Assembly: GCA_048939015.1 (NCBI GenBank) | Contig: JBHLPW010000035.1 | Coordinates: 1-53,115, forward strand | Source: Promethearchaeota archaeon | GTDB lineage: Archaea; Asgardarchaeota; Lokiarchaeia; Sigyniarchaeales; SOKP01 | DNA: 53,115 nt | Reading direction: 5' to 3' | Part shown: positions 1-53,115 of the stretch, piece after piece | How positions within the stretch are numbered: the first letter of the stretch is position 1 | Layout: each line of letters begins with the position of its first letter | Position numbers and translations under genes: made by a program | Notes under the pieces: generated by a model | The model's input: the letters and a program-made list of their open reading frames with translations, nothing else | Told to the model about the DNA's origin: nothing | Database searches by the model: none

Positions 1-443
1 ATATAACTACAATTGGTATCAACTATCTCACAAAAGAAATTGATATGGAAAAAAAGGACTTTGCTAAACTTGTTATCTGGGATATTGCTGGCCAGAAGAA
101 ATTTAAATTTCTACATAAACAATATTATGAAGGAACTCAAGGGGCTCTTGTAATTTTTGATCTTACCCAAACTCAAACTTATGAAGCACTTGAGATATGG
201 ATTTCAGAATTATTTTCATTAGTTCAAAAAAAAATACCAATTATTATAATAGGAAATAAAGTAGACTTAATAGAAGAAGTTGGGCGATCAATTAAATTCG
301 ATATAGTAAAGGAATACGCGGATAATAAAAATAGCATTTATATAGAAACATCTGCCAAAACTGGTGAAAATGTGGAAGAAGCTTTTAGAGAATTGACACA
401 CAGGATGATTGTTCGTGCTAATGATCGAATCAAGGATTTATAA
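1..443 (+). CDS. Rab-like small GTPase, 5'-truncated by the window edge
   Basis: Frame is open from base 3 (ITTIGINYLTKEIDMEKKDFAKLVIWDIAGQ), so it starts upstream of the window. Has G3 WDIAGQ, G4 NKVD, G5 ETSAK and RabF-like motifs IGINY, KLVIWD, KFKFL, YYEGT, VIFDLT. No C-terminal Cys. Confidence 0.93.
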   Translation, partial: ITTIGINYLTKEIDMEKKDFAKLVIWDIAGQKKFKFLHKQYYEGTQGALVIFDLTQTQTYEALEIWISELFSLVQKKIPIIIIGNKVDLIEEVGRSIKFDIVKEYADNKNSIYIETSAKTGENVEEAFRELTHRMIVRANDRIKDL

Positions 444-498
444 TGTATAATCAAATAAGTAAAAGAAATTTATTAAAAATAAAGAGTTGTAATAATTT

Positions 499-1266
499 AT
501 GGTAAAATATAATCATTGTAAGAATTGTAAAAAGATATATAGTACAACGACGTGGATTGGTGAAGTTCATACTTATGATGGTTTATGTCCTGCATGCAAT
601 GAATTAAAACAAGACGAAGAACTCTCTATTGAAGAAAATTTAGAATTTGAAGGTGTTGAACCAATTATAGCAGACATTGATATAACTGAATCCGCTGAGG
701 AAATAAAAGAAATTCCTGAAATGACTCAATCTTCCCAAATAGAAAATGAAAAAAGAATTCTTTCAAGTTTAGAACAAAGGGCGAATGAGGTTTTATATAG
801 TGGAGGTTCAATTGATGTGTTAATTAAAGAAATTAAAATGGGATTAGTAGATAAAGCCAAGGATAGAATTGAAGAGACTTTCCAAAGTTTTGATGTGAAT
901 AAAATTGATGCTCAAAATACTATTGGCTATGTTGAAAAGACTTTTGAATACTTAAGTGATTATAAAGACTACATGGATAATGTTGTTACAAAATTAAAGT
1001 ATAAGCCAAAAATGAACGTAAAAACTGCTATAGAGAAAGTATTTAGAGATACAATTTCAGATATGCCTAAAGATCTTGCAAAGGATATACTTAATAATAA
1101 GAAAACAATGTTAAAAATAGTTAATAACAAGGCATTAAAATGGTATGATATTTATTCAGATACCAGTGATGCTTTAGAACTCACTAAAAAAATGACCTTA
1201 CACCCTTTTAATGAAATACAAAAGAAATTAAGCACACTTCCTTTCTATTCTCAAAGAAAGACTTAG
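499..1266 (+). CDS. Hypothetical protein: N-terminal zinc finger, acidic linker, helical C-terminal region
   Basis: 255 aa; CKNC...CPAC, then an E/D/I-rich segment and a K/E-rich helical region. Confidence 0.75.
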   Translation: MVKYNHCKNCKKIYSTTTWIGEVHTYDGLCPACNELKQDEELSIEENLEFEGVEPIIADIDITESAEEIKEIPEMTQSSQIENEKRILSSLEQRANEVLYSGGSIDVLIKEIKMGLVDKAKDRIEETFQSFDVNKIDAQNTIGYVEKTFEYLSDYKDYMDNVVTKLKYKPKMNVKTAIEKVFRDTISDMPKDLAKDILNNKKTMLKIVNNKALKWYDIYSDTSDALELTKKMTLHPFNEIQKKLSTLPFYSQRKT

Positions 1267-1322
1267 AAATGTTTTTGAAATACTTTTCTACATCTTAATT
1301 TTCTTAAAAAATGTATTTTAGC

Positions 1323-1733
1323 TTAGTTATGATCCGTTTCGATACTTTGAGAATATTTTCGGAATTCTTTTTGTAATATTAAGAATTTCTTTTTGAATTT
1401 TTCAAGAAGACTGATGTTTTCTGATAATACAGAAAGGAATTTAGATCCATCTTCATATTCTTCTGTTTTAGTGATAAATTCATATTCCAATCTAGAAAAG
1501 GAATTATAAAAAATTTTAAAAAACTGGTTTACTATATTTCTCGGATTCGGATATGAAAGATCCTTCTTAGGTTGAAAACATTTAATACCGGGATTGAAAT
1601 TTTCTCGTAACTCCCCATAATACATGCATCCTAAGACATCATGCCACCTGCATTGCCTGCACATAATCGGAATAGTTTGCTTTTTTCTCATATCTTCCTC
1701 TTCGATATCTTCTCGATTAGTTTTAATCATCAT
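1323..1733 (-). CDS. Hypothetical Cys-rich (metal-binding) protein
   Basis: 136 aa; CRQC-x7-C-x15-C cluster and a coiled-coil-like tail. The start may be the internal MRKKQ. Confidence 0.6.
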   Translation of the reverse strand: MMIKTNREDIEEEDMRKKQTIPIMCRQCRWHDVLGCMYYGELRENFNPGIKCFQPKKDLSYPNPRNIVNQFFKIFYNSFSRLEYEFITKTEEYEDGSKFLSVLSENISLLEKFKKKFLILQKEFRKYSQSIETDHN

Positions 1734-1992
1734 AAAAAATTGATAATCTTTAATGTAGATAGAGAAGAAATCTCGAGAAAATATTTAAATCTTGAGAGCT
1801 ATTTAGGATATTGTCCCTTAATCTGTTCTTTTAAGGATATTCTAAACAGTTTAGGTTTTAGAACATGAATAAATTTATTGAATTTGAAAAAGGTCTGTTT
1901 TCTGTTCAATTCAAGTCAGCTATCATAGTATTTATATATATCGCCTTCTTACTTTTAGAAATAATTGTTTGAGTTTTCTCTTAATTGGGTGA

Positions 1993-3231
1993 TTTAACTT
2001 CACAACGGTTTTAGCTTATAATTTAATTGAGAGGTTTCTGTGGATTCTTGCTTTTACAGTTGGATTCTTAGGGGGCATTATTTATTTAATTAAAGGATTT
2101 AAAAAGGAACGTTTAAATGACAAATCAATATTAATTGGATTTGCAAGTTTTATTTTTTGTCAAGTAGCATTTGTTCTTACAAGCTTCTTAAGCGATTTTT
2201 TAATTCAAGGAACATATGAAGGTATCAACTTTTATGGAGATTTTCATAATATAACAAATATTGCCCTCTTTGTTGTTCTTATAAGGATTCGTGCTTTTTG
2301 GTTTACATTAGGTTCTATTTTCATTTTTTTTACATTTGAGATAATAGTAAAACGAACCAAATATTTTCTCACAATGGTATATTCTGTTATAGCATTTTTA
2401 CTATTTGTCTTACCAATTGACATAATAAATTATCTTTATCTCTATAGTGTTGCAATCGTTTCAATGTTCATAGTATATATTATTTTCTATTTATATACAA
2501 AATGGTCCCGTATTGAGTTCAAAGCTATTACTGCTTTTTTCTCTTTAGCACTTATACTTATGTTGGTTGGAAATAATTTAACTTCAAACGTTATTCGTGG
2601 ATATTTTGGTGAACTCGTTGTTCCAAGGATATTTTATCTATATATTGGTCCAATTTTAAGTTTAATGGGTTTTCTAATAATGATTGTCCCTGCAGTAGCT
2701 GATCCTGATGCTCTCAGTCGCGCATCTAAATATTGGATTATACTTGGAATTTTTATGGGAGTAGTTGCTGGATTTCAATTGCTTACCACTATTAATATTG
2801 GATTTATTGAATTAGCAATAACTTATGTTATTGGAATTATTTTCTATGTAGTTGTGGTTTATAAAATTATAAAGAATATTAGATCTGAAATTAAATCAGA
2901 AAAGCCTGATCATGATATTTTAAAAATGTTCTCAAGACCTCAAGAAATTAGTGTTAAAGATATAACTTATTCTAAGGAAAATATGGTATGTCTTGTATGC
3001 AAAACAAATATATCAAAGTTAAACTTATTTCGATGTAGAAAGTGTGCTGTCCTGTACTGTCAAAATTGTGTTGAAAAACTTGGAGATTTAGAGAATGCGT
3101 GTTGGGTTTGCAATACTCCTTTCTACAAGAAAAAGCCATCTAAACCTTTTAACATAAAAGAGCAAGAAGAGCAGAAAGAAGAAATTAAAATTACAGAAGA
3201 GTTCCAGCCAAAAAAACCAAAGAAAAACTAA
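1993..3231 (+). CDS. Multi-pass (7TM-like) membrane protein with C-terminal C4C4 RING-like zinc finger; start codon uncertain
   Basis: The ORF track starts at 2374, but the frame is open back to TGA 1990-1992, adding 127 codons with hydrophobic helices. C-terminus CLVC-x11-CRKC-x4-CQNC-x10-CWVC. Confidence 0.8.
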   Translation, partial: FNFTTVLAYNLIERFLWILAFTVGFLGGIIYLIKGFKKERLNDKSILIGFASFIFCQVAFVLTSFLSDFLIQGTYEGINFYGDFHNITNIALFVVLIRIRAFWFTLGSIFIFFTFEIIVKRTKYFLTMVYSVIAFLLFVLPIDIINYLYLYSVAIVSMFIVYIIFYLYTKWSRIEFKAITAFFSLALILMLVGNNLTSNVIRGYFGELVVPRIFYLYIGPILSLMGFLIMIVPAVADPDALSRASKYWIILGIFMGVVAGFQLLTTINIGFIELAITYVIGIIFYVVVVYKIIKNIRSEIKSEKPDHDILKMFSRPQEISVKDITYSKENMVCLVCKTNISKLNLFRCRKCAVLYCQNCVEKLGDLENACWVCNTPFYKKKPSKPFNIKEQEEQKEEIKITEEFQPKKPKKN

Positions 3232-3557
3232 TTGTCTGAAAATGCTTTTAGGTTGAATTCTTCAATTAATTCCTTAATAATGCGATCAAATCTCTTAGAT
3301 ATGTCTAGAAATTGCTTACCCCATCCACTAGACATTGATATTTCTTGTAAATCGGAGGTGGGAGCAAATAAAAGGATAAGATCACTAATTTTTGAAAAAT
3401 CTTTATCTTTTAACTTGTAAATGTGAGTATCTAATTCAAAGATAAGATCCTCTATAGAGTTAAAAGTACTGAAGATAATGTTTGTTTCTTTTGCCTTAAT
3501 AATTCTCTTAAGGTTTTCTAATATTTTGATTACAGCAGTAATTTTCTCGTATTCCAT
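3228..3557 (-). CDS. Hypothetical protein
   Basis: 109 aa; FAPTSDLQEISMSSGW segment looks conserved; co-oriented downstream of the ABC operon. Confidence 0.65.
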   Translation of the reverse strand: MEYEKITAVIKILENLKRIIKAKETNIIFSTFNSIEDLIFELDTHIYKLKDKDFSKISDLILLFAPTSDLQEISMSSGWGKQFLDISKRFDRIIKELIEEFNLKAFSDN

Positions 3558-3616
3558 AGAAGATAGTAACCAATATTTTAATTTCTAATAAAAAAAAAAA
3601 TTTTTTAAAATTATAT

Positions 3617-4396
3617 TCAAAATTCTTCCTTTTCAAAGCGCCAAAAAGCGATAACTAAGAACAATAATATTAAAGCTGCAGTAATAATTATTGGAAGAAA
3701 TGAAAAAATTTGTTCTCCTAAAATTATCGATGCAATTATAGGATTTTCCTGTTGATTAAAAAATATTGATGTAGGTAATACATATCCTGCGAAAGGGATA
3801 CTGATTAGAAATTGTTGCGTAAAATTAAAAACCATGGGTATTGCTGCTACTGCTCCAGGACTTTTTAGAAACGTTCCAAGCATTAATGTTAAGGAGATTA
3901 AAAAAATTAAATTCATCCCAAGCAATAGACCCGTTAAAATAAATGAAAAAAAGGAGAACGTTAGACCTGTCATTAATGTTATTTCGAAAAATGAGACGAT
4001 TCCGGGGATTAATGCCATTGTGATATAGATATTTAAAGAATTACCAAGCCATTTAGAAAAGATAAATACTTTACGTGATACAGGTTTAGATAGAACCCAT
4101 GCTGCCGTACCTGATTTTTTTTCCCCCACTATAGAATCTTGTAATATTAAAATAACTGCAATTGGTGGGAATAATCCATTCGTAAATCCATAAAAAAAGA
4201 TTAATAACATAGGATCACTATCTTCTCCAAGAAAGGTTATCGCAGAGATTCCATTAATTACTCCAATCCATAATAAGGTCATCCAAATCCAAGTTTTACT
4301 TTTCCACCATGCACCTAATTCTACATTCAGTAAGTTTAAAAAACCTCTCTGCCAATTCTTTTCAAGTACTTGTTCAAGATTTTCATTCGACGACAT
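3617..4396 (-). CDS. ABC-2 type transporter permease
   Basis: About six TM segments; EKKSGT...LSKPVSRKVFIFSKW motif. The GAGGAGG RBS favours ATG 4396 over 4402. Overlaps the ATPase gene. Confidence 0.9.
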   Translation of the reverse strand: MSSNENLEQVLEKNWQRGFLNLLNVELGAWWKSKTWIWMTLLWIGVINGISAITFLGEDSDPMLLIFFYGFTNGLFPPIAVILILQDSIVGEKKSGTAAWVLSKPVSRKVFIFSKWLGNSLNIYITMALIPGIVSFFEITLMTGLTFSFFSFILTGLLLGMNLIFLISLTLMLGTFLKSPGAVAAIPMVFNFTQQFLISIPFAGYVLPTSIFFNQQENPIIASIILGEQIFSFLPIIITAALILLFLVIAFWRFEKEEF

Positions 4397-5351
4397 TCTC
4401 ATCCTCCTCTAATACTTGCAGAAATATTTCTTCTAATTCATACTGTTTTAATCTAAAGTCAGTTACTTTTACCCTTTCATTCTCTAGAATTAATCGTAAT
4501 AGTTTTTCTTCAGCCAAATTATCATCAGTTACTTTAACTTGCCATTTTATTTTATTATCCTTTCTCTCTACATTAATATCGGATACCCAAGATTGAGCTG
4601 AAACATTTTTATAGGCACCTTCGGTGTCACCCTTTAGTGTTACTAAATAAATAGTACCCTCACTTCCGGCTAATAATTTTTCAATATTACCCTTAGCAAC
4701 TAAAGTTCCACGGTTTAAAATACCAACAGTGTCACTTACACGTTGAACATCATCTAAAATATGGGTTGAGTAAAAAATTGTAGAGAATTCTCTCAATTTC
4801 TCCATTAATTCAAGGATCATGTGACGCCCTAGGGGATCTAAAGAGGCAGTTGGTTCATCTAATATGAGTAAATCAGGATAATGTATCATCGCTTGAGCTA
4901 TCCCTAAACGTTGTCTTTCACCTCCAGAAAATCCTTTTATAGGACGATCTGCTTTTTTTGCTATGTCAACAAGTTCTAACATTTCAGATACTCTTTTTTC
5001 AATTTCAATTTTTGGACCATAAAAGAAGAACCGAGCAGTAAATCTTAGAACTTCTCTTGCAGTCATATATTCATGAAAACGTGGTTCTTGAGGTAAATAA
5101 CCTGTACGAGCGCGTATATTCCTATTTTCTCTTGTTACATCATAATTTAAAACGGTACCACTCCCACTTGTTGGTTTAATTAATCCTAACAAAACTTTTA
5201 TAGTAGTTGTTTTACCAGCACCGTTTGGTCCTAAAAATCCATAAATTGAATTTTTCCTGACGTGTAAGTTAAGATTTTTAAGAGCTTTCACTCCATTATA
5301 ATTCTTACATAAATCGCGGGTTTCTATTATAATTGGATCTTGTTTTAACAT
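4383..5351 (-). CDS. ABC transporter ATP-binding protein (drug/peptide exporter type)
   Basis: Walker A GPNGAGKTT, signature FSGGE, Walker B LLILDEP, H-loop STH. Confidence 0.96.
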   Translation of the reverse strand: MLKQDPIIIETRDLCKNYNGVKALKNLNLHVRKNSIYGFLGPNGAGKTTTIKVLLGLIKPTSGSGTVLNYDVTRENRNIRARTGYLPQEPRFHEYMTAREVLRFTARFFFYGPKIEIEKRVSEMLELVDIAKKADRPIKGFSGGERQRLGIAQAMIHYPDLLILDEPTASLDPLGRHMILELMEKLREFSTIFYSTHILDDVQRVSDTVGILNRGTLVAKGNIEKLLAGSEGTIYLVTLKGDTEGAYKNVSAQSWVSDINVERKDNKIKWQVKVTDDNLAEEKLLRLILENERVKVTDFRLKQYELEEIFLQVLEEDENVVE

Positions 5352-5442
5352 AGATCAAAACCTTATTAATTTAAAATTATAATTAATAAATTATTCAATT
5401 TTAGTTTTTAAATGTTGACTAAATAAGCAATATTCAAAAATT

Positions 5443-5940
5443 ATGTTTGATATCACAGGTCATTTCTGTTTTGTAATTTTTGCTCAAGGAAAATGGAAAG
5501 AGAAGTATGAGGCTAAGCTGAAAACAGAAATTAAGGAAGATTTTCTAAAATATGCCTATTGGGACCCCATGTATGATATCCCCGTAAAAATATTTGATCC
5601 TCTTGTAAAGGATGAAGATTATGATGCTTGTGATTTATGCTTAAAACTAGTCCCTCGTTTTAAGACTAAATTAGGAACAAATGAAGGATTATTGAGACTC
5701 TCTCACAAATTAATACGATTAGAGGATATTGAACGTTTATTTTTAAAGATTCTGACTGATCCTGAAGTAAAAAAAGCATATTTCCTAATGCTTGACCATA
5801 ATTCATACCTTTTAGGAATGAATATTCCAAAAATTCTCAAAAATATCAAAGAACAACAAATAAATGCAGAAAGTTTTTTCAATTTAATACAAAATGAAAA
5901 GCTAGCTTTTAATATTATCTATGAAATTAGAAAATATTAA
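5443..5940 (+). CDS. Hypothetical protein
   Basis: 165 aa ORF, no recognised motif. Confidence 0.65.
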   Translation: MFDITGHFCFVIFAQGKWKEKYEAKLKTEIKEDFLKYAYWDPMYDIPVKIFDPLVKDEDYDACDLCLKLVPRFKTKLGTNEGLLRLSHKLIRLEDIERLFLKILTDPEVKKAYFLMLDHNSYLLGMNIPKILKNIKEQQINAESFFNLIQNEKLAFNIIYEIRKY

Positions 5941-6043
5941 TCTTAGAAAGTAAAAATCCTTAAATTTACTCGTTTTAAACCTATTTTTCGAATTAGACAA
6001 AGTTTCTTTTGCCGTTTCAGCGTTGTATATTGTGTGATCAAGT

Positions 6044-6121
6044 AAGGACATAAAATGATGAAGGCAAGTAAGTGTATTTTACTTCACTTAGTTGAAATCA
6101 AGATACTTATGTCTTTAAATA
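6044..6121 (+). promoter_or_regulatory. Nested inverted repeat abutting a TATA-like box upstream of the esterase/HxlR genes
   Basis: AAGGACATAA (6044) / TTATGTCTTT (6107) and AAGTAAGTG (6066) / CACTTAGTT (6085) share a centre near 6080; TTTAAATA at 6114. Confidence 0.4.
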
Positions 6122-6219
6122 CTCAAAATGTTTATTGTAAATTAAGTTTAAAAATAAAACTTAATGTAAAAATGAAACCAAGTACAAAAAATAAATCAAA
6201 TTGAAGGTGAAAATTTAAA

Positions 6220-7134
6220 ATGGTAAGTATGTTTGCGAATATGATAATGAAGAAGATGGAAGTCCAAAAGGACTTTATTTTTGATATGAAAAATGTAAAG
6301 GAATTTAGAGAAGAATTTGATAAAATGTTTTCAAAGATGAAGCCTGCAAAAGGTATAACTCTTGAAGAAATTCAAATAGGAAATATTTCCGCAGAAAATT
6401 ATATGTTAAATTCAGATGACTCAAATTCAACCGTCATGCTATATTTGCACGGGGGAGGATATTTTAGTGGTTCCATTATATCCTACAGAAGGTTCGTATC
6501 GATATTATGCAAAAAGTTAAATCTTAATGCATACAGTATAAATTACCGACTTGCCCCAGAGGATCCATATCCCGCTGGTTTAGATGACGCTTTTTTTGTA
6601 TATAAGTGGTTGTTGGAAGAAAAATCCATTCCTGCGGAAAATGTAATTATCATGGGTGATTCTGCTGGAGGGGGATTAACTCTTGCCTTACTTCATCGAA
6701 TTGGAATACAAAATTTACCTCAACCAAAAGCAGCTATATGTTTGTCCCCCTGGACTGACTTGACCTTATCTAGTGAAACTTACAAGACAAAAGTGGAGGA
6801 AGACGTTTTTTTTAATGAAAAAAATATGGAATCTAGTGCTAAAGCTTATCTACAAACGCATTCTCCAGAAAATCCGGAAATATCGCCTATTTTTGCGGAT
6901 TTCAATGGATTTCCTCCAATATTCTTACAAGTGGGAACTAGAGAAATGTTACTCGATGATTCTTTAATTATCGCAGAAAAAATGAAAAAACAGGGAGTTT
7001 CTGTAACTGTTGATCTTTGGGAAGGAATGTTTCATGCCTTTCTCGTTTTTAGTGCAATTCCATTCATTGGAAAACTAACACCTGAATTCAGAAAAGCGTT
7101 GAAAAATGTGAGGAAATTCGTTGATAGTCTTTGA
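6220..7134 (+). CDS. Alpha/beta hydrolase, hormone-sensitive lipase (family IV) esterase
   Basis: HGGGY oxyanion motif, YRLAPE, GDSAGG nucleophile, GMFHAF; AGGTGA RBS. Confidence 0.95.
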   Translation: MVSMFANMIMKKMEVQKDFIFDMKNVKEFREEFDKMFSKMKPAKGITLEEIQIGNISAENYMLNSDDSNSTVMLYLHGGGYFSGSIISYRRFVSILCKKLNLNAYSINYRLAPEDPYPAGLDDAFFVYKWLLEEKSIPAENVIIMGDSAGGGLTLALLHRIGIQNLPQPKAAICLSPWTDLTLSSETYKTKVEEDVFFNEKNMESSAKAYLQTHSPENPEISPIFADFNGFPPIFLQVGTREMLLDDSLIIAEKMKKQGVSVTVDLWEGMFHAFLVFSAIPFIGKLTPEFRKALKNVRKFVDSL

Positions 7135-7150
7135 AAAGAGTTGAGACTTT

Positions 7151-7624
7151 ATGAAGATTGATGACTCGATAAAGGAACTTTCCATTATATGGAAAGAGAT
7201 GAATGAACAAATACCTTTAATGCGTGAAGCGGTGGTGAAGGGACTTAAAAAAGATTTCGAAACTTTTGAGCATGATGATGCTCATATACAGAAAGAGTTA
7301 CTTTTTCTCAATGATGCACTAACTTTTATGCAAAAAAAATGGACAATGGATCTTATATATATCATCAGAATTAAAGGAAAACCTTTTTTCAATGATATTC
7401 GTCGAGCTTTACCAAATATAAATTCACGTACTTTAACGGACCGCTTGAAAGAGTTTGAAGTAAATAATGTTGTAATTCGAACAGTAAGTAATACACAACC
7501 CATTCGAGTTAGTTATGAACTAACAGATTTAGGAAATGGTGTGTATGAGTTATTACTTCCATTGCTACTTTTTTTTGCTAGTGAAAAATATAAAATAGAA
7601 CAGAAAGAGGTGCATCCATTATGA
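7151..7624 (+). CDS. HxlR-family winged-helix transcriptional regulator
   Basis: KKWTMDLI...FNDIRRALPNINSRTLTDRLKEFE...PIRVSYELTDLG. Confidence 0.92.
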   Translation: MKIDDSIKELSIIWKEMNEQIPLMREAVVKGLKKDFETFEHDDAHIQKELLFLNDALTFMQKKWTMDLIYIIRIKGKPFFNDIRRALPNINSRTLTDRLKEFEVNNVVIRTVSNTQPIRVSYELTDLGNGVYELLLPLLLFFASEKYKIEQKEVHPL

Positions 7625-7810
7625 TTTTGATAATTTTGGCTCATATCTTTTCAAGTCTATTAAATTTGTTTCCGAAATTATCTTTCTACCATGGTTCGTT
7701 GATGAGTCAAATATGTCATAAAATTTTTATGGAAATTGACTTTTTTTAGAATATCATATAATCTAAGCTATTTGATTCTTGAATTAAATAAACAATTGTG
7801 ATTTAGAATT

Positions 7811-8452
7811 TTGGTTGAACACGAAATACTACTGAGACTAAAAAATGCCATTATTGAAGGATTATCAGAAGATGCAATTTATCTTGTCAAACAAGCATTA
7901 GATGCACAAGTTAAACCTAAACGTATATTAAATGAAGCAATAATCGGTGGGGCTGAAGAAGTTGGAAAAAAATATGAAGAGGGAGAATTCTTTTTGGCAG
8001 ATATGCTTTTAGCTGCTGATGCTATTAATGATTCTATGGATCTGGTTAAATCTAAATTAGCAGAAGGAACTCAACATTCACAGGGTAAATTGTTAATTGG
8101 GACTCCTGAGGGAGATTTACATGATATTGGAAAGACTCTAATTGTAGCGCTATTAAAAGGTCAAGGATTTGATGTCATCGATTTAGGTGTAGACGTTCCT
8201 CCTGAAAAATTCCTAGATATGGCAAAAAAAGAAAATCCAGATATTATAGGATTAAGCGGATTACTTACTGTATCAATATCTAAAATGACGGAAATAGTTA
8301 GTTTACTTAAAAGAGAAGGAATTAAAGCAAAAATTGTCTTAGGTGGCGGCATTTTATCGGAAGAATCATGTGAACGTATCGGTGCCGATGCTTGGACTAA
8401 AGATGGTTGGGAAGGTGTGAAATTAATTAAAGAACTAATGGGAGTTGATTAA
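7811..8452 (+). CDS. Methyltransferase-associated corrinoid (B12-binding) protein, MtaC/MttC-like
   Basis: Cap domain plus DLHDIGK, DLGVDVP, GLSGLLT and LGGG motifs; TTG start. Confidence 0.95.
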   Translation: MVEHEILLRLKNAIIEGLSEDAIYLVKQALDAQVKPKRILNEAIIGGAEEVGKKYEEGEFFLADMLLAADAINDSMDLVKSKLAEGTQHSQGKLLIGTPEGDLHDIGKTLIVALLKGQGFDVIDLGVDVPPEKFLDMAKKENPDIIGLSGLLTVSISKMTEIVSLLKREGIKAKIVLGGGILSEESCERIGADAWTKDGWEGVKLIKELMGVD

Positions 8453-9536
8453 AGTGCCACATGATTGGGAAGCATCTACCCGTAGAATACGAGCTGCTTT
8501 TGCTGGATTATCAGATATTGACCGAATACCTTTTTTTCCGCTCGCATGCGAAGAATTAATATGCCGAGTATCAGGTAAAACCCTTCGAGAGCTTCTTTCT
8601 TCACCTAAAGCTTATGCGAATGCTGCTATTGCGACATATGAATTCATAAAAGCAGATACACTTTCAATTCCAACGGCTTATGCCGGTCCTGCTGAAGCAT
8701 TGGCATTTGCAGAAGCAAATAATAAAGAAGATGTAATTAAATGGTCTGACTATAAAGTATTTATGGTTAAGCAAGGTGAAATTTGTAAATCTGAAGAAGA
8801 TATCGATAGATTAGAGATACCAGATCATAGTAAAATCTCATTATGGGATACTTGTCTCTCAGCAACTAATCTTGCTAAAGAAAAAACAAGGTTTCAACTG
8901 AGTTGTTCTCTTGGAATTTGGTCGGTAGTCCAAGAATTGAGAGGAGTACAAGCATATCGAGATATGCGTCGTAACCCTGAACTGTTATTAAAACTCTGTG
9001 AAAAAGTGTATCAATCTCAAATGGATTTGTATAACTTCTATATTGAAAAAGTGGGAGCCAGTCGAACAATTTTCTTTACTGGTTATGCGTTTAATAAACA
9101 CATGATGAGTTTTGAAAATGCTATGAAATACGAAGGACAATTTATTAAACGTTTACAGAAAGAAACAAAAGCAAGGATTATTCTCCATAATTGTGGAACT
9201 AGTCCTTATTTTGATGAAATGTGTAATGAACTAGAGTTATTGGCGGTGAATGGTTCACATCCATTAGATATTGAATATTGGGTTGAATTTAAGAAGAACC
9301 ATCCTGAGGTGACAATATTAGGAGCAAATATAGATGTAAGTAGGGAATTACTCAATGGTACTTCCCGTGATGTAGAAAATATAGTAAAAGAAAATATCAA
9401 GAAATTAGCTCCTGGAGGACGATATGCAGTAAGTCCTATTTGTTGCTTACCTTGGGGCGTCTCATTGAATAATATTATGACAATCCCAAAAGCTATAAAA
9501 AAATGGGGTACTTATCCCCTCAATTTTGAAAATTAA
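8445..9536 (+). CDS. Uroporphyrinogen decarboxylase-fold methyltransferase (MtaA/CmuA-like MT2)
   Basis: ILHNCG Zn motif, GANID, LAPGGRYAVSPICC; overlaps the corrinoid gene. Confidence 0.85.
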   Translation: MIKVPHDWEASTRRIRAAFAGLSDIDRIPFFPLACEELICRVSGKTLRELLSSPKAYANAAIATYEFIKADTLSIPTAYAGPAEALAFAEANNKEDVIKWSDYKVFMVKQGEICKSEEDIDRLEIPDHSKISLWDTCLSATNLAKEKTRFQLSCSLGIWSVVQELRGVQAYRDMRRNPELLLKLCEKVYQSQMDLYNFYIEKVGASRTIFFTGYAFNKHMMSFENAMKYEGQFIKRLQKETKARIILHNCGTSPYFDEMCNELELLAVNGSHPLDIEYWVEFKKNHPEVTILGANIDVSRELLNGTSRDVENIVKENIKKLAPGGRYAVSPICCLPWGVSLNNIMTIPKAIKKWGTYPLNFEN

Positions 9537-9539
9537 ATT

Positions 9540-9572
9540 CAGCTTAATCCTAAACTTCCGGGAATTAAGTTG
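9540..9572. terminator. Hairpin between convergent genes
   Basis: CAGCTTAATCC-N10-GGAATTAAGTTG forms about 11 bp with one bulge and one G-T pair. Confidence 0.35.
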
Positions 9573-9606
9573 AGAGACGTGTCCGGAGCAATTAGAGTTA
9601 GATAGC

Positions 9607-11082
9607 TTATAAGAGAGAATTTGTTTTGTAAATATTTCTAACAAGAATAAATGACAATAATAAAGTAGCACCGCTCAAAAAATATATCTCTTGAGTGAAA
9701 AAATTAAAAAGTATTCCTATTAGAGCAAGTAGGTTAATAAGAATAAAAAAAATCCATGATAGATTTGTTTTTGATTCAATTACTTTTCTTCTTTGATTCA
9801 ATTTATTAGTTGCATAACATAATTGAACAATCAGACAAAAAATCACATATAACAGATTCATATTATTTGAGATTGTAAAAGCTAAAATGCTTAGAAGTAA
9901 TACTTCTGTTATCAAATCTAACAACTGAAAAAAGATAAGATAATTAATTGATAAATATCTTTTATAAGCTGAATAATTTAATAATTTTTTTAAATTTTCC
10001 AGGAAAAATAAGAAATAAGTAATAATTAAAAAAAAAAACAAGGTTTCAGTTATAAAATTTAATGATTTTAATTTAAGCTTTAGAAAAAGCATTAAAAAAA
10101 ACATGAATTCTGTTGTTAAGCTTATCAGAAATAAAATCTTTGAATTTTTTATAATCCTATTTAGTGATTTTCCTTGAAAATAACTTAATCGCTTTATTTT
10201 ATATTTATATTCATTAAGATATGTAGCTGAGACGAGCTTTTTAAATATTTCTTCAAATTCTTCTCTACTTGTTTCTTCATAAAGGGTACCAAATTCATTT
10301 TGTTTATATTCTCCATTATTTGTTATTGAACTTTTCTTATTTGATAATTTTAACGGAGAAATTTTTGTTTTAGATATTTTTAAAATTAGCTGAATTATTC
10401 CAATTATAGATATAAATCCTAGACAAATATATAAAATATCCAAATTGGGCCAGAAATATATATTTTTTCTAAAAATTTGAATTTGGGGAATATATCCTAG
10501 TGATGTAAGATAAAATCCACAAGAACTTATCGTAATATATCCAATTTGAAAAACTAATCGTGCATGTCTTTCTGATAAAGTACTAAATATAGGTATTCCT
10601 GCTGAAATATGGATGGAACGCAAATTTTCAAATATAAATACAGTAAATAATAGAAATAAAATACTACTTATTTGAGTATAATATGAAAAGATAGGACTGA
10701 TGATAATAATTCCATCATTTATTCTGTCAAATATCAAATCTTGATATGATCCTCTTGGACTTTTTTTATTTGTTAAACGTGCAAGTATACCATCTAAATT
10801 ATCCATCATTCCTATACTAATCATTAAAAAAGTAATTAAAATCCCACTAATCAATAATCCAATTTCATCTAAATAAGGAAATAAAGAGAATATAACAGCA
10901 ATTAGAATTGATAAAGCAAGACTTAAAAAATCAATTCTTAGTGGTGTAAATTTTAAGGGAAGAAATACATGTTTACATGTGTAGAATGATATCTTTAACC
11001 ATCCTTTTACAATCCTGCTATCACTATAAGCATGATCTTCTAACCATTTATCGTAATATTCATCAAAATTCATTATTGACAT
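9607..11082 (-). CDS. CDP-alcohol phosphatidyltransferase with extra C-terminal membrane region
   Basis: Signature DNLDGILAR-x8-GSYQDLIFDRIND; the second half is very hydrophobic and has no intact motif. Confidence 0.85.
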   Translation of the reverse strand: MSIMNFDEYYDKWLEDHAYSDSRIVKGWLKISFYTCKHVFLPLKFTPLRIDFLSLALSILIAVIFSLFPYLDEIGLLISGILITFLMISIGMMDNLDGILARLTNKKSPRGSYQDLIFDRINDGIIIISPIFSYYTQISSILFLLFTVFIFENLRSIHISAGIPIFSTLSERHARLVFQIGYITISSCGFYLTSLGYIPQIQIFRKNIYFWPNLDILYICLGFISIIGIIQLILKISKTKISPLKLSNKKSSITNNGEYKQNEFGTLYEETSREEFEEIFKKLVSATYLNEYKYKIKRLSYFQGKSLNRIIKNSKILFLISLTTEFMFFLMLFLKLKLKSLNFITETLFFFLIITYFLFFLENLKKLLNYSAYKRYLSINYLIFFQLLDLITEVLLLSILAFTISNNMNLLYVIFCLIVQLCYATNKLNQRRKVIESKTNLSWIFFILINLLALIGILFNFFTQEIYFLSGATLLLSFILVRNIYKTNSLL

Positions 11083-11128
11083 TATTTGATAACTTCAAGA
11101 CCGAATAACAACCTTATAAAAAAATATA

Positions 11129-11461
11129 TTAGTAAAATATTACAAAATATAGCATGGCTAAGAGGAATATTAGACTGAAACTAAAAAGATAAGTCAAGGG
11201 TTTTTTTGAAAATGAAGCATTGCTACTGTCGCTGCTATCACTACTATCACTGCTGTCACTACTATCGCTACTATCACTACTGTCGCTACTATCACTGCTG
11301 TCACTACCCTCCTTTATTCTTATTTTCGTTTGATCTTGTTCATCTTCCTCTCTTATAGATGATTCTTCAAATTGAGAACCACAGGCTTCACAAAAACTTG
11401 CATTTACAGGATTTTCCTTTCCACATAATGGACAAAATTTATGAATTCTCATCACCTTCAA
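11129..11461 (-). CDS. Zinc-ribbon protein with (DSS)9 repeat and C-terminal TM anchor
   Basis: CPLC...CEAC; S-(DSS)x9-N; C-terminal hydrophobic helix. Confidence 0.85.
   Translation of the reverse strand: MKVMRIHKFCPLCGKENPVNASFCEACGSQFEESSIREEDEQDQTKIRIKEGSDSSDSSDSSDSSDSSDSSDSSDSSDSSNASFSKKPLTYLFSFSLIFLLAMLYFVIFY
11222..11305 (-). repeat. 9-bp coding tandem repeat (GAY AGY AGY)x9
   Basis: Nine Asp-Ser-Ser units; all Ser are AGY and variation is synonymous only. Confidence 0.95.
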
Positions 11462-11567
11462 AATATCATGTTTAATATTTATAGATATTTAATTATATAT
11501 AATAATTTAAAAAAAATTCAATTATAATAAATTTGGAGACCAGTATTTAACTTAACATTTTCCATGT

Positions 11568-11590
11568 AATTTTCACTGAAATCAAGACTG
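11568..11590 (-). repeat. Partial inverted copy (A) of the intergenic repeat
   Basis: Minus strand CAGTCTTGATTTCAGTGAAAATT versus GAGTCTGATTTCAATGAAAATT in copies B and D. Confidence 0.55.
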
Positions 11591-11748
11591 TCCAAAATCC
11601 TCGAGAGGGCTGATGAGGGAGCCCAAGAGTTAACCAAAAAAAATAAAAGTATATTATAGTTTTTTTATCAAATTTTCTCTTTTATATTAAGACAATTTCT
11701 CATTGTGATTTAGAAGGATTCAAAGGGCGATTACGAGATTAGATATTT

Positions 11749-12309
11749 TTAAATTAACCTTCTTTTCTTCCAATCTTTCTTAAAAATAGCTAATAATTTT
11801 ATATCAGTCCATTGTCCGTCAATATATTCCATGTCTTTCTGATGTCCCTCTTCAACAAAACCAAGTTTTTTACACATTGCTAATGAACGAGTATTGGTTG
11901 TATTCACTTCTCCTATCACTTTATGAAAATTTAACCTAAAAAACGCATAATCGATTATTAATTCTAAAATTTCTACCCCCAATCCTTTTCCCCAGTATTT
12001 TGGTTCCCCTAGCCAGAGAGTCAGATGACCTCTGCGATATGGTGGTTTCCATACCTCATATAATCCCGTTATTCCTATTGGTCTTTCATCTACTTTATGC
12101 CAAATCTCTAATCATATGATATCGCCATACTCTTGATGATCAGGAAACCAGAATTTTTTCAGGCCTTCATATGAGTTAGGGAGTATAATCCGTAGATATT
12201 TATTAACATCAGGATCATTTATCCATTTCTGATATATTTTGAGGTGTTCAAGGTTCAGTACAACTAAATCTATTCTTTCACCCTTAAGAAACGGTATATG
12301 TTCACTCAT
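11749..12309 (-). pseudogene. RimJ/RimL-family GNAT acetyltransferase interrupted by one in-frame TGA
   Basis: ORFs 12112..12309 and 11749..11982 share a frame. Read-through of TGA 12112-12114 gives DII*LEIWHKVDERPIGITGL...GEPKYWGKGLG...NTRSLAMCKKLGFVEEG, 186 codons. GGAGG RBS. Confidence 0.85.
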
Positions 12310-12349
12310 TTGTATTTTCCTCCGTTAAAAGATCTATAATTCAAGTCTT

Positions 12350-12422
12350 TTTAAACTTTGTCTCAATTTTCTGTGAATATTGAATGGAAAGGTAAATTCA
12401 GAGTCTGATTTCAATGAAAATT
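12350..12422 (+). repeat. Intergenic repeat copy B
   Basis: 66/73 identical to 15875..15947; 12382..12422 is an exact 41-nt match. Confidence 0.92.
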
Positions 12423-12470
12423 CCTTTCGAAAGTTATGCATTCAAATCAAGATTGAGGAACCATATATTT

Positions 12471-12725
12471 TTATGATAATATGCTAAAAACGACTATAAT
12501 TACTATAAAAATCGTAATAGATATAAGACATAATGAAAGCCAAAGAAATTCATCATGATCTTGCAATTGCTTTTTTTTTTCATTGCTTAATTGCTTACCG
12601 CAGTTTGAACAATTGGATGGAATTTTCTCCCAAAAATAATTACGAAATGGACTATTAGATCGATAAATTTTCCCTCCGCAACCCTCACATCGAGGCCTTT
12701 TTAATACCTGTTTATTTATTCTCAT
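12471..12725 (-). CDS. Small zinc-ribbon protein with C-terminal TM anchor
   Basis: CEGC...CSNC followed by a C-terminal hydrophobic helix. Confidence 0.75.
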   Translation of the reverse strand: MRINKQVLKRPRCEGCGGKIYRSNSPFRNYFWEKIPSNCSNCGKQLSNEKKKQLQDHDEFLWLSLCLISITIFIVIIVVFSILS

Positions 12726-12873
12726 CTTATTTCAAAACTAATTTAATTTTTAAGATTTTACTAAAGATCATAAAAATCTTGGTTTAGACTTCATGTTTTG
12801 CATGACTTAAAGATTATATAAATTTATTGAAAAAGGTTAAATTACATAAGTAGAAATATTGATCAATAAAATC

Positions 12874-13629
12874 TTAAAATCGAAAATCCTCCACTTGAAC
12901 TACTTTGAAACCATTTTTCGAATTAGAAAAGGCTTCTTGAAGAGTCTTAAATTTTTTTAGTCGTTTAAGTGTTGAATATTGAGGAAAAATAATTTTAATC
13001 TGCTTTTTTCGAAATAATCCTAATAATTCTCTTGGAGAGCCCCACAATCCTTCTGTTAGTTCCTCCCCAAATAAGTTAATTCTTTGATTCTGAGGAAATT
13101 TACATAAGAAAAATTGAGTATCAAATCGAATAGGTGATATCTTAGGAGTGATTAATCTTCCAAAGTACTTCAAATTATTCGCAGCATAATAAAGATTTTC
13201 CATTTTCAAAATATCTGTCATGGTTAAATAGTCCTTTTGAAGCTTCTCTTGATAATCTTTAAATTTTGCGCTATTATCATTATTTAGTTCAATGAAATGT
13301 CCTTTATCATTTGTAGCAATAAGAATCCCCGTTTCTTCAAACAGTTCACGGATCGCGATTATCCAAAGATCAGAAGGTTCATCACATACACCTTTTATAG
13401 TACTTAGAATTACTTTATCAGGTCCAAGTAGTTTTGCTCTTGATTCTGGAGTCATATCCTGTGCTTCTAACCTACCACCAGGAAAGACATGATGCCCTCC
13501 CATAAACTTTGTATTTTTATGCCGTTTGACCATGAATATTTCAAATTCACAATCATCATCAGATTCCGAATGTAGTTCACGTTCACGTAATAATACCACC
13601 GTGGCAGCAATTTTAGGTTCAACAGGCAT
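12874..13629 (-). CDS. Nudix hydrolase, NUDT19-like (acyl-CoA diphosphatase-type)
   Basis: AATVVLLR, VFPGG, split Nudix box with insertion before AIRELFEETG, ITP...RFDTQFF. Confidence 0.88.
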   Translation of the reverse strand: MPVEPKIAATVVLLRERELHSESDDDCEFEIFMVKRHKNTKFMGGHHVFPGGRLEAQDMTPESRAKLLGPDKVILSTIKGVCDEPSDLWIIAIRELFEETGILIATNDKGHFIELNNDNSAKFKDYQEKLQKDYLTMTDILKMENLYYAANNLKYFGRLITPKISPIRFDTQFFLCKFPQNQRINLFGEELTEGLWGSPRELLGLFRKKQIKIIFPQYSTLKRLKKFKTLQEAFSNSKNGFKVVQVEDFRF

Positions 13630-13688
13630 ATTTATTACTTTAATTTAATTAAGTTCAACAATATCAACCAAAATTAAGAGAGAGTTTA

Positions 13689-13760
13689 TGGACCCTGCGG
13701 GAATTGAACCCGCGGCCTTTCGCATGCCAAGCGAACGATCTTCCACTAATCCAAGGGCCC
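13689..13760 (-). tRNA. tRNA-Ala(GGC), intron-less, CCA not encoded
   Basis: Acceptor stem GGGCCCT/AGGGTCC with G3:U70; anticodon arm TTCGC-TTGGCAT-GCGAA; T arm GCGGG-TTCAATT-CCCGC; 72 nt. Confidence 0.97.
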
Positions 13761-13915
13761 AAATATTATAATTTAATAAACACGCCCAAATAATTAAATT
13801 TTATTATTTTAGGGTTATAGATATGTGTTTTAGAAAAATCACTATTTTGTAATTCCTCCAAAAAAAGTGGATTAATAAAATCTAAAATAAAAAGAAATTA
13901 TAAGAATTTGTTATA

Positions 13916-14131
13916 TTATTGAAAACCAATAACTGCTTTACAATGACTACATATACGTATTTTCGTGGGAATAAAAGATTCTTTCGTCTTTACTCTCCAG
14001 TAATGAAGAGTATTTAATGACATGGTTATAAGATCATTTGATGTTGGTAACCCGTGCTTAGTTTTATTATAATCTATATTTATTTTTTCTTTACAGACGG
14101 GACAGATTACATATTCAGGACGTTCAACCAA
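13916..14131 (-). CDS. Small zinc-finger protein
   Basis: CPVC...CSHC; AGGTGA RBS 9 nt before TTG. Confidence 0.75.
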   Translation of the reverse strand: MVERPEYVICPVCKEKINIDYNKTKHGLPTSNDLITMSLNTLHYWRVKTKESFIPTKIRICSHCKAVIGFQ

Positions 14132-14371
14132 GATTTAAAATCACCTTTTTTTCATATTCTTTATATAGGATTTCAAAAATTATCGTTAAATAGGACATTT
14201 CTATACTTGACTTATTCAAATTGGATGGAATTTAAACCTTTTTTTTTCAATTTTTTTTTAAATACTGAAGAAGGAGATATATGAGAAAATTAATAAATAA
14301 CCTAAAACGGCTATAGGTTAAAAAATCATAAAAGAAAATAAGAAAGAATAAGAACAAAAAAATTGTAATAC

Positions 14372-14449
14372 TTATAGGTCCTTCAATCCAAATCTGTATC
14401 GCTTTGGATGGGAAAGATAATCAGCCATGGTCGCTTTTTTATTTGACAT
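14372..14449 (-). CDS. Candidate 25-aa small protein MSNKKATMADYLSHPKRYRFGLKDL
   Basis: GAGGT RBS 9 nt before ATG, AT-rich TATA-like region upstream, long T-rich tract after TAA; below the ORF track cutoff. Confidence 0.5.
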   Translation of the reverse strand: MSNKKATMADYLSHPKRYRFGLKDL

Positions 14450-14784
14450 GTTTTCTTTACCTCTGTGGTTTGTTAATTATAATATAGATAAATTTTCATA
14501 TATAGTTTTTAATATGAAACTTTGAGCGAAGTTCGAATCAAAAGATAAGTATTAAATGTTTTTTTAATTTTGAGATTATAATTTTATTCTGTGATTGCCC
14601 AAATACAATCAATTTATCTTTAAACACTATTTTAAAAATTCAAGAGCATTAAAGAAGGGAATCTTGACTATAATTTTACTATTTAATTATTTAACAATTA
14701 CCAGTAAAAAGGCAGTTAAAAAGACATTTTTTAAAAAGCCTCTTGAGTTATGCAGTTAGGGATAATAATAGGTATTTAATTCAT

Positions 14785-14823
14785 GAAAGGTAAATTCAAA
14801 GTTCGATTCCAATAAAAATTTAG
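14785..14823 (+). repeat. Intergenic repeat copy C (diverged)
   Basis: 34/39 identical to 15912..15950. Confidence 0.85.
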
Positions 14824-14879
14824 CGATATCTTGCTTTAGTCAAACTTAAATTCCCCTTTATTAATTATGAAAATTTTTT

Positions 14880-15794
14880 CTAAAATGATGGAGCTATCTC
14901 TTCTATAAAAGTCTCTTTTTCATCATTAAAAGTATATAAAGAAAAAATGAATTCATTGCAGCCTACATCAATATAGTTTTGCAACATTTCTATACAGTTA
15001 TTATATGTACATGCAAAACTTATATCTTTCCCATATTTTCTAATCTTCTTATTCAAATCTTTTTCATTTTTTCCAATTAAAATGTTACCGGTCCATGAGA
15101 GGGAGATATCGTCCATTTTTCTTCCGAGATTATCGCAGTACTTTTGTAGAATATTTACTTTTCTTTTATAATCTTCCTTGTTAGGACCCCACACATTCCA
15201 GATATTTCCAATTTCGGCAGCAACCTTTAGTGTATACTTTTCACCACCCCCACCAATCATGATAGGAGGATGTGGTTTTTGCATTGGTTTTGGCTTACAG
15301 ATTGCATCTTTTGTTTTATAATAATCTCCTTTAAAAGTCGTTTTTTCTTCAGTCCAGAGCTTTTTTATTAAAGTTATTCCTTCTCTCATTTGTTGCACTC
15401 TTGTAACTGGATCTTCAAAATTATAGCCATAAGCTTCGTATTCTTCTACCTTCCAACCAGCACCATAACCAAATATTAGTCTTCCATTGGAGATAATATC
15501 AAACGTGGATGCAATTTTAGCTGTCATAGCAGGATTCCTAAAAGAATTACAAGCCACCAATGGCCCTAACTTGATAGATTTGGTTTCAATAGCTAGTGCA
15601 GAAAGCAGCGTCCACACATCAAAAACGCTCCCCTCATTTTCATTTCCCCACATAAGATGATCCATTGCCCAAAGAGAATTGTAGCCCAAACTTTCACATT
15701 CTTGTGCTATTCTTTTAATTGCACTGTAATCGGACCTATATTGCATTTCTGCTGTTGCATTTATTGTTACCCCAAAATTTATTTTGCTCATCAC
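14880..15794 (-). CDS. Luciferase-like (LLM) oxidoreductase, probably F420-dependent
   Basis: WAMDH, FRNPAMTAKIASTFDIISNGRLIFGYGAGW, PPIMIGGGGEK. Confidence 0.92.
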   Translation of the reverse strand: MMSKINFGVTINATAEMQYRSDYSAIKRIAQECESLGYNSLWAMDHLMWGNENEGSVFDVWTLLSALAIETKSIKLGPLVACNSFRNPAMTAKIASTFDIISNGRLIFGYGAGWKVEEYEAYGYNFEDPVTRVQQMREGITLIKKLWTEEKTTFKGDYYKTKDAICKPKPMQKPHPPIMIGGGGEKYTLKVAAEIGNIWNVWGPNKEDYKRKVNILQKYCDNLGRKMDDISLSWTGNILIGKNEKDLNKKIRKYGKDISFACTYNNCIEMLQNYIDVGCNEFIFSLYTFNDEKETFIEEIAPSF

Positions 15795-15874
15795 TGATCA
15801 TCCTCAAACCAATATAATAAATAATAGTGTTTTATTGAAAATATTAACTTCTAAAATATTGAATTTATATTGTA

Positions 15875-15947
15875 TTTAAATTTTATCCCAATTTTCTATG
15901 AAATTAGAATGGAAAGGTAAATTCAGAGTCTGATTTCAATGAAAATT
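15875..15947 (+). repeat. Intergenic repeat copy D
   Basis: 66/73 identical to copy B at offset 3525. Confidence 0.92.
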
Positions 15948-16002
15948 TAGAGAAAAAATTTCAATGCTCTTCTTTTATTCAATTATAGACCTATAATTGA
16001 GA

Positions 16003-16740
16003 TTATTTTTCAAATTTATAATTTTTGAGGAGGATTTTTTTGAACGATTTAGGTAGAAAAAATCCCAGATAGAAAGAAAAAGAACTGAACACTAATATTC
16101 CTCTATATATTAAGAGAGAGATGATATTTAATTCAAGAAAAACGTCTAAGACAGAGCCTAAAATGAATGAAACAAACCCTAATAAAAGAAAAATTCCTTT
16201 TAATCTAATTTCGGGGGTGTTTATCTTTAAAGATTCTCTAGCAAAAAGAATTCCAGTTATAGTAAGTATGATAGCAACTTCGAGGAAAAACAATACCAAA
16301 AAAGATTTGTATTGAGCATCTATTAGCCCTACCCTTTCAACAATAACCTGAGGCTCTGTAATCAGATAATAAAATGAAAAAAATTCGAATAAAAGTGCTT
16401 GGATTAAAAATATCCATATAACTAATTTTTGAAATTTTTTATATTTTAACTCTGTAAAAGCAACCATCCACAAAGTTATAGCTATTGGAGTTAAACTTAT
16501 TGAAATAACATAAAATAACTCTATAGCTAAACCATGCCCAGTTAATAAAAGTAGAATAAAGGATATTGAAGGACCCCACCACCCTTCATACATCAATAAC
16601 CAAGTGATCCCTGCAAAAATAAGAACTCTTTCTTTATGTTGCAAATATTTAGAAGCTATTTTTAACCCAGTTATAATTGATACTATTGAGATTATCAAAC
16701 TGGAGAGTCCATTTGTTACTAATAAAGCATCATAGTCCAT
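16003..16740 (-). CDS. 7TM membrane protein, paralogue of 38116..38841
   Basis: Seven hydrophobic segments; shares ExWW, PxAIxLWxxAFTE and SLKxxxPExxLKG motifs with the paralogue. Confidence 0.85.
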   Translation of the reverse strand: MDYDALLVTNGLSSLIISIVSIITGLKIASKYLQHKERVLIFAGITWLLMYEGWWGPSISFILLLLTGHGLAIELFYVISISLTPIAITLWMVAFTELKYKKFQKLVIWIFLIQALLFEFFSFYYLITEPQVIVERVGLIDAQYKSFLVLFFLEVAIILTITGILFARESLKINTPEIRLKGIFLLLGFVSFILGSVLDVFLELNIISLLIYRGILVFSSFSFYLGFFLPKSFKKILLKNYKFEK

Positions 16741-16802
16741 AAAATTCCTTCACATCCTTAAAATTTAGTTCTATTCATATTTTTATATTTTTCTTTCATT
16801 AT

Positions 16803-17480
16803 TCATTCAAGTGCTTGAAAAAACTTTCTGAATTCATTCAATTCAGAATCATATTCTATTATTTGTTTTAGTGGAAAAAAAGTATGTAATACTAGAAATG
16901 GTCTAATTGCCTCAGGATTTTTCAGATTATCTTCAGCAATTATTTTTTTGAGTCGATTACCAAATTCATCCACTAATTTTTCATATTTAATATGTGCATT
17001 TTCAGAAAGGAACCAATAGTTATAACTAATTGGAGATTTGAAATGATCTTGACGAAAATCTTTGAAAGACTTAGTTTTTTTTTGTTTTGAAACTGCTTCG
17101 TAATAAAGTATAACTTGCTCATACATGACTTTAATTACTTTAAAAAACTGCAGGTCATTAAGAATTATCTCATTAGATAAATCCAATCCAATCTTATCAG
17201 AATCGATATGTAATCTTTCAAGAAAACCTGGAATTAATTCATATACTTTAGCATCAATTGAGCCTCTTGCTTCTTTTCTCGTTGACTTTATGATTTGTAA
17301 TTGCTCTAACTTCTTGATGTGGTGTGTTAAGGTTGATTTAACTCGACCTAATAAATTACTTAATTCTGTTAGGCTTAATTTTCTAAAGATTAACAATGCT
17401 AAAATTAACCTCAAGCGAGTTAGGCTTTCCATTAATTTTAATGTTTCTATTCTTTGTCTGAGTTCTTTTTCTGTTGACAT
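16803..17480 (-). CDS. ArsR-like winged-helix transcriptional regulator
   Basis: TRLRLILAL...LSLTELSNLLGRVKSTLTHHIKKLE...KVYEL; divergent from the GRE operon. Confidence 0.88.
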   Translation of the reverse strand: MSTEKELRQRIETLKLMESLTRLRLILALLIFRKLSLTELSNLLGRVKSTLTHHIKKLEQLQIIKSTRKEARGSIDAKVYELIPGFLERLHIDSDKIGLDLSNEIILNDLQFFKVIKVMYEQVILYYEAVSKQKKTKSFKDFRQDHFKSPISYNYWFLSENAHIKYEKLVDEFGNRLKKIIAEDNLKNPEAIRPFLVLHTFFPLKQIIEYDSELNEFRKFFQALE

Positions 17481-17540
17481 TTCTCAAAGAAATATAATTT
17501 TTCTTAAATTGATAATATTTAAATTGCCTAATTTTTTTTT

Positions 17541-17659
17541 TCGAATGTTCATTTCTTATAAGGATAGACATTATTTTAATATGTGTATAAATTTTTAGTT
17601 TTTTACTATTATTTTATCGAACATTGAATTCATTTAAAAAGGGATCGAATATTTAAATA
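17541..17659. promoter_or_regulatory. Three TCGAAYRTT boxes and a TATA-like box in the regulator/GRE divergent region
   Basis: TCGAATGTT 17541, TCGAACATT 17617, TCGAATATT 17645; the third overlaps TTTAAATA at 17652. Confidence 0.45.
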
Positions 17660-17710
17660 CAATAATTGATTCAATTACTTAAAAATCTAAATTAAAAACT
17701 ATAGAAAAAA

Positions 17711-20221
17711 GTGAATTATATGAGTGATATTAAAAATCCTTCAGAAGTTCAACAAAGAAAACCTAAATTCGAAATTGCAAAACCACATGATCTATTGCCC
17801 AGATCAAAATGGCTTAGAGATTATTATTTTTCAGGATTTAAAAGAAAATGGAATAATCAATTCATGTTTTTTAAGACTGGAGTTGATTGGGATGTAATCC
17901 TATATGAAGCAGAATTTTATGTAGGTCCAGAGGTATTAGAAATGGTCGGAAGAAAAGGAAAGGGTGCATATTATTCCGCAGAGTCGATGGCCGCACCTGT
18001 AAATCTTTCCGATGACTTTTGGCAATTATCTCTTCCAGAAAGAAGAGCAAAATTATTTGAAACCATAATGCTTGACTATGTTCCACAAGAAATAATTTCT
18101 GAGAATGATTTATTAGCAGGAGGCAGATTTAGTATAATGTTTAGTAGGTGCCTAAATGAAAAAGAAGCAAAGCAATACTGGAAATTAGCTCTTAAGAACA
18201 GAAAATCAATGAGAGAATTTCATTATAACGGATATGGAAACGCTGGAGCTTGTTCTGGTCATATTATATGTGATTTTGAGACAGTTGTTAAAAAAGGGTT
18301 CAAGTATATCTATGAAAATATTCTAAAGAATTATGAAAAACTTACTGATAAGGAGAAAAAGGGTCTAAAAGGTAATCAGTTAAGAGCAATGATGCAATCA
18401 GCTCAGATCCCTAGAAAATTAGCAAAAAAATATGCTGATAAATGTAGAAAATTAAAAGCAACCGCTTCTACTGAAGAAAGAGTTAAGGAACTTGAGCAAA
18501 TGGCAAAAAATTTGGAACTTGTTCCTTGGGAACCAGCTCAAACATTTTGGCAAGGAGTTCAAGCGATATGGTTAACTCATCTCATGATAATGGCAGAGGA
18601 ATCTTATCCAGGAGCAGGAACTTCATTTGGAAGAATAGATCAACATTTATGGCATTTATATCAAAAAGATATACTTGAGGAAAAAAGTATTACTAAAGAC
18701 TTCGCAAAAGAAATATTAGGGAGTTTTTGGTTCCATTGCCATACTGCATATGATGCTATGATGGCATTATGGGGAAGACATGGCATAAATTCATCTTTTG
18801 GTCAGCTCATAACTTTGTCTGGATGCGGTCCAAATGGAGAGGATCTCACAAATGAGTTAACTTATACAATTTTAGAAGTTGTTGATGAATGGTTTCCAAG
18901 TTTAGAACCAAAGCCTAATATAAGACTTCATCAAAATACCCCAGATAAATTACTAAATATTATCGTGGATATGATTTCTCGTTCTCAAGGAGCTCCTTTC
19001 TTGTTAAATTTTGATGAGAGATCTATGGCAGGATTAGTTTTAGAAGGAGTACCAGAGGATAAAGTATGGAATTATGCGTGTGTGGGATGCCTTGAAAATA
19101 CAATGCAAGGGAATGATCGTTCTGGAACTGTAAATTGTAATCCAAATCTAGCAAAGTCAATAGAACTTACATTATGGAATGGAAAAAACATTCCAATTGA
19201 TGATCTAGGACGTTCAAAGAAACAGCAAGGGCCAAAAACAGGTGAACCTGAAAATTTTTCAACCTGGGATGAATTTTGGAATGCGTGGGTTCAACAAACT
19301 AAATTCCTCATAAATCACATTGTTGAAATATATAATCCGCAGGAAGAGTTAAAGTCAAAATTCCTTCCCACCCCCTTTGTATCTACAATAGTAAAGGGAT
19401 GTGCTGAAAAAGCACTTGATGTTAGAAACGGGGGTCCAGAATTAAGTTTTGTAACAGTTGAGGGGGTTGGTTTTGGTACTACTGTAGACTCTCTATTAGC
19501 AATTAAGAAGTACGTGTATGATGAAAAAAAATATACTCTAGAACAAATCAAAAAAGCTCTAATCGATAATTGGGAAGGCAATGACGAGTATCCTAAAATG
19601 CAAGCTTTATTTAAAAGTAAAGCTCCTAAATATGGTAATAATGATGATGAATTCGATGAAATTGCTCGAAAAGTTATGAACACATGGAGTAATGAAACTT
19701 GGAAGTACAAAACACCAAATGGATTTCAATTCCGTCCAGGAATGCTTTCTTGGAATTACTGGGCTGGTCCAGATGCATCTAGAACTCCTGCTACTCCAGA
19801 TGGTCGTACTCAAGGTATGTACTTGTCAAATGCAATTTGTCCTACAACCGGAGCTACAAAAAAAGGACCTACAGCAGTCACTAATTCAGTGGGTCACGCA
19901 ATAGGGGGAAAAACTGCAGATGGGAAGCATATCAATTACTTACCTAACGGTGCTAGTCATACTATTACATTCAATCCAAGTATAATAAAAGATCCAGACC
20001 ATAAGGAAAAATTTAGAGCATATTTAAGGGGATATATTGAAAATGGAGGAACTGCTTTACAAGTCAATATACTTAGCTCGGAATTACTCCTAGATGCTCA
20101 GAAACATCCCGAAAATTATAAGGATCTGCTAGTAAGAGTTACCGGCTATAATGCATACTTTGTAACGATTGGAACTGAACTACAGAATGAAATTATAGCT
20201 AGAGAGATGCATAATATTTAA
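17711..20221 (+). CDS. Glycyl radical enzyme (PFL-like superfamily, not classical PFL)
   Basis: Cys loop YACVGCLE, ATPDGR, C-terminal LLVRVTGYNAYF glycyl motif. ATG 17720 is an alternative start. Confidence 0.95.
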   Translation: MNYMSDIKNPSEVQQRKPKFEIAKPHDLLPRSKWLRDYYFSGFKRKWNNQFMFFKTGVDWDVILYEAEFYVGPEVLEMVGRKGKGAYYSAESMAAPVNLSDDFWQLSLPERRAKLFETIMLDYVPQEIISENDLLAGGRFSIMFSRCLNEKEAKQYWKLALKNRKSMREFHYNGYGNAGACSGHIICDFETVVKKGFKYIYENILKNYEKLTDKEKKGLKGNQLRAMMQSAQIPRKLAKKYADKCRKLKATASTEERVKELEQMAKNLELVPWEPAQTFWQGVQAIWLTHLMIMAEESYPGAGTSFGRIDQHLWHLYQKDILEEKSITKDFAKEILGSFWFHCHTAYDAMMALWGRHGINSSFGQLITLSGCGPNGEDLTNELTYTILEVVDEWFPSLEPKPNIRLHQNTPDKLLNIIVDMISRSQGAPFLLNFDERSMAGLVLEGVPEDKVWNYACVGCLENTMQGNDRSGTVNCNPNLAKSIELTLWNGKNIPIDDLGRSKKQQGPKTGEPENFSTWDEFWNAWVQQTKFLINHIVEIYNPQEELKSKFLPTPFVSTIVKGCAEKALDVRNGGPELSFVTVEGVGFGTTVDSLLAIKKYVYDEKKYTLEQIKKALIDNWEGNDEYPKMQALFKSKAPKYGNNDDEFDEIARKVMNTWSNETWKYKTPNGFQFRPGMLSWNYWAGPDASRTPATPDGRTQGMYLSNAICPTTGATKKGPTAVTNSVGHAIGGKTADGKHINYLPNGASHTITFNPSIIKDPDHKEKFRAYLRGYIENGGTALQVNILSSELLLDAQKHPENYKDLLVRVTGYNAYFVTIGTELQNEIIAREMHNI

Positions 20222-20227
20222 AGAGAG

Positions 20228-21118
20228 GTGATAAGATTGACAGAAGAAATTTTTACTTGGAAAAATGAATTATCTCAAGAGGCGTTTGAACTAACTCAAA
20301 TTCCAATGATGGTAAAGTTATTAGCCACAGTTGACGATAATGGGTGGCCTCATCTAACTTTTATAGCTGCTAATAAAGCAAAATCACAAAATCAAATTGT
20401 ATGGGGCCAATTCTTGCATGGCAAATCAAAAGAATTCATTCAAGAAAGACCAAAACATGGATATTTATTTATGACAATTGAAAGACCATTTAAAATGGTT
20501 CAAATAAAAGCTGATTTTTCTCATATTCTCAAGAGTGGAGAGGATCTAGACTTTTGGAATAGTAGAGATATGAGATATTCGACAACTATGAACGTATGGA
20601 GAGCCTTTTATAATAATATCTATAAAACCTCTCCAATTAAAATCGTTTCATTAGGAAAACTGTTGAAAGGAATCTTATCTACATTATTTGCCAAGGGAAG
20701 AGCAAAAAGTAGTGTGACAGAAGAGCGCCTTGATAATTTTGGAAAGCAAATCTTTTCTGGAGCTATGAACCCAAAATTCATTGCGTTTTTAGATCCAATA
20801 GATAATTACCCCATAATTATTCCTTGTTTTCAGGCACTAGCTACCGATGATACAAAATTGGTTTTCTCTCCAACTTTATTTAAAGAGCAATTAGAATACA
20901 TTCCTAAAGGATCGAAAGTAGCAGTTTTTGGTATGACAATGGACTTTATTGCTCAAGTTATTAAGGGTACATTTAATGGATTTAATAAGTATCGAGGAAT
21001 TAAACTAGGAGAAATTAGCATTGAGCAAATTTATAATTCTCCACCACCACTTCCAGGGTATATTTATCCCGAACTTGAGGTTTTACCCGAAATTACTGAT
21101 TTCTCAATGCCGGAATAA
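20228..21118 (+). CDS. Tandem pyridoxamine-5'-phosphate oxidase-like (FMN split-barrel) protein
   Basis: KLLATVDDNGWPHLTFI and a second copy KFIAFLDPIDNYPIIIP; 6 nt after the GRE. The GAGGTGA RBS favours TTG 20237. Confidence 0.75.
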   Translation: MIRLTEEIFTWKNELSQEAFELTQIPMMVKLLATVDDNGWPHLTFIAANKAKSQNQIVWGQFLHGKSKEFIQERPKHGYLFMTIERPFKMVQIKADFSHILKSGEDLDFWNSRDMRYSTTMNVWRAFYNNIYKTSPIKIVSLGKLLKGILSTLFAKGRAKSSVTEERLDNFGKQIFSGAMNPKFIAFLDPIDNYPIIIPCFQALATDDTKLVFSPTLFKEQLEYIPKGSKVAVFGMTMDFIAQVIKGTFNGFNKYRGIKLGEISIEQIYNSPPPLPGYIYPELEVLPEITDFSMPE

Positions 21119-21234
21119 GACTAATTTCTCTTTTTTTTTTATTTTATCTATGGCTTTCTTTGCAAATCTTACTGCCATCAAATAAATTTACTTGTATAAT
21201 TGAAATTTACTTTAAAAAAAACAAATTTCAAAAA

Positions 21235-22554
21235 TTAATAATCTTCTATTTTTTCTGCCATATAGGGCTTCAATATCTTTATAGCTGTAATATATAGTGG
21301 TATCACAGATAGTTCTATAAAAATGGAGATTATAAATGGTGCTTGTGTTCCTAGGTGATCCCATGCGAGTCCTCCAATAATAGGGCCTAAGATAGCTCCG
21401 AGGAAACTCATCCATTGAGTCATACCAAATATTTTACCTCTATGTCCTTTAGATATGCGGCTTAATACATTCTGTAGCACTAAAGAACTTGCCCATGCTA
21501 ATGTAACATCGAATGTTAAAATAATACCAAACATTATTCCAGAAACACTATTCACTATAAGCCATGTTACAAGAGCTCCGAATCCGCTTATAAAGGTTAT
21601 AGCTAATTGAGGTTTAATTCTGTCAGCGATTCTACCCATCCTTGGAGCAAGTAACAATGATATTATTTGACTGGGAAAATATATAATCATTACCATTACT
21701 GGGTCAGTCACATTTAATTCATTTATTAAATACACTTGAAAAAAAGGGGGAGCAATTGATTGATTTGCACTACTTGTCATAAAGGCAGTTATTAAAATTA
21801 TAAAGCCAAAGAGAAAACCAAGAGATAACTCTAATGAAAATCTATCCTTATCTTGTTCTGAATCAATATGAGTGTCATCAATCACATGTTTTGTTGATAG
21901 ACTCGTTTGATTAAAGTGAATGTCATGTGTTAAATTCTCATCAACATTTTTATGAAAAACAATACCCGCATAAATGTTAGAGATTGTAAATAAAATTAAT
22001 GGAGAATATACTATGAATGGATTACTTGGTATGTAATAGTTTGCTACTCCAAAAATGAGGAAACTAACAATTGAACCTACCAAATTTCCCTTACCGAGCA
22101 TTCCAAATTGCTTCCCAAATGCAGAAGAACGAAATGTTTTATGTGATTTCTCAGAAATCAATGTATTTAAAGGATTCCAGAAAAAGCCAACAAAAAATCC
22201 AAGTATAAAAAGTCCTATTGCGAATACGATCAAAGAAGAAATAATTATTCCAAGATACATGAGAATATAACATGCAGCTCTACCAAAACTTCCTATTAAT
22301 ACCAAAAGTTTTTTAGACACTTTGTCAGTGAGATAGCCTACTATGGGTGTGCTTATTAATCCTCCAAGAGTCTGACTTGCGAATGTTAATCCCATCTCAG
22401 TACCTGAAGCCTCAAGGAGTTGGGCTGTGACATACGGTATTAAAAACGTAAAAAAGAAGAACCCTAGACTATTCCAAAAAACTATTCTAATCATTGGAAC
22501 AAAGTCAGGAGTTATCTTAGGATCTGTTTCCTTCGATTTATTAGATTTTAGCAT
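21235..22554 (-). CDS. MFS transporter
   Basis: About 12 TM segments; GYLTDKVSKK and GRIADRIKP motif-A-like loops. Confidence 0.92.
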   Translation of the reverse strand: MLKSNKSKETDPKITPDFVPMIRIVFWNSLGFFFFTFLIPYVTAQLLEASGTEMGLTFASQTLGGLISTPIVGYLTDKVSKKLLVLIGSFGRAACYILMYLGIIISSLIVFAIGLFILGFFVGFFWNPLNTLISEKSHKTFRSSAFGKQFGMLGKGNLVGSIVSFLIFGVANYYIPSNPFIVYSPLILFTISNIYAGIVFHKNVDENLTHDIHFNQTSLSTKHVIDDTHIDSEQDKDRFSLELSLGFLFGFIILITAFMTSSANQSIAPPFFQVYLINELNVTDPVMVMIIYFPSQIISLLLAPRMGRIADRIKPQLAITFISGFGALVTWLIVNSVSGIMFGIILTFDVTLAWASSLVLQNVLSRISKGHRGKIFGMTQWMSFLGAILGPIIGGLAWDHLGTQAPFIISIFIELSVIPLYITAIKILKPYMAEKIEDY

Positions 22555-22685
22555 TTTTGGAAATTATGTTAAAAGAAAATTTGGCAATTACTTAAAATTC
22601 AATCTATTTGAGATGTAGGTATGTAAATTAATTATTTAGTATAAATTTGATTTTATCATATTTTTGAGAAATTTGACTTTAAATA

Positions 22686-23930
22686 TTAACTTTCACTAAC
22701 AGTTTCAATAGAATCGAGATGTCGAATATTTGTAAAGAAATAAATAGTCACTGTCGTTGTAATGTATAGGCTAGCGCTTACAAAGAATAATGGTCCTACA
22801 CCATAAACTTCAGCTAAGGGTCCTGCAAGCATTGATCCTATTGGCATACTAACAAATGATAGAGTATTATCGATCGAAACGATTCTTCCTAATTTATCGT
22901 GTGAAACACATGTTTGTAATATTGTAAAATATAGAGCGTTTATAAACGGCATGGTAAATCCTCTAATTGCGGAATATAACATCATAAGAGAAAAGAATCC
23001 ATAAGGGACAAATGAAAATAATGCATAGACAACACCATGAGTAAATATTGCTAGAGTAATTATTGGGATTTTATGTTTCCATTTCTTTTTAACTGATGTA
23101 ATGATGCCTCCTATTAGCATTCCTACATTAAAAAATGTTGAAATCATTGCATAATTTACTACTGTTCCATTATGGAGGACTTTAACATAGTAAGGTAATA
23201 AAGTACCAATTGGTTGCATGAAAAAGTTGCATAACATCGCTTCAATGATTAAAATTAAAAGTCCTGGGACTGCCAAAAGGCTTTTAAATCCTGATTTAAG
23301 TTCTTTTAAAAAAGATCGAGGTTTATGACTCTCTTCTTCTTTAATCACGGAAGGAATTTTAATCAGCAATAAAGGAATTATCGCTATAGCATATGTAATA
23401 ATGTCGATCCATAGAGCTTGTTCAATTGTGAGAAATATCATTACAGTCCCGCCAATCGCAGGACCGACTATGTGAATAAAGCCTGTTAATAAGAAATTGA
23501 TGCTATTTATTCTACTTAATTTATTCTTTGGTACCATAGTCGGAATTATAGCACTCTCTGCAGGCATATGGAAAGCTTGACAAACAGCACGAAAAGCACC
23601 AAAAAAGTAGAGCATCCAATATTCCATAAAATTATACAGAAAAAATAAAAACAAAATAAATGTTGAGAAAGCTTGAAGGGAATCAACTAAGAATATTATT
23701 TTTTTTCTATCAAATTTGTCTGCTACAACACCCCCAATTAATGAAGCTAATACAAAAGGTATTAACCAAGAAATTGATCTAATTGAGAGAGCTATGGCAC
23801 TTTCTGTTGTTGTTGTTAGCCACCAAGTTAAACAAAAAGAAACAACAGTGGAGCCTAAAATGGAAATTAATTGACCTGACCAAAAGAATAGGTAACTTCT
23901 GAAAGAACTTATATTTGCTGTTGCGTCCAT
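22686..23930 (-). CDS. MFS transporter, MefA/DHA3-like
   Basis: FFWSGQLISILGS, GVVADKFDRKK, IIPTMVPKNKLSRINS. Confidence 0.92.
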   Translation of the reverse strand: MDATANISSFRSYLFFWSGQLISILGSTVVSFCLTWWLTTTTESAIALSIRSISWLIPFVLASLIGGVVADKFDRKKIIFLVDSLQAFSTFILFLFFLYNFMEYWMLYFFGAFRAVCQAFHMPAESAIIPTMVPKNKLSRINSINFLLTGFIHIVGPAIGGTVMIFLTIEQALWIDIITYAIAIIPLLLIKIPSVIKEEESHKPRSFLKELKSGFKSLLAVPGLLILIIEAMLCNFFMQPIGTLLPYYVKVLHNGTVVNYAMISTFFNVGMLIGGIITSVKKKWKHKIPIITLAIFTHGVVYALFSFVPYGFFSLMMLYSAIRGFTMPFINALYFTILQTCVSHDKLGRIVSIDNTLSFVSMPIGSMLAGPLAEVYGVGPLFFVSASLYITTTVTIYFFTNIRHLDSIETVSES

Positions 23931-24043
23931 GCTTTAAGGCGTTTAATTTAATATGTTAAAAATGAAAGGTTTCATCTTGTTTTTTGTATTAAAAGAACAT
24001 TTTAATATAAAATTTTCATTATTTACAATGATTAAACTTAATA

Positions 24044-24634
24044 TTGGGTAATCCTAAATTGAAATTTGAAGTTAAGAATAAAGACTATGCTGAAATAAAA
24101 TCCCAACCATTCAAAAATTATCATTGGGGTTTTTTAATTATGAGTGTGGGGGGCGTAATGGGGATTTTAATAGGTCTTCTTTTTGCTATTTATCCTTATG
24201 TTGATCCACTAGCTCAATACTTGATACCTAATAATCTTTTAATAGCTATAATTTCATTCGTAATTACGGCAATTTCTATATACATAGGAAATAAATATAT
24301 GAAATTAGAATCATTCTTAGCAATTAATAGATTGGAAGGAATAATTTCAAAATTTGAAAATCACCTCTTTGGTAATGTTGAAAAAAAGGAAGTATATGAG
24401 TGGAAAAATATAGAGAATGTTGAAGCCAAACGATATTTTCGTGGAGATGATGAACTACGTCCCTGGGGTGGAGCGATTTATTTCATGTTAATGAATCGTA
24501 AAAATGTTGAATCAATATCAGGAAAAGGTAATATCCCAGAAAAAATAGTACAAGCTCTATTAAAATTCATGAAGAATCCCGATGATAATGAAGAAGATGA
24601 GATTTACCAACCTGGATTTATCATTGAAGAATAA
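24044..24634 (+). CDS. Two-TM membrane protein with possible PH-like C-terminal domain
   Basis: Two hydrophobic helices, then a beta-rich region with YEWKNIENVE and an acidic tail. Confidence 0.65.
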   Translation: MGNPKLKFEVKNKDYAEIKSQPFKNYHWGFLIMSVGGVMGILIGLLFAIYPYVDPLAQYLIPNNLLIAIISFVITAISIYIGNKYMKLESFLAINRLEGIISKFENHLFGNVEKKEVYEWKNIENVEAKRYFRGDDELRPWGGAIYFMLMNRKNVESISGKGNIPEKIVQALLKFMKNPDDNEEDEIYQPGFIIEE

Positions 24635-24661
24635 GAGTTTTGTAATTATTACTATATTTTT

Positions 24662-25912
24662 CTAATCAGGTTCCGGTGTTGATTCACCTTCAGAATCAAG
24701 GAGTCTAATTTTTGTAAAGAAATAGACAATAATTTCTACTAATACTATTAAACTACCACATATAAAGAATAATGGGGCAATTCCGATAATTACTGCTAGG
24801 AGTCCAGCTAAAATGCTTCCTATTGGGATGATAATAGTAGATAATGTACTATCTATTGAAGTTACTCTTCCCAATTTGTCAGAGGGGATTCTTAATTGCA
24901 TGATAGTAAAGAAAAGCGCATTACAAATTACTATAATGAAGCTGAATATTGCAGAGTATAACATAATTAAGAAAGTAAAACCTACTGGGACAAATGCGAA
25001 TAATGCATAAACTATACCAAAGATAATACCAAAAAAAATCACGATTGGGATTTTTTTTTTCCACTTTTTCTTAATTGTCATAAGTAAACCTCCTATAAGC
25101 ATTCCAGTATTAGAAGAAGTTGAAATTAAAGCAAAATCAACAACAGAACCATTATGAAACACTCTAACATAGTAAGGGAATAATGTACTAAAGGGCATAA
25201 GTAAAAAGTTAACAAACATAGATTCTATCATTAACGCCAGAAGTCCTGGGATTGTAATTAAAATTTTAAATCCGGATTTAAAAGCCTTCCCTATTGATTC
25301 TCGTTTATGCTTTTCAATTTCTTTATGTAAAAACGGAATTTTAACTAAGATTAGAGGGATAACTGAAATTGCATACGTAATAATATCGATCCAGAGTGCT
25401 TGTTTAACTGAAAGAAAAATTAATAATGTTGCACCAATTACAGGTCCAATAATTCTAATAGCACCTGTTAGTAAAGAATTTATACCATTTATTCTACTTA
25501 ATTTATCTTTTTGCACCATCGTAGGAATAATAGCATTCTGAGTTGGTTGATGAAATGCTTGGCAAATGCTACGGAATGCTAAAAAAAAGTAATAGTGCCA
25601 GTACTCCATTATACCGTAGGTAAAAAATAAAATCATGATAAATGTTGAAAATGCTTGTAGTGAATCTGCTATGAAAATCACTATTTTTCTATTATATCTG
25701 TCTGCTACGACTCCAGCTATTAGAGAAACCAAAATAAAAGGCAAAAAATAAGATACGGAAGCTATTGAAAGAGCTGTTGCACTTTTGGTCTCATCAACTA
25801 GCCACCATATTAATACAAAAGATACTACATTAGATCCTAAAATAGATAGTAACTGCCCTGACCAGAAAAAAAGATAACTCTTGAAAGTGCTCTTATCTGC
25901 TTCTTCTTCCAT
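24662..25912 (-). CDS. MFS transporter, MefA/DHA3-like, paralogue of 22686..23930
   Basis: FFWSGQLLSILGS, GVVADRYNRK, IIPTMVQKDKLSRING; colinear with the paralogue. Confidence 0.92.
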   Translation of the reverse strand: MEEEADKSTFKSYLFFWSGQLLSILGSNVVSFVLIWWLVDETKSATALSIASVSYFLPFILVSLIAGVVADRYNRKIVIFIADSLQAFSTFIMILFFTYGIMEYWHYYFFLAFRSICQAFHQPTQNAIIPTMVQKDKLSRINGINSLLTGAIRIIGPVIGATLLIFLSVKQALWIDIITYAISVIPLILVKIPFLHKEIEKHKRESIGKAFKSGFKILITIPGLLALMIESMFVNFLLMPFSTLFPYYVRVFHNGSVVDFALISTSSNTGMLIGGLLMTIKKKWKKKIPIVIFFGIIFGIVYALFAFVPVGFTFLIMLYSAIFSFIIVICNALFFTIMQLRIPSDKLGRVTSIDSTLSTIIIPIGSILAGLLAVIIGIAPLFFICGSLIVLVEIIVYFFTKIRLLDSEGESTPEPD

Positions 25913-25984
25913 ACTTGGACTATGCTTCCCTTCTTTTTTTATAAAATATAAGAGTCTTCAATAGTTAAATAATTTAACCAAAGA

Positions 25985-26006
25985 TCGTGAAACGATGATT
26001 TCACGA
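25985..26006. promoter_or_regulatory. Perfect 8-bp inverted repeat, putative operator
   Basis: TCGTGAAA-CGATGA-TTTCACGA between divergent genes. Confidence 0.45.
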
Positions 26007-26179
26007 AGAATAAATTAAAATGAGGTAATTATTCCTTTTTCATTTTATAATTATTTCAAGAATAATTTTTATCATATAATTTTAAATTTTAATAATTATG
26101 GTTATAAAGCATGGAGTATCATAATACAATTAAAATATTTATCCTTAATGTAAAATAAAAACTAACGAGTTAATTAAGT

Positions 26180-27868
26180 ATGAAGAAAAGAGATCTAAAA
26201 TTAAATGTTATAGTATTAATCATTTGTATATTACTTTTCCTAACAAGCACCAGTTTATATATTAGTTATAATTCGACCAAAATAACTGTAGAAAATAATA
26301 GTATGGAAAATTTAAGATTATCTACCACATTCGATGCCACTGAAATTGATGATTCTCCAAGTAGTCTTAATAATTGGATTTGGGCTAAAACTCAAGGGAT
26401 TTGTAACGGTTCTGGGACACAAATTGATCCATATGTAATTGATGGCCATATTTTTCATCCTACAACGAGTTGGGATTGTCTCAGAATTATAAATTCAAGA
26501 AAATATTTTACAGTTATCAATTGTGAATTTCGATATGCCCCAGCAGTATATTCAGGAATATTTCTTGCAAATACTACTAATGGAAGGATTATAAATAATG
26601 AATTTTTTGGGAATATGTATGGAATATATGCATTAAGCATAAATGATACCGAAATCTCAGGAAATCATATATATTTAAACGATGGAGATGGAATTTTTAT
26701 TAGCACAAGTTATGGAAATACTATTTCAAATAATAATTTATCATCAAATGGTTGGCAAGGTATGTGGATGGAATTTAGTGCTAATAATACACTTTCTGGA
26801 AATACAGCATATAATAATAACCTTAGTGGTTTATATCTTTTTACATGCGATTATTCTACTGTTAAGGGTAATTTTCTATACAAAAATAGTTTCTCTGGAT
26901 TATCAATAAATAATAATACATTTGCTAAGATTGAAAATAATGTAATTCAAGAGAACAAGATTGAGGGAATTTATCTCAATGGTAATTTAGAAAGTCTCAT
27001 AGTTAGTAATATAATAGAAGATAATGGTTTATACGGGATATATACATTCAACAGTACTTATACTTTAATCATTGAAAATCATATTTATTCAAATCTGGGA
27101 GATGGAATCTTTATTAACGCTAGTCGAAGAAATACTATTTCGTACAATAATATATCATCAAATGGTTGGCAGGGTATATGGATACAATTTAGTGTTAATA
27201 ACGCATTCGCGGAAAATATTGCAAATAATAATAACCTTAGTGGCTTCTACATCTTTACTTGTAAGTATTCTTTTATTTTTAGAAATGTTTTAAATAATAA
27301 TGCTTTCTCTGGATTGACAATAAGGGATAGTACCAATGCAACTGTTTCTGAAAATGAAATTAGAGAGAATAATAGGGAGGGGATCTATTTTAATACAAAT
27401 TTAGACATTAGAATACTTGAAAATAATTTAGAAGCTAATGGACTTAATGGAATTCATGTCGAACTTTCCAACCAGAGCATAATTTCAGAAAACACTGTAA
27501 ATGACAATGGCTTATATGGGATCTATTTTGATGAGAATAGTAATGACAACAATATATATCTTAATTGCTTTAATAATTCTATAAATGCAATAGATAATGG
27601 TACGAATAATCACTGGGATAATGGAGTTAAGGGGAATTTTTGGGCGGATTATTCTGGTTTGGATGCAGACAGCAATGGTATTGGAGATGTTCCATATAAT
27701 ATTACGGGTTCTGCGGGAAGTCAAGACAACTTTCCATTAATGAAATGTCCACTCCCCCTTGAAACAGGTAGGAGAGCAATCCCCGGATATAATCAACTCA
27801 TAATATTATCAATTATGATATTTTCAATTGGAATAATTTGGGTTATTAGATGTAAAAGAAGATTTTAA
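26180..27868 (+). CDS. Surface parallel beta-helix (NosD/CASH-like) protein with Loki-CTERM-type anchor
   Basis: N-terminal signal/TM, about 23-aa N/G/I repeats, GNFWADY...DGIGD-like NosD tail, IPGYN-TM-KRRF. Confidence 0.9.
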   Translation: MKKRDLKLNVIVLIICILLFLTSTSLYISYNSTKITVENNSMENLRLSTTFDATEIDDSPSSLNNWIWAKTQGICNGSGTQIDPYVIDGHIFHPTTSWDCLRIINSRKYFTVINCEFRYAPAVYSGIFLANTTNGRIINNEFFGNMYGIYALSINDTEISGNHIYLNDGDGIFISTSYGNTISNNNLSSNGWQGMWMEFSANNTLSGNTAYNNNLSGLYLFTCDYSTVKGNFLYKNSFSGLSINNNTFAKIENNVIQENKIEGIYLNGNLESLIVSNIIEDNGLYGIYTFNSTYTLIIENHIYSNLGDGIFINASRRNTISYNNISSNGWQGIWIQFSVNNAFAENIANNNNLSGFYIFTCKYSFIFRNVLNNNAFSGLTIRDSTNATVSENEIRENNREGIYFNTNLDIRILENNLEANGLNGIHVELSNQSIISENTVNDNGLYGIYFDENSNDNNIYLNCFNNSINAIDNGTNNHWDNGVKGNFWADYSGLDADSNGIGDVPYNITGSAGSQDNFPLMKCPLPLETGRRAIPGYNQLIILSIMIFSIGIIWVIRCKRRF

Positions 27869-27893
27869 ATTTCAAAAAAAATAGTAGATTACC

Positions 27894-28451
27894 ATGGAGA
27901 ATAGACTTTTTACTACTTTCCCTTCTCCATTTGATACTTTTACTGTTATATGGAACGGAACGGGTTCTAAGCTAAAAGTGCAACGAATTTTTCTTAGTGA
28001 TCCAGATAAAAAGTCAGAAGAAAAAGCAAAAACCAAATATCCACAAATCAATCCTGGATCAAATTCTTCAATAACTTTCCTTGCTGACAAAATCCATAAT
28101 TTTTTAAAAGGGGAGGAGATTGAGTTTAGCGTGGATTTAGTTGATTTTAATTTATGCACAAAAATACAAGAGAAGGTTCTTAAAGCAGAATTTGAAATTC
28201 CACGAGGATGGATAAGTACATATAAACGAATTGCGAAAAAAATTGGTGTAATTAATGGAGCACGCGTAGTAGGAAATAGTTTGGCTAGAAATCCATTTCC
28301 AATTATTATTCCTTGCCATAGAGCAATAAAGTCAAATGGCGAACTTGGAGGATATCAAGGTGGCCTTAAAATGAAGCAAAAACTATTAGAAATGGAGGGG
28401 GTAGAGTTTTCAAGTAGAGGAAAAGTAATTACAGATAAAATTTATTTTTAA
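27894..28451 (+). CDS. ogt: Methylated-DNA--protein-cysteine S-methyltransferase
   Basis: IPRGWISTY, ARVVG, NPFPIIIPCHR, LGGY...KQKLLEMEG. Confidence 0.95.
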   Translation: MENRLFTTFPSPFDTFTVIWNGTGSKLKVQRIFLSDPDKKSEEKAKTKYPQINPGSNSSITFLADKIHNFLKGEEIEFSVDLVDFNLCTKIQEKVLKAEFEIPRGWISTYKRIAKKIGVINGARVVGNSLARNPFPIIIPCHRAIKSNGELGGYQGGLKMKQKLLEMEGVEFSSRGKVITDKIYF

Positions 28452-28469
28452 ATTTAAGGAGTTAAAAAA

Positions 28470-29156
28470 ATGAAAAGAATTGGAATCTTGGGGGGTATGT
28501 CTTACGAATCAACTATAAAGTATTATGATCTACTCCTTGAAAAGTATTACGAGAAATTTAATGATTATAATTATCCTGAAGTTTTAATATTTAGTGTAAA
28601 TTTTCAGAAGCTTATTGACCTTGAACTTGTAGAAAACAGAGAGAAATATATAGAATATTTAATGAGTTGTATTAACGCATTAGAAAATGGAGGAGCTACT
28701 TTTGTAGCAATGGCGGCAAATTCTCCCCATGCTGTATACAATGATTTGGAGAATAAATCAGGAATACCTATTTTGAGTATCGTGAAGGCTACAGCTGATA
28801 TGGCTTTGAAAAACAGTATGAAGAAAGTATTACTTCTGGGAATAAAATTTACGATGCAAAACACTTTTTACCAAGAACATTGCAAAGAGCTGGGAATTGA
28901 GGTTATAACGCCATCTAATGCAAAGCAGGATGAAATAGATAAGATAATATTTGATGAACTAGTAATTGGCTTCTTCAAGCAAGAATCAAAAGAAAAATTA
29001 CTCCAGATTATTAATGAATACGATGTAGATGGTGTTATTTTAGGATGTACCGAATTACCGTTAATATTAAATCAAACGGATACAGAAATTAAACTCCTTG
29101 ATACATTAGAAATTCATGTCAATGCAATCTTAGACTATTACTTATCATTAGATTAG
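28470..29156 (+). CDS. Aspartate/glutamate racemase family protein
   Basis: IGILGGMS...ST, ILGCTELP; first catalytic site reads AANS. Confidence 0.92.
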   Translation: MKRIGILGGMSYESTIKYYDLLLEKYYEKFNDYNYPEVLIFSVNFQKLIDLELVENREKYIEYLMSCINALENGGATFVAMAANSPHAVYNDLENKSGIPILSIVKATADMALKNSMKKVLLLGIKFTMQNTFYQEHCKELGIEVITPSNAKQDEIDKIIFDELVIGFFKQESKEKLLQIINEYDVDGVILGCTELPLILNQTDTEIKLLDTLEIHVNAILDYYLSLD

Positions 29157-29246
29157 ATCTATGTAAGTTTTTTTAAGATTCAAATGCTATTTATCATAAT
29201 CACATTTTAGTGGTAATTTCTTATTGGACGCTTTCAACTAACTACT

Positions 29247-31490
29247 GTGAAATTCAAAGATTTAGCACCAATCATATTAGTCATGGTGTTACTTTTTCTA
29301 TCAACCGCATGCGCTAATATGCTTATCCCTAGTTATGCAGCAATCCAAGAAGAGTTTAACATTCCGCAAGCATTAATAGCTGTTCCTGATGCTTTCTTTG
29401 TTTTGATTAGTGCTTTTTTCGCATTACTCTGGGGTTATTACACAGACAGAATTAATAGAAAAGTAGTTATTTTAGCAGGAGCTTTTTCATGGACAATTGG
29501 AATGATTTTTACAGCAATTTCTGGTAGTTATCTCGTGCTAGTAATTTCTAGAGTTGCATGTGGTGCGGGTTTAGGATGTGTTTTACCAGTAGGATATTCA
29601 ATAATATCAGATGCTATACCTCCAGAAGAAAGATCAGGTTGGTTTGGAACTTTAGCAATCTTAAGTTCAATATCAAATGGAGCTGGTCAAGGATTATCTT
29701 CGTTCCTTGGACCAATATTAACATGGCGATTCCCTTTTATTTTACTTTCAGTAATAAGTGTGATTGTGGTCATTGTTCTCTTTTTTGTTAAGATTCCTCA
29801 ACGTGGAGCAAGTGAAGATGAATTATTAGAACTAATTGAATTAGATCTGGAATATAGTTATCGAATTTCAAAAGAAGATCTAAAAAGAATCGTGAGTAAA
29901 AAGTCAAATCGGTATTTGATAATTCAAGGCTTCTTTACCGTTATTCCTGGAACAGTTTTAGTTTATTTTACAACTTCAATGCTTACCCTTCAATTTTTTT
30001 TTCAAATTCCTCTAGAAATAAGACTTCAAACAGCCACAATATTTGCCGGTATGGTTGGTATTGGGTATATTTTGGGTAACAGTATTTTTGCTAGGTTGGG
30101 AGATATATTATTCCGTCGAAATAAAAAAAATCGAGCTAGATTAGCGACTATATGTTTAATCCTTTCAATACCATTTGCTCTTATATTACTTCTTTCTTTA
30201 CGACCTATAAATCCGGCAAGATTGAATATTATTTACCCTAGTCCAATTCCAACTGAAGAACTTTTTACATATATAATACGAACTATCGGAGAAATATTTG
30301 TAGCTTATCCTACTTACATCATATTCTTTATTTTTGCTTTAATGGCTTCGATGCTAGGGGCAGGACCTGTAGCAAATAGGAACGCTATAATGATAGACGT
30401 TAATATGCCTGAACATAAAGGTACAGCTGCTTCATTTTTTAAACTCTCAGAACAATTGAGTAAAGGAGTGACACTCTTAGTATCATATACACTTATTTCT
30501 ATTTTAGGAAGTATTTTCAATATGATATTTTTTAGTATATTTTTTTGGTTACCTGCCTCTATTTTCTGGCTATTGGCAAGTAGAAACGTGGAAGAGGACA
30601 TGAATTATAAATCAAGAATTTTATCAGAAAGAAAACAAGTTAGTTTAATCGATTATATTTTCGAGTTAGAAATTCAAATGGATAGAGCAATCCAAAAAGT
30701 TCAAGATTCTAAATATTATATACAAACAGATCAAGATCGATTTAATGAGTTATTGGATGATGCTTTGATAATTTATAAATTCTGTGAACGTGAAGGTACT
30801 AATCGGAGTATAACAAATATAGAGAAAAAAGCACATATCATGTATTTAAAAGTATTATTACTTAAACAAGAGACCAATAATATTCTCAGAGAATTATCAA
30901 ATCAAAGTATAGCACCTAAGGAAAAAAATCTCCTAAATAACGAAATAAGGCAAATTTATTATAGAATTGGTGAATGGGAAAAAAGTACATTTGGAAAGAT
31001 TCAAACCTATTATGAAGATGCTTATTTAAGAATTGTTGAAGCTCGATTAAATCAGAGAATTGACTTAATAAAAAGTCTAAGTAAAATCTCTGATGCAATT
31101 AAAACTTATGAACGTGTAAAATACTTATTAAATGAAAGACTTGAAATTGTAGATGAAACTCACAATTTATCTGAGGAGGAAACTATAGTACTTGATAAAG
31201 AAAAAGATTTATTTGATAAATGCGTTAAATCCTTAAATGCTACAATAAAACTCAAACAAGAAATTGAATTTACCTTGGATCAATTAGAAGAAAAAGGTAT
31301 TAATAGATTTGATTTACAGAAAGTCTCAGATCTTGCTCAAGAATATAAAGTAGATCTTAGCGACGTTATTGTTGATACATTTAAACAAGATGATGATACA
31401 AAAAATGCACTCATTGAAACCTTAGAAAAAATAGATGAAATCTTCAATCAATATGAACAATGGAAAGAAGTAGATCTTAAAGTTTTTTAA
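29247..31490 (+). CDS. MFS transporter fused to a ~290-aa soluble helical C-terminal domain
   Basis: WGYYTDRINRK motif A, IISDAIPPEERS, LGDILFRRNKKNR; charged helical region after the last TM. Confidence 0.9.
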   Translation: MKFKDLAPIILVMVLLFLSTACANMLIPSYAAIQEEFNIPQALIAVPDAFFVLISAFFALLWGYYTDRINRKVVILAGAFSWTIGMIFTAISGSYLVLVISRVACGAGLGCVLPVGYSIISDAIPPEERSGWFGTLAILSSISNGAGQGLSSFLGPILTWRFPFILLSVISVIVVIVLFFVKIPQRGASEDELLELIELDLEYSYRISKEDLKRIVSKKSNRYLIIQGFFTVIPGTVLVYFTTSMLTLQFFFQIPLEIRLQTATIFAGMVGIGYILGNSIFARLGDILFRRNKKNRARLATICLILSIPFALILLLSLRPINPARLNIIYPSPIPTEELFTYIIRTIGEIFVAYPTYIIFFIFALMASMLGAGPVANRNAIMIDVNMPEHKGTAASFFKLSEQLSKGVTLLVSYTLISILGSIFNMIFFSIFFWLPASIFWLLASRNVEEDMNYKSRILSERKQVSLIDYIFELEIQMDRAIQKVQDSKYYIQTDQDRFNELLDDALIIYKFCEREGTNRSITNIEKKAHIMYLKVLLLKQETNNILRELSNQSIAPKEKNLLNNEIRQIYYRIGEWEKSTFGKIQTYYEDAYLRIVEARLNQRIDLIKSLSKISDAIKTYERVKYLLNERLEIVDETHNLSEEETIVLDKEKDLFDKCVKSLNATIKLKQEIEFTLDQLEEKGINRFDLQKVSDLAQEYKVDLSDVIVDTFKQDDDTKNALIETLEKIDEIFNQYEQWKEVDLKVF

Positions 31491-31495
31491 AATGA

Positions 31496-31762
31496 TTAAT
31501 TATTTATTTCACATTTTAGTAGTTCTAGCATTTCGGACCTTTCAAACTCAGTAAGGTCGTATGTTGTTTTACCCTTATTAAATGCATAATCAGGGGGTTT
31601 TGGATTAAAACATAAATTAATTAATAATATCAAACAATTTCGGACTCGTATTGCATTTGAAATCTCTTTATCTAGATCCTGCATTAATTTAATTAGAACC
31701 TGATACTTCTTTATCTCACTATTTTCACAGACTTCCAATATTTTATCTACACAATCAGCCAT
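31496..31762 (-). CDS. Hypothetical protein
   Basis: 88 aa ORF converging tightly on the MFS gene. Confidence 0.6.
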   Translation of the reverse strand: MADCVDKILEVCENSEIKKYQVLIKLMQDLDKEISNAIRVRNCLILLINLCFNPKPPDYAFNKGKTTYDLTEFERSEMLELLKCEINN

Positions 31763-31892
31763 ATTGAAAATAAAATCTTTTAATCTATACCCACTTATGC
31801 GTTAGTTAAGCAATTACATAACGAATCAGATATTTAATTGTATTTATTGTCTCTTTTCTCATAGGAAAAAAGGTAGATAAGATTTTAATATT

Positions 31893-32171
31893 TCAGAAAG
31901 GATCTTTTATCTCAACAAATAAGATTCCCATTCTTTTAGGGAAAATTCCAATTCGATCCTCTTCTTTTAATTCTTTTTCTAAGCCAGAATATTTATTATT
32001 AATGAAAATATGACTTATTTCTTCTTTTTTTATACTTAATTTATCCAAAATATCTAATACATTTTTGATATTATTGAGTTCAATCCTTAATCTATTGGTA
32101 TCTCTATTATAACTTGGCAGATCATGTAATTTAGTCTTTAAATCTCCATATAATTTAATAAGAAGTGCCAT
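31893..32171 (-). CDS. MoaD/ThiS-like beta-grasp (ubiquitin-like) protein lacking C-terminal GG
   Basis: IKLYGDL...NVLDILDKLSI...IFINN...LKEEDRIGIFP; ends KRMGILFVEIKDPF. Confidence 0.8.
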   Translation of the reverse strand: MALLIKLYGDLKTKLHDLPSYNRDTNRLRIELNNIKNVLDILDKLSIKKEEISHIFINNKYSGLEKELKEEDRIGIFPKRMGILFVEIKDPF

Positions 32172-32310
32172 TTAATTTCAACCTTGAAAAATGAACAAAT
32201 TTAAAGTAATAAGTAATAAAGAAATATTATCTTATGAATAAAACAAGCCAGTTCTAATATAAATCTTCCTTTTATAGTTAAAAAGAAGCTGAAAAAGAGT
32301 TTTTTTATTA

Positions 32311-32859
32311 TTATACCTCTATACTTTCAACAAATGTGTCAATAGCCTGTTCTAGATCAATTATATCTTCTACATCCTTAATTTCTGAACTTGCAAGTTT
32401 ACTAAGGAACTCTTTTAGAATTTTTTCTTTTGACTTATCTGTAGGAAATAAAAGACTGCTCTTATAATGTTCCCAGTCTAGAATATTAGTGAACACTAAA
32501 AAAAGTATTTCAACGTGAGAATAATCAACCATCTCTTGAAACTTTTCTTTAGTAATCATTACCTTAGTATGATCTGTATAGAAATCTGATAAATCATCAT
32601 AATAATTAGTTAATCGAGCTATATTATCTAATTGAGTACGAAGTGCTGCTTGGTTAATGGGACTATCTTCATCTCTGTACATAATATCAAAATATGTATT
32701 TATAAAGTCCTTTAACTTCTGCAACTTTTGTTGGAAGACACGAGTTTTCACAATACGCTCAAACATAGGTGATTCCTTGTATCGGTAAAATTTTAATTCG
32801 AATTTAACGATATCTAAAATATCAAAAAATAACTCTCTAATATCAATCTCTTCTTCCAT
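32311..32859 (-). CDS. Hypothetical acidic helical protein
   Basis: 182 aa; strong GAGGAGG RBS. Confidence 0.75.
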   Translation of the reverse strand: MEEEIDIRELFFDILDIVKFELKFYRYKESPMFERIVKTRVFQQKLQKLKDFINTYFDIMYRDEDSPINQAALRTQLDNIARLTNYYDDLSDFYTDHTKVMITKEKFQEMVDYSHVEILFLVFTNILDWEHYKSSLLFPTDKSKEKILKEFLSKLASSEIKDVEDIIDLEQAIDTFVESIEV

Positions 32860-33016
32860 ACTTTCCTCCTCAGCTTTAGATTCTTTCTTATTTCTTTAGC
32901 AGTTGGAAAATTATATTCATTAATAATACAATTCTAAATAAATTTACCAGTATTTATATTTTTATTTTTAGAATAGTAAAATTTATTTTCATTTCATTTA
33001 AATTAATAAAATTTTA

Positions 33017-34006
33017 TTAAAACTTTATTGGAAATGTATGATCTGGAATGGCGGGTTCTATTTGTCTAGATGGAATTTTATATTTTTCTATTCTTTTAAC
33101 TAATTTCTTAAAGGATATGGCTTTTGTGTGAATTTTAATGATTCTTATAGGACACCGAATCATAAAATTCATGTCATTACAAGGAGATCTTCTTAATTGC
33201 AGAAAGTTTGAATAGAATTTTCGTGCTTTATTTTGCCATTTTTGTTTTTCAAAGGATATGAATCGCTCCGTAATGTTCTTTAAATCTTCTGAATCTCGGT
33301 AACAGTAATAATTTGATGCTTTTAAAGCCCATTTTATTGCTTCCAATTGATATTTAGTTGGATTTAGATTTTTAAGGAATGATATTGTTAAAGAAAAAAG
33401 GGAGATCATAAGATTCATAACTGTACTTCTAAGCATTTCTGGAAACGATATTTGGATGCGAGGTCTAATTTTCTCTCGTAAATCAACTCCATATAATATT
33501 GAACTATTTATCAGGACATTTCCAAGTACTATTTTCCTGGGAGCAAAAATTGAGGAGAAGACTTTATTCACTCTAAAAATTTTATGAAATATAACATCTT
33601 CCCAGTACTTCCTTTTAGTCAAAAAATGACTCATAAAAATACCAGTGGTTTGGCTGATTACTCCTAAAACTTTTTTAGAAAAATGATCACTAAATTCTCT
33701 AAAATTATGTTTGATTTCTAAAGCAATGAAATACTTCTCAATTTCTTTTATATGATGATTTGAAACTCTGTCTTTAAAGATAATTAGTAAATCACAATCA
33801 GATACCTTCGTTACATCTCCTTTATTTCTAGCTCTTTGGCTTCCAAACAATAAAATTGATAAGACTTTATTGACGCCTATCTCTTTATTAATCAGCGTAA
33901 TAATATCCTTCACATAATTGCGTGATTGGATATTTATTCCATTTAGTTTAGTGGAAATTGTCTCCTTAATCTTCTTATTACTCTCAATACTACGAGTTTT
34001 TAGCAC
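33017..34006 (-). CDS. Pol-beta superfamily nucleotidyltransferase domain protein
   Basis: SILLFGS-x12-SDCDLLII motif followed by a helical C-terminal region. Confidence 0.8.
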   Translation of the reverse strand: MLKTRSIESNKKIKETISTKLNGINIQSRNYVKDIITLINKEIGVNKVLSILLFGSQRARNKGDVTKVSDCDLLIIFKDRVSNHHIKEIEKYFIALEIKHNFREFSDHFSKKVLGVISQTTGIFMSHFLTKRKYWEDVIFHKIFRVNKVFSSIFAPRKIVLGNVLINSSILYGVDLREKIRPRIQISFPEMLRSTVMNLMISLFSLTISFLKNLNPTKYQLEAIKWALKASNYYCYRDSEDLKNITERFISFEKQKWQNKARKFYSNFLQLRRSPCNDMNFMIRCPIRIIKIHTKAISFKKLVKRIEKYKIPSRQIEPAIPDHTFPIKF

Positions 34007-34111
34007 TATTAATCATTTAGTTGGCTTTAATATAAAATAGTTCGTATTTATTTTTGTTAAATAATTTAAATCCAATTTTAAATAAAATAATCAAATTTCT
34101 ATTGAAAATTC

Positions 34112-34912
34112 TTAACGAAAATATGAATCTGTTCCTCTTTCATCATGTGGTGGCTTCATAAACTGATCTGCTTGTTTTTTAAAAGACTCAAAAATACTTT
34201 CCATTTCTTTTATTTTTTCATTCAATTTACTAAAATCCATATCAATAGAAAAATATTCTTTTAATAATGTGACTAACGCCTTGGAACTACGTGGATCCAA
34301 CGTCATCATTGGCATTGGTAAAGTTTCTGCGAGTAAACAAATCCCTGGAGCAAAATTATTTGCTCCTGCCCAAGCTGGAAGGATTCCATTAGCTCCGGAT
34401 ATATACCCACCCTCATATATTTTAGTATTTTCTAATTCTAAAAATGTTTGTACTAAATCCTGATCAGTTCCACACACATAAACTACTGGTGTATCATGTA
34501 TAACATCAGAAATCATAGCACCAGTACTTACATACATTCTAATATTTCCACCAGTTAATCTATCCATTTCTTCGCAAAAGGTTTTCGAGAATTCAAATAC
34601 GCCCTTAGGATTCTGTGGTTGATAACTTGCAGTTAAAATGAAAAAATCATTTCCATCTTCTTTATCTGTTGGTTTATAATATAATTTTGCTGAAGGTAGT
34701 TCTAATGAACCTTTTTCTACCACGGATTTAGAAGGAAAATCAAAATATTGAATATTCAATAATTCCTTTGCTCTTAAGGATTCTTGTATTGACGTGATGG
34801 CTAGTTTGGCAACTAAAGCAATTCCAGGCCATCCTATCAAAACAACGGGATTATTTAGGTTTTCTTTTTCAATTTCAAACTTTTTCTCAATATTAATATA
34901 CAATTTAAACAC
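34112..34912 (-). CDS. PAC2-family proteasome assembly chaperone
   Basis: PVVLIGWPGIALVAKLA, YQP, ISGANGIL, GICLLAET, DPRSSKALV. Confidence 0.9.
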   Translation of the reverse strand: MFKLYINIEKKFEIEKENLNNPVVLIGWPGIALVAKLAITSIQESLRAKELLNIQYFDFPSKSVVEKGSLELPSAKLYYKPTDKEDGNDFFILTASYQPQNPKGVFEFSKTFCEEMDRLTGGNIRMYVSTGAMISDVIHDTPVVYVCGTDQDLVQTFLELENTKIYEGGYISGANGILPAWAGANNFAPGICLLAETLPMPMMTLDPRSSKALVTLLKEYFSIDMDFSKLNEKIKEMESIFESFKKQADQFMKPPHDERGTDSYFR

Positions 34913-34924
34913 CTTTGGAGTAAA

Positions 34925-35992
34925 TCAATCTTGAATAAACGAAAGAGTTTCGCCACATTTTGGACAGAACTTTTTTGGACTCTTTATCAAAACACCACAA
35001 TATGGACAATAGAAACCACCTTCTAGTTTTATTTCACTTATGGCTGAAGATTCTTTATTTTCACTAATATTAAAAGATTCTTGATATATTTCCCTTTTGG
35101 GATAATATTCTTGGTAGTATCCTGTTTTTAATATTCTTCTTGCCCTTAATGAGGAAAATAATGAAGTTAATAAACAAATGAAAAGTGGAGCGAAAATTAT
35201 ATCTATAGTACTATTAATTATTTGATATAAAATTAACATGCCATAATTTCTATAAGCTGGACTACTCCACATACTCAATTTAATCATGAATGATGTGGAA
35301 TTTGTATTAAATATAATGCTTGTTAATGAATTATAGAAATAACTAATTATAAAAATTACGATTACATTTATGAGAAAAACTCCAATAATTTTCCAAAAAC
35401 CACCTTTAGCAATGGCACGAGCTTCTGCAATTGGCTTTTCTACATCTTCTATATTGAATGTAAAAACTAAAAATATGAAAAAGCCAAATATTATTATTGC
35501 TGGAATAAATAAAAGGAATGATATAGGTAAAAGGATTCCAAGGAATAAGACCACAATAAATATTCTTTTATTAAATGATGTCTTTAGAGATTTTATAAAA
35601 CTTATTTTTTCTCCCATATATCTTTTAAAAGTGTAATTACTGACTGAACACATTGCTATCGCAATGACTATTGCACCTATTAAATTTTGCAGGAAGAGTA
35701 AAGCTAACGTCATTAAAAGGAAGCCAGCTAGTATATTTAATTCACTCTCTGTGAGAGATTCATTTTCAATAAATTTATCAAGGACTTCATCAACAGCTAT
35801 TCCCATTGAATCGATAGACCAAGTCAGATCCGTCAATAATAAAACATTTAATACAATTAATACTATTTGAAAAACCGCCAGCGGGATGATTAATGTTCCA
35901 TAAGTTTGAAAAAATAATTTAAACCCACTTGAAAGAATATCACCGTAACTCTTATTCGCAAGGTCTATCAGTTTTTGTGAATTTTTTTCCAT
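34925..35992 (-). CDS. Membrane protein with C-terminal zinc ribbon
   Basis: About five to six TM segments; CPYCG...KFCPKCG at the C-terminus; 12 nt upstream of PAC2. Confidence 0.85.
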   Translation of the reverse strand: MEKNSQKLIDLANKSYGDILSSGFKLFFQTYGTLIIPLAVFQIVLIVLNVLLLTDLTWSIDSMGIAVDEVLDKFIENESLTESELNILAGFLLMTLALLFLQNLIGAIVIAIAMCSVSNYTFKRYMGEKISFIKSLKTSFNKRIFIVVLFLGILLPISFLLFIPAIIIFGFFIFLVFTFNIEDVEKPIAEARAIAKGGFWKIIGVFLINVIVIFIISYFYNSLTSIIFNTNSTSFMIKLSMWSSPAYRNYGMLILYQIINSTIDIIFAPLFICLLTSLFSSLRARRILKTGYYQEYYPKREIYQESFNISENKESSAISEIKLEGGFYCPYCGVLIKSPKKFCPKCGETLSFIQD

Positions 35993-36135
35993 ATTCCTTA
36001 TAAAAGAATGTTTTGTTTTTATAATATATAGTAAATCTATACATAAAGATATAATTGTATCAAATTATTCAATACATTAGAAAGAAATTTTTCAATTAAG
36101 TATTTTCAATTACAGGATTTTCATCTAATTATTTC

Positions 36136-38022
36136 ATGTTTGTGAAAAAGCAACAGAGTCGCCAAATTCCAGGAATCATATCATACATGGAGCTGTTTTC
36201 ATCAAAAAGATTAGCCTATTCTATCTTTTTTGGAACACCTATCACTTTAGGTTTAATTTCATTACTTTTAAATTATTTTTTGATAAAGAGGTATTTAGAC
36301 ATTCTCCATTTCATTCGTTTTGCGTTTCTTTTTCTATTAACTTCTGGGCTAGGTACTTTATTTTCTATGAGTTTCTATTCCCGGAGGTCACCTATTTTAA
36401 AAGCACCTCCAACAGGATGGTCAATTCAAATGAATGCTTTTTTTAGTGTAATTATAGAAATTACATTTATTTTTGGTCAGATTATCGCAATACTAGTAAA
36501 TAATATCAGAATGCAGGAGATGTTTCTCATTTTAGGAACTATTCTCTCATATATAGTTGCATTCGTTATATATTTCTCTTTCACTACTGTAGGGCGTAGT
36601 GGGAATATTATCTTAGCTTTAGTCCAACCATTCACAGCTATTTTTACCTATAGTTTATATACTGGGCAGTTTAAAATTGATTTCTTTGTTAGAGCTATGA
36701 TTTTTTTTGTAATTTGTGCTCTTGTGTTTGCAATCCCTTATAGAAATAGATTATTCAAAGTAAGTAATATATATCGTGTTGCAACAGGAATGAGAGGTTA
36801 TCCATTCATTAGGGCGTTTATTCTTTCTATGATGACTGAGGGTAACGATAATCTTATTGAACATTTTTTTGATGACGTTGGTATCGATTCTGAAGTGAAA
36901 ATTCAATATCTGTTAATCCGAGGTAAAAAATCAAAAAATTTGAAAGGGTTATTTATTGTCCCAAACATTCATTTTGGTCCTTTTAAGACATGTGGTTCTT
37001 CTGATTTGCCAGAATATATTTATAGGCTTTTTTCAGATGTTCCAGGTACAACGGTTTATCATACAACTAATAATCATGCACATAACTTAACATCTCAACA
37101 TGAAGTAGATAAGGTATTTAGCCATATTAAAACGGATATTGAAAGTATTATGGCAAATAAATCGTTAGAATGGAATTCAGAAGTTGTTGATTTTTCAAGA
37201 AAAATCTCAAATTCTGCTAAACTTATTGGAATGATTGTTGACAAAATACCTATAGTTTTTTTGACCAGACATCCATTACCTTCTGATGATATTCAAATTG
37301 AAGTTGGAGATGATATACGAGCTATAGCAAGAAAAGAAGGTTTTAATGATGTGATTGTTGTCGATTCTCATAACTCTATTATTGGAGAGGAAATCCTCAT
37401 AAAAAGGAACTCCATTGAAGCAAAAGATTTAATTAATGTTTCAGAGAGATTTATTATAAAAAATAAGCCTGATGTTACTCAAAAAACAAATCTATTATAT
37501 GGTGTAGCAAAGGATCCAATAAAGGAATTTTCTGAGAAAGATGGAATTGGATATGGAGGGATTGTAGTTCACATGTTTAAAAATACATTAAACAACCAGA
37601 AAACTGTTTTGATTCATTTCGATGGCAATAATGCTTTCTTAGAAATCAGATCATTTATCCTAAATATGCTACAAAATAAGGGGATTGAAAAGGGAGAAAT
37701 AACCACTTCTGATTCACATACGGTTGCTAGACAATTTTCTAATAGAGGTTACTCGCCTATAGGTGATAAAATTCAGATTGATTTTATACTAGACAAATTA
37801 AATAGTTTACTAGATGCAGCAGAAAGAGATATGGAACCAGTAGAATTTTATTATAAGGATTCATTTAAAAATGTTAGAATATGGGGAGATCCTGACTATT
37901 TCAATGTTATTCTTGATACTCTTAAAGAATGCATTAAAGTATCTCAGAGTTTATTGACAATTAGTTTAATTGCTCCCACATTTTTCTCTTTAATACTATT
38001 AATATTTTTGTATTATATTTAG
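36136..38022 (+). CDS. DUF2070-family membrane protein
   Basis: N-terminal TMs; IHFGPF...GSSDLP, HAHN, VDSHN, DGNN, TSDSH; C-terminal TM. Confidence 0.88.
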   Translation: MFVKKQQSRQIPGIISYMELFSSKRLAYSIFFGTPITLGLISLLLNYFLIKRYLDILHFIRFAFLFLLTSGLGTLFSMSFYSRRSPILKAPPTGWSIQMNAFFSVIIEITFIFGQIIAILVNNIRMQEMFLILGTILSYIVAFVIYFSFTTVGRSGNIILALVQPFTAIFTYSLYTGQFKIDFFVRAMIFFVICALVFAIPYRNRLFKVSNIYRVATGMRGYPFIRAFILSMMTEGNDNLIEHFFDDVGIDSEVKIQYLLIRGKKSKNLKGLFIVPNIHFGPFKTCGSSDLPEYIYRLFSDVPGTTVYHTTNNHAHNLTSQHEVDKVFSHIKTDIESIMANKSLEWNSEVVDFSRKISNSAKLIGMIVDKIPIVFLTRHPLPSDDIQIEVGDDIRAIARKEGFNDVIVVDSHNSIIGEEILIKRNSIEAKDLINVSERFIIKNKPDVTQKTNLLYGVAKDPIKEFSEKDGIGYGGIVVHMFKNTLNNQKTVLIHFDGNNAFLEIRSFILNMLQNKGIEKGEITTSDSHTVARQFSNRGYSPIGDKIQIDFILDKLNSLLDAAERDMEPVEFYYKDSFKNVRIWGDPDYFNVILDTLKECIKVSQSLLTISLIAPTFFSLILLIFLYYI

Positions 38023-38115
38023 ATTTCTGACTAATATTTTAAATTAAAAAGTTTGAATATTTATATAATCCAACCTCTTAATTTTTATTTATAACACAAA
38101 AAAATGATGTAAAAT

Positions 38116-38841
38116 ATGGCATTAAGTCCTATAGACATTATAAACGGAATATTCTCTCTCATTTTTGTTGTATTCTCCTTAGCCATTGGGTTTATTATTC
38201 TCACTAGATACTTTAAATATAAAGAAAGGATTTATTTTTTAGTTGGAGCAACTTGGATATTCATATCTGAACCTTGGTGGCCATCCATGATTTCATTTCT
38301 CATTGCTTTATACAATGATATTGGAATTTCATCTGGGATCTATTTTTTTCTAGGTAATGTATTCATTCCCTTAGCGATAATTCTTTGGTTATTAGCCTTT
38401 ACAGAATTTTTGTACTCTGAAAAGCGTAAATTAATTCTTTCTATATATGCAATAATAGGGGCGATTTTTGAGATATTATTCTTCATTTTTCTGTTTTTAA
38501 ATCAGAATTTAATAGGAGAATTAAACGGTCCTGTGGATGTGAATTATAAATCTTTTATTATGGTCTTTTTAATAATATTTCTATTGATTGTTGTAGTAAC
38601 AGGCTTTTTATTTGCAAATCTTTCTTTAAAATCAAAAGATCCAGAAGTAAAGCTCAAGGGAAAACTCCTAATCATTGCTTATATAGCTTTTTCTGTTGGA
38701 GCGTTATTAGATGCATCTATTCCATTTAATCCAGCGACGATAATTATAATTAGATTAATCTTAATCATAAGCGCACTTTGCTGGTATGGAGGATTTTTAT
38801 TGCCAAAATGGATGAAAAAATTCCTTCTAAAACATAAATAA
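38116..38841 (+). CDS. 7TM membrane protein, paralogue of 16003..16740
   Basis: Seven hydrophobic segments; EPWWPS, PLAIILWLLAFTEF, SLKSKDPEVKLKG, GFLLPKW. Confidence 0.88.
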   Translation: MALSPIDIINGIFSLIFVVFSLAIGFIILTRYFKYKERIYFLVGATWIFISEPWWPSMISFLIALYNDIGISSGIYFFLGNVFIPLAIILWLLAFTEFLYSEKRKLILSIYAIIGAIFEILFFIFLFLNQNLIGELNGPVDVNYKSFIMVFLIIFLLIVVVTGFLFANLSLKSKDPEVKLKGKLLIIAYIAFSVGALLDASIPFNPATIIIIRLILIISALCWYGGFLLPKWMKKFLLKHK

Positions 38842-38944
38842 TATAATCTTTCAATCTTTCCTTTTTTTTGTAATATTCAGATATTATCCAGATTCATATT
38901 TTATTTCATCTTATTCTTTCTTAATTAGTAATCTAATTCTAAAA

Positions 38945-39472
38945 ATGTTAAGTTCTGAAATAAGTAAACTCGTTAAATTAAGCTTTATAGGTGCTCCAGC
39001 GGTAGGAAAAACCACAATGTTAAAACTTTTATCTGAACAAACGATAGATCGATTATACCTTCCAACTCATGGTTTAGATCTAAAGACCGTTAGATTTGAA
39101 GATTATTATTTAAGAGTATGGGATTTTGCAGGTCAGAATAGTTATCTTAGGACATATTCAAAAGATTACCTTCTAGGATCAGATATCATCTTCATTGTGT
39201 CTGACTCAACTCCCCGAAATGTATTAAACTCAAGGGAACTTATTAATTATGCCTGCCATTTCGTTGGAAAGGAATGTCCCATTATTGCAATTGCAAATAA
39301 ACAAGATCTAGTTGAATCAGAAGGACGAATGGATGTAAAACGTGTTGAAGATATACTGCATTGCAAAACTTATGGTTTAACTGCCATAAATCCATCAGAA
39401 CGGAAAAAATTATTGAACATTATTAAAAAAGAATTAGATAAAATAGCAATAAGGAGGAGATTAAAGGATTGA
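38945..39472 (+). CDS. Small GTPase (Arf/Roc/Rag-like mosaic)
   Basis: G1 GAPAVGKTT, G2 PTHG, G3 WDFAGQ, G4 NKQD, G5 LTA. Confidence 0.92.
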   Translation: MLSSEISKLVKLSFIGAPAVGKTTMLKLLSEQTIDRLYLPTHGLDLKTVRFEDYYLRVWDFAGQNSYLRTYSKDYLLGSDIIFIVSDSTPRNVLNSRELINYACHFVGKECPIIAIANKQDLVESEGRMDVKRVEDILHCKTYGLTAINPSERKKLLNIIKKELDKIAIRRRLKD

Positions 39473-40029
39473 AATTTGTAGAAAGTGAAATGTTTGGAGC
39501 CGCATTGATTGGATTTGATATGATTGATGGTCCTTTTCTTAAATGGAAAAAAGAATTTTCAAAAGTAGATAAAGGAGTAAATTTAAATGACTTTGCCATG
39601 AACTTTTATTTATCATTTCGAGGTGGAAATGATGCAGTGAAAAAGCCGCGAGCTATATTATATGATGATTTTTATATTGTTGCTTTTCCAAGAGATTTAG
39701 AACTATGTTGTCTTTTTATGAAACCTCAAAATGTTGATAATAATATTAAACAGTTAAATAAAATTGCTACACGAATTATTACTGAAATGGAAGACAACGT
39801 TGAAGATGAAGAAGAACCTGATGTAGATTCTGATGAGAATACTATTGAGGAAATAATGAGATTAATCCCTAATTTATTAAATGGAACACAAATGACGACT
39901 CCAGAACTAAGAAGGTACTTTCAACTAAGTAATTCACAAGTTTGGAAAGTAATGTCTGAGTTAGAAAATTCTAAAAAAGTTGAACGCGCTGCTAAAAAAG
40001 GAAGGTCTATACTTTGGACCGCCATCTAG
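39469..40029 (+). CDS. uDENN/longin-like N-terminal domain, acidic linker, C-terminal winged HTH
   Basis: AALIGFDMIDGPFLKW resembles the uDENN FDxxxGP motif; MTTPELRRYFQLSNSQVWKVMSELENSKKVER...W resembles a wHTH; 4-nt TTGA overlap with the GTPase. Confidence 0.7.
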   Translation: MKFVESEMFGAALIGFDMIDGPFLKWKKEFSKVDKGVNLNDFAMNFYLSFRGGNDAVKKPRAILYDDFYIVAFPRDLELCCLFMKPQNVDNNIKQLNKIATRIITEMEDNVEDEEEPDVDSDENTIEEIMRLIPNLLNGTQMTTPELRRYFQLSNSQVWKVMSELENSKKVERAAKKGRSILWTAI

Positions 40030-40061
40030 TCCAATTTTTTCATTTATATCTTTTATTTACT

Positions 40062-40871
40062 TCATCTTACTCGGTGATCCCATTTTCCTATATTTTTAGT
40101 ATAGTAACGTGAAAACATTAAATAACAAATATCAGGTAGATCTTTATCCATTTTATGGATTGTTATATACCTAAGGATATGATTAATCAAAAATATTCCT
40201 ATTAATTCAACATGATAGCTACTCATATTGGAAAGTCTTTCGCCTGAGAATGAAATATCAAGTTCTTCTTTTTCACTCCAAATCAGCTCAACAAAAATTT
40301 GTGGTAATATTTCTCGTTTGATACTCCATTTATCTGCAGTCTTCCAAATAATTGCTCCTAAAAATTCAGATAAGTCTTTTACATCATCTTCTTTCAGTAG
40401 TTTAAAAGGCTCATTTCTTTGTATCAAAACTTTTTCCATCAAATCTGTTTTTCTTCCATAATCTTTTTCAAAAGGATCCTTTTTCTTTAATCTTCTTTCA
40501 ATTAAATCCATAAGAATATCGATATATGTCGCACTATCTTCACCAGGAACCCAGGTTACATGTTTACCTGAGAAATAATATTTAAATTCAGCTTCAACTC
40601 CGTCACCAAATTCATCACCAAAATAAGAAAAGGCCATATGAATGTTTACTTCGGGGAACATTTCAACAGAGATGGTCCAATCCTCGCTAAATCCGATATT
40701 CTCAATTTTTCCTCCGAGATCTTCGATAACTATCCTTTCTAATATACCTTTATCTATATCGATGAATAGAGAATATTTAGAAAGACTGATGTCTTCTAAC
40801 TCTTTTTCATGAGGTCCTCTTACTCCTGTTGCATCAATTTGACCAATTGTCCAATATTTTCGTTTTGACAT
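40062..40871 (-). CDS. Hypothetical protein with two internal repeats, possibly DUF3786-like
   Basis: LGG...WTISVEMFPEVNIHM...FSG and LGA...WSIKREILPQIFVEL...FSG; start taken as MSKRK. Confidence 0.65.
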   Translation of the reverse strand: MSKRKYWTIGQIDATGVRGPHEKELEDISLSKYSLFIDIDKGILERIVIEDLGGKIENIGFSEDWTISVEMFPEVNIHMAFSYFGDEFGDGVEAEFKYYFSGKHVTWVPGEDSATYIDILMDLIERRLKKKDPFEKDYGRKTDLMEKVLIQRNEPFKLLKEDDVKDLSEFLGAIIWKTADKWSIKREILPQIFVELIWSEKEELDISFSGERLSNMSSYHVELIGIFLINHILRYITIHKMDKDLPDICYLMFSRYYTKNIGKWDHRVR

Positions 40872-40885
40872 TATTAGTATAATTA

Positions 40886-42181
40886 TCATTTTTTTTTGAA
40901 TTTTGCTATAAAGAAACCTTCTGTGTGATGTTTAGCAGGAAATAACCGTGCAGTTCCAGGAATTAACATTCCATCAATTTTATAACCTTTATCCGTCCAA
41001 TCAGGGAGTTTCATAGATTCCAACTTATCTATATACTTATTAATTTGATATTCACCTTCTTCAGGATATAGACTGCATGTTGAATAAACAATAATCCCAC
41101 CCGGTTTTAATAAATCTATAGCAGATTGTAGTAGTTTTTCTTGGAGGAGTACGTTTTGATGTAGAAATTTTTCATTCTGTCGCCATTTCAATTCTGGACT
41201 CGTTAAAAAAGCTCCTGATCCTGTACATGGAGCATCTAATAAAATTTTATCAAAGTATTTTTGATACCTCACAGGAAAATCGATACTATCAGTATTTACT
41301 AAATGTACATTCAAAACGTTTAATTGAGTTAATAGATATCTCATTGCAATTGCTCTTTTTGAAAGAAATTCTCCTGCTATAATGTTTCCTGTATTATTTA
41401 AATACTGAGAAATTAGACTTGTTTTTATTCCTGGCGCAGCACACAGATCGCAAATTTTTTCTTTCTTATTAGGTGCTAAAAATTGTATTACTGCTACTGA
41501 TGCTTTATCCTGAAAGAGTAGACTTCCATTTTGGTAAAATTTACTTCTAATAACTTTACCTTTTTCAGTGCGAGGTATCCAGAATAGATTTGGTAAATGA
41601 TTATCTTTATGATAATTAATTCCTTTTTTTTTAAAATCTTCCTCAATGACTGCTAACATTTCCATTGGATTTAGATTAGTAATAAGAGTATTCACACGTA
41701 AGGTAATTTCCAGTGGAATATGCAAACCATTCATAAATTGAAGATTTTCAACGAGAAATTCAGTATTCATTACAGGTAGAAGTTGATCAATCATAAAACT
41801 CGGTATTGCTTCTAAAATACTAATTTTTTCTTTATCTTTTTTATTAACAAGAGCTTTTTCCAATGAAAAATTTCTAATATTTTTTAAAAAACGAATATCG
41901 AATTCTCTTAATTCTTTAATTACGGCTTTCTCAGTAGCATGTTCCCATAATATTCTATAGGTGGCATAAAAATATTTTGGTATATCTGTATTATCAAAGG
42001 ATTTCGATCCTTTTAGTGATTTTCTTACAATATAATTAATTTTATTCCAAAATCGGATGATCTCATTATAATAATGAACAACTGTAGTATTCTTACGCAA
42101 AGTGGATGATAAAACATCAGTGTCTTTATTGAGAAATTTTGATATTAAAGTCAGTGTAGTGTGAACATCTTTCTCTTTAAT
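40886..42181 (-). CDS. RsmB/NOP2/NSUN-family RNA m5C methyltransferase
   Basis: FQDKAS, DLCAAPGIKT, DAPCTGSG, YSTCSL. The frame extends 27 codons upstream of TTG 42100 to an ATT with an RBS. Confidence 0.93.
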   Translation of the reverse strand: MKEKDVHTTLTLISKFLNKDTDVLSSTLRKNTTVVHYYNEIIRFWNKINYIVRKSLKGSKSFDNTDIPKYFYATYRILWEHATEKAVIKELREFDIRFLKNIRNFSLEKALVNKKDKEKISILEAIPSFMIDQLLPVMNTEFLVENLQFMNGLHIPLEITLRVNTLITNLNPMEMLAVIEEDFKKKGINYHKDNHLPNLFWIPRTEKGKVIRSKFYQNGSLLFQDKASVAVIQFLAPNKKEKICDLCAAPGIKTSLISQYLNNTGNIIAGEFLSKRAIAMRYLLTQLNVLNVHLVNTDSIDFPVRYQKYFDKILLDAPCTGSGAFLTSPELKWRQNEKFLHQNVLLQEKLLQSAIDLLKPGGIIVYSTCSLYPEEGEYQINKYIDKLESMKLPDWTDKGYKIDGMLIPGTARLFPAKHHTEGFFIAKFKKK

Positions 42182-42351
42182 TTAAAATACCTTTTAGAAT
42201 ATAAAATTGATATTATTATTTTATAATATAAATGTAAAAAAAATACTGATATTTATTAAAGTTTTTAATCCTTCTAATAATCAACAAAATATAGTACTTT
42301 TTGTTTTGGATATTGCTGTAAAGAGAATGAAAAGGTTGAAGTTGGTTTGAA

Positions 42352-43110
42352 ATGTGGCTCGTACTTTTGATATGGATTATTGTTATATTTGTTGCTACTG
42401 TTTTCATTAGTCAGTATATTAAAATGTATAAAAGAGAAGATGTTGCAATAGCTTTCTATATACTATTTATAACCATGTCTCAGATATTAGCTGCAAAAAT
42501 AGGTGATTTTAGTATTGGGAGTTTTATGATAACCGCTCCAGTCGCCGTTCTAATCTTCCCATTTACTTTTCAGATTACAGACATGGTAAATGAATATTTT
42601 GGCCAAAAAAAAACACACAGAATGATTTTTATCGCTTTTATTACGCAGATTTTTATGGTTATTTTCATTTGGTTTAGTATTGAAATATCCGGAGCTCCAT
42701 TTTGGGGTCTTGATTGGGGAAGTGATCCTATAGAAGCTCAACAGTTTTGGTTAAACTTTCTTGGATCAACAATCCGTATAACTGCTGCCTCTTGGATTGC
42801 TTTCTTAATAACAGAAAATCTTGATGCGATTCTGTATGCAAAATTTAAGAAATTTACAGAAGGAAAAAATTTATGGTTTAGAAATGTGTTTAGTGATATC
42901 CCTACACTTGCTTTAGATAGTATTATTTTTGTGAGTATCGCATTTGGGGGTCTATTTGATATTTGGCCAGTAATATGGGGCCAAATTTTAACAAAATGGT
43001 TTTTTGGTGTTATAGATACTCCTTTTATGTATTTATCTCGTGGAATTGTTAGTGAAAAAATAAATCTTTTCGGTGGAATATTTAATAAAAAAAAAGAAAG
43101 GACAGATTAA
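42352..43110 (+). CDS. Queuosine-precursor (preQ0/preQ1) transporter, YhhQ/VUT family
   Basis: FPFTFQITDMVNEYFG, RITAASWIAFLITENLD, LWFRN...LDSIIF, DTPFMY. Confidence 0.9.
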   Translation: MWLVLLIWIIVIFVATVFISQYIKMYKREDVAIAFYILFITMSQILAAKIGDFSIGSFMITAPVAVLIFPFTFQITDMVNEYFGQKKTHRMIFIAFITQIFMVIFIWFSIEISGAPFWGLDWGSDPIEAQQFWLNFLGSTIRITAASWIAFLITENLDAILYAKFKKFTEGKNLWFRNVFSDIPTLALDSIIFVSIAFGGLFDIWPVIWGQILTKWFFGVIDTPFMYLSRGIVSEKINLFGGIFNKKKERTD

Positions 43111-43139
43111 AATACAAATCTGTTTTTTTAGAATTGATT

Positions 43140-43982
43140 TTATCGCTTCTTTTTCATTGCAATGAAAATTAAGCTAACTACTCCAATACTTGCAATTCCC
43201 ATAACGATTGGCAGATCATAACCAGAAATCGCGGCACCACTTGGTGCTTCCCAATTGTATTCATAAATTACATTTGTCTCATTATCTACTATTTTATAAC
43301 CTAAATATGCACCATATGTTTCATCATAAGTCCAGATCTCAGTACAATCTTCTAGATATGTAAAACCTGAGAAACTAACGTTTCCTGCTAACGCATTATG
43401 AACTACTGTATTTCCTACATTTTCCCATTGATCCTCCCATGTAATTGCTCCAAGATATTGAGCTACTGGTATTGGTAATTGAGTTAAAAATGCTGCTGCA
43501 TTTTGGACTGAAACATTAACATCTAAGAAAGCAAATGACCACCAAATATGGATAAACTCAGATAAAACAGTAGGGTCATAAAAAGACATAACACTTACGT
43601 TATAATTATGGGGAGTATTACTAAAAGCACCTACTGTCCAATTCCACGTATTAGTTACATAAGTCGTGACATTTTCTATATTCATCCCAATGGCAGTAAG
43701 ATCATATGTAGCACTTGTATTGACAGAAACTACTATGGATTTGAGCCCCGCACCTACGTTTATACATCCTTCTCCAAAAGAACCCTCAAGAATTGCTTTC
43801 CAACCTGCCCCAAATAAATCCTCTAAACTTGCATTATTTACAGTTCGAACCCTTAAAATTTTCTCATTTCCCGCAGCTCCTAGAAATGTATAGGTCCCAA
43901 CCTGAGGAACAACTGGTGGAGCGATAGCAAAAGTTATACTAAAAATAATTATGGAAGTTAGTAAAATATTAGATTTCTTCAT
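43140..43982 (-). CDS. Surface protein with Loki-CTERM-type anchor
   Basis: Signal peptide, many N-x-S/T sequons, ISGYD-TM-KKKR. Confidence 0.85.
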   Translation of the reverse strand: MKKSNILLTSIIIFSITFAIAPPVVPQVGTYTFLGAAGNEKILRVRTVNNASLEDLFGAGWKAILEGSFGEGCINVGAGLKSIVVSVNTSATYDLTAIGMNIENVTTYVTNTWNWTVGAFSNTPHNYNVSVMSFYDPTVLSEFIHIWWSFAFLDVNVSVQNAAAFLTQLPIPVAQYLGAITWEDQWENVGNTVVHNALAGNVSFSGFTYLEDCTEIWTYDETYGAYLGYKIVDNETNVIYEYNWEAPSGAAISGYDLPIVMGIASIGVVSLIFIAMKKKR

Positions 43983-44171
43983 CTCTAATCCTTTTTTCTT
44001 TTGTTAAGATTTTTGATTAAGATATAATTTCCTTGTTGATTATATAAACATTACTATGTTCTAGATTTCATTTATTCATATTCCAAATTTGAAATCGGTT
44101 TTTTATGAAATATTTAAAAAAAAAAATATCTAATCATAATTTAATTAAATAAAAAATTAGTTTGTTAAATT

Positions 44172-44948
44172 ATGCCATCATTTTCACCAGAGAAAAATTT
44201 TGAAATTTATTACGAAATTAGTGGAAACAATAGCGGTCCTAAAATAGTTCTAATTCATGGTCTTTTTCTGAATAGTGATACATGGAAGTTTCAGCTCCCT
44301 GAGTTTGAATCAACATTCAACATATTGAGGTTTGATCTTCGGGGACATGGGAGAACTACTAAGCCTAAGAAGCGTTTTACAATCCGAAATTATGTAGATG
44401 ATATGTTCTCTCTTTTACAACATTTAGGTTGGACAAGTGAGCTCTATTTAGTAGGTCATTCATTAGGGGGTATGATAGCTTTAGTTTACGGTCTAGAGAA
44501 TCCCTCCCATGTCAAAAAAATGGTTGTAGCGGATAGTTTTTGTTTCATTAGTCAAGAAGCAATCACCGATGTTTTAGGAAGGGTTAACAATAGCAAATTA
44601 GAGAAATTTGCTTTGGGAATTAGTATTAGAGGGTTAACTCCCTACAATGAAGAGATTGCCCAATATGTTGCGAGTTTGGTTATGGATCATATGACAAAAA
44701 AGGATTGCTTACAAGCTACAGCTGCTTCAGCTGGTTTTAATGTATGTGAAAACTTGAAAAATCTAAATATACCCGTACTAGTTCTTGTTGGAAAGAAAGA
44801 TATTACCACTCCTGTGTGGGCAAGTGAAATGATACATGAATGGTTACCTCAATCTAAATTAGTTATAATTCCAGATGCAGGACATTTAACTATATTTGAT
44901 CATCCTAAAGAATTTAATGATCTTACATTGTCATTTTGGAAAGAGTAG
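44172..44948 (+). CDS. Alpha/beta hydrolase (PcaD/enol-lactonase-like)
   Basis: LIHGL, DLRGHG, GHSLGG, GKKD, AGH. Confidence 0.93.
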   Translation: MPSFSPEKNFEIYYEISGNNSGPKIVLIHGLFLNSDTWKFQLPEFESTFNILRFDLRGHGRTTKPKKRFTIRNYVDDMFSLLQHLGWTSELYLVGHSLGGMIALVYGLENPSHVKKMVVADSFCFISQEAITDVLGRVNNSKLEKFALGISIRGLTPYNEEIAQYVASLVMDHMTKKDCLQATAASAGFNVCENLKNLNIPVLVLVGKKDITTPVWASEMIHEWLPQSKLVIIPDAGHLTIFDHPKEFNDLTLSFWKE

Positions 44949-44974
44949 TTATTTTTTTAAAAAAAATTCCTTAT

Positions 44975-45994
44975 CTATCCCCATTTTATTACTCCCGCAT
45001 TCCACGCCCATCCTATCCCTGCTGATACCATTACTACTATATCTCCATTTTTGATTTTTCCATCTCTAAGTCCATACTCTAGTGAAATAATACTATCATT
45101 CTGTCCGTTATGACCTATATTTTCTAGGTAAGTTGATTGAGAATATGGATCTACACCAATAGTTCTAGCTACATATTCAAAAGCACTTCTTTTCATATGT
45201 AATAAAGCCAAATAGTTAATATCTTCACGTACAAGATCAGATTGCTTTAAAACATTATCAATTACCTTAACAAATGAATCCATAGAGTATTTATCCAATC
45301 TCTCTTTTAAACCTTCGGGATCAGGAACATCCAAATAATTCAATCCATCTTCTAAGGCTTTTGAAGTAATAGGGTGAATAGTACCTCCTGCGGGAACATA
45401 TACGTCGTCAGCAAATCTACCATCTGAAATAGCACTGATACCTAAAATCTCGTTTATTTTATAATCTGCTCGAATAACAGCTGCTACGCCGCTTGCGGCA
45501 AGACTAATCATGAATCTGGATCTCTGATTTTTATAATTAATCAAATCACAATTCCGATAACCGCTTGCAACTAAAATCCTATTAATATTTAGATTGGTTT
45601 GAATTAGACTTTTTGCGATTAACATACCTACCAAAAAAGTACCACACCTTTGATTAACATCAAAAGCCCATGAATTCATTGGATTTCCCAATAATTGTTG
45701 GAGTTTTATTCCGTTTACAACCATCGGTCGTTCCGCGTAAACCTCTCCCGCCCAAATTATTACATCCAAATCATCAGGAGTTATACCAGCTCTTTCTAGA
45801 GCTTGAAAACTAGCATTTGCACCCATTTGAACAGTATGATCATCTGGTCCAGGAACAGTTTTACCTAATAGTCCAAATTTTTCTTCAATAATTTTTTTTG
45901 GAATTCCAGTTTCACTCGAGATATATTCACTTGTATGTCTTTCATTAGGAATATAGACTCCCCATGATTCCAGACCGACATAACGATGTTTCAA
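44975..45994 (-). CDS. FabH-like (KAS III superfamily) condensing enzyme
   Basis: QRCG catalytic Cys, LLHMK, IGHNGQND, SAGIGWAW; AGGTGA RBS and TTG start. Confidence 0.9.
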   Translation of the reverse strand: MKHRYVGLESWGVYIPNERHTSEYISSETGIPKKIIEEKFGLLGKTVPGPDDHTVQMGANASFQALERAGITPDDLDVIIWAGEVYAERPMVVNGIKLQQLLGNPMNSWAFDVNQRCGTFLVGMLIAKSLIQTNLNINRILVASGYRNCDLINYKNQRSRFMISLAASGVAAVIRADYKINEILGISAISDGRFADDVYVPAGGTIHPITSKALEDGLNYLDVPDPEGLKERLDKYSMDSFVKVIDNVLKQSDLVREDINYLALLHMKRSAFEYVARTIGVDPYSQSTYLENIGHNGQNDSIISLEYGLRDGKIKNGDIVVMVSAGIGWAWNAGVIKWG

Positions 45995-46005
45995 TAAAAA
46001 ATCAC

Positions 46006-47556
46006 CTATTTTAACTCTCGTTTCAAAATTTTTCCAGTAGCGCTAGTTGGGAGAGAATCTCTTATTTCAAAAAATTTCGGGATTTTATATTTTGCTAGTC
46101 TCTCGCTTAAATATCTACGAATTTCATCAACTTCTAAGGTTTTTCCTTGTTTTAATGTTAGAAACGCTTTACCAACTTCACCCCATTTCTCATCAGGTAC
46201 ACCAATAACTGCTGCTAGATCAACTGACGGATGTTTAAATAGCAACTCCTCAATTTCAACAGGATAAACATTTTCCCCTCCGCTGATGTACATCTCTTTT
46301 CTACGTCCCACAATGTAATAAAATCCTTCCTCATCTTGCATCGCCAAATCTCCTGTATGTACCCATCCGTCTGGTTCTATGGTTTTTTTAGTTTCTTCAG
46401 GTTCATCCCAATAACCTGAAAAAATGTGTGGTCCTTTGAGAAGTAATTCTCCAACTTCACCTTGCTTTACAATTTTATCTGTTTTTGTGTTTATAATTTT
46501 CATATCACAATGTAGAACAGGTAAACCTACAGATGTTGGTTTTTCCTTAATATTTATTTCTGGTAAATAAAAATTATTAGGACCTACCTCAGTTAATCCA
46601 TATCCCATTTTAAATGGCTTATCCTTAGCCCAATAATTTTCCATTATTGCAACTGGACATGGAGCGCCTCCAGATATAAAAATTCTCACAGATTCAAATT
46701 TAGTGTTATTAAACAAAGGAGAATTTGCCATCAAATGGAACATTGTAGGAACACCTATTATTATAGAACATTTTTCATCTTCAATAATTCTAATTGTCTC
46801 GACAGGATCAAAATCACCCATTAATATTGTTTTTGCTCCAAGATGGTAAAATGGGACTAATAGAACATTCCAACCACCAGTGTGAAATAAAGGAAATAAT
46901 AATGGTTGAATATCGTCAGGTCTTAAATTCCATGAGAGGATAGTATTGATTGAATTCCAGAAAATTAGTCGATGAGAGAGTATAGCTCCCTTAGGGAGTC
47001 CTGTTGTGCCTCCTGTGAATAAAATGAGGTGAGGATCATCAAAATTTAAAGAAGGACGTTCAACCTCAGAATCCGAAATCGATTTAGTTAAAAGGCTTGA
47101 ACAAGGATCTCCCAAGATTGATTCTTCGCCTAAAACAATATTCTTTTTTATTAATGCTTTTTCTTTTAAATTTAAAACAGAGTCTTTAACTTTAGTTTCA
47201 TAGAAGAAAAGAGAGGGACTAGTTTTTTTAATTAAATATTCCAATTCCTGTGTTGACAATCTTACATTAAAAGGGACTAGAACAGCACCTATCTTACCAG
47301 TTGCAAGAAAAAGATCTACACATTCTATTCTATTAGTAGAAAACATTGCAACACGATCTCCCTTTGTAACTCCTTCATTTAATAAAAAACGAGCTAATTT
47401 GTTCGCTCTTAAATTCAAATTCTTATAAGTATATAGTTTTTTCTCAATATTATCGAATATTGCTTCTCGATTTGGAGTTAAAAGCGAACGACGTTTTGCC
47501 CAATCTCCTATCCAAGAAAATTCATTCGGGATGGAATAATTTCCTACTTTAAACAA
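46006..47556 (-). CDS. Acyl-CoA synthetase (AMP-forming, FadD/MenE-like)
   Basis: FTGGTTGLPKG, GYGLTE, HTGD, SGGENVYP, GKILK; AGGTGA RBS and TTG start. Confidence 0.95.
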   Translation of the reverse strand: MFKVGNYSIPNEFSWIGDWAKRRSLLTPNREAIFDNIEKKLYTYKNLNLRANKLARFLLNEGVTKGDRVAMFSTNRIECVDLFLATGKIGAVLVPFNVRLSTQELEYLIKKTSPSLFFYETKVKDSVLNLKEKALIKKNIVLGEESILGDPCSSLLTKSISDSEVERPSLNFDDPHLILFTGGTTGLPKGAILSHRLIFWNSINTILSWNLRPDDIQPLLFPLFHTGGWNVLLVPFYHLGAKTILMGDFDPVETIRIIEDEKCSIIIGVPTMFHLMANSPLFNNTKFESVRIFISGGAPCPVAIMENYWAKDKPFKMGYGLTEVGPNNFYLPEINIKEKPTSVGLPVLHCDMKIINTKTDKIVKQGEVGELLLKGPHIFSGYWDEPEETKKTIEPDGWVHTGDLAMQDEEGFYYIVGRRKEMYISGGENVYPVEIEELLFKHPSVDLAAVIGVPDEKWGEVGKAFLTLKQGKTLEVDEIRRYLSERLAKYKIPKFFEIRDSLPTSATGKILKRELK

Positions 47557-47569
47557 TTTGTAAAATCAC

Positions 47570-48790
47570 CTATACTGCTCTATAAATTGGCCACTTCCTC
47601 CACACATAGGCAAATAATATTTCAATCCAAAGAAACCATAATGTAAATGGAGTGGGATTCATTCGCCAATAATCTGTTGTATCTCCGAACATAAGTGGAG
47701 ACAATAGATAATATCCTAGAAAGGTTAAAGTACCGATTCCTATAACTAGGGCAAACCTAAATAGAAAATTCTGCCATTGAGGAAATCTTTTTGGCCAATT
47801 GTCAAAAAACAATGATACTAAGACTACAGCACAAATAAGGAAAATCGCATATGTAATACTCATCATATACCAACCCTTAAGTCTAGTTACCGCATCTGGT
47901 GGTGTTCCTCCTATAGCTACAAAGAAAGGATCGAAAAGATATTGAACTATAGTAGGGAAAAAGTAGGAAACTAACAAACCCAATAATACACAAGACCCAA
48001 ATGCGATAATTCCCATAAAGGGTTGTTTTCGCCCTAATTTATTCCATGGCCAATATTCAAAAACCATCATTGTCAATAATGAGAAAAATATTATCCACTG
48101 TGTCCATCCCAAAGAAAAAGCATAACTAGGAAAGTATGTAATAGGTTTAACTGCTCCGGCTTCAGATGTAGCTGTACGTTCACCTGCAGGAAAAAATAAC
48201 AAAAACCACACCACTAACATTATTGCAGTTCCTATTATCCATACAATAATTCCCCGTTTTGGCTGTTTTATTTTAAAAAAAGGCCAATACATAGTACCTG
48301 CAACCCAAAGAACTGCAAATGAAAAACAAGAACCACTTAAGGCACCAAAAATCGATGCCCCAACATACCAGGCAATATAAGGATCTGTGATCTGACTACC
48401 ATAAAATGAATTAAACCAAGGTAAAAGTAAAAGTGTAAAAATCAAGACAATTATGATATTAATCACGGTACCTACAAGACCTACTTTCCAAGGAGTACGG
48501 AACCAACCATAATAAGGCCAATTTTCAAACCATATCGCCCAAACTACTCCAATAAGTCCAAATCCACCTATAACGGTTGCCCACGCAGTGATTTCCATTT
48601 CCTGAGTGGGATAGGGATTATGCCAACGCGGATCAAAAAAAATTAGCCATGTTATCCAACTGATTATGAAAACGATCAAAATTGATAAAAAACCCGCCAT
48701 GGGTTGTTTATATCGCGCCATTACAATCATAGGCGCTTCATCTGCGGAAGGAATTCCGACTTTTTCGCCAGCAAGAGCCATAATTTTCAC
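47570..48790 (-). CDS. Polytopic membrane protein (putative permease) with repeated WP...QP motifs
   Basis: About ten TM segments with five WP-containing units; first gene of the ligase/FabH-like operon. Confidence 0.8.
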   Translation of the reverse strand: MKIMALAGEKVGIPSADEAPMIVMARYKQPMAGFLSILIVFIISWITWLIFFDPRWHNPYPTQEMEITAWATVIGGFGLIGVVWAIWFENWPYYGWFRTPWKVGLVGTVINIIIVLIFTLLLLPWFNSFYGSQITDPYIAWYVGASIFGALSGSCFSFAVLWVAGTMYWPFFKIKQPKRGIIVWIIGTAIMLVVWFLLFFPAGERTATSEAGAVKPITYFPSYAFSLGWTQWIIFFSLLTMMVFEYWPWNKLGRKQPFMGIIAFGSCVLLGLLVSYFFPTIVQYLFDPFFVAIGGTPPDAVTRLKGWYMMSITYAIFLICAVVLVSLFFDNWPKRFPQWQNFLFRFALVIGIGTLTFLGYYLLSPLMFGDTTDYWRMNPTPFTLWFLWIEILFAYVWRKWPIYRAV

Positions 48791-48930
48791 TTAAATTATT
48801 ATTTATTTAATATATTGTATAGTTTATTCATATATTTAACTTGAATCCATTTAAATCTAATAAGAATTCTTCATAGGAATTTAAATTTATAAAAAAAGTA
48901 TAATTCATTTTGGAAAATGAATGTAATATC

Positions 48931-50133
48931 TCATATTTTTACTAATTCATAGTCAAGAGATCCTAACTTATTTCTCATAGCAGCTTTAAATATATTAGAG
49001 GGATCAACCATTGGCATCAGTGCTTTAAATTTTTCAATTCCTTTTTCAAGTGGTTGGGTCCATTCGCCTTCTTTATTGAGAAATGGAAGTCCTGGTGCAT
49101 TTGTTTCCGCATCAACACATGCTTTATCAATAGCAACTGGATCTGATGAACCAAAAATACCAAGATCGGGAACAACTGGAACACTCGCATTTGGAACACA
49201 ATCACACATAGCTGGAATGTCAAAAGCAAAACTAATATAGCGGATATTTTCAGTTCCAAAACTCAAAACACCTAAAATACTATCCACAAAATGTTCGACA
49301 AAATCAGGGAAATTTCTCATCTTAGGTGCCTTTAACGCTTTTTTAACAGGACACTTTTGAGTGCATCGAAAACAACCATAGCAGATGGATGGATCTATTA
49401 CTGCATGTTCACCCTCTATTTTTATAGCATCTACTGGGCAGGAGCTAACACATTCTTGTTGGCATAACGATAAATTACATTTTTTTAAATTGACTTCAAT
49501 AAGACCATCAAAATGAGCTAAGTGTTTATTCCTTTTTGTAACACAGCCTATTCCCAATTGTTTCAATGCGCCCCCGAATCCTGCTTGTGGATGTCCTTTG
49601 AAATGTGAAACAATTACTAGTTTATCAAAATCAAATAGGTGTTTTGCTACAGAAACCTCTTTAAGATGAATTCCTTCAACATTTATAACCTTTCTGTCAA
49701 TCCCTTTATCACCATCAATAAATTCTAAAGGAGCTCCAATTACATTTTCAGAATAGCCATGAAGTTCAGCAATCTTTTTATGATCTTCAGTATTTTTTCT
49801 ATGCCCTACGCAAATATCGTAATCTTCACAAATCGTAATATTTTCAATATTATTTCCAAGTCCTTGCGTTTCAATAAGAGTTGGAATCCCTCCTTTAGCT
49901 TTTATAGCCTTTACTATTTCACGTACATAATCAGGACGTAAATAATGGGTATTTTGCGCCTCTCCGACGTGTACTTTTACTCCTACTTTATCTCCAGAAC
50001 CAATATGATCGAGAATTTTATCTAAAATAAAGCGAGTCTTTACTAAATTATTAGTGATCATATTTCTAGCTGTATTTGGTAAAGCTGCGACCTCATTTGG
50101 AGATGCCCAATACACTTTAGGTTTTAACGACAT
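48931..50133 (-). CDS. DUF362-family protein with inserted 4Fe-4S ferredoxin domain
   Basis: VGVKVHVGE, SHFKGH...GGALKQLGIGC, CYGCFRCTQKCP, CDC, DPVAIDKAC; start taken as MSLKPK. Confidence 0.9.
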   Translation of the reverse strand: MSLKPKVYWASPNEVAALPNTARNMITNNLVKTRFILDKILDHIGSGDKVGVKVHVGEAQNTHYLRPDYVREIVKAIKAKGGIPTLIETQGLGNNIENITICEDYDICVGHRKNTEDHKKIAELHGYSENVIGAPLEFIDGDKGIDRKVINVEGIHLKEVSVAKHLFDFDKLVIVSHFKGHPQAGFGGALKQLGIGCVTKRNKHLAHFDGLIEVNLKKCNLSLCQQECVSSCPVDAIKIEGEHAVIDPSICYGCFRCTQKCPVKKALKAPKMRNFPDFVEHFVDSILGVLSFGTENIRYISFAFDIPAMCDCVPNASVPVVPDLGIFGSSDPVAIDKACVDAETNAPGLPFLNKEGEWTQPLEKGIEKFKALMPMVDPSNIFKAAMRNKLGSLDYELVKI

Positions 50134-50291
50134 TATTTTTTTCTCGTTTATTATTTTTACATTAATGTAATTCAATAATTTGAATATCAGGAAATTGATT
50201 TTAAATGGGTTTAATAACTTTTAAATGAATCCATTATAAAATTATAGTCTTTAAAAAAACCAGAGAATAAATGAATCTTCTTTTATCTGGA

Positions 50292-51167
50292 TCACGTTAT
50301 AAATTCTTCTTTAGAAAAACCTTTTGATTTTAGAAGATCTTCTGCGTCATTTATGAGACTCTCAATGAAATCTTTTAAAGGAATAATTTCCTTGCGAAAT
50401 CCTATTGCTGCAGATGGTACTCTCGTGGGTCCTAACGTTAAATGGTACAACCCTTTATGATAATTTTCATCAAAAATATCTGTATTTAGCCATTTTTCCT
50501 TCATATCAGTAGATAATGGACTCTCTTTTGTTGTTAATATTGCAGTTCCTAAACAAACAGCCTCTGCTCCCATAATCAGAGCTCCAAGAAATCCCCGAGC
50601 ATCCCCGATTCCTCCTGCTGCAATTACGGGAATTTTTAATATTCTTTTGGCCATTGTTAAGTTTACCAGAGTTGTATGTTGAAATGGATTTTTAAATCCA
50701 GCGGCTTCCATACCAATTAAAGTAATCGCATTTGCTCCTTCTTTTTCAGCAGATATCGCATGCCTCATTAATGCACATTTATGAAACCAATAGCAACCTG
50801 CTTCATGTATCCTGTTTCCAAGAAAGGATGCTTGATATGCCGAAGTTGTGAAAATATTAACCTCTTTATCAATAGCAATTTCTAAATATTTCAAATAATC
50901 TTCATTAGTAATATTACCATCTATAAATCTTACTCCGGGTGGAACAACTGTAAGATTAACTCCGAATGGTTTATCAGTCAGCTCATACATTTTATCTAAT
51001 TCATTTTTGAAATCTTTAACGTTGTAATTCAAGGCTGTTATGATTCCTAAACCTCCTGCATTAGAAAAAGAAGCTGCAAATTTAGTTTTACCAAGTCCGG
51101 CGAAGGCTGCCATGATAAGAGGATATTTTGTCTTGGTTAATTTAGTGATCTGCGTTTTCCATATCAA
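50292..51167 (-). CDS. Nitronate monooxygenase / FabK-like FMN-dependent oxidoreductase
   Basis: SNAGGLGII, TDKPFGVN, IPVIAAGGIGDARG, GAEAVCLGT. Confidence 0.9.
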   Translation of the reverse strand: MIWKTQITKLTKTKYPLIMAAFAGLGKTKFAASFSNAGGLGIITALNYNVKDFKNELDKMYELTDKPFGVNLTVVPPGVRFIDGNITNEDYLKYLEIAIDKEVNIFTTSAYQASFLGNRIHEAGCYWFHKCALMRHAISAEKEGANAITLIGMEAAGFKNPFQHTTLVNLTMAKRILKIPVIAAGGIGDARGFLGALIMGAEAVCLGTAILTTKESPLSTDMKEKWLNTDIFDENYHKGLYHLTLGPTRVPSAAIGFRKEIIPLKDFIESLINDAEDLLKSKGFSKEEFIT

Positions 51168-51192
51168 AGTATAATCATTTCAAGTTATAATT

Positions 51193-52047
51193 TTAAATAT
51201 TTAATAATTTCTTAGCATTTTTAAATAGTATTGAATTCTTAAAGGTTTGCGGTATTTTTAGGTCTTTTACTGCTGGAAGAATCTGTTTCCAATGAATTAA
51301 GGGATGATCTGATGCGAATAAAACTTTATGTTCAATCTTATCCTTTATATAAGCATCCCATGGAAAATATGAGTATAAATGGTAGTGAGCTGAGATATCA
51401 ACATAGACATTTGGATGACGTAGAACCACAGAATATGTATCCCAAAACCACGGAGTACCCATATGCCCAATTATTATAGTTAATTCTTGATTCCTCATAG
51501 CCACTTCATCTATTAACATAGGATGACCATATTTTGCTATTGATCCGATCGTTGAAACTTGATGACCTCCATGAGTCCATAAAGGGACATTAAGGTCTAT
51601 CATCTTCTTCCATATTGGATCATATTTTCGGTCTGAAATATTAAACTTCTGAACTGGAGGTACAATCTTTACTCCTTTTAAATTTAATGAGGTTATGGCG
51701 TAATCTAGTTGATCAAGGGCTTCAGGAGACGGAATATCAATACCTGCAAATCCTATTAGTCTATTTGGATGAAGTTGTACAAGATTTGCAATATCCTCAT
51801 TAGTTACTAATATGATATCATAGGCAGTTTTGACATTGAAACTTACAACTACTGATTTTGTTATGCCAAACTCATCCATTAAGTCAATGTAATTATCGAT
51901 CGATACATGTTCGCTTACACTTTTCAACATTTTATACATATATTTTCTTCTAAAAGGGTCAGATGACCACATTGCGTCTGCTATCTTATTTAAATCATCC
52001 CAAGTTACTTCCTTACAAAAAGGATGAACATGCATATCAATAATCAT
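51193..52047 (-). CDS. Amidohydrolase_2 family metal-dependent hydrolase
   Basis: IIDMHVHP, LKGVKI, WTHGG, GHMG, VYVDIS, LFASDHP. Confidence 0.92.
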   Translation of the reverse strand: MIIDMHVHPFCKEVTWDDLNKIADAMWSSDPFRRKYMYKMLKSVSEHVSIDNYIDLMDEFGITKSVVVSFNVKTAYDIILVTNEDIANLVQLHPNRLIGFAGIDIPSPEALDQLDYAITSLNLKGVKIVPPVQKFNISDRKYDPIWKKMIDLNVPLWTHGGHQVSTIGSIAKYGHPMLIDEVAMRNQELTIIIGHMGTPWFWDTYSVVLRHPNVYVDISAHYHLYSYFPWDAYIKDKIEHKVLFASDHPLIHWKQILPAVKDLKIPQTFKNSILFKNAKKLLNI

Positions 52048-52309
52048 AATAATATCATTCTCTACTATAAACTGAATTTTAAAAACAATTATTATGTTAA
52101 AAAATAAGAGACCTTATAAATAAATTCATGTTTTGAACTTTCAATATCCATATTTCATTACTTTCTACTAATCTAAGAAGAATATTATTATCCAAAATTG
52201 TCAAAAAGCTATTTGGTAAGATATATTTAAATATCTAAGCGCCATTAATTATTTTACATTTATATTTATATAATCTAATATAAATTTGAAATCCAAGAGC
52301 AGGAAAACT

Positions 52310-53115
52310 ATGAAAAGTTCAAAAAAAGTTATATTAATTAGTGTTTTTAGTTTATTGGTATTTTGTTCCTTTTTGATTCAACCAGTAAGAGCACAGGATT
52401 GGGTTTATAATGGTGTAGATACAATAAATATACCTGGCTCTTCAGTGTATCCCTCTGAATGGTATGTTTATGAACCAGACATGTCAGGGCTTCCATCCGG
52501 GCTGGCATACCTATTTGAAATTGTAAAAGGTAATTCAACTGTACAAGCATTGATTGGAAATAGTACTTCTGTTTGGGGCGACGCATGGGGTTTGAATACA
52601 ACCACTTGGGAAAAGATAGCAGGTTCTTCAGCGCTTGATGTAAATTTTGGTAATTGGAATGAAACTTTTGGATATTTAACAGTAGGCTTTCTTCCATTCA
52701 TAATCCCTGTTGAAAGTAATGGATTTGTTTCATTGCCTATTCTAAAAAATGTATCTTATTACTTTGAAATATCAATGGCATACTATGAGTTTGAACATCA
52801 CCAAATTTATCCTAATACAAACTCTTTTTCATTTTGGAATACATCCAATAATAACTACATTAGCTTAAATTATACAGATGACGGAATTATGACTAAAATT
52901 GAAATGCATATGGGATCATTTCCAACTATGGGAAATTGGAGTTTATATTCACAACCAGCACAAATGGCGCCGGTATTCACTTTCTCAACAGATGATGGTA
53001 TCTTAGCTGTAAATTCAACAGATCTTACATTGGTCGTAGATATTACTGATGCTGATAATAATAACGATGGAGTAATTGATACTGACTATGAATATCGCAT
53101 ATATAATGGAACAAG
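52310..53115 (+). CDS. Secreted/surface glycoprotein, 3'-truncated (not in ORF track)
   Basis: MKSSKKVILISVFSLLVFCSFLIQPVRA/QDW signal peptide; frame open to the window end; many N-x-S/T sequons; DNNNDGVID Ca-binding-like motif. Confidence 0.9.
   Translation, partial: MKSSKKVILISVFSLLVFCSFLIQPVRAQDWVYNGVDTINIPGSSVYPSEWYVYEPDMSGLPSGLAYLFEIVKGNSTVQALIGNSTSVWGDAWGLNTTTWEKIAGSSALDVNFGNWNETFGYLTVGFLPFIIPVESNGFVSLPILKNVSYYFEISMAYYEFEHHQIYPNTNSFSFWNTSNNNYISLNYTDDGIMTKIEMHMGSFPTMGNWSLYSQPAQMAPVFTFSTDDGILAVNSTDLTLVVDITDADNNNDGVIDTDYEYRIYNGT

Follow-up and report, generated by a model that had tools for sequence, protein, structure and literature searches.

A conserved gene pair of Asgard archaea encoding an Arf-like GTPase and a longin-winged helix protein: a putative GTPase-coupled, DNA-bound regulator

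The window (the whole stretch of 53,115 nucleotides that was analysed) contains a gene for an Arf-like small GTPase followed by a gene for a protein that joins a longin-fold domain to a winged helix (wHTH). We read these genes as a two-gene operon whose second product, hereafter called the partner, would be a DNA-bound regulator coupled to the state of the GTPase; taken as a whole, we consider this reading to have an even chance of being correct. The features of the locus are the following.

38116-38841, + strand: gene for a membrane protein with about seven transmembrane segments (7TM), 241 aa (ORF listing and hydropathy)
38862-38869, + strand: T8 tract, 21 nt past the 7TM stop codon (sequence)
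38870-38903, + strand: conserved non-coding element reading GTAATATTCAGATATTATCCAGATTCATATTTTA, kept across loci
38871-38886, + strand: palindrome TAATAT-N4-ATATTA, at -74 to -59 relative to the GTPase ATG
38945-39472, + strand: Arf-like small GTPase gene, 175 aa (Pfam, PDB sequence matches, family alignment, orthologous clade)
39453-39459, + strand: Shine-Dalgarno sequence GGAGGAG, within the GTPase gene and 9 nt before the partner TTG
39469-40029, + strand: longin-wHTH partner gene, 186 aa, TTG start
39469-39798, + strand: partner longin-fold domain, aa 1-110 (AF2 model, Foldseek, VIA, Atlas)
39514-39534, + strand: partner FDMIDGP motif, aa 16-22, in the beta1/beta2 hairpin of the model
39790-39843, + strand: partner acidic linker, aa 108-125 (alignment; low model confidence)
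39832-40029, + strand: partner wHTH, aa 122-186, plus the stop codon (pLDDT, Foldseek, Pfam match of an orthologue)
40035-40040, + strand: T6 tract, 5 nt past the partner stop codon (sequence)

All three open reading frames of the first-pass annotation were recovered at the same positions. The TTG start of the partner gene (39469-39471) overlaps the TGA of the GTPase gene (39470-39472) in a 4-nt TTGA. This overlap had been taken as a sign of translational coupling; it is confirmed, and the GGAGGAG sequence stands 9 nt before the TTG, a start that is backed by 45 aligned homologues, all opening with M/L-[NK]-F. The stop codon of the 7TM gene and the GTPase ATG are separated by 103 nt with the T8 run inside the gap, as had been described. 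The T8 tract is likely an oligo-T terminator of the archaeal type for the 7TM transcript, and the T6 tract could possibly be the terminator of the two-gene operon. The gene downstream of the pair is convergent and ends at 40062.

A search for partner homologues retrieved 501 sequences at E<=1e-3, mostly 72-95% identical. The partner is a single-copy gene, present in 166 of 400 Asgard genomes and in 120 of the 134 genomes of the window's family. At every examined locus with a full-length partner, a GTPase gene lies immediately 5' of it, and the two genes overlap or are separated by no more than about 21 nt, even at partner identities as low as 27-37%. Given the 501 homologues and the recurrence of the arrangement at all these loci, the gene pair is far beyond chance. 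Conservation of the pair across Asgard archaea had been put forward as a synteny check on the module, and it stands: the coupling is kept well beyond the window's family, and the GTPases have an orthologous clade of their own, in which 22 partner-adjacent GTPases group together with 78 paralogues of this genome outside (support 0.88). Homologues consisting of the N-domain only (L051-L054) occur without an adjoining GTPase gene. No GTPase-partner fusion was found among longer proteins (327-2000 aa), a search that constitutes weak evidence.

The WDFAGQ and NKQD motifs by which the GTPase had been recognised are both present, as G3 (aa 59-64) and G4 (aa 118-121), and are preceded by a G1 motif, GAPAVGKT (aa 16-23). 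The best Pfam match is Arf (4.7e-16), with additional matches to Roc and Ras, and in the PDB Arl3 and Arl2 score best by sequence. Across the family the consensus is WDxGGQ and ANKQD, and the motifs of the window copy are likewise of the Arf type. The protein possesses neither Gly2 nor a long N-terminal helix, its N-terminus (MLSSEISKLVK) placing 10 residues before beta1, and the N-termini of its orthologues are not conserved in the family alignment. This genome encodes about 100 small GTPases, among which the closest paralogues have a longin-like domain fused in cis at their N-terminus. Comparison by hhalign of the partner N-domain profile with the N-terminal domains of the nearest paralogues gave a probability of 1.6%, that is, no link at the sequence level. 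An assignment to ArfR or ArfL was also considered and not adopted; the LCGC14 orthologue is KKN02948.1 and not KKK44255.1, the published single Loki ArfR.

The proposal that the partner starts with a longin-like domain carrying an FDxxxGP hairpin agrees with the predicted structure. A first AF2 run on a shallow alignment gave a pLDDT of about 50 for the N-domain; we used instead a run on a later alignment (A4), whose N-domain model (m5283c58f6f85) has a pLDDT of 80.9. The model displays the beta-beta-alpha-beta-beta-beta-alpha order of a longin fold without an N-terminal helix (E8-17, E21-29, H39-51, E62-64, E69-75, E78-84 and H89-110). The best 50 Foldseek matches are all longin or roadblock proteins (E about 5e-3), nearly all of the best 50 VIA matches belong to the longin/roadblock superfamily (Z 8.3-5.7), and Atlas places TRAPP, DENND11, NPR2-like and zeta-COP clusters among its neighbours. 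The middling scores that this predicted fold obtains with Foldseek and VIA identify the superfamily, not the subclass. At the sequence level, searches of Pfam and NCBIfam with the N-domain gave no family at E<=1, and no curated longin/roadblock profile matched. A PDB sequence search with its A4 profile returned nothing relevant, and a search with the whole-partner profile returned weak matches of the wHTH type only (Lrs14-like, 0.034) plus a chance match to LmuA.

Four residues of the partner, D17, G21, P22 and P60, are invariant among 33 diverse sequences, and in the model G21-P22 opens beta2, where GAP-type longins have their GP motif. A GP motif placed where the beta1-beta2 loop ends or where beta2 starts is reported to be confined to GAP longins and to one class of Asgard longins, and the F-D-x3-G-P hairpin was described in 2025 as specific to the GAP longins C9orf72, SMCR8, FLCN and NPRL2; TRAPP, adaptins and DENND proteins are said to lack the GP motif (PMC12290439). 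The N-domain had been labelled uDENN. The longin fold implied by this label is upheld, whereas uDENN in the narrow sense is not supported, because no DENN or dDENN domain follows the N-domain and DENND proteins are reported to lack the GP motif. We also examined R61 and R75 as candidate Arg fingers, and neither is kept throughout the partner family: R61 is invariant within the window's family and replaced by L, T, Q, K or M in other partner homologues, and position 75 varies among R, K, Q, H, D, E and V. With no arginine conserved across the whole partner family, a classical Arg-finger GAP mechanism appears doubtful.

The acidic linker and the C-terminal wHTH that had been noticed are both there. 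The linker, EDNVEDEEEPDVDSDE, varies in length among homologues and has a pLDDT below 50 for aa 109-121. Residues 122-186 form an H1-beta-H2-H3-wing fold predicted with a pLDDT of about 90, in which the recognition helix reads SNSQVWKVM; the start of this helix and a K-x-G-R wing are invariant in the partner alignment. Foldseek matches of this domain are of the MarR/ArsR type and comprise ZitR, AdcR, CzrA, HlyU, NolR, eS25 and Zalpha (probability 1.0, E 2e-3 or weaker). The window's wHTH stays under every Pfam cut-off (FaeA, 14-17.2 bits against 20.7). Its orthologue P0129 passes HTH_DeoR (33.6 bits against a cut-off of 21) and HTH_11, and orthologue P0126 reaches 21.0 against 22.2 for HTH_27. 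The recognition helix differs fully between partner groups, with SNSQ-W-K in one and S-x-x-T-I-R-R in the other. An output of the ESCRT-II kind, suggested earlier as one of two options, finds no counterpart in these results: the matches are DNA binders of the MarR/ArsR/DeoR type, the best 50 Foldseek matches include no ESCRT-II chain, the sole ESCRT-II trace is an EAP30 match in one orthologue (E=0.055), and the partner has one WH, not a tandem.

In variant partners (P0143, P0146 and L047), the wHTH is replaced by a segment with a helix-hairpin-helix-like GLGPKR. A helix-hairpin-helix (HhH) assignment for this C-terminus, of which GLGPKR gives a visual hint, was discarded, the matches to IMS_HHH/HHH_5 (E 0.02-0.17) and to PolX HhH motifs (E about 1) being not significant.

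The non-coding element upstream of the GTPase gene consists of the TAATAT-N4-ATATTA palindrome followed by an A/T-rich block. The window's family retains it in 26 loci whose flanks diverge, and we interpret it as a predicted promoter that includes an operator-like box. A related box with <=2 mismatches is present at 12 of 14 pair loci from other families; shuffled sequences have a mean of 3.7, and none of 300 shuffles reached the observed mean. The position of the palindrome ranges from -59 to -104 across loci. In this genome the same box is found 77 nt upstream of ftsZ, and it precedes 27 of 30 ftsZ orthologues, from three genera, with 0-1 mismatch. The upstream region of the second FtsZ paralogue resembles the box only loosely. 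Distant families with the pair and families lacking the partner show ftsZ boxes with 1-2 and 2-4 mismatches, respectively, values that do not discriminate in windows of 300-460 nt. As a pattern in promoter sequences, the shared box points to the pair being regulated together with cell division rather than to an autoregulatory switch private to the operon.

Such a private switch, in which the partner wHTH would bind the palindrome of its own operon with the GTPase state gating this binding, draws on the location of the conserved palindrome, which suits a dimeric wHTH, and on the 31-nt element having no second copy in the genome. However, not only does the box stand before ftsZ in three genera, but exact copies also precede a roadblock gene and grpE, and the box remains unchanged where the recognition helix is entirely different. 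This constancy despite differing recognition helices, along with the presence of the box before ftsZ, argues that another factor binds it, and we regard the private switch as decidedly unlikely. The first-pass annotation also suggested a fuller model, in which the wHTH protein would receive its signal, by way of the GTPase, from a possible 7TM receptor. The 7TM protein has six clear hydrophobic segments and a weaker one (aa 39-65) and matches no Pfam or NCBIfam family; a weak Atlas lead to HisKA_7TM (score 0.87) would suit a receptor. Its gene is co-oriented with and adjacent to the pair in genus g1, adjacent in g9, and again adjacent at loci L001 and L112, but this arrangement is patchy, being restricted to the two genera and lost in g10, g11, g12 and all other families. 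The 7TM family has nine copies in this genome, and just the window's copy is near a GTPase gene, the eight other paralogues having none within 2.5 kb. Moreover, the T8 tract and a separate conserved promoter element lie between the 7TM and GTPase genes. The 7TM gene is a genus-level neighbour of the pair, outside the conserved module, and the receptor model as a whole is very improbable.

Two further readings keep the gene pair and change the role of the partner. The partner could be an NPRL2/3-like regulator without DNA output, its longin domain acting on the GTPase and its wHTH serving dimerisation or protein contacts, in which case the pair would be a cytoplasmic, membrane or cytoskeletal switch. 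NPRL2 has a corresponding longin plus wHTH layout and the GP motif, and its wHTH domains, like those of NPRL3, serve protein contacts, so that the fold is no proof of DNA binding; the sub-threshold Pfam scores of the window's wHTH, a box probably bound by another factor, and a partner that is 72-95% identical over many genomes, as fits many protein contacts, go the same way. This reading must nevertheless accommodate the resemblance of the wHTH to MarR/ArsR/DeoR DNA binders, with one orthologue passing HTH_DeoR, and the invariance of the recognition-helix start and of the K-x-G-R wing; the variant group with GLGPKR in place of the wHTH would also speak against it, through an HhH match that is not statistically significant. 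We hold it to be fairly unlikely. Alternatively, the partner might act neither as a GAP nor as an effector but as a GEF or a scaffold, in the manner of TRAPP, Mon1-Ccz1 or Ragulator. GEFs or scaffolds make up most of the longin/roadblock platforms and figure among the best fold matches, and the partner family has no conserved Arg finger; set against this is the GP motif, reported as GAP-longin-specific and missing from TRAPP, adaptins and DENND proteins (PMC12290439), and the probability of this alternative is low.

In the preferred reading, that of a GTPase-coupled, DNA-bound regulator, a self-contained operon, driven by a promoter of its own and with its genes coupled in translation, would deliver the GTPase together with a cognate partner. 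By analogy with GP-motif longins, the longin domain of the partner would most likely be a docking platform for the switch region of the GTPase, and the partner may be its GAP or a nucleotide-state-specific effector. The DeoR/MarR-type winged helix behind the acidic linker most likely binds DNA, and we infer that the nucleotide state of the GTPase would in this way be coupled to a DNA-bound regulator. Because the palindromic box is common to the ftsZ promoter, the operon is probably expressed with cell division or the cell cycle, and it possibly acts therein. Carried further, the pair could be a switch of the Asgard cell cycle that leads from a small GTPase to DNA, with the partner binding DNA, possibly at the ftsZ-shared box, under the control of the GTPase; this extension is speculative and, as a whole, unlikely. 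If true, it would tie a eukaryote-type GTPase/longin module directly to cell-division gene control in the closest prokaryotic relatives of eukaryotes.

Asgard genomes encode about a hundred small GTPases and many longin/roadblock proteins, and which of them regulates which is an open question. In MK-D1, GTPase genes as a rule do not share an operon with a longin or roadblock gene (Tran et al. 2024, PMC10933270), which makes it hard to match regulators to GTPases. Asgard Arf regulators remain to be established according to Zhu et al. 2025, and a 2025 paper in Traffic raises the question of the GTPases with which the GP-motif Asgard longins pair. The operon offers one answer to the latter question, as a ready-matched candidate GTPase/regulator pair; its longin plus wHTH partner is a minimal counterpart of the NPRL2/NPRL3 layout, and the promoter box shared with ftsZ provides a concrete physiological hypothesis.

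The first-pass annotation knew of no characterised equivalent. This holds with respect to tested systems; the layout itself, however, is that of NPRL2/NPRL3 (PMC3747258, PMC3521125), and NPRL2-like longins were reported in Asgard archaea in 2020/21 (bioRxiv 10.1101/2020.10.19.343400). NPRL2/NPRL3 (yeast Npr2/Npr3) belong to GATOR1, a GAP for RagA/B, small GTPases on the Arf/Rag side, and NPRL2 shares with the partner the GP motif at the beta1/beta2 hairpin (PMC12290439). In contrast to these proteins of about 400-600 aa, the partner has 186 aa and one wHTH instead of two or three, with no Pfam NPR2/NPR3 match, no conserved Arg finger and no known DEPDC5 partner, and its GTPase is Arf-like without a roadblock C-domain and encoded in the same operon. 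The architecture is analogous to that of NPRL2/NPRL3, and the partner is not a member of that family. The C9orf72-SMCR8 (CSW) complex, which is an Arf GAP, acts on an Arf-type GTPase, as the partner would, and the spacing of F16-D17-x3-G21-P22 in the partner equals that from the essential W33-D34 to G38-P39 of C9orf72; the partner differs in carrying a wHTH and no DENN or dDENN, and a second, Arg-bearing subunit is not identified. MglA/MglB and other prokaryotic GTPase-Roadblock/LC7 operons also place a GTPase and a partner of the roadblock/longin superfamily side by side, and MglB is a GAP without a classical Arg finger that acts as a dimer platform. Here, however, the strand order is that of a longin and not of a roadblock, the partner carries a wHTH, and the GTPase, unlike MglA, is Arf-like with a catalytic Gln. 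A conserved Asgard operon with LAMTOR1-like, Rab-like GTPase and DENN genes (Liu et al. 2020/21) similarly links a GTPase to roadblock/longin-superfamily regulators, but with a Rab-like GTPase, a DENN and no wHTH. The Asgard longin-GTPase fusions and NPRL2-like longins (10.1101/2020.10.19.343400; PMC10933270) share their organisms and domain families with the pair, and such fusions are the nearest paralogues of its GTPase; in the pair the longin is instead joined to a wHTH in a protein of its own, coupled in translation to the GTPase. The pair belongs with the known longin/roadblock-GTPase modules, as a variant with an NPRL2-like layout. What is new here is the putative operator, a palindrome kept before the GTPase gene across families and present also before ftsZ.

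The first-pass annotation had placed three genes in this part of the window, and all of them were found at exactly the following positions, together with the TTGA overlap that it had reported between the last two:

38116-38841, + strand: 7TM protein gene (ORF, 241 aa)
38945-39472, + strand: small GTPase gene (ORF, 175 aa; motifs GAPAVGKT, WDFAGQ and NKQD)
39469-40029, + strand: partner gene, starting at TTG 39469 and overlapping the GTPase TGA as TTGA, with GGAGGAG 9 nt upstream

The TTG start at 39469 is correct, since all 45 aligned partner homologues begin with M/L-[NK]-F. In almost every locus of the window's family, a convergent gene (40062-40889, - strand, 275 aa, without Pfam family) shows synteny with the pair as well as with the gene for an RsmB-like methyltransferase.

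The GTPase/longin-wHTH operon is real, strongly conserved and undescribed. The partner has 501 homologues at E<=1e-3, nearly all unnamed proteins from Loki-type MAGs, and their conservation is unusually high (mostly 72-95% identity). The window's genome (4.86 Mb) carries a single copy of its gene. Exhaustive profile searching of 1.84 billion cluster representatives yielded no more than 29 clusters matching the partner; the family is therefore narrow. The N-domain is kept in distant members (27-38% identity) and the winged helix-turn-helix (wHTH) in most of them, a small group having a C-terminus of another kind. An N-domain profile search of 400 Asgard genomes found one copy in each of 166: 120/134 in the window's family, 13/14, 3/3, 2/2 and 2/2 in other families of the same class, further matches in several families belonging to other classes, and none in four large families (0/31, 0/12, 0/22, 0/19). 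The pair is conserved in synteny across Asgard genomes: wherever a full-length partner was examined, the gene immediately 5' of it is the GTPase gene, the two overlapping or being at most about 21 nt apart. N-domain-only homologues of 130-150 aa, lacking the wHTH, occur in three distant Asgard families (loci L051-L054; genomes G117, G115, G116 and G397), and no adjoining GTPase gene was found at these four loci. Some proteins 75-80% identical to the partner are labelled Loki-, Thor-, Odin-, Hod- or Hermodarchaeota; such source labels are probably unreliable at this identity.

AF2 was unsure about the partner N-domain when the alignment was shallow. With a deeper alignment (33 sequences, down to 21% identity), the model reached a pLDDT of 80.9 and displayed the longin order: beta(8-17), beta(21-29), alpha(39-51), three beta strands, alpha(89-110). 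The 50 best Foldseek matches are all longin or roadblock proteins (AP-3 mu, TRAPP subunits, LAMTORs, DENND1A/B, COPI, CPLANE, the SEA complex and a Lokiarchaeal longin), with E-values of only about 5e-3 to 6e-2. A scan that does not rely on Foldseek (Z 8.3-5.7) returned almost exclusively the longin/roadblock superfamily, including MglB, Mon1-Ccz1, BLOC-3 and C9orf72-SMCR8, and the ESM-Atlas neighbours are TRAPP, DENND11, an NPR2-like Asgard cluster and zeta-COP. Because these approaches agree, the longin fold proposed earlier is well supported for the predicted structure at the level of the longin/roadblock class, whose subclasses the scores do not separate.

Four N-domain residues, D17, G21, P22 and P60, are invariant in the 33-sequence alignment, and G21-P22 opens beta2 in the model. 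According to a 2025 study (PMC12290439), a GP motif at this very position is a hallmark restricted to the GAP longins C9orf72, SMCR8, FLCN and NPRL2 and to one Asgard longin class, and the longins of TRAPP, adaptin and DENND proteins lack it. The essential residues of C9orf72 are given there as W33-D34 and G38-P39; F16-D17 and G21-P22 of the partner are spaced identically. By this analogy, the motif speaks for the partner being a GAP or effector rather than a GEF. No arginine is conserved family-wide in the alignments, including the deeper one; R61 is invariant only within the window's family and R75 is variable. With the Arg finger missing, the partner may work in an MglB-like mode. Judging from all longin/roadblock-GTPase pairs studied so far, its longin domain would dock on the GTPase.

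The window GTPase matches Pfam Arf (4.7e-16), Roc and Ras, and its best solved-structure matches are Arl3 and Arl2. Partner-adjacent orthologues share G-x-P-x-VGK[ST]T, WDxGGQ, a family-specific TDSTPxNVL and ANKQD; two have His for the catalytic Gln (L007:2995-3471, WDLAGH; L049:4319-4798, - strand, FDLAGH). The window's genome encodes about 100 small-GTPase ORFs. In a tree, 22 partner-adjacent GTPases formed one clade with 78 genome paralogues outside (support 0.88). Their nearest relatives include proteins in which an N-terminal domain of ~120 aa with a longin-like pattern is fused to the GTPase, one of these domains weakly matching Pfam Fuz_longin_1. Such fusions among the nearest paralogues (L058-L062) lie on four contigs of the window's genome:

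C34:9071-9940
C70:28560-29597
C76:9363-10430
C32:73031-73927

The C-terminal wHTH suggested by the first reading was recovered in partner residues 122-186, modelled as H-beta-H-H-wing with a pLDDT of about 90. In Foldseek, this domain matches MarR/ArsR-type repressors, eS25 and Zalpha. The window's own C-domain falls below Pfam cut-offs; orthologue P0129 exceeds that of HTH_DeoR (33.6 bits vs 21) and also matches HTH_11, and P0126 is just short of HTH_27. The wHTH most likely binds DNA. A serious rival is an NPRL2-like arrangement in which it would make protein contacts only: NPRL2/NPRL3 combine a longin domain with a wHTH (PMC3747258, PMC3521125), a layout also found in the partner. The ESCRT-type output once proposed is not supported, no ESCRT-II chain being present in the 50 best C-domain matches. 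In a variant group (P0143, P0146, P0154-P0158; L047:3755-4324, - strand; L007:3471-4061), the longin domain and upstream GTPase gene are kept and the wHTH is replaced by a conserved C-terminus of ~70 aa; this contains GLGPKR, which resembles a helix-hairpin-helix motif, with a profile match below significance.

Six hydrophobic segments stand out clearly in the 7TM product and a seventh is weaker (about 7 TM); no Pfam or NCBIfam family matches it. Its family is Loki-specific, unnamed and multi-copy, with 9 copies in the window's genome and at least 17 in some relatives. Besides the copy next to the pair, the window contains another (16003-16740, - strand), and the rest are at 7 further places in the genome. 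A 7TM orthologue adjoins the pair in genera g1 and g9; it does not do so in genera g10, g11 and g12, nor in the other families. In the window's genome, the remaining eight paralogues all lack a GTPase gene within 2.5 kb. A receptor upstream of the GTPase is thus not supported; the T8 tract described between the two genes is indeed present, 3' of the 7TM stop codon.

Between this tract and the GTPase ATG, 26 loci from the window's family, among them genera without the 7TM neighbour, share a conserved block with diverging flanks. It contains the palindrome TAATAT-N4-ATATTA (38871-38886), hereafter the box. In 14 loci from other families, the closest match to the box in the 130 nt preceding the GTPase gene was scored, giving a mean of 1.64 mismatches (<=2 in 12/14). 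Dinucleotide shuffles gave 2.91 +/- 0.17 and reached the observed value in 0/300, the true significance being lower because related loci are not independent. In the window's genome, the exact N4 form is rare (13 occurrences), the N4-5 form occurs 35 times vs roughly 18 expected, and the 31-nt element from the conserved block is unique. An exact copy of the box is also present 77 nt upstream of ftsZ (C27:25561-25576; L064/L066). Among 30 ftsZ orthologues from three genera (loci including L067-L095), the box occupies positions between -76 and -88; 27 of them carry it with no more than one mismatch, and a conserved ATTAATTCTAATTTTT block comes after it. Further exact copies lie 64-91 nt before Roadblock/LC7, grpE and CxxCxxCC-domain genes:

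C61:15442, before L116
C12:82639, before L114
C27:21872, before L115

The box is the same even where the partner recognition helix differs entirely, so we think that another factor binds it; from these sequence patterns, we read the box as co-regulation with cell division and not as private autoregulation. One-mismatch boxes also precede two longin-GTPase fusion genes (L119, L120), of which one is Ras-like and the other RagA-like, weakly matching Folliculin. The extra copies, exact or with one mismatch, may represent a regulon or A/T-rich chance. At L107 and L108 (genomes G002 and G100, both without the partner), a small, cdrS-looking ribbon-helix-helix gene precedes ftsZ, with a box-like TAATAC-CCGG-ATAATA (2 mismatches) upstream of it at L108.

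No description of the GTPase/longin-wHTH pair was found in the texts consulted on Asgard longins and GTPases, and three recent papers (one of them PMC12290439) left open which regulators match which Asgard GTPases. Asgard NPRL2-like longins and longin-GTPase fusions are already known. Another conserved Asgard operon is known as well, combining a LAMTOR1-like protein, a Rab-like GTPase and DENN, and the pair described here is different from it.
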